Part shown: positions 1 through 64,000 of the stretch, one piece after another
How the letters are laid out: the number at the start of each line of letters is the position of its first letter
How positions within the stretch are numbered: position 1 is the first letter of the stretch
From: Spizellomyces punctatus DAOM BR117
Lineage: Eukaryota
Reading direction: 5' to 3' (one strand)
Assembly (NCBI GenBank): GCA_000182565.2
Contig: KQ257454.1
Length of the DNA stretch: 64,000 nt
Position numbers and translations under genes: made by a program
The notes under the pieces: generated by a model
The model's database searches: none
The model's input: only the letters and a program-made list of their open reading frames with translations
What the model was told of the DNA's origin: nothing

Positions 1-672
1 GGGGTTCTAATGGTTCAGAACTTTCAGGCCAGGGATGGGCATTTATACCAGACTGAATATAGTAGACATGGGTTGACTTATACTTTTACCTGCAGGACGG
101 ATCAAGGGACCAGAAATGTCGGTATTGCAGCCGGTTGACTTTGACCAAACTGTTAATAAAAAAGAGGGTTCGTTTACTGACTGGGGTAACGTTGTGTAAT
201 ATCGCATAAAGTCTAACTCAATTATTTTTGTAGCAATCGTATCAGCGATCTTTGGAACTAGAGCCTCGCTCGGTTTCGACATCGCCGGGGCCCTCATCCA
301 AGTAAATGTAGCGTGAGCAGAATTATTTGCAAATGAGAACATGTAAAATATTTAGTTTAGTTAGTGTAGTGTATGTAGTTTATATTGTGTACCTATTGAA
401 GGGGTGTCGATGTGTACCATGGTGGCTTAGTCACGAGGTTGGATGCTGTAAGCCCAGGGTTCGGGAAGGAGTTGGTTAGGGTCACTTGGTGCCCCAAAAT
501 AGCGCTTATTCACCTCTTTAAAATCCAATGTTCTAAGCATGACTTGTATGATCGTTCCATGATATGATAAAGGGATTACCTTTGACATTCACTGTTGATG
601 CTTAACTGCAACTCGCGAGGCCAAATCTAATCGGAACTTTGGTAGGCCAGATCGAGGTCACTAGTTCTCGAC

Positions 673-2901
673 ATGCTCCAAAATGGTGTATCTCGTGGTA
701 GAGGTTCTCGACTACAACCAAACACAGGAAAAATTGGACAAGGGAATGTTGGAACAGTTAAACAACTAAACCGACAACGCCGCGCACCAGACAGGGGTAA
801 CGACCAGGAACTCACCGATGGGTCCCTCGCACAGCCCCACAAAAACTATAACAGGATAAGACAAGATCGTATGGGGCAATCGCTTGCACAACATTCTCTT
901 CAGACCTCTGCAAATCCCCGCGATGTAGATGCCCACACCTCCATTCAAGATCCTCGATCATCCGGTTCCGGGGTCCGTTCCCAAGCGGTTCAACGCCCAG
1001 GAAGACCAAATCTTCGTACGATGTCCCCTCGCCGCGACGCAGAACACAAAGTGGGTGAACAAGCAATGTCAAGGGTGCAACGAGAAAGCCAGCGTGGTGT
1101 ACTGCCAGCAACGACTGGCCTTCGTGGGGCCCCTCGACGGATGAGATCTGGTGGGCAGAGGGTAGTAGGTGGGTTTGTAAGGAAGGAGCCGGGCAATCGC
1201 GGTTTTGCGGATCGCAAATCCAGGGCTTTAACTTTGGCTGATACGGCATCTACTGGCTCTGGTAACCGTCGCAGAGGTGTAGCTAGTCCAGGTGCCGCAC
1301 TGGGTAACGAAATGAGCCAACGTTCGACAAGTCGAGATGGAAGTGGTGGAAAGAGAGTTGTTAATAGACGTATATCGAATAGCGAAAAGTCACCAGAGCG
1401 GCCAACTGGTGCACGACCAAGAAGCGTACGACGATGCTCTTTGATGGGATCAGATAGAGAGATGGCGGAATCTGCTTGTACGGCGGCATCGGTTTCACGC
1501 AAGGCCTCCATCGCGGCAGCGAGAAGTCGTCGAGATACTCGACGTGCTTCAGAGTTCCCCACGTCTTTACCAGGCAGCGCAACACGCCGTGCCAGTATTC
1601 GGCCGGCGGATAACAAAGATGTTGGTGGTGGGTGGAACAAGTTCATCTCCGAGAGAGCAAAGCCCGTTCCAACGTACACACCAAGTATTATGCATGACGC
1701 CAGCGCCCCAGCCGCTGAAGGCGATAAGCAAAAGAGACCGATCAGGAGGCGTGGGGTTCCAGTGCGAGGAAAAAGAGTACGTGCAGATCTGGTAAAGAAA
1801 ACAAAGGAAACCATTGAAAGCAAGACATCAAAACCATCCGAAATCAAGAGTGGAAAAGTAGCTACCGTAGACCAGGAAAGAGCTAGGCAATTGATTGCTT
1901 TATTGTCGGGGGCGACGTATGAGTTTGTGGGTACGACCGAGACCGCACGACCTAGCCAAGCATCCACGGAGTCGACCGAGAAAACCGAATGGCTCAAGGC
2001 TAATAGGAGAAAGTCGGCTGACAGGGGAGGAGGAGACCAGTCTTCTTCTGATAAATCCAAGCAGAAGATGGGCCAGGATTCTAGTCAAAAAAGACGGGGC
2101 TCGAAAGGAGGAGAACAGACCAAATCTGATAAAAGAGCTGGAGCAATCAAATCCGAGAGTGGCCATAAAAAACCAGCAAAAGAGGGAGGGCAGGACGGCA
2201 AGACAGTCAAACCAACCAAACCCCGCAAAGAAAAGGCACATGCATCAGATGCGGCAGGATCAGACCAGACTTCACAAAAGCTTTCCACTCCTCTTATTCT
2301 CCCTCCATTAGTCCTAGGAGATGAGAGCCAACGCAGCACAGTTTTCAAAAATCGGCCCGTAACGGCCATCACGGAAGAAGAGGAAGAAGCCGAGATTGCC
2401 GCACTACTAGCTCAAGCCAAGGAACTCCAGTTGGCCAAACAGCTTCTGGAACCTAATACCACCCTTCCGATTGATTCATCCATTAGTGCCCCACCCATTT
2501 TCCGTATGCCGTTCCAAACGTGGGGTATAAGAAGACCGCAGCATCTTCCTTCATCACGTCCACCACCCCTGCATCAGCAGCCAAAGTACACATACAAGAC
2601 GTACATGGATAACCTAATGCATCCAAATATACTCTTACCCCCTTTCCAGATGCCACCCATTAAGCAGATTTTGTATGGTCCGTATGAAGAGCAGCTTTGG
2701 CGGCTGTTTTATGGACAGGCTGGTTGGATTTCTTTGGAAGAGCTGCGTCAGATGAGGTATGTGTGTCCAAGTGTACTTTGGTTTGGTTTTGTGTTTGCTG
2801 GGGAGCTGATGATCTCCCCTCCATCTGTTAGCGATGCAAGGGGGATCTTGCTTCCGATGCCTTTGGCATGTCCGGTTGTACCAGTCACCGACGGAGGTTA
2901 G
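673..2901 (+). CDS. Hypothetical low-complexity, basic (R/K/S-rich) protein
   Basis: 742-aa ORF with no recognisable domain. A possible in-frame GT..AG intron lies at ~2757-2831. Confidence 0.5.
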   Translation: MLQNGVSRGRGSRLQPNTGKIGQGNVGTVKQLNRQRRAPDRGNDQELTDGSLAQPHKNYNRIRQDRMGQSLAQHSLQTSANPRDVDAHTSIQDPRSSGSGVRSQAVQRPGRPNLRTMSPRRDAEHKVGEQAMSRVQRESQRGVLPATTGLRGAPRRMRSGGQRVVGGFVRKEPGNRGFADRKSRALTLADTASTGSGNRRRGVASPGAALGNEMSQRSTSRDGSGGKRVVNRRISNSEKSPERPTGARPRSVRRCSLMGSDREMAESACTAASVSRKASIAAARSRRDTRRASEFPTSLPGSATRRASIRPADNKDVGGGWNKFISERAKPVPTYTPSIMHDASAPAAEGDKQKRPIRRRGVPVRGKRVRADLVKKTKETIESKTSKPSEIKSGKVATVDQERARQLIALLSGATYEFVGTTETARPSQASTESTEKTEWLKANRRKSADRGGGDQSSSDKSKQKMGQDSSQKRRGSKGGEQTKSDKRAGAIKSESGHKKPAKEGGQDGKTVKPTKPRKEKAHASDAAGSDQTSQKLSTPLILPPLVLGDESQRSTVFKNRPVTAITEEEEEAEIAALLAQAKELQLAKQLLEPNTTLPIDSSISAPPIFRMPFQTWGIRRPQHLPSSRPPPLHQQPKYTYKTYMDNLMHPNILLPPFQMPPIKQILYGPYEEQLWRLFYGQAGWISLEELRQMRYVCPSVLWFGFVFAGELMISPPSVSDARGILLPMPLACPVVPVTDGG

Positions 2902-3459
2902 AGATATTTTGAAAGATCCCCGGTCATCATACTAGAGTCGCAATAGTTAGGAAAGGATGTATATAGCATATATAGACAAGCTCATGTCTAGATCTCCTAA
3001 AATACAGCGACTAGTATTTTCCGCACGGAATCCCTTTCACATGCTTTTTGAAATCTCTACGTTGTCCGCATATGATCTCCCGCAACTATGATTTTGCTTA
3101 CGGATTAACTAGTCGATGCCGATGATTGCTGCATTGCCTTCAGTACAATCGCCTATTGATCGTTGGGGGCACTCATAGCACATTTAGACTGGTGCCAAAA
3201 GAGATTCCTAAGCAGGGCAAATCAGATCGTGCCTGGGCAAAGGAACTGAAATAATTTGGATCTAAAAAGCGCAAGTCTGGGAATCAAAATAGTTGGTTTG
3301 GTACTGAGACCGGTGTAAAGCCACGCAATAAGTAACAATCCCATCCACTCCAGTGCTGGCCGTCACAAGCTCACAAAGGATTTCAAAAGACAACTATATC
3401 CCAACCAAACAAATCTATTACCTATCAACGCCAGTAATTCACATAAACACGACACAATT

Positions 3460-5411
3460 TCACTCTATAGCAGTCCAATCCGTCCTCTGCTTCCCTCTCC
3501 TCTTATTCTTTTTATCATGCATTTTTTTCGCTTTACCCATGACTTGGGGTTCGGCTCCTTGATGAGGGTACACCTTGACCCGATTGAAATCGGCGGAAGC
3601 GTATTTTCCCATTGAACCTGCTCGTACGGTTTGTTTTTGGGGTGCAAAAAAAGCAGCGTCCAGTAGTGAAGAGTTTGGAGTGCTAAGTGAGGTTGCTGGT
3701 GACTTGCCCTTGGCGTCAGATGGTGGTGTGGATTCGGGTTTGCGCTTTGCAAAGCGCTTGTTTTTGTACATGGGTGCATTGAAGGTGTCGGGGTTGATGT
3801 TGGGTGGTGGGTGGGCGTAGAGGATTTTTCCGTTGACATAATCTTTGAGAATGTAACGGGCTGCACGGGCTTCGTCGGGATTTCCTTGACTGCTTTTTGT
3901 AAAACCTCTTGCTACGGCGTAAGCAACAAGAAGCTCCGTTCCTGTTGGCTGTCGATCTTCATCGACGCCTTCTGCATTGCGTGTGCGAATTTTGATTCCG
4001 TAGACGTTTTCAAGGACCCATTTGGGGACGCGTTGTGCAACCAGTGAGCTGGGGCCTGTGAATTCACGGAGTTGGTCAATGGGCAGAATGCCGTTGACCA
4101 CTAGATCGGCTTTGGTGGTTGCAAACGAGGGGAATACAAGACCGGGACAATCACAGAGGATCATGCTTTCAGAAAGATGAATTGTCTGAAAATGCTTGGT
4201 CTTGCCAGGTGTGGAGGAGACAGTGACACGTTTGGCGCCCACTAAGGCGTTCAGGGTAGAGGACTTTCCGACGTTGGGATAACCAACAAAACCAATGGTG
4301 GTTTTTTGTCCACCAGATTCCACCTTGCGGAGCGGCTCGGGACATTCCGTTTCAAAGAGCTCGATGAGTTCATCGGCACCAATAATCCGCGCACGCTCTG
4401 GAACTTCGGCTTCCTCATCGACCTGTATCAATCCTGTAAAGGAGGGTCGTCGTTCCGATTCTTTCCGGGGTTGATCGACATCAGGTACACTTCCGTCCTC
4501 AATGTCGTCCTCCTCCTCATCGTCCTCGTCATCCTCCCGATCCACTTGCAGCTGCGCCAAGGCCTCTTCTGCTTTACGCTCTTCTTCTTCGGCCTCTAGT
4601 TTCTCTTTTGCCAAAGCAGCAGAAAAGAACATGTACCGAATACCCTCACGCTCAAAGTAATCCGCCCACTGCAGTCTCTGCTCGACCGTCAACATATCCG
4701 CCTTATTCACCAGCAACAAATTCTTTTTTCGGGGGTCCACTTCCTTGACGTATCGTTCCACATCGGTCGAACGAAACAGCAGTGGATTTCGGGAATCCAC
4801 AATCTGCACCACCAAATCGGATCGCTCAATCACTCTCCACAATTGTCTCCAAACTTCCAAGTTTCTTTCGTAAGGAGTCATGATCAGGCCCTTTTCTTCC
4901 TCCAATGTTGCCAGTCCTCGCCTCCAATCCAGAAACGAATCATTTTCTCGTCGCTTGAGTTCCTCAGGTGTCGTCGTTGTGTCCCACTCTGGTCGTCTCG
5001 GAACGGTCAACAAGTGTTTATGCTCCTGGTGCTGTTGAAGAGTTTCTTTTTCCTTTTCGGGAGTGAGGAGGAAAGGGTTTTGATAGACGTTGGATACAAC
5101 CGTGATGTTGAGTTTCTCCGCTGTGAATTCTGTGCCGGCGAGCTGGGCAGTATTGAGGAAGGCCTCAAGGTCGTTCTCTTGGGTGATGGATTGCATTTTC
5201 GTCCAGTTGGAAGTAGACTCGTCCACTTCTGTGGTGTGCTGAGACCACAAAATACACAAGGTCAAAAAAAACTCGCACTCTTTCGTTTTAACGTCAGAAG
5301 CTTGCTTACCCTAATAGACCCATCCGGATTCATTTTGGTATTTGCATTGAAGCGAGTGCGCATAAGCGCCTTTCCTAGGCCTGCCTTTTTCTTGCTTGTT
5401 GGTAGAGGCAT
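3460..5411 (-). CDS. LSG1: Large subunit GTPase 1 (60S biogenesis/export, circularly permuted GTPase)
   Basis: Motifs TPYERNLEVWRQLWRVIERSDLVVQIVDSRNP, NKAD, GYPNVGKSS, TPGKTKHFQT and DCPGL. Exon 1 MPLPTSKKKAGLGKAL starts at 5411; intron 5239-5309 (GTAAGC..CAG). Confidence 0.95.
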
Positions 5412-6176
5412 AGTGAAATCTCAACAGTAGGTAATGGAATCGTAAAAGCAAGCGGAAGCAATGCAAAGTGGTATGCCAGATGAGTAATCCAAAAAGAAAT
5501 ACAGTTGATTCGAACTGATTGGCATTGGATGGAATGGGATAAACACAGGCAAGTGTGAAAGTGTTTCTTGCAAACAATATGGCCACATGGAGGAACGCAA
5601 GCGGAGGCATCAGTCTCATAGAATATCTATGCTGCTTGATATCTCACATGAATGTATTGAACATCTTGCAAGTGACATTCGGCAATGAGCCAAGAAACGT
5701 TTACATTTCCTCGATAGATTCAGTCAACCCCTATTAGTGACCGATCATGCAATCCGCACTTTATTAGTACTGTCCCGCCAAAGGTCTCAGACAGCGACAC
5801 CCATCCTATACTTGTATGAATAGCTCTTGTGAATGAATAGTCGTGTCCTCCATCGCACATGAAAATCACTAGGCTATGGCCCATGCATATCTGACCTGCA
5901 AATAAACTCCAAACATCAAAACCTTCAACTTCACGCACGCAAACAAACGTTATCCAAAACACACAACTCTCTCCCTACGTCACCCTTACCTTCTCTCTCT
6001 CCACAAAAGCCGTTTCGTGGCCGCGACTTTCCGCTTGCCTCCATTCGTGGCGCCCACCTCAGCTGCGCAAATCACGTGCTTCTCTTGTCCGAAAAAAGCA
6101 AATGAAAAATGACACGGGCTATAAAATCGCCCCACAGTGGTTTCCTTCATCTCATCATCTTTGTTTTTTGAGCACC

Positions 6177-6763
6177 ATGAAGTACCTCCTCCCCCTCCTC
6201 ATCCTCCTTCCCACGACCCTCGCCCAATTCGCAACGGATTGTGGTCCATCCCTTCAAACAACATTCAATCAATGCGCGTCGAATTCGCTTACAGATGGGA
6301 ATGGCCAACCTGCTCCAGCAGGAAGTTCGGTCGAACAGGCATGTGCATCCGTGCAAGCCAATCAGGCGGCGTATTACTGCTGTTTGTGTAAAGGATTTAC
6401 CGGGATCCAAGGATGGTGAGTATTGTTTGGTTGTTGAGTTGGTGATACCGTAGCTGATTGAGAGTTATGTACAGTATTGCGAATTACTGCCCGCAATCGG
6501 CCTCAGCACCTTCGATTGGTCAGTCTGTTGCGCAATTTTGTGGTGCGTGTCAACCTGCCAGCTCTAGTACGGTCTCGCGGGTCAGTGCGAGCAATGTTCC
6601 CTTCCCTACGTTGAGTGGGGGATTGCCCTCTGCGAGTGCTACCCCTTCTGCTACGCCTGCCCCGACAGCTGGGACGCAGGCCAAGGGAGCCGCTGCGGGA
6701 TTGGGTGTTCAGTGGGGGATTGCCGTGATGGGTGTTGTTGGTGGAGCTGTTGCGTTGGTGTAA
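6177..6763 (+). CDS. Small Cys-rich secreted, probably GPI-anchored protein
   Basis: Signal peptide MKYLLPLLILLPTTLA, Cys-rich domain, S/T/P-rich stalk and hydrophobic C-terminus. Intron 6416-6474 (GTGAGT..CAG). Confidence 0.8.
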
Positions 6764-6888
6764 GTGAGCTTTGGCACAAGCAACAAATTATTGAACTTGG
6801 GCGTGCGCCCTAAAGTGGTGAATGTGGGGACCATATAAGGTCGTGTACTTAGGTGTTAAAAGCCCTGTATCTGAAGAAATGTGAAATA

Positions 6889-6921
6889 TAGTGCGGAGCC
6901 GATGGGTATTGGCACTAGTAC
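6889..6921 (+). repeat. Left terminal inverted repeat of the Fanzor element
   Basis: 30 bp perfect, or 33 bp with one mismatch, against 9002-9034. Confidence 0.95.
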
Positions 6922-7061
6922 ATAGATTCCAACCAATTTAATCATAATTTTACTCGATTTAGACTCATGAACTATGGTTTGTTTGATCCAAAAATCCTAT
7001 GTAAGTTGTCGTCGCCCATTTTCCCAGGCTTTCATCTTTTTCGACAGATACAGATATCATC

Positions 7062-8941
7062 ATGCCGCCAAAGAAAAAGCAAAAGCTTGAAAAACCTACT
7101 TGCTTACATACCTGTAACAAGACTTCCTTTGCAAAAGCTTTCCTGCCAAACTACCACCAACGGCTTCTAGATTACATCGCCATCATCCATCAACTCGCCG
7201 ACCACGCTTCCCACGCGCTGAAATTCTACATCCTATCTGCACCATCCTTCACCGTGAACGAGGAGACCATCGAAGCGATTCTCTATCTTCTCAACAAGGG
7301 GGAGGCTTGGCATCCAAGAAAGGAAGCAAAGAAGGCATGGCGGGATTGTTTGCTGCCATATGTTCAACGGTACTGCCAAATCGTCGGCTTCGTTCATCCA
7401 AATCTACGAGGCGAGCAGCAATCAGTCAATTACCTGACAGCGAGTATGATGACGAACCTGAAAGTCAACATTCAAGAGCATTGCATGACGATGCTGCTCC
7501 GATATATCAATCTGCGGCTTGACGTGAAGGGACGGAAAGGGCAACTGCCACCGAAAAGCGATGCGCGAAAAGCTTTCTTTACTCGGCTACGCTATTTAAA
7601 GTCAGTTTTTCTTTTTGATATCGTGCCCGAGTCGCTGGATGACTTGACCGCTGAAGAGAGTGAGCTTCTAGAAGAGATCTGGACACTTAACCTGCCATTT
7701 CCTGATCAAGACAAGCCGCTTGCCTACCTCATTGCCATTGACGCAATGTCCTTCTTTCCTGCATACTGTCGGTTGTCAAGCCTATATGAAAAGCATGGAT
7801 TTCGACGGTTCAGTGCGATACCTCTGCGCCGCTCGCTCATCCAAAGCAACATTCGCATCGACTCTAAAATCCTGTACCAGCATATCCTTTGCATCACGCA
7901 GCGAGAAGCAGAAGCCGTAGAGAAGGTCGATTTATGGTTGCGCGTCTGTAATCTACGTACCAAAGCTTTTCGGTCTCGCTGTGGTATGCATTTTGAAGGC
8001 TCGATCACGACGGACGGAACCTCGGTGTCTGTATACCTAAAGCACCCAGAAGCTGACAAGTATGGAAAGCGCAGTGGTGGGAAAAAGTCAGCAAACATGA
8101 TGGAGGCAGAGGTTAAAGTGCAATACGTGGAGAAAAACTTACCTGCTTGTCGGGCAGCAGAAAACATTGTTGTCATTGACCCAAACAAGCGCGATATTCT
8201 CTACTGCCAAGACAGCAATGGTACGACGTTCCGTTACACTGCCAACCAGCGAGCCATGGAGACAGGTAGCCGGCGATTTGCAAAGAGACGGGAAGCAATG
8301 AAGAAAAAAGCGGGAATTGACCTCATAGAATCACGAATACCATCTCACAAGACGATGAATCTCATGGACTTCACTCGCTACCTTCTCGTTCGCCGCGCTG
8401 ATTGGGATCGTCGCAAGTACTTCTATTCGCATCCTGCCCACACGCGGTGGAAGTGGCATGCATTTATAAACCGTCAGAAGAGTGAATCGAACCTCATATC
8501 CAACTTGCGCAACAAGTACGGTGAAAACTTTACCATTGTGATGGGAGATTGGAGCGATGCCGGTCAAACTGCAAGATTTCAGACCTCATCAAAGACGAAA
8601 GGTTGGCGCACCCTCTTTACAACCGCATTGATTGTTTTCTTCTTGATGAACACAAGACCTCATCTGTTTGCCCTCGCTGTTCATCCTCTGAGTTTGTTGA
8701 GAAAGGCTTCAAAGAACGACCTCATTCAAGACCTTGGCGGCGACATGAAGGCAAGGTTGAAAAAGTCCATGGATTGCTGGGTTGTACCAACCCTAACTGT
8801 TTGCAGCAAGCCTGGATGATGCGCTACTGGAATCGAGATACACTGTCAACCTGCAATATGCTAACGATCGTGCCATCAATGTTGGATGGGCACTGTAGAC
8901 CAGAGGTGTTCAGCAGGAGGAGTGTTCCAGCCGTAGCGTAG
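7062..8941 (+). pseudogene. Fz1: Fanzor1 RNA-guided endonuclease (SpuFz1-like), frameshifted at ~8619-8620
   Basis: ORF 7062-8819 has NLS-like MPPKKKQK, TDGTSVSV, RuvC-I VVIDPNKRD and VMGDWS. After GWRTLF the protein continues in the frame of ORF 8549-8941 with NRIDCFLLDE (catalytic E), CPRC..CTNPNC (zinc finger) and WNRD (RuvC-III), ending at TAG 8939-8941. Intronless. Confidence 0.93.
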
Positions 8942-8960
8942 CATAGATTAGTTAGATTAG

Positions 8961-9049
8961 CTTTTCCGAACTGGTTGTCGCCGGTTCAATCCCTGGTGCG
9001 GGTGCTAGTGCCAATACCCATCGGCTCCGCACTAAATAGTAATATCAAG
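8961..9049 (+). ncRNA. Putative Fanzor omegaRNA (scaffold ~8961-9034 plus ~15-nt guide from 9035)
   Basis: Lies between the ORF stop and the element end. Stem GAACTGG(8968-74)/CCGGTTC(8981-87) and stem TGGTGCGG(8994-9001)/CCGCACTA(9027-34). Position and sequence resemble the SpuFz1 omegaRNA as I recall it. Ends are approximate. Confidence 0.8.
9002..9034 (+). repeat. Right terminal inverted repeat of the Fanzor element
   Basis: GTGCTAGTGCCAATACCCATCGGCTCCGCACTA, the reverse complement of the left TIR. Confidence 0.95.
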
Positions 9050-9175
9050 AATGTTATGTTACAACCGTCCCATCGCCTGCTGCGCACCAATGCGTGTATG
9101 TCATCCTTTGTTGCCATAGCACCAGCCTACCCAGATCCGCCCCTCACCGACGGTTGCCTGCATTCGCCTTGTGCG

Positions 9176-10457
9176 ATGCCTGTCCCTCCCCGACTGTCCC
9201 TTCTCCTCCAGTCCCCTGTGCGATGGAAGAGACATGCGAGTACTTTTGCCCAGACGATAGGAACAACAGCAACAACATCATGCAACACCTCAAAACGAAG
9301 AGCCTGGATTGTAACCGCCGGAAAGCCAGGAAACGATCGCCAAGCCATAGCACTAGCAAAAGGGCTAGGATGTACCATTGAAATGAAACACATTGTTCCA
9401 CATTCCAGTAAGAACACACATATACATCATCTACTACACAAAACAATTTCTAAAAGACATGTGTAGGCATCAAATGGCTTTTTCCAGTCTTTCAAAAACA
9501 TTTCCTCGATTACCGGTCCCAAACCTTTGGTCCCCACAGCGCACCCACCGATCTCCCCTTTTACCTCACCTCTCCAAAGCATGATACACTTGCTCCACCC
9601 TACCCAGATCTAATCCTAAGTACCTGCGCCGAAACAACCCTCGCATCACTACATTTAAAAAAAACGACTCAAACACCGGCAGTCCATATTGGACTCCCGT
9701 TTGTCAGTGTTGAGGAATTTAATGTTGTTGTTGTGTGGAAGTATGCGTGGCCTGTTTTGGGGATGAGGCGGGATGAGAGGGTTGTTGGTGTTGATGTGCT
9801 TTTGGGAGAGGTTTTGGAGGGTGAGGAGAGCGAAGAGTGTGTTTTGGGGGTTTTGGTTTCGGGGGTTCGGGGACGGGAGTTTGGGTGGGGGGTTGAGGAT
9901 GGGTCGAGGTTTGTTAGGAGGTTGGAGGTAAGGTTGCTTTGTGATGTTTTGGATTGGATTGGGTTTATTGATTGATGGTTCTTTTTTGTTTGTAGAGGCT
10001 TTTACGACATGCGAATCCACCCCGTATTCTTCTTGTGACTTGTCAATCGACACCACAAGCACTCGTACAAACCCTCCAGAAATGGTACACCTCCCTCCCA
10101 CCGTCCAAAGCCTCGCAAATCACTCTCCTCCCATCAACAAAACACGACCACGTTTTACGGCATGCGACGCACTTTGCCGTATTCGGAGATGACGTTGCGA
10201 CACTATCGGAATGCCTTGGGTACAAGAAACCCGTGTATGTGATTGGGATGCAGAATTGTCGGGGGGCTTTACGGAGGTTTTATGGGGATTTAGTAGCCAA
10301 GGCTCGGGTACGAGTTTTTGTTCCTGCTGCACATGCTGGGGATGGGGATGTGTTTAGTGATGTTGGGGAGCATCCAGAGTGGAGGTTTGAGGGGGGGTGT
10401 TTGGAGGGGGTTGTTGCGGAGGTTGGGAGGAGGTTGTGGGGGGATGGGTGGAGATGA
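9176..10457 (+). CDS. Mitochondrial fission ELM1-like protein (multi-exon)
   Basis: N-terminal RAWIVTAGKPGNDRQAIALAKGLG and C-terminal HFAVFGDDVATLSECLGYKKPVYV resemble the ELM1 family motifs DGxxGxxxQ and TxDSVSMLSEA..GKPVYV. The N-terminus is basic and presequence-like. Donor sites near 9407 and 9928. Confidence 0.7.
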
Positions 10458-10583
10458 TTTATTGTATGGTGTGTGTTGTTAATTTATTGTGGGAAAACAT
10501 ACAATAAATATTGGAAAAGATAGATGTAGAGAAATGCGAGTCTGTTCTATACACTCCCATAAACTTTGTAAACGACTTTTTGT

Positions 10584-11894
10584 CTATCCACTCGCAACAG
10601 GACTATTATCTTCCTCTGATCCACGCCTGGAGACCCCCTCCAACACAATACTCTCAACATCCACATCCCGATTCGTAATCACCAAATTATCCCTATGAAC
10701 AACACACCCAGAATCAACGTACCCCAACAACCCCTCAATTTCCGAGCTTTTGTGGCCCTTGATACGCAAACACTCTGCAAACGAATAATTGACAAGGCCC
10801 TTTCCGATTTCAATGACGGTTTCTGTATCGTTTTTGTGAATGATGGTGAGGAGTCGGACGCATTGTTGGGCATTAAATGTTCCTTCGACGCGGGCGACAC
10901 CAGCTGCAAATAAAGAGGATCGGTGTCTGTTCATGACGGCGCGGACGGCGCCCTTGTCGAGGTAAATGGCGCCAAAGGATTTAAGACCATGGAGGATCCA
11001 CCATTTTCGATCCATCATGGCGTTGGGGCGGGGTAAAAAGTGGGTTCCGTGGGTTGGACAAAATGGGGTATTCGGGGTATGGGATTGGATTTCGGCGAGA
11101 ATGGTGGGAATGAGAGGGGGGTGGGAGAGTGTGATGATGGTTGTGCATCCTGCCGCTGTTGCAAGATCGGCTGCAACGAGTTTGGTCACCATCCCCCCTG
11201 TACCCAGATGAGAGCCAGGTGACGACACAGTTACTTTATCTCGTAGTTCCCCTACATCCTCTACAACACGTACAGGCCTCGCATCCGGATTCGTCTTTGG
11301 GTTATCCGTATATAAACAATCCACATCGGTCATGAGGAAAAGGTAATCGGCATTGACCATTCCAGCGGTAATAGCCGACAAGGTATCATTATCCCCGAAC
11401 CGAATCTCTGCATTCGACACGGTATCATTTTCATTAACGATGGGGACAACATTCATTAACAAGAGTTCTTTGAATGTGTTACAGGCGTTTAGATATTGGG
11501 TCCGTTCCGCCAGGTTCTCCCTAGTAAGCAATACTTGTGCAATGGGGACATCAAATTGCGCAAAGAGACCATCGTACAATGCCATTAATCGCCCCTGTCC
11601 AACGGCCGCGACGGCTTGTTTGACGGCTAAATGCTTTGGACGGCGGTCAAGACCTAGACGGCGTAACCCAACTCCAACAGCACCTGATGAGACGACAACG
11701 ATTTTGTGCCCGGCGGAACGGAGGTGGACAATGGTTTCGACCAGGAGGGAGAGGGTGGAGAGTTTGGGGAGATGGGTTTGTTCATCGCAAATGGATGTTG
11801 TGCCGAGTTTGAGGACGATGGTGAGAGAGGTGGGATTGGTTCGTCGGGGATTGGTAGGTGGAAGTGGCGGTGTTGAAATGCGTGCAGTTGTCAT
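10584..11894 (-). CDS. PRO1: Glutamate 5-kinase with PUA domain
   Basis: IVLKLGTTS, VSSGAVGVG, AAVGQGRL, NENDTV, FGDNDTLSA and GTGGMVTK, plus a C-terminal PUA-like region. Confidence 0.95.
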   Translation of the reverse strand: MTTARISTPPLPPTNPRRTNPTSLTIVLKLGTTSICDEQTHLPKLSTLSLLVETIVHLRSAGHKIVVVSSGAVGVGLRRLGLDRRPKHLAVKQAVAAVGQGRLMALYDGLFAQFDVPIAQVLLTRENLAERTQYLNACNTFKELLLMNVVPIVNENDTVSNAEIRFGDNDTLSAITAGMVNADYLFLMTDVDCLYTDNPKTNPDARPVRVVEDVGELRDKVTVSSPGSHLGTGGMVTKLVAADLATAAGCTTIITLSHPPLIPTILAEIQSHTPNTPFCPTHGTHFLPRPNAMMDRKWWILHGLKSFGAIYLDKGAVRAVMNRHRSSLFAAGVARVEGTFNAQQCVRLLTIIHKNDTETVIEIGKGLVNYSFAECLRIKGHKSSEIEGLLGYVDSGCVVHRDNLVITNRDVDVESIVLEGVSRRGSEEDNSPVASG

Positions 11895-12120
11895 ATTTCA
11901 ACATGTACACCCCACCTTCTTTTAAAAAGAAAAACTAATAATGCCCACCAAAAAAAACAGAGATGAAATACAGCTTTCTTAAACTCGTTGATCGCGTTCT
12001 TTGAATCTTGTCATCTCCTCCTACGCCACATGAGCGTGGCTTATAGATGAAAGTGCAAACCTCACCGAGATCTACAACGCTGTATGTTAGGTTTTTTTTT
12101 CCTGACTTGTCTGAAAAACC

Positions 12121-13179
12121 ATGACATGCCTACCCGACACGCCACTCACATTTGCATCCAAAGGTATACCCCATCGCTACATCCAAGACCCAACCCAACA
12201 AACAACAACACTATGCTGGAAATGCGGTGGAACGGGTCAAAAACCCAGCAAACCCAACCAAAAAACCACACCTCTTGATTGCTCGCCTTGTCAAGGAACA
12301 GGAACCATATCCCCCGTACCCCGCACGACATGTAAACCTACTATACGGCCATTTAGACCGCCACCTGGTTGGACTCCGCGTGGACCACGAACGTTTGGAG
12401 ACCCACATGACCCACTCTGGGCTCCCCGTCCCGGTGACATGCTCACATCCCTCTCTGGTCATTGGATGATTTACCAACTTGTCCATGGACACCGGTACAC
12501 GACTGATGATGTCCTTACAGCCGCTATCGCCGTAACGCATATGAAAGGCACGCATGTGGATACGTATGTGGATCTTGGGACGGGGTTGGGATCCGTTTTG
12601 GGCATGGTGGCGTGGAGTTTGGGTGTACCCAAAGCGATTGGGATAGAAGCACAAGGCATTCATGTGGAACTTGCGCGGAAAACAATATTATTTAACGGGT
12701 GCAAGAATGTTGAGATTGTGCATGGGGATTTACGTAGTACCGAGATCCATATAGATCCTGCCATGTTGGTTACGGGTACACCACCATATTTTCCTTCGAA
12801 TCGAGGTGCACTGCCTACGCATCCCAATCGCGGGATGTGTGCATTTGAGTTGCGGGGGGGTGTTGAGACGTATTGTTTTGCGGCGGCACGGTACCTCAAA
12901 CGTTCCGACAAGGCTCGATTCGTGTTTTGTCAGACGGGGTTAGAAATACCGAGATCAGAATTGGCAATCAAGCACGTTGGAATGCAAATCCACGAACGAT
13001 GGGACATTTGGGGCCGCGCAACACAAACTCAAGCCCTCATCTGCATCTTTTGTTGTGGATGGGGGGAATGGGTAGATAACTACCGAGTTCTTCGATTGGA
13101 TGTACGGGATAGAGAAGGGAATGTATCGAAAGATATGCGGGTGTTGATGGATGTGGTTGGTAAGGCGGTCCTTGTATAA
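12121..13179 (+). CDS. SAM-dependent methyltransferase (TrmN6/YfiC-like) with N-terminal CxxCxGxG zinc finger
   Basis: CWKCGGTG and CSPCQGTG; GHRYTTDDVL; DLGTGLGSV (motif I); GTPPYF (motif IV-like). Confidence 0.8.
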   Translation: MTCLPDTPLTFASKGIPHRYIQDPTQQTTTLCWKCGGTGQKPSKPNQKTTPLDCSPCQGTGTISPVPRTTCKPTIRPFRPPPGWTPRGPRTFGDPHDPLWAPRPGDMLTSLSGHWMIYQLVHGHRYTTDDVLTAAIAVTHMKGTHVDTYVDLGTGLGSVLGMVAWSLGVPKAIGIEAQGIHVELARKTILFNGCKNVEIVHGDLRSTEIHIDPAMLVTGTPPYFPSNRGALPTHPNRGMCAFELRGGVETYCFAAARYLKRSDKARFVFCQTGLEIPRSELAIKHVGMQIHERWDIWGRATQTQALICIFCCGWGEWVDNYRVLRLDVRDREGNVSKDMRVLMDVVGKAVLV

Positions 13180-14190
13180 TCTTATGAGCATAGAGTTTTT
13201 TGTTGGGTGGGCGAGTAGTAAGATTGGTTTGTCAAGCGTGTTTTGGAATGTGGGTGTGTGAGTGGTATATGGGAACGGGCAGGTCCTTGTATAGTTGTGT
13301 TTTTTGTTATATATTTTTAGTGTAGAGGTGACAGAAACTGGCACTAGCTACTACACCAGGGAATAAACCAGCGACAACTGGCTCGGAAAAGCTAAGCTAC
13401 TACTAGGCAATTATACACGCAATACGTAACGGTTGGTTCTAACCGGATAACTGCCCACCACCACACGCGGTCCCTACTAGGCCTTGATCCAGAACTCTTG
13501 ATGGCATTGAAGCCAGACTCTTGCATCCAGGAGCAAATCGACTGGGCAGCGTCACAAGCTGGTGGATTTTCAGTGACAAGGCTTGGAGACTAAAAACTGC
13601 ATGTCAGCGACAGAATGACAGAATGAAATGATGCAATCAGTACATACCAACCAAGCTCAACTAATGTGGCAGTATAATAACAGCTTTGTTGGTTCCGAGT
13701 GGTTGCTGCTGGTTCTAGTTGGTTGTAGTCATCGGGAGGGCGAGGTCCTCGGCACCACCACACATCTGCATTCTCATGGTTGGACTTGACAGTCGCGATG
13801 AGGGTTGCGCAGATGCTTTGCGAGTCGAGGATGGGTAAAGAGGAAAGAGGGAAGAGGGAGCAGGTCCCCCTTTTATAGACCTTCGGCATGCGCCTCACCG
13901 CAGTTTAAAAGAAAAAAACATTACAATCCATGCCACACGGTTTTGAGCGATAGAGGGGGTGCTGATTATGCGATATGATTAACCGGATTAATCCGGATAA
14001 AAATGGGTCCTAGAGCCATTTTCAATCACCTCCACACTATGTATATATTCTACGAGGCATTAGAGTTTCCACATAGATCCGATTACGTCAGCATAGTCCC
14101 CGCTCGGCCACATTTCGTTTAAGGCATCCTTTTGCACTTGGCAAGTTGCGGACTTTTACTTGTCAGAAATCACTTTATATTCCTTTCTAC

Positions 14191-16588
14191 ATGGTATTCC
14201 AAAGACGACCAGGTACGATCCGCTACTCTGCGCTTGTATCCCGATGATGGAGAGGACCTTTGTTATGAACGAAAACTAACAATATCCACATTCTCGTTCC
14301 ATCTTTTGCGGAAAAAACGGTTTTATCTACAAGAAACTAAGAAAGTGAGTAGATCCTTATATCGCAACAAAACAGGATAATGAAAAACTAAAAAACTTGC
14401 AGTGACGACACCTACGTACACATACCCGGCTTTTCAAATCCGGTATCCACTTGGGAAAGGGTTTCCTACCAGCGGAGGTATAACCAAGCAACCAACTTGC
14501 ACCGCCAGGTACTCGCTAAACGTTTGTTGGTATTTTTTAGTTAGGAAATCTCAATCACCTACTCGTCGACCCCGATCATCACCTTCCACTCTTCCTCGTG
14601 AAAAACCAGAGAGGGAGAAGGAGAGATCGGCGGTTGAGAATGAGTATATAAAGAATTTGCAGCAGCAGGTTTATTTGTTGGAATTGGAGACGAGATATTT
14701 GTGAGTTTTTTTTTTTTTTTGTAGTTGGGTTTGGGTTGAGTTTTTGTCATGTACTGACATCTTTTTTTTTTTTTTTTTTTTTTTTAAATGGGGTTTTTTT
14801 CTTCCAAAGACGATCTGGACGATCTAAATCTGGGAATGGTACCAAATTGTACATCATCTTTATTGCAAAAAAAAAAAGTCATTCATCAATGTCGTTTTTA
14901 GAGGACACTTCGTTCCCATTTCAGGGTACCGATGCGACGTCGGCATGTCTTAATGGAGGTGTACCCACCGCACCCCTCAACACCGTCATTAAAGATTTAA
15001 AAAACAAGTATGTCGAGTTACAGGAGGGGTATAAGCGACAAGTAGAGGTAAAAAAGTCTTTTTGTTTATTGTTGTAAAAACAAAAGGTTTAACACCAAAG
15101 AAAAAGAAACTCCAAGAAACCATCACAAACCTCCAAAAACAAAACCACACAACAACCCTAACGACCGAATCCCTCACCCAAACCCGAGACCAACTCTTGC
15201 AGGACCTTCAAACCCTCCAAACAAATCACAATACCGAAAAAGACGGCTTATACAAGACGATTCATACATTAAAGCAAGATCATGAGAATCTAAAGGCGGA
15301 AATGAGGCGATTGGAGATTTCTTATGAGAGGTGTAGGGAGGAGAAGGAGGAGGGTGTTAAGGAGGTTGTTGGGTTTAAAATGGAGGTGGAGCGTTTGCGT
15401 GGGCAGGTAAGGACTCGTCAAGGGAATTTGTAAAGGTTTTGTTTTTAACTGTTGTTTTTGTGAATGTTGATCGTTTTTTGTTTGTGAGGTAGGTGGAGGA
15501 ACAAGTACAAGTTCATGACAAGTTGCAAAAAAAAGTAGAGGAATTGAGTCGTGATAAAGCATTTCTTCAGGTAACGTTTACCACTTTACAAAAAAGCATT
15601 TTGTAAATGTCGAGTGCTTTCTCGTTTTTTGGGGGTGAATCAAACTCTTCTCCGTATTTTACAAACCAACTCACCCAACGTTTTAAACCCATAGGCCCAA
15701 CTAGAGACAACACCACCCCCACCCCCTCAAATCCCCCCAGAAACCCTCCAATCCCTCAAAACCCAACTCCTAACCTCCCAAACCCAACACCAACAAACAG
15801 AAACCCTCCGCCTAAAACTCCAAACAGACTGTTCAAACCTCATTAAACTCAACACGGAACTCACAATGGAAATCGAATCCCTTCGTGATGAACTTGGTCG
15901 AGAGCGCCGCGCACGAGGACATACTGGTCGTATGGAGTGGGTCAAGGAAACTGCTAATGTGCGACAAGAGGTTGAGGATTTGAGGGATCAGATTGGCATG
16001 TTGAAAATTAAGATTCAAGTGGGTGAGAATCAAAAGGGGGAACTAGTCGAAAAGGTATATACGTTTCTTATTTTTTTATTCATTATCGTAAATGGAATGT
16101 TTATATTCAGTCTTTTTGTGGGTAGCTTAAAGCAACGGAAACAAGTCTTTCAAAAACCCTCGAATCCCGCACAACACTCTCTGAACGTGTTCAATCCCTC
16201 CAAGACCGTTTACACGCCCAAACCCTCGACATCGTCTCCCTCAACCAAGACAAAAGGTATTTTTTTGCATCCCTCATTTCCAATATATTCCAAAAACTAG
16301 TTTCTCACCAACAATGTTTTTATTAGTATCCTCATTGACGACCTGGCAACCCTAAAAAACACACACACACTCCTCCAATCCAAATACGACTCTCTACTCC
16401 AAAAAAATCATTCACTCACTGTGGAACTCGAGGCGCATAAACAGCAACATGCGGATAAACAGAAATTGGCGAAATTGTTGAAAGAGGTCGAGTATTCTGG
16501 TGAGAGTTATTTGGGGTTGATGAAGGGTGTTCGACAGGTTTTGGATAAGTGTCAAAAGGATGAACAGGGTGATGCGGATGTAGAGTAA
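14191..16588 (+). CDS. Multi-exon coiled-coil protein of unknown function
   Basis: Heptad-rich exons (NEYIKNLQQQVYLLELETRYL; LKNKYVELQE; last exon ending DEQGDADVE* at 16588) separated by GT..AG introns. The start is uncertain. Confidence 0.65.
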
Positions 16589-17137
16589 TGTTGGGTATAT
16601 TCATTTCAGTATTTTTTTAAATGGCAATACAAGTAAATGGGAGCTATGAGTCTACACGGAACAGGAGATACGTGTATGGATATGGTTTGGGTTGCAAGCA
16701 TTTTGAATGTGTACGATTTCATTATGGCTGGAATAACAAGAGCAGATTTCTTCTTGTTCTTGTTATGACAACTCACACCCATCTCACATCCATCCCGATC
16801 TCTACCATGGTGACCCTCTCCATCCATATTCTTTATCGGCATGCAAAAACACAACAACGTACAGCGCACAATGGTACATTGCACAGAGGTAAAAAAGAAG
16901 ATGAGGTATCATGTTTTCCCCTCTTTTTTTATTAATAACCTACATGACAACAGACAAAAAATATACTAGTAAAAAAAAAAAAAAAAAGCAAGACCAACAG
17001 CCATAGAAAAACCAGGGACAAAACACACACGAGCACTTTTTCGCAAAAACCCCCCTCCACTCCACCACTATGTACATGATATTACCCAGAAAACTAATCC
17101 CTTTTTGCTAATGGGCCGCGCGCGCCTCATAAAACTC

Positions 17138-18640
17138 TTAGGCACCACCGGAAATCACGCCTTGAGCAATACCCGTCACAAGATTAAACGAATGCCTCCA
17201 AAAGTAGTAATTGGACATTAAAATCAAACTCGTCGAAAAGCGGGCAAAGCGGATAAACTGTCGAATAGCTTCCACGACTTGAGCCACAATTTCATTCACG
17301 AGACGGTTAATGCGGTCAGCCCAGCGGGTATAACGAGCCAATTCTTCGGCTTTGCGCTGGTGGGCGGCCCGAATGTCCATTTCAAAGTTGCGATAGTTGC
17401 GGTCCCACGTTTGTTTGGCAATGGAGGCGGGTTCATTCGGGACGAGTTTCGAGGTAAACGTTTCGAGTTCGTTGATGCAGCTATTTGCGGCGCCTTCGAC
17501 TTCGCGGAGAATGGTGCGGAGGTGCTTGCGGCCATTGATTTGAACCGGGTGGTTGCCCTGTTTGCGGACCTTGTCGATAAATTCCGTCCACACCGTGTTG
17601 GCAGCTTCGGCGGCCATGTTGGCCACGAGCGCTTCAGTAGCCGTGACCATGTTGAATCGGTTTCCACCGTCACGAATCTGGGTCAAGAGTTCGGTAATGA
17701 GCTGGACGACTACGGGCCCGTCGACGGGAACACCGCCGACAACAAACGGAACGAGCGAGTCGGCCAAGGTATCTGCGAGGGCCGCCACGGCTTCCTGGTG
17801 CACGGCGGTATTGCCACCCACATTAAAGGGCAATTTGGCAAAGTTTGTGTCAAAGCGCTGACGAACGAGGCGGCGCACGCGGTTTGTTTGTTCATCTCCG
17901 TCCTCTTCGCTCAGCAAGTCGTCCAAGAGACGACGGTCGGGAATGTCTCCATTGATGGACATGTTTTCCACGAGGACGAGCTGACGGGTAATGTCGACAG
18001 CGTCGTCGGCACTGGTGGCGTTTCCCATGTTGACGACTTGCATGACCGTGTCCAAGCCACCGGTCGTGAAGCAGCCTCGCTCGAAAACGTACATTTGGGT
18101 GGAGAGACGGGCGGCGAGACCAATGACAAAGGGGAGGGCACTCTGGTTGTGATTTGCCCCGCCTTCGCAGTCGAGAAAGACAACGGTTCCCGGACCGCGA
18201 GGGTTTTCAAAAACCATCATGTCGATGCCGTGAGTGCAAGGGACATTGCCAGGAGCAGAAGCGAATTTGTGGTCTTCGTTGCCGACCAAGTGCGCGCGCA
18301 CCTTTGTCGCCGTATACGACTTGCCGGATCTATAAAGTGCAGGTGTCAAGTACATTAAAGAAAAACGCCACTCTAGAGAACATTACCTCCCAAATCCAGT
18401 AAAAGCGACAATGTGAATGGGCACTGGAAGCTGAGACAAGACGAGTTCTGCCTCTGGCGTAATGCCTGTAGCCGTGTATTTGATACTTGTACTTCCAGGA
18501 GCAATGGGAGCAGCAACCACCTTGACAAGAGGAACCGGTTGGTCAAGCTCTCTCCAGTCGACAGAAGGAGGTCTCCTTGAGCGAGCACGCGAAATGAGGC
18601 TGTTGAAAGTGCCAGACACGTCCAATGCCATGGATGCCAT
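17138..18640 (-). CDS. Guanylate-binding protein/atlastin-like large GTPase
   Basis: Spliced P-loop IVAFTGFGRSGKS (intron 18330-18386), G2 CTHGIDM and G3 VFLDCEG, followed by a helical C-terminal region. Confidence 0.85.
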
Positions 18641-18867
18641 GGCTGTTGTATAAGAGTGAGAAAATGTACGATACGAGTTTTGAGAGAGATGAGAGAAAAA
18701 GATGATGATGATGACGATGAGGAGGAGGAAGAACGACAAAAGAGAGAGAAGAGAGAGAAGAGAGTATAAATATAACAACAAGTTTGCATGCAAAACACGT
18801 GAGAATTTCACATGTCATGAGAGAGAGAATAAAGAAATGTGACTATTCTTGGCATAATAATTATTGA

Positions 18868-18870
<3 letters not shown>

Positions 18871-18910
<40 letters not shown>

Positions 18911-18960
18911 TGAGAATAGAAATGGGTGAGTGAGTGAGTGAATGAGTGAGTGAATGAAAT
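18871..18960. repeat. (AG)n and (TGAG/TGAA)n microsatellites in a divergent intergenic region
   Basis: (AG)18 at 18871-18906, then GTGA repeats. Further CT and CA tracts extend to ~19390. Confidence 0.9.
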
Positions 18961-19443
18961 GAATGAGTTGAGAAGAGAGAGAGATATATATAAAGAGAGT
19001 CTCTCCCCATTCAAATAGAAATGTCACACATTTAACAACTCACACATTTAACAACCCCCATTCACACACGTTTCTCTCACCAATTCAATTACAAACACTC
19101 ACACACACTCTCTCTCTCACATTTGCATTTGGACATGCTAAATATATAGTCTCTCTTTCTCTCTCTTCTCTCTCTCCACACACACACACACACACATTAA
19201 TATTCATCATAGGGGGGAATTCTCTCTTCACTCTACATGTTGATTTGTCATGACGCGTTTTTTTCTTGATTTATTATTTAATGATGTCACTTTTAGTCTC
19301 TTCTTATTTCAAGCCACTTTCTACTCTCTCTCTTTGACTTGCTAGAGGACATTACTCTTTCTCATTCTCTCTCTCTCTTCTCTCTCTCTCCCTGTCACTC
19401 TACTCTACTCTTGCGCACTCTACTCGTACATTACTCTATACAA

Positions 19444-20519
19444 ATGCCTGATACGGTCATGCCTACTACTACTACTACTACAACTACTACAAACACTTCT
19501 TCATCGCAACGCAAAAGACCTTCCATGAACAGCAGAGCTTGCTCATATCAAGATACTTGTCGCTATCGCTCATCTCTCTCTTCTTCTTCTTCTCGTGAAG
19601 ACTTGCCTTCTAAACTACGTCCTTCTACTCCTGGTGCTTCTGTCAGAGGGCCTCCTCCCACGACACCTGGTTCTCGCCCTAGTCCCTTTTTTCCTGGATT
19701 CTGGGTCAAGGATCCTGCTACTTCTGCTACAACAACAACAACAACAACAAGTATCTGGGCAGAATCCAGTCCTAGTTTGACCGGAAAATTTGTGTTTGAG
19801 ACGGACAGCACGAGTACGCCATCTGATTCATCCCACACACAGCACTTTGCCTTCACAGTCCATGCCAACCGCAACCTCTCGGCTCACTCGCGTCCCGGCA
19901 CTCCCATAGACGAGGCAGGTATCCCCATCCCTATTACTCCCGCTCAATCCGCCGAACGCGACAAGCAGGAAGAGCAGCAGCTGGAAAACGTGCCTCCCAC
20001 CCACCGCAAACTCATGGTCGCCGTGGACGCGGCAGACCAAGAGGGGCTGAGAACCTTGGACTGGGCGTGTAAGGAAATGGTCCAACCTGGCGACACCCTC
20101 GTGGTGGTGCGCGTCGTCAAGGAACAAAAGGGCTTTAAAGGTGAGAGCATGTGTTTGTCTGCACAATGTAGCTTTTAACACGGAAAACTAAAAATTACTT
20201 GAAAAAAGGCGGCTATGCAGCAGCGTCTGAAATGATGAAATCCATTGAATCCCGTGCTCACGAAGAAGCCGACCGCATCACCTGCCATGCCCTCCGCGCC
20301 CTGGGCCAACAATCCAAAAAATGCATTGACCTCTACGTCAAATACCGAACAGGCGATCCTCGCTCGCAAATTCGCGAGCTGGTCGGCACCGAACACCCAG
20401 ATGTCCTCATTGTGGGCAATAATCGCAAACGGGTGTCCAACACTTTTTTCCATGGTGGAGAACAAAGCTTTTTGCCAGAGGGGTCGAATGTACCTGTGGT
20501 GTCGAGTCGTGGAGTCTAG
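19444..20519 (+). CDS. Universal stress protein (USP) domain protein with S/T-rich N-terminus
   Basis: RKLMVAVD..LDWA..PGDTLVVVRV, GDPRSQI and DVLIVGN. Intron ~20141-20208. Confidence 0.8.
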
Positions 20520-20554
20520 TGGATTCAAAACGTTTGTGTAAATGTGCTTTTGCT

Positions 20555-20587
<33 letters not shown>

Positions 20588-20614
20588 TTTTTTTTTTTTT
20601 TTTTTTTTTTTTTT
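20555..20614. repeat. (TG)n microsatellite followed by poly-T
   Basis: Directly visible in the sequence. Confidence 0.9.
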
Positions 20615-21220
20615 GGAGACTTTCTTTTCATTGTTGCGCGTTCGAGTGGGTTGGTCTGGGGAGAGAGAGAGAGAAAGGCGACAGTTGGCATGAGACGTGG
20701 TGTACAGAATATATAAAGTTCGTGCCTCTACTGGTTTGTAGGATAAATGGAGAATGAGGGGGATCCTTTCGACGGGGAAGACATCAAGTCAAATGTACAG
20801 AAATAAAAAGATTACAGCCTTCTTGACTGTTTGCATATTGGAAAAAAAACACGGGATAGTGTTCCCATCCTAACCATCACATTATGACATTTGCTTCTAA
20901 GCACATTTTGGGATTTGCATTCTGGAAATTGCATTGTTAAGCGTGTCCCATCACGGTCATCACGGTCATCTCGCACATCATTGATGCGTCCCCCACTTCC
21001 TGGCCATCACACCCTTATTGCAGATCCAGTTGAAACCATCATGATGATGATGATGAGGGTCATCCGCACTACCGGATCGGTACCGATAACCCGGCTCTAC
21101 CAGCTCTCAACAAATGACTCATCTGCCCACGTGCACACATCATCAACCTTCCCGTCCAAAAAAACCACCGCTTCAAACAACTGATCGCTCATTCCGCTCA
21201 CCCCGCACACTAGACAAAGC

Positions 21221-23035
21221 ATGGGTCGTCGTAAACCCATCGTAACAACAGATCCCCACCCTGATCTCAACGATGGGTCTGTTTCCGATAGCGAACTCCT
21301 CGCTCCCGCCGCTCCCAAACTCAATCTCCGCGAAGCATGGGAATACGAATTTCGAGATCAAGTTGATCCGACAGTGGCATTCTTTTATAAACCGCGAACG
21401 GTGCGACTTGTATGTCATACCCATCATGGTCATGTTTTCTTTTTTTGGTGCTTTTATGTGTGGTTTCATGTTGTGGTTTTTTGTAGTTGGTCCTCATGCT
21501 CGCTGGACTCGTCTACCTCGCCCTCTTTGTCATGAAAGACGATAATGTCGTATTCAATACCAAAGTGTACGTTCCTTTTATTTCTTGCCCACCCACCTTA
21601 CATTGGTGCAAATGAGGGCTGACATGTCTTAGAGGCTTGGGCGCATCAGGTGCCATGCTACTGTTGATTGGCATGCTCCAGTTCCGGGATGGACCTTTTA
21701 TCCGACCTCACCCGGCGTTTTGGCGGATTGTCTTGTCGGCCAGTGTGGTGTATCAAATGATTCTCGTTTTTATAGTCTTTCAGGTATGATGTACTTGTTT
21801 TGCAACCATCTGGGTGCCATCTTTGTAAATGTCACCTAAATTTTTGGTTGTAGAGTAAACATTCCATGCGATCCTTGTTGAAATATGTGGATCCAACATT
21901 GGGTGTCCCCCTCCCTGAACGATCGTATGCCGACAATTGTGAATTGACGGCTGAATCCCTCTGGGTTCGTTTTATTTACTGCTGCGCTTTTTCATTATCC
22001 CAAATGGTTTGACTTGTAAACTCAGGACCAAATGGACGTTTTTGTAATCGCGCATGCACTCGGATGGTACGCCAAAGCCATCGTGTTGCGTGATTACTGG
22101 TTTTGCTGGATTCTGTCCGTCATGTTTGAAATGATGGAGTATTCTCTTGCGCACCAGTTACCGAATTTTGCAGAGTGCTGGTGGGATCATGTACGTGTGA
22201 TCGATTGTTCCTTTTGTTTTCGTACAATGCTGATTTTGGATCTATTTTCGAATTTTTGGGGATAGTGGATCCTAGATGTATTACTCGCCAACTGGGCTGG
22301 CATCATTCTCGGCATGAAGACCTGTCAATACTTTGCCATGNNNNNNNNNNNNNNNNNNNNNNNNNNNNNNNNNNNNNNNNNNNNNNNNNNNNNNNNNNNN
22401 NNNNNNNNNNNNNNNNNNNNNNNNNNNNNNNNNNNNNNNNNNNNNNNNNNNNNNNNNNNNNNNNNNNNNNNNNNNNNNNNNNNNNNGAAATACCCACCTA
22501 CCGCGGAAAATTCAAACGCACATGCACAATTCACACCACATAGTTGGACTGATTTCCAATGGGAAGGCACTAAAACATTTAAAAACTTTTTGGCAGTTAT
22601 TTTACTCTTGTACCTTGTACGTTATCCCTTCCATCCTTTTTTCCAAATCTCTCTCTTACCAATCTATTTCAACTGTAACAGGTCCTCCAATGCGAACTCA
22701 ACGCCTTTTACCTAAAATACCTCCTCTGGCTCCCCCCATCCAACCCCATCAACATCCTCCGTCTCATTCTCTACTTTTTCCTCGCCCTCCCCGCAACCCG
22801 CGAAGCCTACCAATACCTTATCGACCGCCGATGTAAACGTCTCGGCATGCACGCATGGATGGCGACAGCCAATATCCTAACCGAATTACTCATTTGCATC
22901 AAATTTGGTCGAGGAGAATTCGTGGAGCCTATGCCGTGGGGAATTAAAATTGGGTGGGGATGCTTTTTGGCGGTTGTTGGGGGATATGCGATGGTCAAGT
23001 TTGGGTTGGGGAATGGGAAACAAAAGGTTGTGTAA
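21221..23035 (+). CDS. Base-exchange phosphatidylserine synthase (PTDSS1/2 type), multi-exon, spans a gap
   Basis: [53 protein letters not shown] and ELNAFYLK. Confidence 0.9.
22341..22486. other. Assembly gap (146 N)
   Basis: Run of N. Confidence 1.
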
Positions 23036-23233
23036 TTTTGTGTGATAGAAAATATATAATTACGTTATTTATATACATAAAGGTGGTTGGTTGTGGTTTT
23101 CTTTTTGGGGAACTAAATTCATTAGTTTGGTATGGTAAATGTCGAAAAACCACATGTTAAATTTATACACTTGCACCAAAAAATAAACCAAAAAATCTAT
23201 ATACAAACAAACCCAATGCAAACCCCCCAACCC

Positions 23234-25390
23234 TCACTCGATATCACTACTAGGTGGAGCCGGCGGATAATCCCACTCCTCCTCCTCCCCTTTCTTCTCA
23301 ACCTCAACCTCCTTTTCCTCCTCAACCTCCTTTCCAAAAACCAACCGCCCCTTCCTCCTCCGCGCACACCCAACCCCCCTCTCAACCCCCTCCAAAACCC
23401 TCCAAACCCCCTCCTCCACCCTCATACCCTCATTCAAAACCATCCGTCCCGTAACAGAAACTCTATGCCCTCTAACACGCACACAATGCTCATAATACCT
23501 CTGCACAGCTTTTCCGACCATGAGAACCACATCACCATGTCGAACCGCTAACGAGAGGACTGTTTTGGGTTTTTGTGTTGGGGTGGGTTTGGTTCGAAAG
23601 AGCATTAGGGCGTCGCTTCCGAGACTTAGAGATGAGACGGGGCCGTGCACGGTGTGCTCTCCGTCATCGTGCCAATGCATTTCTTTTTCTATTCATTGTT
23701 GATCGTGTTACTTTGCATTCATTTAAAAAAAAGAAAACAAAAAATGCAACGACTTGAACATACCATCACCATCTAAACTCAAATTCTTATGACTTTGATT
23801 ATAAACAGTCCCAAATTCATACACGGCATCCTGTAACCATTGAATGGCTTCCAATTCAATCCGTGTATTCTCCGTCATGGATCGAGCAGGTAAGTTGGAT
23901 GCTTGTGCTGATAAAAAAAATAGTAAAGAATTCTTTCATCGTTGTGCAAAAATGTGAGTCAAGAGTTTACGTACCATAAGCCTCCCCAGAATTCAACACA
24001 AAATTCGACGTCAAAAGCCCATTCACTTTCAACCCAAAACCCTTAAGTCACCACACGTCCAAAAAAAACCACAAAAAAACTCAAAAACACTCACATCTCG
24101 ATTTAACACCCATTCTCCGAAACGGTAACCTCCCCCTCTGCAACCCCTCATAAACCCCATCAACATCCTCCCGATTTCCTGCCAAAAAATGATGTACATG
24201 TCCCCCCTCTGGAAACACATAGACCATTCGTTCCCATCCCCCAAATCGAGGAACATGGTTAGGTATGCGTTCAAGGTATCCCCGGATGTTACTGCTGGGT
24301 TTAAATGAGCGGCAGCCGTATTGTTCCGTTCGGGAGGGTGGGAGGTGTCGGATGGTTGTGCGTGTGTAGATTGGGATGGGAATCTCTATCGTATGCTAAA
24401 TTACCATGATGTCCAAAAAACAAAATATCAACATTTTGCACACAAAAAAAAAGGCATAAACGAAAAAAGAAACTTGCCTGACACCCCTCACAAACCCACT
24501 TGTAAACCCACACCCGTCGTGAAATCCTTCCACACCGATCACACCACATCCCTACTGACCGCCTCCCACATTGTTCCGGTGTCGGCTGTAATGGAATCAC
24601 TGATCGTACTGGTAGACTAAATCCACCAAACACAACAACCATAAACACACAAGAACGATTCGCACATGCACAAACAAACAAACAAACATACCCATCAGGT
24701 AAACTCGGATCCAAAAACCCCGATCGAAGAACCAAATCTCCAGGAGTGGCATACCCACCTTCCACATCCACCTTTAAAAAAAAAAACCAAAAAAAAATCA
24801 ACCAAAAAAAAAAAGCCCAATAATTCCTTCCATGCAACAAAGACTCCAATTTACCTTTCCAAAAACAACTTTACCACTCAAACCCTCAAAACAACAATCC
24901 CCAACATCATAAAACCCACGGCGACGTCCCCTCCCACCACTCTTTAACACACGTAACAGGCTCTACATCTTTTAGGGAAGGGACCCGTTCAAAGCTTGAC
25001 AATGCCATAAAATGTTCCCTGATTTACGAACCCAACTGCCCAAAAAAAAATCCCAAAAAAACATTACCAAAAAAAACAAAAACACCACCACCATCAAAAA
25101 AAAAAAACTCGCAAAACTCACCTCAAAACCGAAACTTGAAACCGAACATTCCCACCAACATCCTCCCCCCCCAAACATGCGTAACAACAAAATACCCCAA
25201 AACAACAAACCCAATTTCATCCGGTTCTGATTTTCGAACACACGATACTCTTTACCCACAATCACCATAACATGTTGTTTTAATCGTTGAGCAGCTAATA
25301 ATCCCGCAACATTCTTGTCGGTTGCGCTTTGGGATCCATTGATTGTGTATCAGAGGGAGTCAAGGTTTTTTCCCCGCCAGCGTGCGTGAT
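23234..25390 (-). CDS. Fungal AlkB-like 2OG-Fe(II) dioxygenase, multi-exon; 5' end unresolved
   Basis: C-terminal exon HWHDD..VSSLSLG..HGDVVLM..YEHCV..RVSVTGR fits HxD..H..RxxxxxR. Upstream exon fragments (VMVIVG; VLGYFVVTHVW; CDRCGR..WVCEGC) are on the same strand. The gene may extend across the gap into ORFs 25350-26156 and 26333-27838. Confidence 0.7.
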
Positions 25391-25391
25391 G

Positions 25392-25491
25392 NNNNNNNNN
25401 NNNNNNNNNNNNNNNNNNNNNNNNNNNNNNNNNNNNNNNNNNNNNNNNNNNNNNNNNNNNNNNNNNNNNNNNNNNNNNNNNNNNNNNNNNN
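25392..25491. other. Assembly gap (100 N)
   Basis: Run of N. Confidence 1.
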
Positions 25492-26332
25492 GTCACCTTG
25501 CTCGGTTGGATTCTTGTATGCAGTGAGGGTATTGCAGAAAGTGTTCGTGAATCAATGCTTGAATCGATATGCTGTGTATCTACATGATTTACAGATTCGT
25601 TTGTCAACGTAAGATGCCGATGTGTGTTTAGGAGCGTTTCGGAAAAAAGACTACCGTTTTGGTGTAGTAGGTTGGTTGAGGGGAGTTGGACGGGACGTCT
25701 ATCCGAGTGTTTACTGCATTTCTGTTCGGATACCGTACAATGCGTCACTGGACCTGTACTCTGCACACTATCGTAACGTCCATCCCCGTCCTTGTGTATA
25801 CGCATTGGGTAATGTGATGGGTCCGTTTTCACGGTATGTGAATCCACAGGCCGTGCACACTCTTCTGGAGACCTACTCGACCGTTTCTGATCTTTTGTTC
25901 CATATGATCCATAAAACGATCTCGAAGCAATTTCGGCTGGTCGTGGAGGTTTCCCTTTTTCATCCTTGATGATTTTGCCGCATACCCGTCTCCATTGCTC
26001 ATCCATATCATTTAACGCATCCTCCAGCTTTTGTGATTTCAGTGGACCGTCTCCATCGTTCCGGTCATCATACCAATCTACTAAATCTACTTCTCGCGAT
26101 TCGGCTGTGTACCCCTCAGCCCATAACCGATCCTTTTCGTTATTGTATTCCGTCATTTTTTCCCACGTGTCCTAGTTGAACCGTCAACAAAGAAATCCCC
26201 TCTTTAGAGTTTTACAATTAAATAACTGTTACCTGTTGATCAACAACTTGAAGCTCTTGAACAAGTTTATCCACTGAAAATCCGTACCCATCCCTCGCCT
26301 ACTCAACCTCATTGTTTCAACTCATGTTGATT

Positions 26333-27838
26333 TCAAACAATAGAAACGGGACTTACGGCACTCGCGACGATATGAGAAACATTCCACCTCGTCCGTCGTA
26401 TCAACCGGAACCGCATCATGGATTCCACCATTACATGTAAAATGTAAATCAATACGGATTTAGGAGGGATATCGCGGTTTGATATAAACTCATCTATCAA
26501 GGATACGTTAGTGTTTCTAGAGTACATGAAAAACAGCGAAAAAAGGAACGCACCAGCACATTGTCGTGCATCAAACCATGTCTTATCCACTCCACTGTGT
26601 ACAGTTGCATCACTATCCGGCATCGTACCATCCAACCCAACAAGTTTTGCATCCAACATTTCCCCACATACTGCCCTTGACTCCAATTTAACTCCCATGT
26701 TCGATTCCGCACAACACTCCATTTTAATTTCCTCTGGTGAATATTCCCGGTTTGGTTCACATCCATCATGTGTGACAGAAATTGCCTTGTACACATCCTC
26801 AGCGGTCTTTACAGCCGGATTCGTCATATCGATCGCAAGTACACAATCTAAACGAGAATACCGTCGTTTATTCAACACTGCGTTTCGTACAATCTCACTC
26901 TTTTCGTCATCTCGCATCGTTTCATTATGACATTGATCATCATGTGGGTCATGTAACATTGCTAGTACGTCTTCCTCTGATACGTCGTCATCGGTGTAGA
27001 GTTCTGGTTCGTTGTGAGGGGGCGGCATCCAATCCGGGATCCAAAAGGGGTCAAAATCGGAGAAACGTTCCGCGTTGGAGAGGATATCGGGTGTGTGTTG
27101 AGTATTGTTGGTGGGTTTGTTGGGTTGGTTGCGTGGTGGAGTGTTGGTGTTTACGTCGCGGTATTCATGGTCTGAATGGGGTATCAAAGGTTTCTTGATA
27201 CATGGTGGTGGCATATCTTGTAGTATGGAATGGGTATCGTCCGTTTTGTTGTCCAATTTGGGCTTTTTACGCTTTTTCCTGGCCTCGCGAGATTCTTTTC
27301 TTTTTCGCTTCTTTCCACATTTTGTACCCGCATTGTGCGTATTTCTTTGAACAACTTGACAACCCTTTACCGACTTTGCATGAGCCTTCTGTGAGGTTCT
27401 TTGTTTACCACGACCTTTCGCGGATATTGGCTGTTTCTTCTTCGCTATGTTTGAGTCAGAGGGATTCGGGGATCGTTTCTCACGTATCGTCCCACCCATT
27501 TGCTCATCAAACATACTCTGATCCCTCGATACACTCTGCGTCCCATCCGTTACCTTTTCACACAAACGGCTCACATACACACGTCTCCGTCCACTAAGAT
27601 CAGTCAATCCCTTCCATTCTGGTCGTTTTTGGTGTCGTGCGGGAGGATACTTGACGTGTGCTGCCGATATGACGATAGGCGGGAGTTTGGGTTCTTTATT
27701 GATGGGTAACTTGAGTCTTGGATGCTTGCTTTGTAGTGCGGACCGTTGTTTATACATTTCTTGACGCCATGGCCGATCTAGTGGGTTGGGTGATGAGAGC
27801 ATGACTTTTGCTCGCAAACCTTTGCGACGTATTGACAA
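26333..27838 (-). CDS. Hypothetical basic, NLS-rich protein or 5' exon(s) of the AlkB-like gene
   Basis: 501-aa ORF with KKRKRK..RKKRKK. No family recognised. Confidence 0.45.
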   Translation of the reverse strand: MSIRRKGLRAKVMLSSPNPLDRPWRQEMYKQRSALQSKHPRLKLPINKEPKLPPIVISAAHVKYPPARHQKRPEWKGLTDLSGRRRVYVSRLCEKVTDGTQSVSRDQSMFDEQMGGTIREKRSPNPSDSNIAKKKQPISAKGRGKQRTSQKAHAKSVKGCQVVQRNTHNAGTKCGKKRKRKESREARKKRKKPKLDNKTDDTHSILQDMPPPCIKKPLIPHSDHEYRDVNTNTPPRNQPNKPTNNTQHTPDILSNAERFSDFDPFWIPDWMPPPHNEPELYTDDDVSEEDVLAMLHDPHDDQCHNETMRDDEKSEIVRNAVLNKRRYSRLDCVLAIDMTNPAVKTAEDVYKAISVTHDGCEPNREYSPEEIKMECCAESNMGVKLESRAVCGEMLDAKLVGLDGTMPDSDATVHSGVDKTWFDARQCAGAFLFSLFFMYSRNTNVSLIDEFISNRDIPPKSVLIYILHVMVESMMRFRLIRRTRWNVSHIVASAVSPVSIV

Positions 27839-28094
27839 GTTCTCGGGGAATGGATATAGGATGTAGGAATATCACACAAAACGAGTAAAAGTGCTTCGTA
27901 AATCGATTCTTTCAACTCTTCACGGTTCGGTATCCGAGTGAACCTTGTCCGTAACAATGTATTCAAAGAAAACAAGATACATGAACCCTCGACTAATTAG
28001 TACCATTCCTCGTTTATGCAACAGTCATGTTTTTGTTCGGTGGGAGGTACACAAATCTTTAGGGTTCAAGGCTTGACCGACATGCACTCAAAGC

Positions 28095-29281
28095 GTGTGC
28101 AATGCAAAGTGGGGGTTGGACAAGAGCAAGATCGGACAACCTGGACCATATTACGTAAGTGCACGATCGTCCTCTCAAGCCCTGAACCGAAAAGACAATG
28201 TACAAGAAGAATCAAGGTTGCCATTCCTATCAAAAGCGTCCTGCTTTACGCATAAAACAACAACAATGCACCTCGCTATAAAAACCTTTACAAACTTTCT
28301 CACATGTTCAAATGCCCATTTCAAAGGCCACATCCTAGATCCCCGTCTCATGGGCCGAACCTCTACCCGCCACTGGTGGAACCGGGAACTCACACCCGAA
28401 CGCCAAACAGCCCTGCACATCATGCGCATCGTCATGACCACGCAATACAAGTATCGATATGTTTATGCTGGGATTTTGCGTGTGTGTTTTCGGAATCCTG
28501 TTATGAGGCGATTGGGTATCCATTCGTATGTTGCAGTATACCTTTGTGTGATGTGCTAATCATCTTTTTCTAGCTCCGTTATTTTATTTGGGAGGGGATG
28601 CAGCTGTGATATGTCAGCATCTATCCTATTTGACAGACCAAGGCGAAAAGGTTGTACTTGTGCAAAAACTCTACACCCCCAATGCTTCATTGATCCAAAA
28701 TCCATAGCTCAACACGGGGGCGTACAGATCATGCCTTCAGCTTCAAGATTTTTGTGATACCATCATGGATCTATTTGAGCATCTCGTCCCGCTTGCAGAG
28801 CAGGCGACACATGGCGTCCCCTCTCGCATGGAATGTTATCAAGCGTTACGGAAATGCCGGCATATTGGCCCCATGATCGCCATGTTGGCTTCAGGTGAGT
28901 TGAGCTATGAACACACTGAGCTGTTGATGAGCATTGAAACAGCCAGATAGGCGATATGGTATTCTATGGGCTTGTGGATTCAAGCAACATTTCTCTACCA
29001 CTATCCAAAGGGTTGGGGATGGGTGCGAAAAAAGGCCTTGAAAGGCTCGGAGTCCCTATGAACCAGTTGGTCAAATTTCATAAACTGGTCCTCCAAGCCA
29101 TGCTGGAAGTGGGTAGGTGGTTCGCTCTCCCATCCGTTCGCTGCTGGAACGCATAACCTTTCTGCAAACAGGTCTCAAAAAGGATGCAATGGCCTTGAAT
29201 AGCATCGTCTTTGAGCATAGCCTTTGCAAGTACTATCGGTACTGCAAACTACCCGTTCGAAAATCAAAGATTCCTCAGTGA
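28095..29281 (+). CDS. Helical protein resembling the fungal alpha-glutamyl/putrescinyl-thymine pyrophosphorylase-like family
   Basis: Splicing (introns ~28894-28950 and ~29113-29171) gives HIGPMIAMLASGDMVFYG..GMGAKKGLERLG..FEHSLCKYYR*, fitting the Gx..D..GA..GL..EH.LCK..R pattern. The start is uncertain. Confidence 0.5.
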
Positions 29282-30017
29282 ACCCAAAAACTGTAAAGTA
29301 TGACCATTAGTGTAGATCAAGCCAAGTCTATTAAAGACGACCAGTATCCACTACAGTGTACATCAACGAAATATCTAGTAGCTCGGTCCGAGCCAAAAAT
29401 CCCATGGTGACGAGTACATGCTTAAAGGTTGAGCTTGGTGCGGCGCCAGTGACGACGCTTGGCATTGTATCTATGCAATACTCGATCAGCACCCAAAAAC
29501 AGTAACGAACCAAAAAGAGTACTATCTAGGTCATACCTGATCTTGTTGTCAGTCCTCAATCGGATCCAGTTGGGAATGGGGCGGTTTTGCTTTTGCTTCT
29601 TGCCCAGGATGCGCTTAACGCGGAAAGTCTTGTTGGAAGGCTAACGAGTAATGACGTTAGCGCATGAAATTGATGCTAGAGCGGTCCTAGTCCACATGGT
29701 TCGTCCATGGTCCTCTGTGCCACTACGCTAATCCAGACATGTATCTTGTCAACTTGCAAAAACCTTGGTTCCATTCTCCTCCATCCGCTCCCACCATGCA
29801 AGGCAAGTTCCTCTTCCACCGAAATCCAAAACGTCCTTTTGTCTTCAGTTTTACAGTCAGGCCCCAAAACCTACCATTTTTCAACTGCTTCTCTCTTAAT
29901 TTCGCAACCGACGTAAAACAAGTCGATGTAGCGATTTGATAATGATCAAAAGAACCGAGAAAAAAAGAGGACTCGCACCTGCCTTGCAACACGACCGTTA
30001 GCGCAGAAAAGTGCCAC

Positions 30018-33000
30018 GTGATATGTTTCCCGATTCGGTCTCATTGCACATCACGTGCCCAAGCTTCAACACAGTCCGATCATTTTGGTTCCCAAGCTAG
30101 CGGGGTTTTTGGGATTTTTGTAGATCACGAACGTTTGGGTGCTTTGTTACATGGTTCAGAACGCAGCAGTGTACAGATACTGAATGATTCATTGCGTATG
30201 GGAACCATGTTGCGGCCATTACTTGTTATAAAAGTCGTGCATGCCCCTACCGATCGCGCAAAAGCTTTCCACCTTGCGACGCTAACCGTGTTGAAGGAGC
30301 CCCACTTTACGAGGGAGCATGTGACGATTAAGGATTGGTTTCGTCTCGTGGGAGATGTGTTTGATTGGGAGATGATTCAGTAAGTGTTAAGCATTTATGG
30401 TTATAGTTTAGTTTGAGGCGTGCAGCCATGCAAGATCACTACAGTGATCTTGCGCATGGTCGGCAAGGCCACGCTTTTATATCGGGGTTTCCTGTGAAAA
30501 GAGATCTCAGCTCATTGTTGAGGAACATTTGATTGACGTATTACTTTTTACAGGCACGGAAAACTCCCGTATCGGCTGCACCTCGAACACTCTGCCAAGC
30601 GAAGCTCGACACCCGTAAACCCGGAAGGCACCAACGACATGACCCCACAGCACGGATATTTGGATTTAATTGTTCGTCTAAAAAAAACAGTTGTAGAGCG
30701 CCCGGAACGTCCCCCTTGCAGTGGGGATTGGTACGAATGGATATGGGGATGTCTTGCTTTGGAGCGACTGAAGCCATTGCTGGTGGATACTGGTGACAAG
30801 AAAGTTCCGCCCAAGTCCGCTGCAAAGACCAAGCGCGGCCAGCGTGGACCAAAAGACATTATGGAACGCCGTGCCCAATCGCTTCAACCTCCCAAGGTAG
30901 GGTGCCACCAAATCGATTATTCTTTCATGCGATCTCATGGTAGGCACTTGCTCATATTTCCCATGATATACACAAGGCGGAGACGAGTACCGCCACAAAG
31001 CGTCGACGATGTAGCTCGGCTCCTGAAGCCCGATCTGCCAAAAAGATTGCCATAAACGTTCAGCAATCGTCCCTACGCGACGAGGTGGTAATCAACGACT
31101 TGACATACACTCCCGGGTTATCATCAACTCACAATGTATTGCAGATGACGCCGTCGTTACGCGAAAGCCAATCACCACCTACTCCAAAGCATAAAGTGGT
31201 TGATAGGTCCTCACGGGACTCTGGTCAATGCAAGCAGACCGTGTCAGTACCAGCTCAGGAATGGGGAGGGGGCGGTGGATCCTTATGTGACTCCCATCGG
31301 TGGACACAGACGATATCAACAATAGATCCTGACCTTGCAGTAAACGACCGCTGTGTAAAGGTATGATACCAATCTGTAATGGATCACTGCAATCCTTGAT
31401 TGACCGTATCGTTGTTGCCAACGGACAGGTTATGTTGGCGAACAGTACCTATTGGTCTTGGTTGGATTCCCAATTGTGCGTGATTTGGTTATTGTTACAG
31501 GTAAGAGATGAGTTACCATTGACTTTCCTCCCGTCCCTCTGACCCACTTTACACGGTTTTCCAGGACCCGGACGGAGAGCAGGTGCTTTTCCGCGCCTAC
31601 CAGGATGGTTCTAACAGGATTGCTTCCCTACAACAGACCAATTACACCCTTGTGGAGGATCTTAATGGAAGACTAGGGTGGCTGTCTGAGGTAGGTCTTT
31701 GTGCATATATATATATATATTATAATGTTTGAGAACATCTTGTTCTCAAACAATATACTTATGGTGCGGGTAGGATGACCGGGATGTAGGGGGCCAGAGA
31801 TTTGTTTCCTTTGCCAACAAGGATCTTTGCAATCAAGTGGTATGTCCCTCTCGGTTGTTGCTCATTGACCATTAGCCGATTTATGCCCACCATCACTCCC
31901 AGATAGACGACACAACCGATGAAGATTTTGAGTACGGCAAAGTTCATGGCGCAGATACCCACTCTACCCTCCTCTGGGATTTACCATCACCACCCAACCT
32001 TCCGCCCCAAGCAAGGATCCCCCGCGAACTTCTCATCCCGAGCTCTTCCTCATGGGACATTCCGCAAGGACAGCGTGTGATGTTGGAAAGGGCTATAAAA
32101 GACAGCATTACAGCACTTTACAGGATAGGATGCTGTCCAATGCCTGGAGAACCGATGGACTGGAACAATTTGGATGAAGAAGGGTTCTACACCGTAAGTC
32201 CATTTTGTTCTTTTTGTCAATAACCCACAACTCTCGAACAAATGCACGTACTTGCACCCCAGAGCTCCGTTGTGGAAAATCATCCGCTATGGATTACACC
32301 TCGTCGTGATTCGGAGAGCGCTGGATTGGACTTGGAACGATGGTATAAGCGGTACATGGAAAGTACACCACCTGCTTACCTGAAACCCCGTGAGGACCAA
32401 TTTGATTCGGAATCCAGTGAATGCTCGGTAGTAGCAGGGGACGGAGAGGCGGGATCTGACTCGGATGAGTACCAGGTCATGACGTACAGCTCAATGTCGG
32501 ATACAAATGACGATACCGGCGCTACCGAGGCATCCATCCCGGACGACTCCTCAACGACCACAAGGAGAGCCATGGATGTCACGAGAGCCACATCCAGTCC
32601 GCTTGCAACAACCTCATCATCCCCAATGTTACTGGCTCACACATCTCCACCCGCTGGCATCGCGCCCCAGTTCACCTGCCACGACGCAAACATCGGATAC
32701 GATATATTGACGGTACTGCCTGGTATAAAGAAGCATGAAACGGAGCAGTCGGATGCATCCGACGAAGAGACACTTGTAGAGAGTACGCCAGAGACGGATG
32801 CATCTTTTTTGCTTGATAATCCCGAGGTTTGTACATCTCTCCGTGAGGGCGAGATCTGATACTGATTTGCTGCATTCGCTTGTGGGGAGTAGTATGCACG
32901 GGCACGAGAAGCTAGTAACCGAGAAGCTAGTTCCCGAGACGTTAGTGCCCGAGAGAAGGATACGTCCCTTTTGCTCGGCAATCACGAGGTTTGTGCATCT

Positions 33001-33430
33001 CTCGTAGAGAATGACGTTTGATACTGACTGTTCTCGTTATTGGGGATTAATATACAGACGCAACGGCACCATCCTGCTCATTCAAACCCGAAAGATGATT
33101 GCCCTCCTCCTATATCTCTCAACAAGAAAAAGGAGACAGATATATCAGCTTGTAGAGCACCCAAGGTACACAAGCAACTTGCTAGTGATAAAGGTTCGGG
33201 CGACAGCACTCCGCAACGACGACGAACCAGGGTGCGTTTTCTGTGCTTTGATCAGATGTACCGTCATGTTGGTAGTCCTTAACTTCGGGTGTGGTGTTGA
33301 TCAGGATCTGTTGTATGTGAGTCTTGGGGACAGCCCCAAGGACAAGGTGGCTACCGAATCAAAATCTAGCCCAAAGGCCCGGCGGCCGGCCTGTCTAGCG
33401 CCAACTCACAAAGGAACTGGATGCATTACG
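30018..33430 (+). CDS. Hypothetical multi-exon coding region, possibly the N-terminal part of the sirtuin gene
   Basis: Successive + strand ORF segments bounded by GT/AG (30639-30896, 31875-32193, 32262-32826). No domain recognised. Confidence 0.35.
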
Positions 33431-33495
33431 GTATGGATTCTCTCTTTTCACCCCTGTAAGCCATCATATATACTTATCAATGATATGTACGCAGT

Positions 33496-34984
33496 TTGAT
33501 GCAAGTTCTCCAGACGTTAACCGACACCTGGCTACCATTGCTAAAAGCATTTGGAACGCCAGAAACATGTTGGTTGGAATCGGAGCTGGAGTGTCAACCT
33601 CTGCCGGCATATCGGTAACTTTTCATCTCTCTGCATGCCATGGTTGTTTATACCTGTAGTAGCACAGCTCACGCGTGTTATCCACAGGACTATCGCTCGT
33701 CGAATGGGCTGTTTGCGGGCGTCACTGGACGGGCTGTCAAGCAAGGTTTTGATGCCCACTCTTTCAGAGATAGTCCCGAGCAAAACGCTCGAGCATTTTA
33801 TCAGATTGCACATCACCATGCACGGGCATGTCTGGCACCGTCATGCAGACCCACACCCTTTCATCAGGTTCTGGGGAAATGGTGTCATGCAGGGCATATC
33901 CGTAGAGTTTACTCACAAAATATTGGTACGTGTTTTTTTTTGAACATGCGGTGGGACGAGCATGACAAACTAGTGTCATCCTTTTTTTACAAAAAAGATG
34001 TTCTCGATGAAGCCGTGGAAGGCATCAACAAAAAGCTGGTGAAAATGCATGGTGATTTGCGTGAGTTTCCCCATCCTTTTGGGTTCCCTTCTGGGTTCCA
34101 AGGGAACACGAATGCTTAGTCGCAAATGACATGGAATGACTCGTTGTGAATCACGCACAGATCGCCTTCGATGTCCACTTTGTGAAACACAGTACGCACT
34201 GCCAACGCCGTTTGACGAGTTTTGGAGCCAAGATTTTGATTTCGATGCTCTGCCTACGTGTGTGATGAAATTGGCCCTTTTTTTTCCTTGAATTATTCGT
34301 AATAATTGTATGTTATCTTTTATTTTTTTCCAGCTGTCCTAAATGTGGACAATGTGAGAAAAATCGGAAGAAGGCGGGTAAGCGGACGTCCGGACGGGTG
34401 CCTGCCGTTTTACCCGCGGTCGTAAGATATGGGGAAGCTGTCTGGAACGGTGCGTACCAATTTTTTTTTTTTTGTGACGGCTATTTTCCGGCGATTGTCA
34501 GTTGCACGTGTGGCTCCTAGTGACACAAACCACTTTAGGCGCGGAGATTGCAACCAATATGCAGGGTGACCTTTTACACATTGATGGTCTCCTGATTGCA
34601 GGGACACGCATGGCCATACCGGGTTTCAGGGATTTTGCCAAAGCCGCTTCGGCTGTTCTCCGGAGAGAACGAGCACGATCCACCCACTTGGATGGCCTGG
34701 GCGCGTTTCTCGCCATCTATGTCAACCGGGAGCCCTGTCAGACCAATATGGAAAAGTATTTTGATTTCCAATTTGTGGGGGACGCTGATGAATTTGCGCT
34801 TCGAGTTCAAGATTTCCTCCTAACGTTCCAATGCGAGGACTGGGCAAGTGAAATGGAAAGACGTGCATTGGATGATAACATCAAAGACTTTGAACAGTGG
34901 GGATGGAAATGGGTTGTACGCAATGGAGTCGTGAAACGAGAGTGGAGGCTGAGGAAAATACGAAAAAAGGAAATCTTCCAGTGA
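33496..34984 (+). CDS. Sir2-family NAD-dependent deacylase (Hst3/Hst4-like), multi-exon
   Basis: GAGVSTSAGI, DYRSSNGLF, PTPFH, YSQNI(D), MHGDL, CPLC..CPKC, PAVVRYGE, LLIAGT, YVN and FVGDADEF. Confidence 0.85.
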
Positions 34985-36847
34985 GAGACGCTGAACGGAC
35001 CGGGAACTCCTGTGATTGTGGTCATTCATCGTATTGTCCCATTGGTGCAACGAAGAGAAGCCCGTTACAAATTTGTTTTTTTGGGAGGCCTTTGTTCATT
35101 AAAGACTGGCTGATTTCCGGCGATTTTGTTGTAGACTTTTGAATCACAAGGAGTTTCCAATCCGCATTCAGGGCAGATCGTGGAAACGTCCTGCGATACG
35201 CGGCCCCAAAAACAAAAAGAAGAACCACTCGAATTTCACATCCAGCCAGTTAAACCTTGCCCCATTTTTGGCGTATTGAAAAAACGTTTTGCTTCGCGCG
35301 CCCTATTTCCCCATTTTCTTTTCTTCCCCTAGGGCGTTCTTCACCATTGATGGGCAACGGTGTGGGAGCGATGGTTAAGGGGTCCCTAGGTCGCCTGGTC
35401 ATACGAGGAGCCTCCCCAATTACTTTTTTGGCTATTGCAGATATGATACGGATGAATGACGAGAAGGGGGGGGGGGCATTACATATGACCGGGTCATTGA
35501 CATGGCATGATCTATCAAGTGCGTATGTGTGTTGCATTTCCCTGATGTGTGTGATTCGTGTATTTCGACGTGATTCGTGTATTTCGACGAACTTGCTTCA
35601 TCTTGGTCTTGCTGGTTTCGTGTGGATGTTCTTTCTTTCGTTGAACAATACTAACTGGACACGGGGAAAAATACGAAAAAAAACTCTTTTGTGTGATTGC
35701 CACTAGGCCCATCTTGCTCTCCTTGTCCTTTGTTATCGACTATTTTGGCTATTTTCCTGCCATTTGCATATGATTTGCTTTCTTCCCTTTTTCCCCTTAT
35801 AAAAGTTGGACATTGAATAGAAAACAAATCTTTTGGTTGTCATGCGGTTTTAAACGAGTTTTGGTTCAAAGTTTTTAGGTGTGGAACCAAGTAACCAGTT
35901 TCATTTTTCACGCTCTTTGTGCCCTTGTTTTGTCGCCCTATGGGTTGGTAAATGACTTGGTAAACCGACGGATTGGCTAGCATTTTGACAGCATTTGCTG
36001 AGTGAGCCAAGGATTCGTCGCATTCTTTCTGATCCAGGTACGAAATGAACTCATTTGAACAAAACGTTTGCAAGGATTGCAGGCAAGCATCACCCAGCGT
36101 TGCCCCCACCGCAGCTCAAAAGACAAATCCCCTCCTCCCAAATTTGGGCAAGTTTAAAAGAAAACTCCTCCAAAAACACATTTGTAAAAGAAAAAAAAAA
36201 GTAGCCCATTCAGGCCATCAGATAGTGAACAAGCATATATATCAGATACGTGAACACAGCCGGACAAATTGACTCACCGAACTAGTACTGTCTGCTTCTC
36301 CTTCCCTTCTCCTCTCGCTCTCCGTGCACGTACGTATCGCGGGTACACTCGCGCTCAAAACCACATCCTCGATTATTTACCTCTAATTGTTTGATGGGTT
36401 CAGTATTTATTTTACTTTTTTTTGTTTTGGAGGGCGCCAGGATTTCCGAAGATCTAAACTTGCTTCGTAGGCAGGTTTACTGTTGTTAAGACGTCTTTTC
36501 GTATTTGAGTCGATTTGTTGAGGTGTCAATTTTGGTTCGGATCCGGACAGACGACGGAGATTGTCGTTTCCGCAGTGTTTTCTCTTCTCTTCTTTCTCTC
36601 TCCCACCCTTGATCTCTCTTCCCCCGGGCCTCTGCTGAGGTTATCGATAGACTTTCCTATTAATTGGTGGTTGTGGTTGCGTGCATAGCTGGGAGTTCAC
36701 AGAGCAAGAACGTTCGTGTCAGAACCAGTCTCCCCCCGTACATTGTGCACCGCTTGACCCAGGACTAAAGAGATAGCAGGGGTACACAAAAGAACAATTG
36801 TTGGGTTTGGTTGGGTTAAAGTTGTTACCTCCAGTCGTACGTGCTCC

Positions 36848-39289
36848 ATGGTTCCGCGGTCTTCGATGGCAGCGTCGTCCAACTACCACGAGCAATCATC
36901 GGTGGAACGTCGTGGTGGCAGTGGTGGAGGGGACGACCCTCCCAAGCGGAACTCAAAGCATCGGACGCCGACAGATCCGGCCAAAGTCTGGGCATGTGAT
37001 CGATGTAGGTGCTGCCGTTTAATCACAAATCGATTGATGCGGTCACTTTCTAGTGTTGATATGGCATGAATTAGGCTACCGTCTCAAATACCGATGCGAT
37101 TCACAACGCCCGACATGCGGCAGATGCCATGCAGGGGGCTTCGAGTGTGCGTACGGATCTCGGCAGGTACGCTCCGTTTCTGCCCCACGAGATGGACGCA
37201 AGAAGCGACGGTACGACACTGCGGGATATATTCGAATGCTAGAGTCCAAGATGAGAGATCTGGAAGAATCTTTTACGGGGATGGAAGAGAGTCCGTCGAC
37301 TGATTGGGCGAAACATGGGGAGGGAGATTGGGCGGGGGAGGGAAGTTCGGGATCTGGGGGGCCTGTTACGGTTGAGACGACGTCTTTTGGCGGCTTGCCC
37401 CAGTATTTGCAGCCACTCTCAGCACCTTCTTCAATGATGCATCAGCCCCATCAGCACCAGCACCAGCACCATCAACACCATCAACACCATCATCACCATC
37501 AACACCATCATCACCATCAACACCATCAACAGGAAATAGATCAGCATGCCGCGCTAACGTCTCCTGAAACCATTGGCATGTCAGAGTTCTTTCCCGTTCA
37601 TATACCGCATACCCACCATCAAAACAGCAATCCCAACAGCACCAGTCAACCACCTACCGCCTACGGCACCTTGGTCAGCTCCAGCGACCTCTTCACTCAA
37701 CCCGTCATCAAGGATATTCTGCGTGCCTACTTTTCAGACGTCTGCCACAGATGGCTTCAAACCCCCATCCACGAAGCCACATTTACTGCAACTTTTGACT
37801 TGCAGCCCCTCTTTTTGATTTACAGTCTATGCGCCATGGCGGCCTCCACGAGTGACAATGCTCTTTTGAAGCTGTATGCACAGGAACGGGGCTGGCCATT
37901 TTATCGCGTTGGGGAGGTGTACTTTCGGGAGGGGCTAAGGATGTTGGGTGAGGTAAACGAAAGGCCGAGCGTCGATGCTGTTATTGCGTTGGGGCATTAC
38001 AAGGTTGCGGCCACAGTGATTGATCAGAGTAAGTTTGTTTTTTTAAATTTTCGTATCACCGTTGCTGTTTCGGCGTCGCTTATTCTTGAAATCTGTCAGC
38101 CGAATGGTCCGGCCATTTCCGTAAGATGTCCATCACAATGGCTCTCAAGTTAAAGCTGCATATTGATCCAGACATTGAGACGGTGCATGGACCGTTAACG
38201 TGGTTAGAAAAGGAGAAGCGACGACGGACATGGTGGGGACTGTTTGTGGTGAGTGATTTGAACCTTCAGTGTTCGCTTTTTGGTCGCTGTCAAAATGGGG
38301 GAATACTTATAATAAAAAAATAAAAACATTAGATGGACACAATAGACTGCAATCAATCCGACCAAATCCCCATCATCCCTCACCACCTGCTACCCTTCTG
38401 GGACGCGTCGACAGCTCCCTGGTCCGTCAAGCCCGTCTCACCCGATTTAATATGGACTTCTGTCACTTCGTCAGCAGACACTCCCGTGCTCAGCGCATTT
38501 ATCCCTGGAACACATTTGGATGTTGCGAAAATCGCCCATACGTTGACGGGATTGTATATGCGGATTCAGAGGTTGAGGGGTACCATTTGGGATGTCGAGC
38601 AAGCGGTGCTGGGAACCAGACACGGTGGTAGATTAGCGAATAGAGCAAGTGGGAACAGCATGGCACCCCAACCGAGAACGCTGACACCAGAAATCCAATC
38701 GCAAATTGACCAATTGGACAGGAAACTTCAATCCGTCTTGGAGCTTTTCCCAACTTGGGCTCGCAACATTGACACCTATGACAAGTTCACTCCCTCAACT
38801 ACAAGCACCTACCCACCTCCCTGGCAACTCTTTTCCCAACATCTCGTCTGGCATTGCCTGAACATTGCCCTTCATATCCCCACTCTCCTCATCGACGGCC
38901 AGCAAGCCCAGTCTTCGCCCAACCTCCGCCTCAGAAACACATTCACAATTTGTCTATCCCACGCACGCCGAGTCTCACAATTACTCCACAAACTCAAACG
39001 CATTAATCCGGAAATTAAATATCTCACGCAATGGTCATGCTATTTTGTATTCTACTCTTTATTAGTTCTTGTGATGGATTCCAAGACATCGATGGATGTA
39101 CGACATTTGGCGGAGGTCAAGCGCGATGTGGATGTGCATTTGTGGTTAACAAAAAGTTTGGGGGAAAAGTCTTTTTTGGCGACGAATATGCATCACCTTG
39201 CCCTCTCTGTTGTTGAAGACGGGTTTGGAAGCATGGGAGAAGGTGAACAGCCCATGCTGGCTGGGTGGAGTGCGGGAATGTTGGGATGA
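36848..39289 (+). CDS. Zn(II)2Cys6 fungal transcription factor
   Basis: Spliced ACDRCR-RLKYRCDSQRPTCGRCHAGGFEC; middle homology region LHIDPD..WLEKEKRRRTWW; His/Gln tract. Confidence 0.9.
37440..37530 (+). repeat. CAY/CAR trinucleotide repeat encoding a poly-His/Gln tract
   Basis: HQPHQHQHQHHQHHQHHHHHQHHHHHQHHQQ. Confidence 0.9.
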
Positions 39290-40153
39290 GAAAAGGTACT
39301 CTTTATTTTATTTACTTTTTTTTGGCTTTTGGAGTGGGAATCCTAGTTAATGGGGAATTGTAGGGAAACTGTCCAAGGAACAAATTGCCCGTTAAGGAGA
39401 TGTGGAATGCTGCTGGTTGATCAGGGTTGGGCCGTAGGACTGTTGGCGGTGATTGGGACGTGGTGATCATTGGTTTCAATACACGAACGGCGCTCTCTGG
39501 GTGCCACGAACTTTTACACAACTTGGACTCGCAGGGTGTTTGAAGAAAACAGGGTGACTACCACAAGAAGGAAAATATTTCTCCTCGGATGCTTGTGTAG
39601 ATAATTTTGTCTTTTAGATATAAGCCATCCATCATTGTGTCCCCCAAGAAGCCTGTCTCGACGACATGCTTTGCTTTCTTTAGCAGCGACCTTGCCATAC
39701 TGCCTTCCTGTCGATCGAATTTAACGTGTTCATGCAACTGCCCATGAACGTTCCCCCTTTTGCAGACTGTACTGTTTGCTGACATATCCAAGCCCAAATG
39801 TCAGTAAAGAACCGTCAAAAACACAAATGCTTTGAAACCGTAGTGTGGAAATAAGCTTTTAGGGGTGAGCGGCTCCGAAATCCCCGCATATGATGCTTAT
39901 GTAAACACGGGTCGCGCTTTGTCAGGCTGAGGGCTTGCAAGTGATCATTAAGTAAACGGAACACTGCGCAAAAGTGTGAAAAAGCGCGCTTTCTGGACCG
40001 CATGTCGGCTTTTCAGATTTTTTATCTGAAGCGGCCAGGGCAAAAAGGGCTTTGCACTGTCGACTTTGTTGGCCAGTTTAGATTTTGGGTATAAAAGTTC
40101 TTTTCAGTCTTGACCTTGTTTTTTTCCAAGGTTTGGATTTCTTTTCACAAAAG

Positions 40154-41192
40154 ATGGCCACTTTCAGTGCAAACCGCTTCCCTGCCCGTACCCTTGTTGT
40201 GGCGGGCATCCTTGTCATTACTATCCTGCTGTTCTTGGCATCATTCTCCTCAACCCCTCCTAGTGAAGCATACGGAAAGGTAATAGAGACCGTTCTTGGC
40301 TTTTCGCTCCAGAGTATAGTGAATTCTCATGGCCGTCAACGCTCTACCGTAGCTGTCGCAGGCTGCACAGGATCAGTACGCAAAACTCTCCAAAAACAAG
40401 GGAAATTCCAGACCAACTCGCCCCATTTTTATTGACCTTGGTGCCAATCGGGGCGACTCTATCCGCGTATTCCAAAAGGAACCCGGTTCCAAATGGGTAC
40501 AGGATTTTCCTAAACCATACTTTTTCGAGTACTCGGATTTTGAGTGCCACCTCTTTGAAGCAAACCCACTGTTTACCAAAGATCTCGAGCAAACAAAAAC
40601 CTTTTATGCTGAGAAGGAAAAGCCAGTTAAAGTGCACATCTACCCAAGCACGATCGTTTCCACCAAGGATGGCTTTACAGAAATGTCAATTGACACGTGG
40701 TCGACAGAAAACGACTTTTGGGTGAGTTCCAAAAAGCCCGTCGAGCGCTGTCAAAAGTCGTAAGTGTTTTCTGACTGTGATTGTTGGACATTTGACAGGG
40801 ATCCAGTATCTATCAATGGTCACAAGACGGAAAATCAAATAAACAGGGCACGACAAAACTCCCATCCGTCAACTTTTCCAAGTTCCTCATAAAAAACTTC
40901 CACAAAGAAGACTATGTCGTCGTCAAAATGGATATTGAAGGTTCGGCTCAATGATGCCTCTGTTCTGTCGTATCCATGTATGGTAGTAACAGGATCTTAA
41001 ATAGGCGCAGAGTACGAGGTCCTTCCTCACCTTGTGGAGACAGGGGCTTACAAGCTCATTGACGTCCTCCTTGTTGAATGGCATCCACGCCACCCTGCCT
41101 TCAATGAAGCAGACTGGGCGGTCGCCAACGAAGCCGGCAAAGAGATGACAAAGGCAGGCGTTTTTATGCCTTTTTATGACTCACCAGCGTAA
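40154..41192 (+). CDS. FkbM-family methyltransferase with N-terminal TM anchor, multi-exon
   Basis: FIDLGANRGDS, HLFEANP, VVKMDIEG-AEYEVLPHL and LLVEWH. Confidence 0.85.
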
Positions 41193-41398
41193 GCGGTCAG
41201 GCAGCGTAAGGAAACATGTATATTGTACAGCAAGTTCTGGCTAGGGCGGGCGGGGGTATACTACGGGCGGTTGCATAGGTTGGCTAGGCGTCATAGGGCA
41301 TCGACTAGGATGTTATTCAAACTATAATCCGCGCCAAATTCACAAATATCATTAATGACTCTGGCAAATCTTCAAAGGGTGATTGACCATCTTTAGCT

Positions 41399-42889
41399 CT
41401 ATGATTTGCCCTTTAGATCTAACCACTCAAAAAATCCACAATTGGATCCAGATTCGATACCGGACGTTTCATTACCCCCACCTGCACACATGTAAAAGTA
41501 CCGACCGAGGTTGGACTCCTTTTTGATGACAACCCTCAACTCGGTGGGATTTCCGCATCGACAGACGGGTATATTGTCCCGATACTCTGGCCTTGCAACT
41601 CGGAATGTAAGGTTGATTCGCGTGTCCTTGGATATTGGGTGCTGAATTAAAAGTTTCGGGTTACATTTTGGCACTTCATGTTTGTATTCCTCCTGGTGAA
41701 AAAAAAACAAAAAGACGATGAATGATCCGACGAGTAGAGGACCACCTATTCCTGATACCATACCTGCATGGGAGGAAGCATGATAAGCAAAGAATTGTGA
41801 GGCAGCATAATATTAAAAGTCTGAGGTACAGGTCCTCCTGGGCGTCTAATTCTCCGTACACGGAATGGTCGAGTCGCTCCCAACGTCAATGATCCTATAG
41901 TTGGACGAGGACCAATGTACGTCATCTAAAGAGAAAAAAAAAAAACCAAACCCCTTATTGAACACCAATGTATCTCAAGCCCCAATGACTCGCTTTTCCC
42001 GCACCTTGTCATTGTGTGCCCCAACTCCCTCGGCCGCACCACGATAACAATTCGCCAAAACAATATTTGGTTCCCATATTCCGACCAATTCCGCTGGATG
42101 TCTTCCCCCTTGGACATGATCGCGTTCGTCAAGTGCCCGATTTACTCGTTCGGCAATGAGTGAACGAGCTTGGGCGAGTTCCGGAAACATGGTCCTCACA
42201 TCTGTTGTCTTTTTACCTCCGTAATAGTATTCAACGTCTGGTGTTGACGATGAGGACGTGTATGGCTCGTCGGTGTAAAAGCTCGTTGTATGCGGTGATT
42301 CGACCTCTGGTGTCCAAAACACTGAGTACAACTTACAACTTGAAAGGGATGAAAACAATAACCTACCACGGTCAAACATGACAAAACGCTTGATCTTCCA
42401 AGACTCTGCCTCAACCATTAACTTTTGCAGCAGTGAAGCGGCTAATTCTTCGGGAAGCACATCCAGAACCAATTGGCATGGTATATGCTCTGCAACCTCC
42501 TTGGCCGTCAGAGTCCTTGGAGGTAGTGATACACCCTTTGCATCCTCTGCATGGAGGGACCCTGAACATAGAACCTCAAACGCATTTCGGCTACCCGGAG
42601 AACTAGTCGTCGTCGTCCCAGGTTGACTTGCGTCGTCGCTGACATCAACATGTCTGTCCAAATGCATCTTCTTACCCCCCCGTTCACTTCCCCCAAAGAA
42701 TTCGTCTATCGTTGCACCATGTTTTCTCTTGTTTGTCCCTCCACTAACATGCCCTTCCGCATTTCCTAAAAGTATTTCCACAGCTTGCTCAACACGTCCT
42801 TGAGCAAAGTCCAAAGCGTCGAGAAGATTTCTTTCGGAACGGTCGTCAAATATGCTCAACAGTAGGGCTAACTTTGCGTCCCGGTCCAT
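41399..42889 (-). CDS. CUE-like + AlkB 2OG-Fe(II) dioxygenase + GRF zinc finger protein
   Basis: N-terminal KLALLLSIF..LLDAL..GRVEQAV; NCYRG..VGAHND; YKHEVP; RINLTFR; CRCG..GRYFYMC..CGFFEW. Confidence 0.85.
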
Positions 42890-44589
42890 AAAGCGTTATC
42901 TACTGAATAGGTTTTCTGGATGTCACGGTTCCAGTAAATGTAGTTGTGGAGAGCAATTAGAGATGTTGCCCAATCCCAAGATCTTGTTGAGGCACAGTTT
43001 CACTTGAGGCTTGGCTCCGACCGATATTCCCTCCTCCGAATCTGAGTTCGTATGACTTGCAAGATTTGTGACCAGTTTACATTCCATGCTAAGGCCGTTC
43101 TTGCAAGTCATGCCCACCGGATCTCGCTTGCTGGTATCGCGATTCCCGTAGGGCCGTGGTACATATTTCATACAAACATTCGGAATCCCATCTCAGTTCG
43201 CCTGCCACATACCATTCATTGCCCCTCAAAAGAACCTTGGACATGACGAAAGATTGTAATAGAGCTCCCACAGATTAACGCTACGTTTACGACAGACATG
43301 GTCAGGTCACAGTACGGCATGCACACAGATAATCTATTTACAAGGATGGTACCGTACGGGCTATTACAAAGCTTTCCTCGTCCAAAACCATACGGAGGTG
43401 ACTAAATCCAAAAACCATCGCTAAGTATCACACCCTGCCCACCTCGCAATCAATGGACTCAAACAAGAACAGAATACCGGGCGGGGACTCGAACCTCAGG
43501 TCACGTATGGTAGACCATGCTGACACCGGCGTGGAGGATTCAGAAAGCAAACGATGGACCGGTCATTGAATGTGGACCTTTGCCAGGATATTCACACTGG
43601 CCCTCGGAACCCAGTCACCAGATTGACCCACTGTACGCAAGTGAACTCGATCTAGGGAGCTCAGGAGCATCGAAACGCTCACACAACCCTATATCATCTT
43701 GCGCAAACCTAGCTGTAAATGGCCTACGCCCCTCGTAAATATGAAAGATGCAAGAAGGATTAGCTAGATAATCGCTTTAGCGTGCTATGACGAACTCTAG
43801 GGTGCCCGCCCTGTCCCGCTATTCGAGGCAGTACAGTTGTTTGGACTCATGACTAATCCCGCAGCATCATCACCCCCAATTTAGTCACTCCTGAACCCTG
43901 TGATCAGCATTGGAAGAGCCCGTCGTCCTAGCTTTGGTGCCCCGAGTCAGGTTAACGCCGCACAAATCGAAGTGGGTTCTTTCCAGTATCTACGCAGGGG
44001 CGTGGCTGCTCCGATCGCCGTTTAACCGACGTCGTCGTTGTCTGAATCGTTGACCCTTGATCGTCCAATTGGGCGTAGCCGTAAGCAGCACTTTGCAAGA
44101 AAGCCGATTCATCATGGTCCTGCGTGCTTGCGCGTTGTCGTCCACGTGGTTTCGTAGCGCCGAGGTCTTGTGCATTGAAGTCGTACCAGCCGTTGTCATC
44201 GAGTATGGTCCAAACCTCGTTCGTTGTTTGCTGAAGTTCGATCCTGTCCTGCTCGACTTACTACCTCCGAGAGGCGTCGGCGTATATATTAAGAAAAGGA
44301 GCCAATCCCAACATCCACATCCACTCCCCCAAGCCAGCTTGGGATCCTGAGACGTGCTTGGTCACCGTGGGTAGTGTGTTTAAAATGATTGCCAGAGCAA
44401 AGCATCCAATTCCATAACACAGCCAGATGGGCTACTGGACCGCCAAGCAGCAATATATGAGATGAGAAGTGCGAGTGGCGACATTCGCTGACGAGGAAGC
44501 GGGTCTGTGAAACAGAATGGAAAGGCTGGACGAAGATGGCTCGATTGTTCAAATTTAACGTTCACAACCGGGCCGCCTTCCACCTGTTC

Positions 44590-45560
44590 CTGGCCCTCCC
44601 TCCGCTCGAAGGCATCATCGGGTTACCCACGCAGTGGGTAAGTAGTCGCTCCAACCAGCGCGAACTACAGTCCAGCTCATCCAAGTACACTGTCCTCCTC
44701 CGCCCGAAGGCATCATCGGGTTTATCCCTCGGCCCGCAGGCGGCTTCATTGGGACCAGCAGCCGCCCCACCAGCGCGGTCTGCAGTCGGTGTCCTCCGCG
44801 GCCCTCCCTCAGTCACAGACATATTGGGTTACCCACACAGTGGGTAAGTGTTTGCTCCACCCAGCGCAAACGACAGTCCTGTTCATCCAAGTACACTGTC
44901 CTCCTCCGCCCGAAGGCATCATCGGGTTTATCCCTCAGCCCGCAGGCGGCTTCATTGGGACCAGCAGCCGCCCCTCCAGCGCGGTCTGCAGTCGGTGTCC
45001 TCCGCGGCCCTCCCTCAGTCACAGACATATTGGGTTACCCACACAGTGGGTAAGTGTTTGCTCCACCCAGCGCAAACGACAGTCCTGCTCATCCTGCACG
45101 GCCCTCCCTCCGTCACAGACATCATCGGGTTACCCACACAGTGGGCAAGTGTTTGCTCCACCCAGCGCAAACGACAGTCCTGCTCATCCGGCACGCCCTC
45201 CCTCCGTCACAGACATCATCGGGTTACCCACACAGTGGGCAAGTGTTTGCTCCAACCACCGCAAACGACAGTCCTGCTCATCCGGCTCGGCCCTCCCAAC
45301 AGCCACAGACATGTTGGGTTACCCACGCAGTGGGTAAGTAGTCGCTCCAACCAGCGCGAACTACAGTCCAAGTCATCCTCCATGGCCCTCCCAACAGCCA
45401 CAGACATGTTGGGTTACCCCTGCAGTAGGTAAGTAGTCGCTCCAACCAGCGCGAACTACAGTCCAAGTCATCCTCCATGGCCCTCCCAACAGCCACAGAC
45501 ATGTTGGGTTACCCACACAGTGGGTAAGTAGTCGCTCCAACAGCGCGAACTACAGTCCAT
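44590..45560. repeat. Tandem array of ten ~95-108 bp hairpin-rich units
   Basis: Unit cores (GGGTT) at 44620, 44718, 44826, 44924, 45032, 45127, 45221, 45316, 45411 and 45506. Each canonical unit has the inverted repeat TTACCCAC-NCA-GTGGGTAA. Confidence 0.92.
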
Positions 45561-45589
45561 GAAGAGCTTGGGGGGGAGGGAAGGGTGCC

Positions 45590-45940
45590 TTTTTATAACT
45601 TTCAGAGGCCCCCCAACACGTCGCGAAATAACGCGCAGCATTACTGCGCACAGATTACGTTAGTCTCCCCACCGACAATCTGCATTTGGTAATATTGGTA
45701 GCTTTTACGGTATAATGATTCACGCGTAAAATTAAATATTTTCATTTGGGGACATAAATGAACACCCGTGGAGCAAAAGATTAATTTGATTGGTCCAAAA
45801 ACTCCGCATTACCAGGGCTTTTTTTCTGAAATTAAACTTGATTTGGTAAAATAGAGGTTTCGGCACGCTTTCTGATTGGCTGAAAGTCTTAGGTCGCCAT
45901 CATCCAACGTGGCCGGATGACCCAGACTGATTTTGATTGG
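45590..45940 (-). promoter_or_regulatory. Putative Pol II promoter (three CCAAT boxes plus TATA) firing into the repeat array
   Basis: Minus-strand CCAAT at 45936-40, 45875-79 and 45789-93, TATAAAAA at 45590-97, then a pyrimidine-rich tract before the first unit. Confidence 0.5.
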
Positions 45941-48224
45941 CCAAAGATTTGTAATTTACCGGAGCCGACATTAAGTTACCAGCCCCATTCTTGCCTCTGG
46001 GTGCTGGCGCTCTTTAGTGGCGTCACAATTAGGAACATCGCCTGCAATGAACTGCCCGTCTTGGTTGGTAAAGGTTAACATAATTTAAGTAATACGTCTC
46101 TTGAATGAGGGCATTGATGTAAGATCCGCAAGGAAGAATAGAAATATTGGGCAGGAGCCGCTTCAGGAAACTGACTGTGATGCACACCGGGGCAGTTACA
46201 GGGGTGATTTGAGCTACTGCTGTCAAGTCCCCAACTCGCATCGATATGATCACCGAACAAGTGGTTGGATTTGAATTACATGCTTTAATGGGTGGCAGAT
46301 AAAGTAATAGCCAAGTAAAACCACTGCTGTGCTTGTCCGGTGAATACATCGACAGAATATTTGCAGTCCGAAGTGGAAACACATACTGGCACTGACGTTG
46401 ATGAACTACCGTTAGAAAAATAGGGAAATGTAAATAACGCCATGTCATGCTTGCTGAGATTATATAGAGCTCTTGTCGTTCGATAGCAGCTAACGACCTA
46501 CATCCAACTTATCCAAGTTTACGATGGTGGATAAAGGGCGCAAGGCTCTTGCTCTTTCCAATGTAACTAATTTCCCCAATTCATGTATATGAAAGAGGCC
46601 TCCTTAATGTAGCAGGCAAATTAGTCTACACAGTGCTAGAATACAGGATAAGGACAGAATCCAATGCTGCGTTCGTTTGTAAAAGCCGCTCTTGTATTAG
46701 ATCATTTCTGTGCTAACCTTTCACTTGGCAGGGTATTTCTGCGACTTTGGGTGTGAGCGTCACAATAATCGCAGCATCTCTGAAGCTCCTCTAAGCTCTC
46801 GAGGGAGCATCTTCGCTCGGATTGTTATCCGTGAGGAGCGGTAGGGGAGGTTCTGGTCGGGCGTCTGGAATACACCACTGGCGGGGGATTGTTACCAGTG
46901 CCTCTACTGTGAGGAATCCATTAGATAAAAATAGGCAAGATGATGGTGTTATGGAATGGTTGTTTTCCAATGGGATTCGATATTTTCTTTTTCAGGTTCT
47001 TTCTCCAGTAATGTCCATTGGGCATTTCAATTATTGTCGTCATAGTCACCATCCTGAACGATGTTGGTTGCGGAAAAGACATTCAATACATGACGGGTAG
47101 ATTCTACCTGGTTCAATAGGCAATCTGGTTTGGTGGCCATATGACTCGCTCGCATACTGGTCTATGTCTCGTGGTCCCATTCATCGTTTACGAGTATCAC
47201 CGTCGATATATGCAGGTAATTGCTCCCAATATAGCGCATCTGCTGTTAAGCTTCCGCTTATGGCCATATGTTAGTTCCCTTTCAGTCGGTGCTCCTGTTG
47301 TCTGCTTCTGTTGGGGATTCCGGATTTACATTATTTCTATGAAGAACATGATTACAAGACGTTACGGGGAGCAGGCTTCTAAATAGAATATTCGATCAGA
47401 ACCCAAAAACCTTAAATTCCATCTGCGGTACCAGTTCGCCTATGTTTTCCAATTAGTCCCAAGGTTCACTCTCGGATCCAAGGTTCACCGGAAACCTGAA
47501 GTAGGACCCCAAGCAGAAACCTTAGTTCTAAGATAAATTCTCCGACCGATCAGTTACATGAGAACAGATATCAACTGGATGGCTCCAAGTTTTGAAATGT
47601 AAGCAGCAGCTTCTCGCCCTCGTTGCACGCTGTCAGAGAACGCGGTCGGCTGTCGCAAATGCGGTAGACGTCTTGGACGGCTTTGTATCAATGGCATACA
47701 ATAATTCATTGGCAGAATTGCTGTTTCTGGATTTTTCTTCTTGGGCTGCAGCACATTACTTCCTTCATTCCAACGTCGTCTCACAGAAAAGACGGATTCT
47801 CGTTTCGGTTCCTCTGAAGGAGATTGGCTGGCGACTAACCAATTCTAGGCAATTCCGCAGCACCTCGCAGACTTTCATGTGAATTTACAAAAATGTCGGT
47901 CGTTAAATAAAGGTGTTATCATTGAATGGCCATTTACTGTCCATTTACAGCTCGATTCCAGCATTTACAGCTTTTGGTTGCATGGATTCACAAGCACAAT
48001 CAGCAATCAAAGACCTTCATCAGGTACTTCTATTGTTGGAGAATCCTCAGCGATTCCTCCTAGATCTACTAGAAAAGTAAGTCAACGAAAGTCTCCAATC
48101 GTTCCCATCAGCCGACAATTCCCCCAGACAGAGCATTGGACGCGCTACATCTGCTGTTGCGGGGACAACGCCTTATGTGACTTGGTGAACGCGTTGGGCT
48201 CTGAGGCTTTTCTGCTTACCCACA

Positions 48225-49436
48225 ATGCGGCTTTTCCTCCCATTCAGCAGCACACATTCCAAGTCTCTTTGGCTACCAATCAGACGATCGGGTGTGCGTG
48301 TAAGAACAATGGCCACTGCAGAAAGGGCAGGACACCGGTTACCCAAGACCGCCGCCGATGCGCTGTATTCAATGTATGCAAACGAGCTTGGGGACAGGTT
48401 CGTAATTGGCAATTCTCCCTAGTAAGGCGGACAAAGTGCTCTACAATGTTGAGTCGTACTGACCATATCACCTCTTTGTAGATTGAAAGCTCTGGAGAAT
48501 ACAATAGATCCCTCAGTACCTCCCGAAAGTCCATTTATAATACGACTCGATGGCGTCTCTTTCCGAGTTTTCACCAAAGGCCTGCGAAAGCCATTTGATG
48601 AGCGCCTGACGGATGCATTGATTGACACCACCAAGGATCTGATGTGGAGATTTGGTGCTGTGCTGGGGTATTCCCAGTCGGATGAGATATCGTTGGTGTT
48701 TCCTCCAGCTTGGGTGGCAGAACCTGCGCCAGCGGACAACGCACTTGAAATCGCTCCTGGAACAGTTGGAACAGCAAACGCACCACCTTTCCCGCCGGCA
48801 GTGACGAGTCCACCATCCAAACCAGTTACACCACAAAAGCACATGTACTCTGGGCGCGTCCAGAAGTTGGCCTCCGTAACGGCATCCTACGCTACAGCAC
48901 GCTTAAACTACTATCTATCTGCGCAGAACTGGGACGATCTTGCTTCACAACATCGAGAACGGATGTTAGCACACGTTGCACATTTCGATGGCCGAGTGGT
49001 ACCAACGTCGGACGCAAAGTCTGCCATGGAATGCATCTTTTGGCGATCAAATTTTGATGGATTCCGGAACAGCATATCCCACATTTCTCACTCGTACTTC
49101 ACATCAAGGCAGCTTCATAATAGAGGGTTGGAGGAACAGTTGGAGATGCTATCAGAAAAGGGTGTTGATCCATTTCAAGAGTATCAGGCCAAGTTCCTGT
49201 TCGGAACCTGGGTCAAGAAGGAGCAGTACGAGCTGCATGGAAGGATAAACCTAAAGACGGGGACACCCGTTCAAGGTCCAGTGCTTCGATCTCGTATCAG
49301 GACTGGGTCCTTTAACTGGGCGGACTGGAATGAGGATGAACGCATTCGATTTACTATGGCTAAACATTGGGCGATTGATCCGTCAAGTCCTCCAAAGCAT
49401 CCCCTCCCAGTGACCAATAATAGTGAATCTCTGTGA
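48225..49436 (+). CDS. Thg1-like protein (3'-5' nucleotidyltransferase) with probable mitochondrial presequence
   Basis: Spliced ELGDR-LKALE (intron 48398-48481), IIRLDGVSF, KPFD, YSQSDEISL, GRVQKLAS and HFDGRV. Arg/Ser-rich, acid-free N-terminus. Confidence 0.9.
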
Positions 49437-49604
49437 ACAGATTTTCTTTTCACATTGTACATCTACTATCCATCTCACCTTTGGTCTCCCCACTTTTTTG
49501 TACTGTCTACTATATGATACCTATATTATTGCTATGTATATCCACTATGGAGAATATCTCAAACACCAAATTTCAATCCAAAATTTGGCGGTGTCGATCA
49601 AATA

Positions 49605-50789
49605 TTAGGACTCCCAAATGGTCAAACCAATCGCAGCTATTACCCACGACCATAGCCAATTTGATTGGGACGCCAATCTCTTTGTTGAGAGTGGAACCCC
49701 ATTTATCCCAGGTTGCTCCTCGTCAGACACCTTCAGAGGAAAGCTGGATGTTACAATATACCCATTTATCTTTGTTTGAACAAACACGTTGTACTGGCCG
49801 CCCTTAAAAAAGTAAAGCCCAAAACCAATGGTATTCGAAGTTCTGTCGAAAGCAGGGGGATCCTGATTGACTGAGCACACTGGCTGCCACTTCACACCGT
49901 CTCCTTGTCGATATCCTAGCAGTTGCTGAGATCGTGTGAAATCGTCTCCTCTCACCAATGTAATAAGAGCATCTTGACCGTGAAACTTTTGGAATCCGGA
50001 CGTTGCTATGTCATGTCCGGTGGAATTCGTTACATAATATTTGGCCGTAAAAGGTCGACAGTATGATATTTTGATCGAGCCGCTCTGTGGGCTCGAAAGT
50101 ACCACACGGAAGGTTCCATTCGTGACCCAACTTTTTGGATCGATATTGTCATTCGGTCCAGGAACTTGTACGGCGTGGTCTTGATAAATCCATGGATCTG
50201 GCAGTGTGTCGTTCGGCCCGGGAATCACTCCCGTCACCCGCTGATCAATCGACTTTGGTGGAGGAATGGCTGCATTACCAGAAGGCACGGTGACATATAG
50301 AGTGCTTTCGGTCGGCTGCATTGATACGTTAAGAGTCATATTCGGGACAAGGAATGTGAATTGTGCAGAAATAGCATATGCCCCCGCAAAGGGTAGCGTT
50401 GGATATATCGCAAAGGTATCCGAGTCGTTGGCAATCTTGCCAAATTCTTCGGGGCATTGACGGATCAATGTGTTGAATGACTGGTGGGCGATGACGAATC
50501 GTAGACGACAACCGTAAACTTCTTTGAGATTTTCCCATTTGAGCTATTGGAAATCAAACATCGGATAAGCTCAGAAAAACCGTTGATTTAAGGCTAGTCG
50601 CGTAAAGCTGTTCTTTACCGCGTAGTCGTCTGACATGGCTTGGAACAAAAGTTGGTTTTGCTGACCAACTACTCCAGTGAAATTCAGTTGCTTGACAGTC
50701 AAGTATGGTGTGTATTGAGCGTATGCGCCATGAAGAAGGCATAGCGCCGTTATCAACAGCGGTGGTAACAGACGCGAAAGGGAACTCAT
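49605..50789 (-). CDS. Secreted/cell-surface protein of unknown function
   Basis: Signal peptide MSSLSRLLPPLLITALCLLHGAYA, a long beta-rich exon and a hydrophobic C-terminus. Confidence 0.65.
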
Positions 50790-51427
50790 TTCGAAGATGA
50801 CCTTGGAAGTGAACATTGCGACCTGCTGATTTCAACGAGGGTGAATCTTGGAGCCTTTTCGATCTGACACCCAACCAGTCGTGGCTCCATTTCTCAGCCT
50901 CCTTTCTGTCAGTCGGAACCCTCAATAACTCAAAAACGGTCCGTGTGCTTGTCTCCCATTCCTACTCTCCCCCCTCTCGTTACATTTTCACACTCGCCCC
51001 GCGTGGTCATCTGGCTGAGCCTTTCTTCTTTGATGACGGGCGATAGGGCGGGAAAGAAACGGGAAAAGTAAATTGTTCACTCTCATGCAAGTTGCCTTGC
51101 TTTTTGCGCCAGCTGGGTAGCGGGAGAAAATTGGACTCCTGTCTCGCGAGTCACTCCGAGCGTCTTATGGTTTATACCCGGCTAAAACATGCATGACCCG
51201 ATTCGCACTGATTGCAGCTGCAGTCATCTTTTTGCTGGCGCAGAAACGACGTCAAGGAGGGGTATGCCTGAGGAGAACACCACGCCAAAGGAGCATCAAC
51301 TATTTGACTGTCGCTTCCCCTTCATTATTATAAGTGATATTGGACTCCTTTTCGCTCAAGAAGCACCCAACGCTGGTTTGCCCCGCTTGGTCCTCGGCCA
51401 CCTGTGAAGCTGAACTTTGACAGCAAA

Positions 51428-53536
51428 ATGGCAGTAGACGAAAAACTTCCTACTATTTTGGACGTACCGATAGCGGACACGGCCGCGAAAGACGCTAAAG
51501 CAGCTGATGAGATCAAGCCAGTCAAGGAAGTCCGAAAAAGCATCCCTTTCTTTTCTGTAAAATGTCTCACAGGTCTACGTGGAGTCGCTGCGATGGGAGT
51601 GGTTGCTTCCCACTTGTTTAGCGGTGATGGTGCAAAGGTTTACGTAGGCGGCTGGGAAGGCCTGAACGAAATGGGAAACATTGCTGTCATTTTCTTCTTT
51701 GTCTTGTCGGCTTTCCTGTTGACGGTCAGACCGCTCACCGAACGACAGAAACCTTCGGACGCAAAATACGTTAAATGGTCTGAAAACGGCATCCTTATTC
51801 CTTGGATCAGTGTGCGGTGGATCAAGTATTTGATCAGACGTGTTTTTCGTATCTTGCCCTTGTATTGGATTATCCTGCTCATCATCGCTGCGGTCCCTCA
51901 ACTTCATACCGCGTATGCTGATTTACGAAACTTCACCCCCTTCAGTTGGTCGACGGCTATTTCATATGCTTTCTTTCGAGATGTCAACTCGATTTTCTGG
52001 ACAATTCCACCCGAATTTGAGTATTATCTTGTCATGCCCTTCTTTATTGTTTTGTTTGAAATGGCCGAAAGGAAGGACAAACTTGGCGAGTGGATCATGG
52101 GCATCAAGCCGAATCCACCAAACTATCCTTACGGCCTCGGGTGTGCTGAAATACAGATGAAAGAGCATTACCGAAAAGGGCTTCACAATCGTGTTCTGCA
52201 TGTGTACTATCGATTCGGCCGTCGTCTCCTTCTCCTGCTTGTTCTTTCGCTCTTCAATTGCTTTGTCGCCCCTCTGTTTTGGTCCGCACACGGTGCATAC
52301 GATTACTACCACCTTCCACCCTTTGTCAAACGTTTCTGGCTGGGAAGTCTTGCGGCGTTCATATATCATATGTTTGCTCAATATGGATACGTGATTTACG
52401 ACTTCAAAGGTCCAAACATCAACCAGAAGTGGAGTAAGAAGGCTACTAAATGGATCTCCGTTGGCGGTGACCTGATATGTTGGGCGCTTCTTATTACCCT
52501 CTTTCTCTCTTTCCCATGGTACCGCCGCAAGATTCTCAACATGTACGTACCTCGCGAACCCATCAGCTGGTACGCGGACCACATGCACGACTGGCCAGTC
52601 TTGGGATCGGCTTTGATCTGTTTCTTGGTCAGCTTTGCAACGCGGAATGGATCATTTGCACACTTCTTCGAGTGGAGCGTATTCATGTTCGCCGGAGATA
52701 TCAGTTTTCCTCTATATTTGACGCACCCTCCAGTCATACATCTTGCTCAAGATCGTCACGCTCAAGGAATCGACGGGGTTCTGTTTGTATTCCTTTTCTG
52801 CTTCTTCATTGCAAGTTGTTTCCATTTCCTTGTGGAAAAGCCTGTGGGAAAACTTGGACAGAAGTTAGCGAGATGGGTGCAACAAAAATACTTCTCCAAG
52901 GATCCCAAGCTCGCAGTAGATGTCGAAAAGCATGAGGAAATGCAAGTGAAGAAATACACCGACATGGGTTTGACCATGAATCGTGAGTCCCCCGATAGCG
53001 AATCTCGCCCATCCTCTGCTCTTGCTGGAAATCTCGCAACCTATTCTGTCGTGAAAGGCAATGGTCTCCATAAAAAGTCAGGTCCTTTGGTCCAGATCAT
53101 TCAAGTCAAAGAAGACAAACCGGAAGAAAAGACCGGCGAAACTCCAGCGAGTACTCCTCGTCCGGAGCCGAACCTGGAATTGAGGCAAGATGAGCAGCAC
53201 ACTAGGAGTCATGTCGATCATGAAGAAGATGAAGCGCCCCTTGCTGCTCTCGCTGCATCCAAAACCTATTCTCGATACGATGAAGTTGTTCCTCCTCAAT
53301 ATCCTGTCAACCACAGCGGTAATGTGCCATCTCCCCCACGGTCTCCCCAACCTCCCTACCATCACCGCTCCGCTTATAGTCCTTCTCCTGTCGCTCAAGC
53401 TTATTCCGATTATCGTTACATGGATCAGCAGGAAGCTCCCATGGACGTTCGGACTAACGGCAACGCCGGGTTGCCTCAGACGTGGTTTAGGAATCAACAA
53501 CAGCGTTCCGTTTCCTTATATGCCAATCGTTATTGA
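51428..53536 (+). CDS. Acyltransferase family 3 (OafA-like) membrane protein
   Basis: LTGLRGVAA..SH, AVIFFFVLSAFL, RRVFRILP, FWTIPPEFEYY, GDISFPLYLTH and FLVEKP. Intronless. Confidence 0.9.
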   Translation: MAVDEKLPTILDVPIADTAAKDAKAADEIKPVKEVRKSIPFFSVKCLTGLRGVAAMGVVASHLFSGDGAKVYVGGWEGLNEMGNIAVIFFFVLSAFLLTVRPLTERQKPSDAKYVKWSENGILIPWISVRWIKYLIRRVFRILPLYWIILLIIAAVPQLHTAYADLRNFTPFSWSTAISYAFFRDVNSIFWTIPPEFEYYLVMPFFIVLFEMAERKDKLGEWIMGIKPNPPNYPYGLGCAEIQMKEHYRKGLHNRVLHVYYRFGRRLLLLLVLSLFNCFVAPLFWSAHGAYDYYHLPPFVKRFWLGSLAAFIYHMFAQYGYVIYDFKGPNINQKWSKKATKWISVGGDLICWALLITLFLSFPWYRRKILNMYVPREPISWYADHMHDWPVLGSALICFLVSFATRNGSFAHFFEWSVFMFAGDISFPLYLTHPPVIHLAQDRHAQGIDGVLFVFLFCFFIASCFHFLVEKPVGKLGQKLARWVQQKYFSKDPKLAVDVEKHEEMQVKKYTDMGLTMNRESPDSESRPSSALAGNLATYSVVKGNGLHKKSGPLVQIIQVKEDKPEEKTGETPASTPRPEPNLELRQDEQHTRSHVDHEEDEAPLAALAASKTYSRYDEVVPPQYPVNHSGNVPSPPRSPQPPYHHRSAYSPSPVAQAYSDYRYMDQQEAPMDVRTNGNAGLPQTWFRNQQQRSVSLYANRY

Positions 53537-53987
53537 TGTAGAAATTTAGGAGAGATGTATATGAAGGGAATTTATATTAGGCATGGTATATTGTGGTTTT
53601 TTTGACTTGTGTTTCATGTAAAGTCTGTTGATAGTGAGAAGTTACCGATGTACATTGATATACACATCGTTGGGGTGAGCGGACTACTTGTAATTTTTGA
53701 ACTATACTCCAATATACGTTTCAGATAATCTGAAGTTCCATGAGTCTCAGACGCCAATTATCATCTAGGACGAATATCTGTAAATGTAGGTACCTTAGCG
53801 TCCTTGTATCTTGAGATCTTCACTATATGGCAGGACACCACTTCTTTCAACCATTTTTATGAACCGATTTAATAGCCACTGATATCAATGTACATGTATT
53901 TCCAATACTACCCGGCCCATTATTACAAGTATTACGAAGTATCATTTACAAAGGACGTTATAACCTAACCCTAGCCGCACCCATTCC

Positions 53988-54350
53988 TCAAAGTAATCCA
54001 ATCAAGACAGCCCCCGCGACACTCGTGCCCACCACCCAGTTGTTTGCCGCAGCTCCTACAAATGCAGTATTCGCTCCAGTGCAGTCCTCGTCCCCCGCTA
54101 AACAGTACTCTTTCCGCGCCAAGGAGATGGGACAAGCCTTCCCATTTCCCATTGCATGAACGAGAACTCTGCCGGTACTTGTTTTGAGGTTTTCGGCGCA
54201 ACAGCTGTACTCTGACCAAGCGACCATGCAATCGATGTCGGCGGGTTTTCCCTCTTGAGGTACGGGTACGGGTGCGGGTGCGGCGGTGATGGATGTGGTG
54301 GTGAGTAGGGCGAAGACAAGTACGAGCAGAGTGGTGGGTATGACCGACAT
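53988..54350 (-). CDS. Small secreted, possibly GPI-anchored protein with TSP1-like Cys motif
   Basis: Signal peptide, DCMVAWSEYSCC..GNGKACP..EYC and a hydrophobic tail. Confidence 0.65.
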   Translation of the reverse strand: MSVIPTTLLVLVFALLTTTSITAAPAPVPVPQEGKPADIDCMVAWSEYSCCAENLKTSTGRVLVHAMGNGKACPISLARKEYCLAGDEDCTGANTAFVGAAANNWVVGTSVAGAVLIGLL

Positions 54351-55768
54351 GATTGGGAAGTGCATTGATGAAGCAGCCGCTAGCCAGTTCACAGATTGAA
54401 CAGATTGGATACTACTACGTAGTTTTGAACTGAAAGGTCCAATACCCAACTCGCGTTTCTTTGAGAAGGAAAGCCGGAATTAAGGAAAAAAGTGATATGT
54501 CATTTTCAGCTCGCTGTCGCTCTTCACAAAGATGTCAACATCCAAATTGGAAAAACGATCTGTGGCCAACTAGCACGAGATGAACCGTTTTTACTCGTGC
54601 CTCCCTCCCCTTCCACGAATGGCCTCCTTGTTCTCCTCGTACGCTGCTCTCTCTTTCCCGCCATGTTATCTTCGCATGGCAGAAATTTTGTCCTCTTGCC
54701 CCCCCCACCCGTCCACCTTGCGGCGTGGCTCATGTCTGTAGATGGACATGTAGATACGCTGTTGAGCTGACGCCCGGGATAGGGGGTTAGGGAGCTTTAT
54801 CCAATTAATTGTCTTTTCTCCGGTCTCTCCTTTGAGGACTTGCTGCAGGGCTGCTGCCATTGATGAAGGTCAAGGATGGCTGAAATGTGTCGGGTGTGGG
54901 TTGACCCATCCGGCATGCCTTTCCTGCCATGGACCTGTACACTTGGAGATAATTGCTCCTCCTTCTTGTCCGTTATTCAAGGGTTTTCCATGTGTGCCAG
55001 AATGTCAAAAAGAAGACAATTCGCTCGACGAAAACGCAATGTCAAAAAGCACGCGCGCCCGTGTCTCCCGACTGCTGAGTCATCGATCATTGCCCGCCCT
55101 TTGACGCTTTCCACACACGGACATCTTCCTTTCCACTCGTCCCGCTCGCTTCCTTGACGTTTATTTGCTAGAAACCAGCGTTTTTTTTCTTCTTCTTGAC
55201 AATCACCCCAATATGGCGCAGAGCAACTGTCACGTTCATGGCGCCGGATTTTCGGGCGCACTGCCAGTGTTGGAACCTGGACATGGTCACTGGCGTGCGA
55301 TGAGGCTTGTATTTTTGCGTCAGGAGCGATTACCACTCTACATTAACAGCTCGGCTTGGAAGCCCTTATTGCCTGCATTCCCCTTGCAGTGAATTTGGGT
55401 CTTTTGAGCTACTTGTCTGGAGACATTTTCCCATATAGCAAGCTTTTGCCTTTTCAAAAGCGTCCACCGCTGCTGCCCCCCGTTGTTGTCCCGGAAACTT
55501 GAAAGCCATTTTTCCTCTGTCTTTAGCCCTTACATATACTAGTGTGCCCGGTTTTCCCAAGTTGCCACAACAATCTACGTCCGTCGTCAACGACATCCCT
55601 GGCATCTCAATCAATGAGAACCTAGGTAGACGTCGTGCACAAAGTAATATTGATTAGTATCGATTTTCACAGCAGAGATTCAATGTTCTTTGGCTACCTA
55701 GATCTGAGCATACTTATCACGCAAGTGCATTTTGAACGTCTATTGTTGGCCCATTGTACATTTGCGTC

Positions 55769-58700
55769 ATGAAACCCCACAGGGATTCGCCAGTTCCCGT
55801 GGCCCATGGAGAATCGTCAGATTATCTCACCCGCCTTACAAGCCCCACACTTGAAAATATTCTCTCAACTGTGCGCAAACGATACCAAAATGGCGATTAC
55901 TTTACAAAGCTGGGAGAGAACGCTCTATTGGTTTTGGGCGGATCGGGGGTCCTCGCCGAATCGACGGCAGAAGTAGCAGCTGAATATGCAAGATGGGTGA
56001 TTGACATGTCACCGAACAAGCGCGATCTACCCCCTCATGTCTTCGACTTGGCTGCGTCATGTTTCTACCATATGACTAGAGATCACCGCAACCAGTCGGT
56101 TGTCTTCCTAGGTATAAGCTATGTTTGCTGTGAGGGAGTATGAACTATCGTTTTGACGTTTTCGCTTTTATGTAGGGGATGATGCCAGTGAGAAATCGGA
56201 AATCCGCAAGCTGTTTGTGTGGCAACTCATGATGCTGTCTACTACAACGGACGATGTCAACGATCAGAAGATCCTTCGCGCCGCAACTCTGATGGATCCA
56301 GTCTTTGAAGCCTTTGCTCACGCACGGACTCTGCGAAGCCGCAGTGCTACTCTCGTTTGCAAATATGTGGAATATCAATACGACCATAACTGGAAGCTTG
56401 TCGGTGTCGGGTCCATCGCATACCATTTAGACAAGTCTCGGTTTGCCAGCAGCACGCCATTCAAAGAAGAGAATTATCCAGTTTTCTACTATCTGCTGGC
56501 CGGCAGTACGGCGTTGGAAAGAAATCGTTGGAAACTTGGCGACGCATCATCTTTCCGCTACCTCCAAGGTTCGCCCTTCTTCCATACACCCGATGACGAC
56601 TGCAAACTCTACAATGAACTTCAAAAGGCGCTGAAGCATCTCCGCATCGGTTTGAAACTTCAGAAACAGATCTCACAGGTCCTAGCGGCGGTTCTTCATC
56701 TTGGCAACGTCACATTCGTGGATGACGATACACGCCCTCAGGACTCTTGTAGTGTGGCAAATTACGAAGCCCTTTGCACTGCCGCGGACCTGCTCGGTGT
56801 ACACCCACAAAACCTGGAGGATGCTGTTATCTATAAATCCAAGGTCATAGGAAACGAGCGTATCTCCATGTTCTTGACAAGCGAAGGGGCAGCGGCTCAG
56901 CGTGACCTTCTTGCATCTACGATCTACTCAGAATTGGTTGCTTGGCTCGTAAGAAAAATGAATGCTTGTTTATGCAAGAATTACGAGGATGAGATTGCGG
57001 CCAGTATCCGAGTACTTGAAATCCCTAGTTTCCGAAAGGACGGCCATAACGAGCTAGACCGGTTATTGTACAACATGCTGAATGAGCAGCTCCACTTTCA
57101 TATGAGCAGCTGGATTCAGGATCGGTCTATCGATTATGCCCATGAAGGAGTGCTTTCCTTCGCTGTCGAAAATCAAGAAAATCAGTCGGCCGCTCTCGCA
57201 CATCTTTTGTCTTTCGACGCCGGGCTGCTCCACTTGATTGATGAAGAATCCGTACGGAGATTCCTTGAAGGCTCTCCTGATGCTGGTATACCCCGAGGAA
57301 TGATCGAGACTTACGAGCATTTATCACCGGTCATAGTGGACGGAGTTCCCATTAATAACCGCACTTTCCAAATTCAGCATTACAATGGCGAAACCGCGTA
57401 CGATATCAATAAGCTTGTTGAGAAGAATGGCGACGTCCTGTCATCGGCCGTTGCTTCCCTATTTGTTGGCAGTGCGGGTGTTCATCCTTGTGCCAATGGC
57501 TTTGTGCGCAATTTGTTTTCGCATAGTGATGGCTATGGCGAGAGCGAAAACTACTACGACGATAAGACAGTCATCTCAAAGTTTTCGGAAACAACCAGTC
57601 AGGTCATATCTGCAATAAAAGATGCGGCGCCTTGGTTCGTTCTGTGTGTCGACTCTGGCGAATCCCCAGTCAGCGACAAGATGGATGTTGCTATCTTGAA
57701 GGCTGACTTGGTTAATCATCAAGTGACCAACCATGTGCAGACTCGGGTAGCTGGGGACTATGTTGCTGACTACACTCACGAAGATTTTATTTCACGCTTT
57801 CATGCCGTGGTATTGAACAAGCCACTGGAGCAAGACGACGAAGTTGACTTTGGGAGTCTTTGCGAGGAGTTTGCCAGCGAGATGGGCTGGAGCGAGGAAC
57901 ATATGGCTTTGGGGCTGAGTAGGGTTTTTCTCTCTGAAAAGGCTTGGCGCATCCTCCATGACCGCCTACGAGCTTTTGAGGAGGAGAACCACCAGACGAC
58001 ATGGAACGCTCATACTTCTCAATTCGTCGAGAACTTTGCCAGACCGTTCCCGGACAATGGTGATACTGAGAGTGATGTCGATATGGGAACCAGCACCGAT
58101 GTGGATGTGAAGTACGTGACTCGAGTTGAAAAGGAGGCCTTAGCAGCCGAAGCTGAGAAAGAAGAAAAGCGACCAGTCTCTTCAGCGCGCAAGCGATGGC
58201 TGTGCTGTACTTGGACGCTGACGTGGTGGATTCCCTCGTGTTGTATATCCAAAGTAGGGAGAATGCCCCGTAAGGATGTGCAGATGGCTTGGCGTGAGAA
58301 GGTTGCGCTGTGCATGATCATTGGACTCATGTGTATCGCGCTACTGGCATTCATTATTGGTCTACCCCGTATCATCTGTCCAAAACAAAAGGTCTTGTCC
58401 CTGGATGAAATTCGGAAAAGGACAGATGCAGATGATCCATGGGTCTACGGATACGGAAAGGCATACCAGATAAAAGACTTGTATCGAGGGCATATGAATG
58501 TTGGTGCGGACATGAGCAAGTATCAACAGACTTACGGCAAGGACATCTCAGGAATGTTTTATAAAACGGACTACTTCAACGACATGTGCCCTGGTGTGGC
58601 GTCAAGACCCTCTCCTGCTTGGGACAACATTGTTAAGCGCCCACTCGACGCATCCCTGGCTCATCGGACAACCGATAGGCCTTATTTCCAAACCCTCTCC

Positions 58701-61700
58701 CACCTGGCCAAGTTTGATGTCGCATTCAAATGGGACTACATCCAGCAACAACCGCTTCTCAACAAAACTTGGATTGTACTGTTTGACAAAATCTACGATG
58801 TCACTACATACACATCGGACCCCTTTTTTCAGAACAGTGCCATTGACCGGATTTTCCAAGCAACCCAAGGTGCAGATGCAACCAACGATTGGGTCTCGTC
58901 TGTTGTTAGAGCCGATCCTGGCGGCGCCAAAGCGATCATGAACTGCATGAACAACATGTTTTATATTGGAGTTGTTGATCATCGTCTCGACATTGGTTGT
59001 CAATTCTCAAACTATATCCTTTTGGCGAGTTCGATGATCGTCATAGGTATCATCGGCATGAAGTTCTTGGTCGCAGTGCAGTTTACCTCCCCTCCCAAGG
59101 TAGACAAAGCAGAGCTGAATAGGTTCGTCATTTGCCAAATGCCTTGTTATACGGAAGGTGAGGCATCACTTCGAAAATCTCTTCAATCCTTGGCATGTAT
59201 GGACTACGACGATGCTCGAAAACTGCTATTCATCATTTGTGACGGAATGGTTGTTGGAAGTGGCAATACCCGTGCAACACCGCGCATCGTTTTGGACATT
59301 CTCGGCGTCGACCCGAAATATGACCCAGAACCTCTGTTGTTCCAGTCCGTTGGTGAAGGTGACATGCAATTGAATCGAGCCAAGGTATATTCCGGTCTCT
59401 ATACAGTAAAACAAGGACCAACCGAACACGTTGTGCCTTTCATCGTCGTCGTCAAAGTCGGCAAAGAATCAGAAGTCGCGCGTCCTGGCAACCGTGGTAA
59501 ACGTGACTCTCAGTTGCTGTTGATGAAGTTCCTGTCTCGCGTGCACTTTGACGCGGAAATGGAGCCGCTCGAGCTTGAGTTATACCGGACAATGGCTGAT
59601 GTGGTCGGGATCCATCCATCCATGTACGAATTGATATTCATGGTAGATGCCGATACGGAAGTATTCCCTGATTCGCTCGGACAAATGGTACACAGTATGA
59701 TACATGATACGTCAATCATTGGTCTTTGTGGAGAAACGATCTTGGCTAATCGGAGCGATACGTGGATTACGAAAATCCAAGTGTATGAATACTTCATATC
59801 GCATCATCTCACGAAGGCGTTCGAGGCTATCTTTGGTGCCGTCACTTGTCTTCCAGGATGTTTCTGCGTTTACCGAATCCGTTCTCCGAAAAACGTCCCA
59901 CTGCTCATCTCGCCAGAAGTCATAGATGACTTCAAAGAAAATCGCATCGACACCCTTCACATGAAAAATCTTTTCCATCTCGGTGAGGATCGTTTCCTGA
60001 CGACACTCGTAATCAAGTGGTTCCCGCACATGAGGACGACGTTTATCAGTCACGCTAAATGTAAGACAAGCGCCCCGGACAAGTGGAGAGTGTTGTCGTC
60101 GCAACGACGTCGATGGATTAACTCGACCGTACACAATTTGTTCGAACTCTTGTTTATTCGGAGACTTTGCGGTTTCCTTTGCTGCTCCATGCGCTTTGTG
60201 GTCTTCTTGGATTTGCTATCTACGTTGATTCAGCCGGCGGCCATTCTTTACATTGCCTACCTGGTGTACGCACTCGTATCAGCCGAGAATGGATTTCCTA
60301 TCATCTCGATCGCTTTGCTTGCCGCTATTTACGGCTTGCAGGTGATTGTATTCCTACTGAAGCGACAGTGGAGACAAGTCCTGTGGATGGTGATCTACAT
60401 CTTTGCTATCCCGGTTTTCACATTCTATCTTCCGTTGTATGCTTTCTGGCACTTTGATGACTTTTCATGGGGTAATACCCGCGTTGTGTACGGTGAAGAT
60501 GGACGGAAGACTACCATGGTGGCCGACGTCGGAATGTTCGATCCCACTTCCATTCCGAAGCGCAAGTGGGGAGAATACTCGAAAGAAAAACTGGTTCAGG
60601 AAAGTGATGCAAAGCGCGAGCGCGAACAGACCGAAAAACGCCGCCTCAGTCACCGCGTCATGTCCATGACCGCAAGCAACGTCAGGAGTAGCATCATGAG
60701 TCCAGTACCAAAGATGTCACCGCGCTCCGAAAGTCCGCCCGAGTATAATACTGGTTCGAGACCGTCCACACCGTCTTTGGCACCTGTGGGTGCGCCTCGC
60801 AGTCGGAGTCCCGTTGTCTTCGAATACGTGTCTAAATCGCCTAGCCGCGCAGGGAGTCCTCGACCAGTCACACCACCAACGTATGGACACATGCAAAAGG
60901 GATCGGATTCCTCGACGAGTTCTGAGTCTGGTCGCGCTCAAGCAACATTGGAACAGGCGCTTGCAAGGTACAACAATGGCCCGCACAATGATTCGGTAGC
61001 GATGAATCCCCCGGCTGCAACAAGCCGCTACAGTATGGCGAATTATGCAACGCCCTCGCAGCAGAATTACAGACCTCCCGCTGACATGCGAGCAAATAAC
61101 AACACGGACATGGTGCCCGTTGAGTCCACCGAGATACGCGCCCCCGAAATGAGTTCTACTGTGCGGCGTCAGTCACCAATCCCGCTCGGTGATAACCGTT
61201 CACCAGATGCGTCCTTTGACAGTTATCCTGCCAAGCGTCAGTCTCCGGTTCTGCGCCTCGACATCCGTTTGCCTGAGGGCGGATTTCCCACTGGTACAAA
61301 TGTCGGGCCTCAGTCGCCTGTGCTTCGTGCATCCATTATACCCGATTCATTTGATTCAGGCAACCCCAGACCTGCATCTACTGTGTCTCCTGTTCCACGG
61401 GATGTTCGCTTATCAGAAAGTATCGTCCAGAATCCTCCCATGAAATCGACCGGTGCAACTCAAGGCTATCACGATAGCGTGCTACCTGAGCAAAGGCGAA
61501 CTTTGACCCGAACCGCAGTGGATCAAAGATTCTCTGAAATTTCAGGACCCGGAAACGATAAGGGAAGGGACGTTCATACGGGCTTCCCAAATCCCGCGCT
61601 GCGCCGTCGGGCATCCGATATTAGTCTTAGTGGAAGCGAAAGGAACCGATCCCAGTACTCTGCTCCTTCAACGGCAGATGGTCGCCTTTCGCAAATGTCC

Positions 61701-62231
61701 ATGAGCGGAGGAGCATACAGACCTCCATTTGCCATGCCACCTCTTGCTGAAAGGCGGGCTTCCCAACTTAGTATCGGAACCATGGGAACAGTTAAATCGG
61801 CGTTGGCAATGCCGCACGTTGTTGAGCGTCGCGCCTCTGAGCCGCATATTGCAACCTCTGTCCGGCCGCAATTCCCTATGCCACACCCGATGGAACGCCG
61901 TGCCTCAGAACTCAGCATTGGTGGACTCATTCGCCGGAGAGACCGTGCAGCCCTGGCCGAAGTGAATTATGCTTCTGAAATGGAGCAGGTCTCTAGGCCT
62001 CCAAGTTCAGCTGCGGGAGACGTCGTGGTCAACCAGTTTCCGTCTGACCAGCTGATCATCAGTGAAGTTAGGCGTATCGTGGAGCGGTCAGATTTGATGA
62101 CCATCTCGAAAAAAACTATTCGAGAGTTGCTTGGGCAGTTGTTCCGTGTTGATTTGTCGGCAAAGAAACAATTGATTAGCGATGTAGTGGATGAATTGTT
62201 GGACAATATGCTTCACAATACCCAGCAATAG
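55769..62231 (+). CDS. Chitin synthase with myosin motor-like domain (class V/VII), cytochrome b5-like and DEK_C domains
   Basis: Myosin-like LPPHVF, FEAF and VLHLGN; AWREKVAL; PCYTEG; GNRGKRDSQ; MVDADT; CLPGCF; LGEDR; QRRRW; WHFDDFSWG; C-terminal DLMTISKKTIR. Intron 56112-56175. Confidence 0.97.
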
Positions 62232-63318
62232 AATTGGAAAGAGGTTTAATTGTTGGTTTGAGAAGGGGTTTAATTGAATAATACTCGTGTATAGTGTTAG
62301 GTATGGTAGCATAGGTAAAGGATACATATTTTTTTTTGTAATGAACGGTATCAATATTCGATTGTATCAACTTAGGAAATGTCCAATCTCGAACTGATAA
62401 GGCCGTAGAGGTTGGGTTTCCCTTAGTCATCAATCTGCTGCAACTATGGTACGGCTTCATATTGCACTTTCGGCAGTCGCGCCTGTTTTTGATATGGAAA
62501 CGTCTCTGCCAGTGTACAAGGATTCATGCCCATGCATAGTGAGCGCACAGCTGAGGGAGAGTGGTGTCCAGGAATGCATTGAAAATGGCAGTTTTCTTTG
62601 CGAGCAGGACTGGGTCACATTGGGTTGAGAACCTTAATTGTTCATGCGCTCATGTAAAGCTGGTCTGAGTTGACTTGATTGAGTGATGTCAGCGTTGTTC
62701 TGTTTGGCAATGAGGCCATGTACGCTTGAATATACACGAGACGGGAATATTGGAATATGCGCATTTTATTCATTTTGTTGTTTTCACCCAAGTCTACGTC
62801 AAGGATGCAGTCTAAGCGCTGCTTGTAACGCCTGTCAGCAAAAGCCTGCAAAAAAAGAAACGATAGCGATTGCAATTGACTCTTATGCTAGAGTTCTGGT
62901 AAATAATGATCATCAAAATTCGTTGTTGTTCCTCTGTTGGGGTGGACGTCAGTACAATTGGGTGACATTCATTTAAGCCGACTTGCCATACAGTTCAACC
63001 ATATCCTTATTTTGAAATTCAATGCCGCTTTCCCCATAACTAATACGGATAACACATCCCTCCTCACTGTATCCTGCAACAGGCTCCCAAAGACAGACTT
63101 TCCCGATGAACCTTTTACAAAGTTTTGCGCGCGTAACTTGTGGAAAAGCATAATTTTGCTCACAGTAGACTTTTGTGGTATGTTGGCATAGCTCCGCATC
63201 TTTCATGGGCAAAACAACATTTGACATGATGGGAAGCGAACTATTTAAAAAGCAACAGGGATGTCCTTGAAGCCGCCTTTTGCCATTCACCGTCCATTCG
63301 CAGTCCTGGTTGGAACTA

Positions 63319-64000
63319 ATGGGTTCTTTCAGTCTTCTCCTCATATGTTTGGCTGTGATGGTCGCTTCCGTCTGGGCGCAGACTGGGAATGCAAGTAGGT
63401 ATTAGTATGCTTCCTTTGCTAAAGCTACCAAGCTCATCTGTGCCAATCTGCCGCACAGCTTGCAAATACAAGGAAATAGACCCTCAGCTCGAGTGTCCAA
63501 GTACGTACTATCTACACAACCATGCTGCGTACACATCAATCTCATATGCTACTCTAAATGCAGCATGCCCGAAGAAACTTGTTGATGCGGAATGGCAATG
63601 TAATTTCGACTTTGTGACGGAAGATTACCGTCTTACAACTGAAACGAATACGACTTATCCGTCTGCTGCCCACGACAATGCGTTCAAAACCTTGGCCAAG
63701 TGTATGTGTAAAGCTTTTGAGGAATACCCTACATATGAGCCGTTAAAGCAGTATGGAGACTATTGCACGGAATATTGGTGGGGGCCAGGTTAGTGGATGC
63801 TGGCGAACAAAGCTTGCGTCGTTCGTATTTACTCATCCATTGAACACAGCGCGGGTGCCATTTTATCCTGATTTCAAGAAAGGCTGCGTAGGCGATGCCT
63901 ATAACGATGTTTTGGTAGCGCTAAACTATACGTACTTTGTCAAGGAGGGCAAAAAATATACCCGCATCAAGCCGCCATTTAAGAACGCTCAAGGGAACTT
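63319..64000 (+). CDS. Secreted Cys-containing protein, multi-exon, possibly running off the window
   Basis: Signal peptide MGSFSLLLICLAVMVASVWAQ, then exon ACKYKEIDPQLECP..YCTEYWWGP. Confidence 0.55.

Follow-up and report, generated by a model that had tools for sequence, protein, structure and literature searches.

A decayed copy of the SPu-1 Fanzor element in Spizellomyces punctatus with a 4-nt deletion in its Fanzor1 gene

Does the element at positions 6889-9034 of a 64-kb stretch of Spizellomyces punctatus DNA (the window, by which we mean the whole stretch that was analysed) encode an RNA-guided nuclease, and is it of a kind already known? A sequence-only reading of the same DNA had proposed that the locus encodes, or once encoded, a programmable dsDNA nuclease. 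Our analysis indicates that the 2,146-bp element is very probably one copy of the SPu-1 (Spu-1) DNA transposon, carrying an omegaRNA together with a Fanzor1 nuclease gene of the SpuFz1 type that is broken by a 4-nt deletion. The kind of element is already known, and this copy is a decayed, ordinary member of the characterised SPu-1/SpuFz1 family of Spizellomyces punctatus. The second half of the proposal, that a nuclease was once encoded, stands; the first half fails, because the gene is frameshifted in this copy. The features of the element (hereafter the Fz copy or window copy) and of its immediate flanks are as follows.

6887-6888, + strand: flanking dinucleotide TA, where Spu-1 loci have a conserved CA; with the TA of the inverted repeat it reads TATA, not CATA (window sequence, X1 contig)
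6889-6918, + strand: inverted repeat (IR) of the left end, 30 nt with TA first (matches the right end without mismatch)
7062-8619, + strand: first 519 codons of the Fanzor1 gene, ending at the frameshift and coding for REC, WED and RuvC-I (D of VVIDPNK) (8gkh match)
8619-8620, + strand: site of the 4-nt deletion (AGCG in intact copies, encoding K-R of LFKRNRID), which shifts the frame (run contigs and paralogue junction)
8621-8941, + strand: remainder of the Fanzor1 gene, read in the shifted frame and coding for the C-terminal part, with the RuvC-II Glu (LLDE), the CxxC...CxxxxC zinc finger, the RuvC-III Asp (WNRD) and the stop codon TAG at 8939-8941 (8gkh match)
8961-9034, + strand: predicted omegaRNA scaffold, 74 nt, comprising stem-loop 1, a linker and stem 2 with the right IR (fold, ghost comparison and covariance model)
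9005-9034, - strand: right-end inverted repeat, 30 nt (perfect match to the left end)
9035-9049, + strand: flank that would serve as a 14-15-nt guide (AAUAGUAAUAUCAAG), from the published 14-15-nt extension past the scaffold

SPu-1 is the prototype Fanzor element. It was described by Bao and Jurka (2013, PMC3627910) as about 2,100 bp long, with terminal inverted repeats (TIRs) 33 bp in length and presumed target-site duplications of TA, in 17 full-length copies of which nine have intact ORFs. In S. punctatus DAOM BR117, Saito et al. (2023, PMC10432273) counted 42 Fz loci, 19 full length and 23 partial, along with 134 'ghost' loci, and reported RNA-guided cleavage, the omegaRNA, the ghost loci and a 2.7 Å structure (PDB 8gkh). 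According to that work, intact SpuFz1 (638 aa) binds an RNA of ~90 nt from the 3' end of its element, made up of a scaffold of 75 nt, with the right IR as part of it, and a 14-15-nt guide from the flank, and the resulting RNP cuts dsDNA that has a CATA TAM beside the guide match, using a RuvC site of D383, E541 and D606. Later Fanzor work includes Xu et al. (2024, PMC11423790) and an engineering paper from 2026 (PMC13434818). SPu-1/SpuFz1 is the founding Fanzor example, for which biochemistry, cryo-EM structures and genome-editing derivatives have been published. What is new here is the detail of one copy, namely its apparently fresh pseudogenisation, its TATA flank, its R291Q substitution and a ghost element 4.3 kb away, and this detail matters only if the pairing of R291Q with TATA represents a functional TAM variant.

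The ends of the element were found just as the sequence-only reading had described them, as perfect 30-bp TIRs with a terminal TA, which is a feature of SPu-1 membership. In the window, the 30-mer that begins TAGTGCGG is present two times, on the + strand at 6889-6918 and on the - strand at 9005-9034, with 0 mismatches between the arms and a chance expectation of 0.00 matches (100 shuffles); a repeat search extended the arms to 36 nt at 94%. The 64 kb contain just this one Fz copy and one ghost. The X2 and X3 contigs cross the right IR and then part from the window after 9038 into a different flank, which hints at other copies sharing this right end elsewhere. No transposase was recognised among the ORFs of at least 60 aa inside the element, the remaining ORFs being overlapping frames only, in agreement with the proposal that the element lacks one. 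The available text of PMC10432273 likewise reports that a transposase was not found inside Spu-1 IRs, and leaves mobilisation in trans open. With both IRs perfect, the element at 6889-9034 could still be mobilised in trans.

The protein was examined in two parts. The single long ATG ORF between the repeats spans 7062-8819 (585 aa), and its N-terminal part matched the S. punctatus Fanzor chain of PDB 8gkh with an E value of 1.3e-302 (query 2-519 on chain 396-923). Beyond ...KGWRTLF the homology switches to the frame from 8552, which reads ...NRIDCFLLDEHKTSSVCPRC...WNRD...SVPAVA up to the stop at 8939-8941, and this C-terminal part matched residues 926-1032 of the same chain (E 1.8e-59). When read through the break, with an X at that point, the protein is 87.6% identical (544/621 aligned positions) to P0005 (SPPG_07727), a protein of 638 aa, the length reported for SpuFz1, with residues as in the 8gkh chain. 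Across five full-length S. punctatus paralogues, identity to the read-through protein ranges from 85.6 to 88.2%. A homologue search returned 60 proteins, among which the window's own 585-aa product (P0002) is followed by annotated S. punctatus DAOM BR117 proteins at 79-92% identity and then by chytrid relatives at ~40%.

All three catalytic residues are kept in the read-through protein; on SpuFz1 numbering these are D383 (the D of VVIDPNK), E541 (the E of LLDE) and D606 (the D of WNRD). Also kept are N385 and Cys548/551/586/591, which, judging from their CxxC...CxxxxC spacing, are the putative zinc-binding four. E541, D606 and the four cysteines all lie downstream of the frameshift. The N-terminus, MPPKKKQKLEK, is a basic stretch common to 10 of the 11 paralogues aligned with the window copy, and several short in-frame N-terminal indels of this copy are also present in other paralogues. 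The protein had been called very close to SpuFz1, with a RuvC D/E/D triad and a CxxC..CxxxxC zinc finger, and each of these points was borne out. That it is encoded by one ORF was right for the homology, which is continuous, but not for a single intact frame, which switches at 8619/8621; the phrase 'frameshift-repaired' in the same reading had already implied as much.

An alignment of the repaired protein to SpuFz1 and to TnpB models had also been proposed, and it succeeded in its first part only. Pfam gave sub-threshold chance matches for both gene parts and none for canonical SpuFz1, in a Pfam copy searched without PF26935, an entry that appears as a precomputed label in the homologue listing. 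There was no significant match to the OrfB_Zn_ribbon/TnpB model or to a TnpB structure, and a family profile searched against the PDB recovered only three Fanzor1 structures (E up to 1). The link of the Fz protein to TnpB and RuvC rests on the published structures, beyond the reach of the sequence searches made here.

Downstream of the gene, 8961-9034 is predicted to form a hairpin on its 5' side and, 3' of it, a longer stem in which the right IR lies (-29 kcal/mol, z -3.13, with 0/200 shuffles as good), and these two hairpins correspond to the hairpin-forming tail of ~75 nt, ending at the right TIR, that had been noticed from the sequence. Numbering from 8961 gives U5, C6, C7 and G20, the nucleotides named in PMC10432273, although the scaffold measures 74 nt by our count against the 75 nt given there. 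Allowing up to 2 mismatches, the 15-nt guide at 9035-9049 matches the window only at its own position. A search of 6500-9500 against Rfam (E up to 1) gave 0 matches, and no promoter or terminator was found at the 3' end, where the scan used bacterial models that are unsuited to a eukaryote.

A second, related scaffold is located 4.3 kb from the Fz copy, within a ghost element that lies in the opposite orientation just downstream of a methyltransferase-like ORF.

13318-14039, - strand: ghost Spu-1 element, 722 bp, with diverged IRs and no Fz gene (scaffold, IRs and CA flank)
13318-13391, - strand: ghost omegaRNA-like scaffold (same two stems as the Fz copy)
13303-13317, - strand: ghost flank or guide

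The left IR of the ghost starts TAGTGTGG at 14039, with CA at 14041-14040 upstream, and its right IR ends ...CTACACTA at 13318. Both stems are common to the two scaffolds, and 3 of the 18 predicted pairs are compensatory. The loop of stem 2 is 8 nt long in the Fz copy and 3 nt in the ghost, which agrees with PMC10432273, where a hairpin loop of 8 nt is set against a bulge of 3 nt. A covariance model of the omegaRNA was built from these two scaffolds and searched in the window and in 20 of 44 metagenome loci gathered as relatives. Among those 20 it matched in one only, L013 (3327-3417, E 5.4e-05), directly after a C-terminal Fz fragment.

L013 2847-3417: Spu-1-like element of ~570 bp, internally deleted (soil-metagenome contig)

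This element keeps the last ~150 Fz codons, the omegaRNA scaffold and both IRs, and its left end reads CA followed by TAGGTGCG. TIRs flanking the gene were sought in five of the 44 metagenome loci (L001-L005, 40-59% protein identity), and none were found in these. In the window, the model also gave a weak match (E 0.013) at 13973-14034 on the + strand, that is, at the left end of the ghost on the opposite strand and including the CCGGATTAATCCGG palindrome; this may be a mere mirror of the IR.

These observations support the reading of the locus as a Fanzor element, because the protein is close to SpuFz1, the ends are the 30-nt IRs of Spu-1, and the 3' tail is a two-stem scaffold matching that described in PMC10432273, ending at the right IR so that the flank becomes the guide. 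The window copy resembles SPu-1/SpuFz1 in its S. punctatus protein family (87.6% identity), its length of ~2.1 kb, its 30-nt IRs starting with TA, its single intronless gene, the lack of a transposase, a scaffold that ends at the right IR and a flank that would be the guide. It differs in the 4-nt deletion before RuvC-II, the left-flank TA in place of CA, R291Q and the N-terminal indels. As with ghost Spu-1 elements, it would at most give an omegaRNA with its guide and no protein, and it has the same two stems; unlike the ghost, which has a different IR and a 3-nt loop, it keeps a near-full-length gene, the canonical IR and the 8-nt loop of stem 2. The ends of IS200/IS605 elements are without TIRs. 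By the structure comparison in PMC10432273, the TnpB of such elements (e.g., ISDra2) and Cas12 have in common with the Fz element the RuvC D/E/D residues, a zinc finger of CCCC type, a guide taken from the flank of the right end, and a TAM on the left-end side. The Fz element departs from IS200/IS605 in its TIRs with a putative TA duplication, and its omegaRNA is reported to have no pseudoknot (PMC10432273).

What might such a copy still do? The omegaRNA scaffold of the broken copy is, as modelled, structurally intact, and the locus could still supply omegaRNA to the Fz protein of intact paralogues, as ghost loci do. One alternative is that the locus is a wholly inert relic, with no protein or RNA made and the element immobile. 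We consider this possible but rather unlikely: the gene is indeed broken and the TAM-side flank mutated, but both IRs are perfect, both stems of the scaffold are kept, and ghost loci that have no gene at all give working omegaRNAs (PMC10432273).

The mutated flank deserves closer attention, as it lies on the side of the TAM. According to PMC10432273, the CA upstream of the left IR is conserved at Spu-1 loci, the TAM is CATA, and mutating any base of the TAM abolishes cleavage. The ghost and L013 both have CA before the TA of the IR; in the Fz copy the sequence at 6887-6890 is TA followed by TA, backed by an X1 contig over 6700-6917 with 0 differences. The empty site cognate to the guide would carry TATA, not CATA, and canonical SpuFz1 probably would not cut it, since any TAM mutation is reported to abolish cleavage (PMC10432273).

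A second difference concerns the protein itself. Residue 291 is Q in the window copy and R in 7/7 of the full-length relatives compared, and R291 is reported to form a hydrogen bond with the target-strand base dG4, the G that stands opposite the C in CATA (PMC10432273). Q at column 291 is also found in P0021, the closest paralogue (92%), and in P0027. PMC11423790 describes the TAM-reading helix of the WED domain as variable and as possibly able to evolve new specificities; the available text of that paper and of PMC13434818 has no mention of R291, and that of the latter none of TATA.

It might be supposed from these findings that R291Q and the left-flank T for C are paired, such that an intact ancestor of the window copy recognised TATA and not CATA. 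In favour of this are the invariance of R291 in the seven full-length relatives and its contact to dG4, the TATA of the copy's own flank, the recurrence of Q in P0021 and P0027, and the variability of the TAM-reading helix. However, the S. punctatus copies with Q291 (P0002, P0021 and P0027) are all three truncated or frameshifted, and R96, the other contact to the same TAM base pair, is unchanged in the window copy. Moreover, P0027 groups in the tree with the R-bearing copies P0010 and P0013 (support 98/94); R-to-Q has therefore occurred repeatedly, which CpG transitions in copies undergoing decay would lead one to expect. We regard a TATA-reading ancestor as very improbable, and we give just as little credence to the idea that the window copy and P0021 descend from a naturally occurring SpuFz1 variant whose TAM specificity had changed (R291 to Q, flank TATA). 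If it were true, the S. punctatus genome would already offer a template for widening the TAM of SpuFz1, and TAM expansion is named as an open need for this protein in the 2026 engineering paper (PMC13434818).

The preferred reading, that of an SPu-1 copy with a broken gene, depends on the deletion itself. At the junction, intact paralogues read LF-KR-NRI, and the window has CTCTTTA joined directly to CAACCGC. In contigs of public sequencing runs, depth at this site was 294, 19.8 and 27.7 for X1, X2 and X3, respectively, with an insertion depth of 0 in all three, and an X1 contig has 0 gaps over 8590-8682. Run X9, which carries another organism code, has AGCG inserted behind 8619, restoring K-R; loose ends of X1 and X2 at 8619 begin AGCG/AGCA and then run on as paralogue sequence. 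This support comes from contigs, not raw reads, and amounts to at most two independent samples, as X1 is possibly the source sample of the assembly and X2 and X3 are one sample. Within these limits, the material that was sequenced does carry the 4-nt deletion. One uninterrupted ORF for all domains, which an active copy needs and family membership does not, is absent from the locus. The 585-aa product contains REC, WED and RuvC-I, but the zinc finger and the two later active-site residues (RuvC-II Glu and RuvC-III Asp) are missing, as the deletion cuts off the correct frame ahead of RuvC-II; sequence and contigs thus show that the locus makes no nuclease.

The gene was probably broken recently. 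At columns that are invariant in the seven other sequences, the window copy has 11 private changes, which is close to the 3-10 counted in four intact S. punctatus paralogues (P0003, 3; P0004, 8; P0005, 4; P0007, 10), and a copy at least 95% similar has the four bases in another run; both observations suggest that little time has passed since the break. The corresponding count for P0013 is 27. P0010 and P0011 are shifted into the same alternative frame as the window copy, at other positions, which fits ordinary decay, as do the 19 of 42 loci given as full length in PMC10432273. The sharing of one alternative frame among broken Fz copies probably reflects ascertainment, since a long ORF survives in shifts of this kind only. 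It is scarcely credible that the gene is intact and active, with the frameshift either an assembly error or circumvented through a ribosomal frameshift or a very small intron, for although every catalytic and zinc-finger residue downstream of the break is kept and private changes are few (11 against 3-10 in the four intact paralogues), the X1, X2 and X3 contigs are without the four bases, the public gene call (P0002, 585 aa) runs into the wrong frame, P0010 and P0011 are likewise shifted at different places, as in ordinary decay, and 23 of the 42 published loci are partial (PMC10432273).

Two details concern lesions in this family. Counting the window copy together with P0010 and P0011 (SPPG_00452 and SPPG_09210), at least three S. 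punctatus Fz copies have frameshifts, each at its own place inside the ~40 codons that precede RuvC-II. A contig of run X9 omits 72 nt at 7367-7440, with one other letter between, which points to a near-identical copy in the organism of that run with a different lesion.

We also examined the genomic context of the element. It lies between a small upstream Cys/Ser-rich ORF that ends at 6763 and a downstream gene of the ELM1 family (PF06258). The surrounding genes are listed below.

3460-5310, - strand: MMR_HSR1 GTPase
9996-10457, + strand: ELM1-family protein (PF06258)
10584-11897, - strand: amino-acid kinase with a PUA domain, glutamate 5-kinase-like
12115-13179, + strand: methyltransferase-like protein with a CxxC-rich N-terminus

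The region had been described as otherwise rich in introns, and this is not evident nearby: within 10 kb there are uninterrupted ORFs of 616, 437 and 354 aa, and the genes that look split are just two, the small one upstream and the ELM1-like one downstream. The assembly has gaps, as N runs, at 22341-22486 and 25392-25491, and long poly-A/T and GT/CT low-complexity tracts at 16947-25107 give rise to many spurious inverted repeats. As for the contigs, the summed depth of X1 is greater at both ends of the element than in its flanks, a quantity that is not a measure of copy number. Contigs of X2 and X3 lie on the element yet are absent from its unique flanks, which could mean either transcripts or low-coverage repeats.

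Follow-up and report, generated by a model that had tools for sequence, protein, structure and literature searches.

A probable omegaRNA gene at the right end of an SPu-1 Fanzor-1 transposon copy in Spizellomyces punctatus

Fanzor-1 and TnpB systems

Fanzor proteins are RNA-guided nucleases of eukaryotes. The SPu-1 transposons of the fungus Spizellomyces punctatus were described as about 2,100 bp long, with 33-bp terminal repeats and putative TA duplications, and 17 full-length copies were counted, nine with intact ORFs (Bao and Jurka 2013, PMC3627910). A later study puts the Spu-1 locus at about 2.1 kb; its inverted repeats are 30 nt long, and CA is conserved on the 5' side of the left repeat (Saito 2023, PMC10432273). 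In strain DAOM BR117 that study counted 42 Fanzor loci, of which 19 are full-length, and 134 ghost loci, and it has small-RNA evidence for four loci (Saito 2023, PMC10432273). The RNA of this system is 88-90 nt long: a conserved scaffold of 75 nt extends across the right repeat, and a variable extension of 14-15 nt follows it (Saito 2023, PMC10432273). Evidence for the RNA within the family includes small-RNA-seq in the fungus, co-purification of the RNA with the protein, a TAM screen, cleavage assays and cryo-EM (Saito 2023, PMC10432273). In the SpuFz1 structure, a 6-nt linker (A29-C34) joins stem-loop 1 to a stem 2 with a dispensable distal part (C40-G70); canonical stem 2 has an 8-nt loop (Saito 2023, PMC10432273). 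Stem-loop 1 is described as having 7 bp, with stem-loop 2 as the only other stem (Xu 2024). The TAM of SpuFz1 is 5'-CATA; mutating any TAM base abolished cleavage, and R291 contacts the G opposite the first TAM base, the C of CATA (Saito 2023, PMC10432273). According to a 2026 review, the TAM of Fanzor 1 includes the 5' duplication of the element, and the scaffold contains the 3' duplication. Ghost RNAs, which come from elements without any ORF, work with SpuFz1 in human cells (Saito 2023, PMC10432273). The text of that study gives the biological role of Fanzor as unknown and reports that no transposase was found in these elements (Saito 2023, PMC10432273).

The bacterial ISDra2 TnpB system (IS200/IS605), as described, has the same plan. 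Its RNA comes from the right end of the transposon, the guide is flanking DNA, the TAM is at the left junction, and a RuvC nuclease cuts. ISDra2 TnpB is proposed to cut the empty site and thereby to have the element copied back in. The ISDra2 TnpB RNA overlaps the ORF to a greater extent and has a pseudoknot, whereas the SpuFz1 RNA is described without a pseudoknot. IS200/IS605 elements also have a TnpA HUH transposase and leave no duplication, and homing has been demonstrated for TnpB, unlike Fanzor. The PpFz1 system of Parasitella parasitica (PDB 9CF0) is likewise a Fanzor 1 system, with a 7-bp stem-loop 1 and a single stem-loop 2 before the guide. It is described with a different TAM (ATN) and a shorter stem 2, and its protein is only distantly related to the ORF considered here (5.7e-25 and 5.1e-13 for the two ORF pieces).

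The locus analysed here lies in a 64,000-nt stretch of S. punctatus DAOM BR117 DNA, referred to as the window. With a probability of about 0.9, positions 8960-9049 (plus strand) are the omegaRNA gene of an SPu-1 Fanzor-1 transposon copy. The element anatomy, the protein and the scaffold are all present at this locus. Like the Spu-1 (SPu-1) SpuFz1 system, the focal copy is of the expected length, with TA at the ends of its 30-nt repeats. It also has a Fanzor-1 protein that matches 8GKH over the full length (E = 0) and a 75-nt two-stem scaffold over the right repeat with a 6-nt linker and an 8-nt stem 2 loop; the predicted guide starts directly after the TA. The focal copy differs from that system in that the ORF is frameshifted, TA replaces the upstream CA, and R291 is replaced by Q. 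It also departs from the published SpuFz1 numbering by a 1-nt register, on the 3' side of stem-loop 1.

The element and its frameshifted Fanzor gene

The SPu-1 copy occupies positions 6889-9034 of the window (2,146 bp) and is bounded by 30-nt inverted repeats. The element, its Fanzor reading frames and the flanking ORFs are as follows.

3460-5265, minus strand: flanking ORF, GTPase with MMR_HSR1 domain (1.8e-18)
6887-6888, plus strand: the two bases just 5' of the left repeat, which read TA; the family has a conserved CA here (Saito 2023)
6889-6918, plus strand: left 30-nt inverted repeat, including the terminal TA; 30/30 identical to the reverse complement of 9005-9034
7062-8618, plus strand: Fanzor 1 ORF, first frame, from the N-terminus through ...GWRTLF; holds the RuvC-site residues D383 and N385
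8619-8620, plus strand: frameshift site, 4 nt absent relative to paralogues (codons for K-R of LFKRNRI)
8621-8941, plus strand: Fanzor 1 ORF, second frame, NRIDCFLLDE...SVPAVA plus stop; holds E541, the zinc finger and D606
9005-9034, minus strand: right 30-nt inverted repeat, which ends in TA
10584-11894, minus strand: flanking ORF, amino-acid kinase with PUA domain (1.8e-43 and 4.3e-13)

The left and right repeats are identical at all 30 positions, the flanking TA included. The 28-nt core of the repeat occurs twice in the 64 kb (6891-6918, plus; 9005-9032, minus), with 0 mismatches, against a chance expectation of 0.00. An inverted-repeat finder run on the focal element reported 36 nt at 94% identity. 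Both ends of the element carry TA (6889-6890 and 9033-9034). This terminal TA is a putative target-site duplication, though it may instead be part of the repeat sequence. The element sits between genes, and its neighbours look like ordinary cellular genes.

One long ORF lies between the repeats and is split over two frames, which are open over 7062-8819 and 8549-8941. The first frame matches chain P of PDB 8GKH, an MBP fusion of S. punctatus Fanzor 1 (SpuFz1), with E = 0 and 1011 bits over query residues 2-530. The second frame matches the same chain at 1.8e-59, with query residues 25-130 aligned to chain residues 926-1032, and reaches the last residue. Aligned to a 638-aa paralogue (P0004), the first frame is 81% and the second frame 84% identical; residue numbers given here follow this paralogue, and its numbering fits the published SpuFz1 residues. 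A search of public proteins retrieved 60 relatives; S. punctatus DAOM BR117 is the source of the closest ones with names, at 72-92% identity, and the focal element's own 585-aa reading exists among the public proteins as a gene model.

The frameshift lies between 8618 and 8621, and the 4-nt deletion was read from the assembled window sequence. The motif LF(K/R)RNRI stands in a single frame in 5/5 full-length paralogues, whereas the focal ORF switches frame at this motif; a contig of run X1 from another copy carries the extra bases up to 8620. An intact ORF was taken to be one with D383, E541 and D606 in one frame. Here the first frame contains D383 and the second contains E541 and D606; the start codon is thus out of frame with the zinc finger and with two of the three catalytic residues. 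Judged by its sequence, the focal copy would fall in the 'partial' class of Saito 2023. Since the ORF is frameshifted, any nuclease must come from another copy.

A local copy of Pfam returned no significant match for either ORF piece or for the intact 638-aa paralogue. An annotation run with this copy would therefore miss these Fanzor genes. The protein search lists a precomputed family entry for Fanzor, PF26935.1.

The scaffold and its ghost counterpart

The RNA features at the right end of the element are as follows.

8960-9034, plus strand: omegaRNA scaffold, 75 nt (74 nt from 8961), -29.0 kcal/mol, z = -2.90
8968-8987, plus strand: stem-loop 1, 7 bp, GAACTGG (8968-8974) with CCGGTTC (8981-8987), a possible U-G closing pair and loop TTGTCG
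8988-8993, plus strand: linker AATCCC, 6 nt, unpaired in the folds; 5/6 bases the same in the ghost copy described below
8994-9034, plus strand: stem 2, in which a 5' arm outside the repeat (8994-9002) pairs with the last nucleotides of the repeat (9026-9034), with an 8-nt hairpin loop at 9011-9018

A preliminary description of this DNA, made from the letters alone, had proposed an RNA scaffold here with a GAACUGG/CCGGUUC stem and a long-range stem. All the strings that it named are present at the positions it gave, and both stems are found in the minimum free energy (MFE) fold. In the long-range stem, TGGTGCGG (8994-9001) pairs with CCGCACTA (9027-9034), and the final 8-9 nt of the right repeat close the stem. 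The plus strand had been favoured as the RNA because of its G-U pairs, and the folds agree with this choice. The plus strand of 8961-9054 folds to -29.9 kcal/mol (z = -3.04), with 0/200 shuffles as good and both stems in the MFE structure, compared to -24.5 kcal/mol (z = -1.33) and 22/200 shuffles for the minus strand. Across the two-stem folds, z ranges from -2.9 to -3.5, and 0-1/200 shuffles are as good.

The left end of the element provides an internal comparison. The mirror-image 75 nt at that end (6889-6963, minus strand) fold to only -9.4 kcal/mol, with z = +0.45 and 129/200 shuffles as good. Thus only the right end has the structure, which is not simply a consequence of the inverted repeat.

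An inner pairing of GGGUG with UACCC, also part of the preliminary description, was rejected. The two strings (GGGTG, 9000-9004; TACCC, 9015-9019) are complementary, but they compete with two inner pairs of stem 2, and the pairing is absent from both the MFE and the centroid folds.

The scaffold was compared with 18 nucleotides named in the cryo-EM work, namely U5, C6, C7, U16-G20, G22, A29, C32, C34, U35, G37, C40, G70, A72 and A75. The named nucleotides from A29 to A75 fit in 9/9 cases when 8960 is taken as position 1. Those from U5 to G22 fit in 8/9 cases when 8961 is position 1, the exception being G22. In total 17/18 fit, given this 1-nt shift of register, and the 5' end of the scaffold is 8960 or 8961 depending on the register used. 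The shift indicates that the focal scaffold is one nucleotide shorter than the published one on the 3' side of stem-loop 1 (8981-8987) and is the same RNA in all other respects. The named G22 has no counterpart in the focal scaffold. At 8981-8987 the ghost scaffold does not differ in length from the focal one. The scaffold start at 8961, the end at the terminal TA (9034) and the guide at 9035-9049, all proposed beforehand, are correct to within one nucleotide when set against the published description (Saito 2023). A literal search of the main text of Saito 2023 did not find the focal scaffold sequence.

A stretch within the scaffold, GGTTCAATCC (8983-8992), has what we take to be a resemblance to the T-arm or T-loop motif of tRNAs. 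This resemblance is the one point in favour of a tRNA-derived or other known small RNA, an origin that is extremely unlikely. In the region 6500-9500, ARAGORN found 0 tRNA genes and Rfam gave 0 matches at E up to 1, and in the fold this stretch forms the 3' arm of stem-loop 1 and the linker.

A BLAST search of the window with the focal scaffold found a related minus-strand stretch near 13354-13395. This stretch belongs to a second, shorter element.

13318-14039, minus strand: ORF-less 'ghost' SPu-1 element, 722 bp, 4.3 kb from the focal copy and in the opposite orientation
14041-14040, minus strand: CA upstream of the ghost on its own strand, which gives CATA
14039-14010, minus strand: ghost left repeat, 25/30 match to the ghost right repeat
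13392-13318, minus strand: ghost scaffold, 75 nt, aligned to the focal scaffold without gaps, 56/75 identical
13347-13318, minus strand: ghost right repeat, different from the canonical repeat at 9/30 positions
13317-13303, minus strand: ghost predicted guide, at the position after the right repeat

The diverged left repeat of this element was missed by the inverted-repeat finder and was recovered by a mismatch scan. On the basis of its sequence, 13318-14039 fits the published 'ghost' class, although its nine differences from the canonical repeat compare with seven reported for ghost elements by Saito 2023. The focal copy shares the scaffold architecture of the published ghost Spu-1 elements and, like them, has an omegaRNA that needs a protein in trans; unlike them, it has the canonical stem 2 and still contains a Fanzor ORF, though a broken one.

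The scaffold's base pairs are kept in this second copy. The same two stems form when the ghost scaffold is folded (-21.9 kcal/mol, z = -2.94), and 16/16 pairs of the shared structure are kept (32/32 cells pair). Three pairs have changed on both sides: one G-C to A-U in stem-loop 1, and one C-G to U-A and one G-C to A-U in stem 2. Three others have changed on one side, each to or from G-U. Stem-loop 1 thus keeps 8/8 pairs with one double change and the three one-sided changes, and stem 2 keeps its 8 outer pairs with two double changes. In a control in which the 3' partners were slid by 1-3 columns, 25-50% of cells pair and 0 double changes appear. A shuffle control is powerless with two sequences, as 74/500 shuffles reach the observed values. 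The covariation, which comes from two sequences, supports the structure but does not prove it. Scans of metagenomes for further copies gave 0 stretches with a degenerate scaffold pattern, and in a protein-based scan 165 pattern stretches matched, of which tblastn confirmed 0.

The pairing of a subterminal segment with the repeat tip could in principle have another purpose. The complement of the tip might serve recognition of the transposon end, or hairpin formation, at the DNA level by a transposase, with the RNA fold being incidental. The same pairing would exist in single-stranded DNA, and the published accounts know of no transposase for these elements, which leaves room for such a requirement at their ends. 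Nevertheless, this explanation is very unlikely. The G-U pairs and the one-sided changes to G-U work only in an RNA of the plus strand, and the left end has no such complement. Furthermore, RNA of this family has been sequenced, co-purified with the protein and seen by cryo-EM (Saito 2023), and guided cleavage stays intact when stem 2 is trimmed, as the same study in part demonstrates. The preliminary description had also concluded that the terminal repeat doubles as transposon end and RNA scaffold, a dual role that is already published for the family (Saito 2023; 2026 review).

Guide, TAM position and decay of the copy

The guide is predicted to follow the scaffold directly.

9035-9049, plus strand: predicted native guide AATAGTAATATCAAG; family range 14-15 nt; no second occurrence in the window when up to 2 mismatches are allowed

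Contigs of run X1 bear on the boundary between scaffold and guide. Among the 12 loose ends listed for all runs, at least two contigs of other copies diverge from the focal locus at 9035 and at least one diverges at 9038. One contig matches 9006-9250 without a difference. Runs X5 and X6 contributed no contigs. The focal and ghost copies have 9/15 guide positions and 25/60 positions of the longer flank in common, and both flanks are A-rich. Given this 9/15 identity in A-rich flanks, the focal and ghost pair alone gives no sharp drop in similarity at 9034. The two guides (9035-9049; 13303-13317, minus strand) both start with AA and are A/T-rich. Their likeness may reflect an insertion-site preference that extends beyond TA, or it may be due to chance in A-rich DNA.

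RNA reads were taken from run X4, as raw 60-nt reads amounting to about 6% of the run. Among the 4,027 reads placed, 4,019 fit only partly, most of them from other copies. In the plus direction, with a strand convention that is uncalibrated, the depth is 51 in 9020-9045, 11.2 in 9046-9071 and 0 in 9072-9175. This profile is consistent with transcripts that extend a little beyond the repeat before they end. No pile-ups of read beginnings or ends were called at the focal locus in these 60-nt, mostly partial reads. Over 8942-8993, which takes in the 5' half of the scaffold, the depth jumps from 66 to 2,082 and 2,664. Most of this depth stems from other copies; in 3,413 reads the upstream part matches ghost-type sequence and not the focal locus. 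The variants seen at 8987 and 8989 are likewise the ghost-type bases. Ghost-type scaffold transcripts appear to be very abundant in the X4 library. Reads in the opposite direction cover 8994-9045 (depth 96 and 84), and their loose parts correspond to sequence at the element's left junction and in its left interior, indicating that the left repeat is also crossed by transcripts from the upstream flank.

The TAM position at the focal locus reads TATA, from the TA at 6887-6888 and the TA of the repeat, and not CATA, which is found at the ghost copy. The proposed empty site, ...AATATA|AATAGT..., carries the same TATA. Residue 291, which in SpuFz1 touches the G opposite the first TAM base, is Q in the focal copy (7926-7931, codons for Q-R, SpuFz1 numbering). 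Q291 is found in three of the 27 proteins that show the motif, among the 60 retrieved: the focal copy and two others (P0020 and P0026), both of which are partial S. punctatus gene models. An exchange of Arg for Gln matched with a change of G to A is a classic change of base readout. There is a slim chance that the focal copy comes from a small branch of the SPu-1 elements with a nuclease that recognises another TAM. If so, the family would have natural TAM variants, and the focal empty site could be cut by a nuclease of its own kind. Several points argue against such a lineage. R291Q and the C-to-T change are both plain transitions in a decaying copy, and about one change among the six contact residues is expected at this divergence. 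In addition, the focal ORF with Q291 is frameshifted, and the other two Q291 proteins are known only as partial models.

The same features bear on a further alternative, namely that the locus is a dead relic: a decaying copy whose right end yields no functional RNA and whose structure is nothing but inherited sequence. The 4-nt deletion that breaks the ORF is consistent with this, as are the TAM position that departs from the consensus, the origin of all three Q291 proteins in partial models or a broken ORF, and the scaffold RNA reads that come mostly from other copies. On the other hand, the repeats are still 30/30 identical and the scaffold pairs are all intact, locus-specific reads in the plus direction reach past 9034 into 9046-9071, and ghost RNAs that lack any ORF of their own function with SpuFz1 in human cells (Saito 2023). 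A relic of this kind is possible but rather doubtful. The focal copy is best seen as a decaying member of the family that still carries an intact RNA gene.

As an omegaRNA gene, the locus would function in the following way. Transcription on the plus strand would begin inside the element, pass through the right repeat and continue for about 15 nt of flanking DNA. The RNA would consist of the scaffold of 74-75 nt (stem-loop 1, 6-nt linker and stem 2) and then a guide of 14-15 nt (9035-9048 or 9035-9049). In stem 2, the subterminal segment is predicted to pair with the last nucleotides of the right repeat, including the TA. A protein of the SpuFz1 family would bind the scaffold and would cut double-stranded DNA at guide-matching sites that adjoin a 5'-CATA TAM, as others have shown for the family. 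Protein from intact copies would probably act in trans to load the RNA made at the focal locus, as it can with published ghost RNAs. Both binding by Fanzor and guided cleavage of DNA by the focal copy's RNA are predicted from data on the family.

The preliminary description had interpreted the locus as a system that cuts its own empty allele. The scaffold, the guide from the flank and the dual role of the repeat are supported; cutting of its own empty allele is doubtful. With a frameshifted ORF and TATA at the TAM position, the focal copy probably cannot direct the cutting of its own empty site by canonical SpuFz1. Retention or homing of the element through cutting is a hypothesis carried over from bacterial TnpB.

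The RNA, guide, protein partner, TAM and structure are already published for the SPu-1 family (2023-2024), and the focal locus adds nothing new on how Fanzor systems work. The scaffold of a eukaryotic RNA-guided nuclease, its end and its guide were, however, recovered from raw sequence with an error of at most one nucleotide. Three small local features could contribute to a genome-wide survey of decay or diversification in these elements: the RNA gene is intact although the adjacent nuclease gene is broken, R291Q occurs alongside an off-consensus TAM, and a ghost copy lies at a distance of 4.3 kb.
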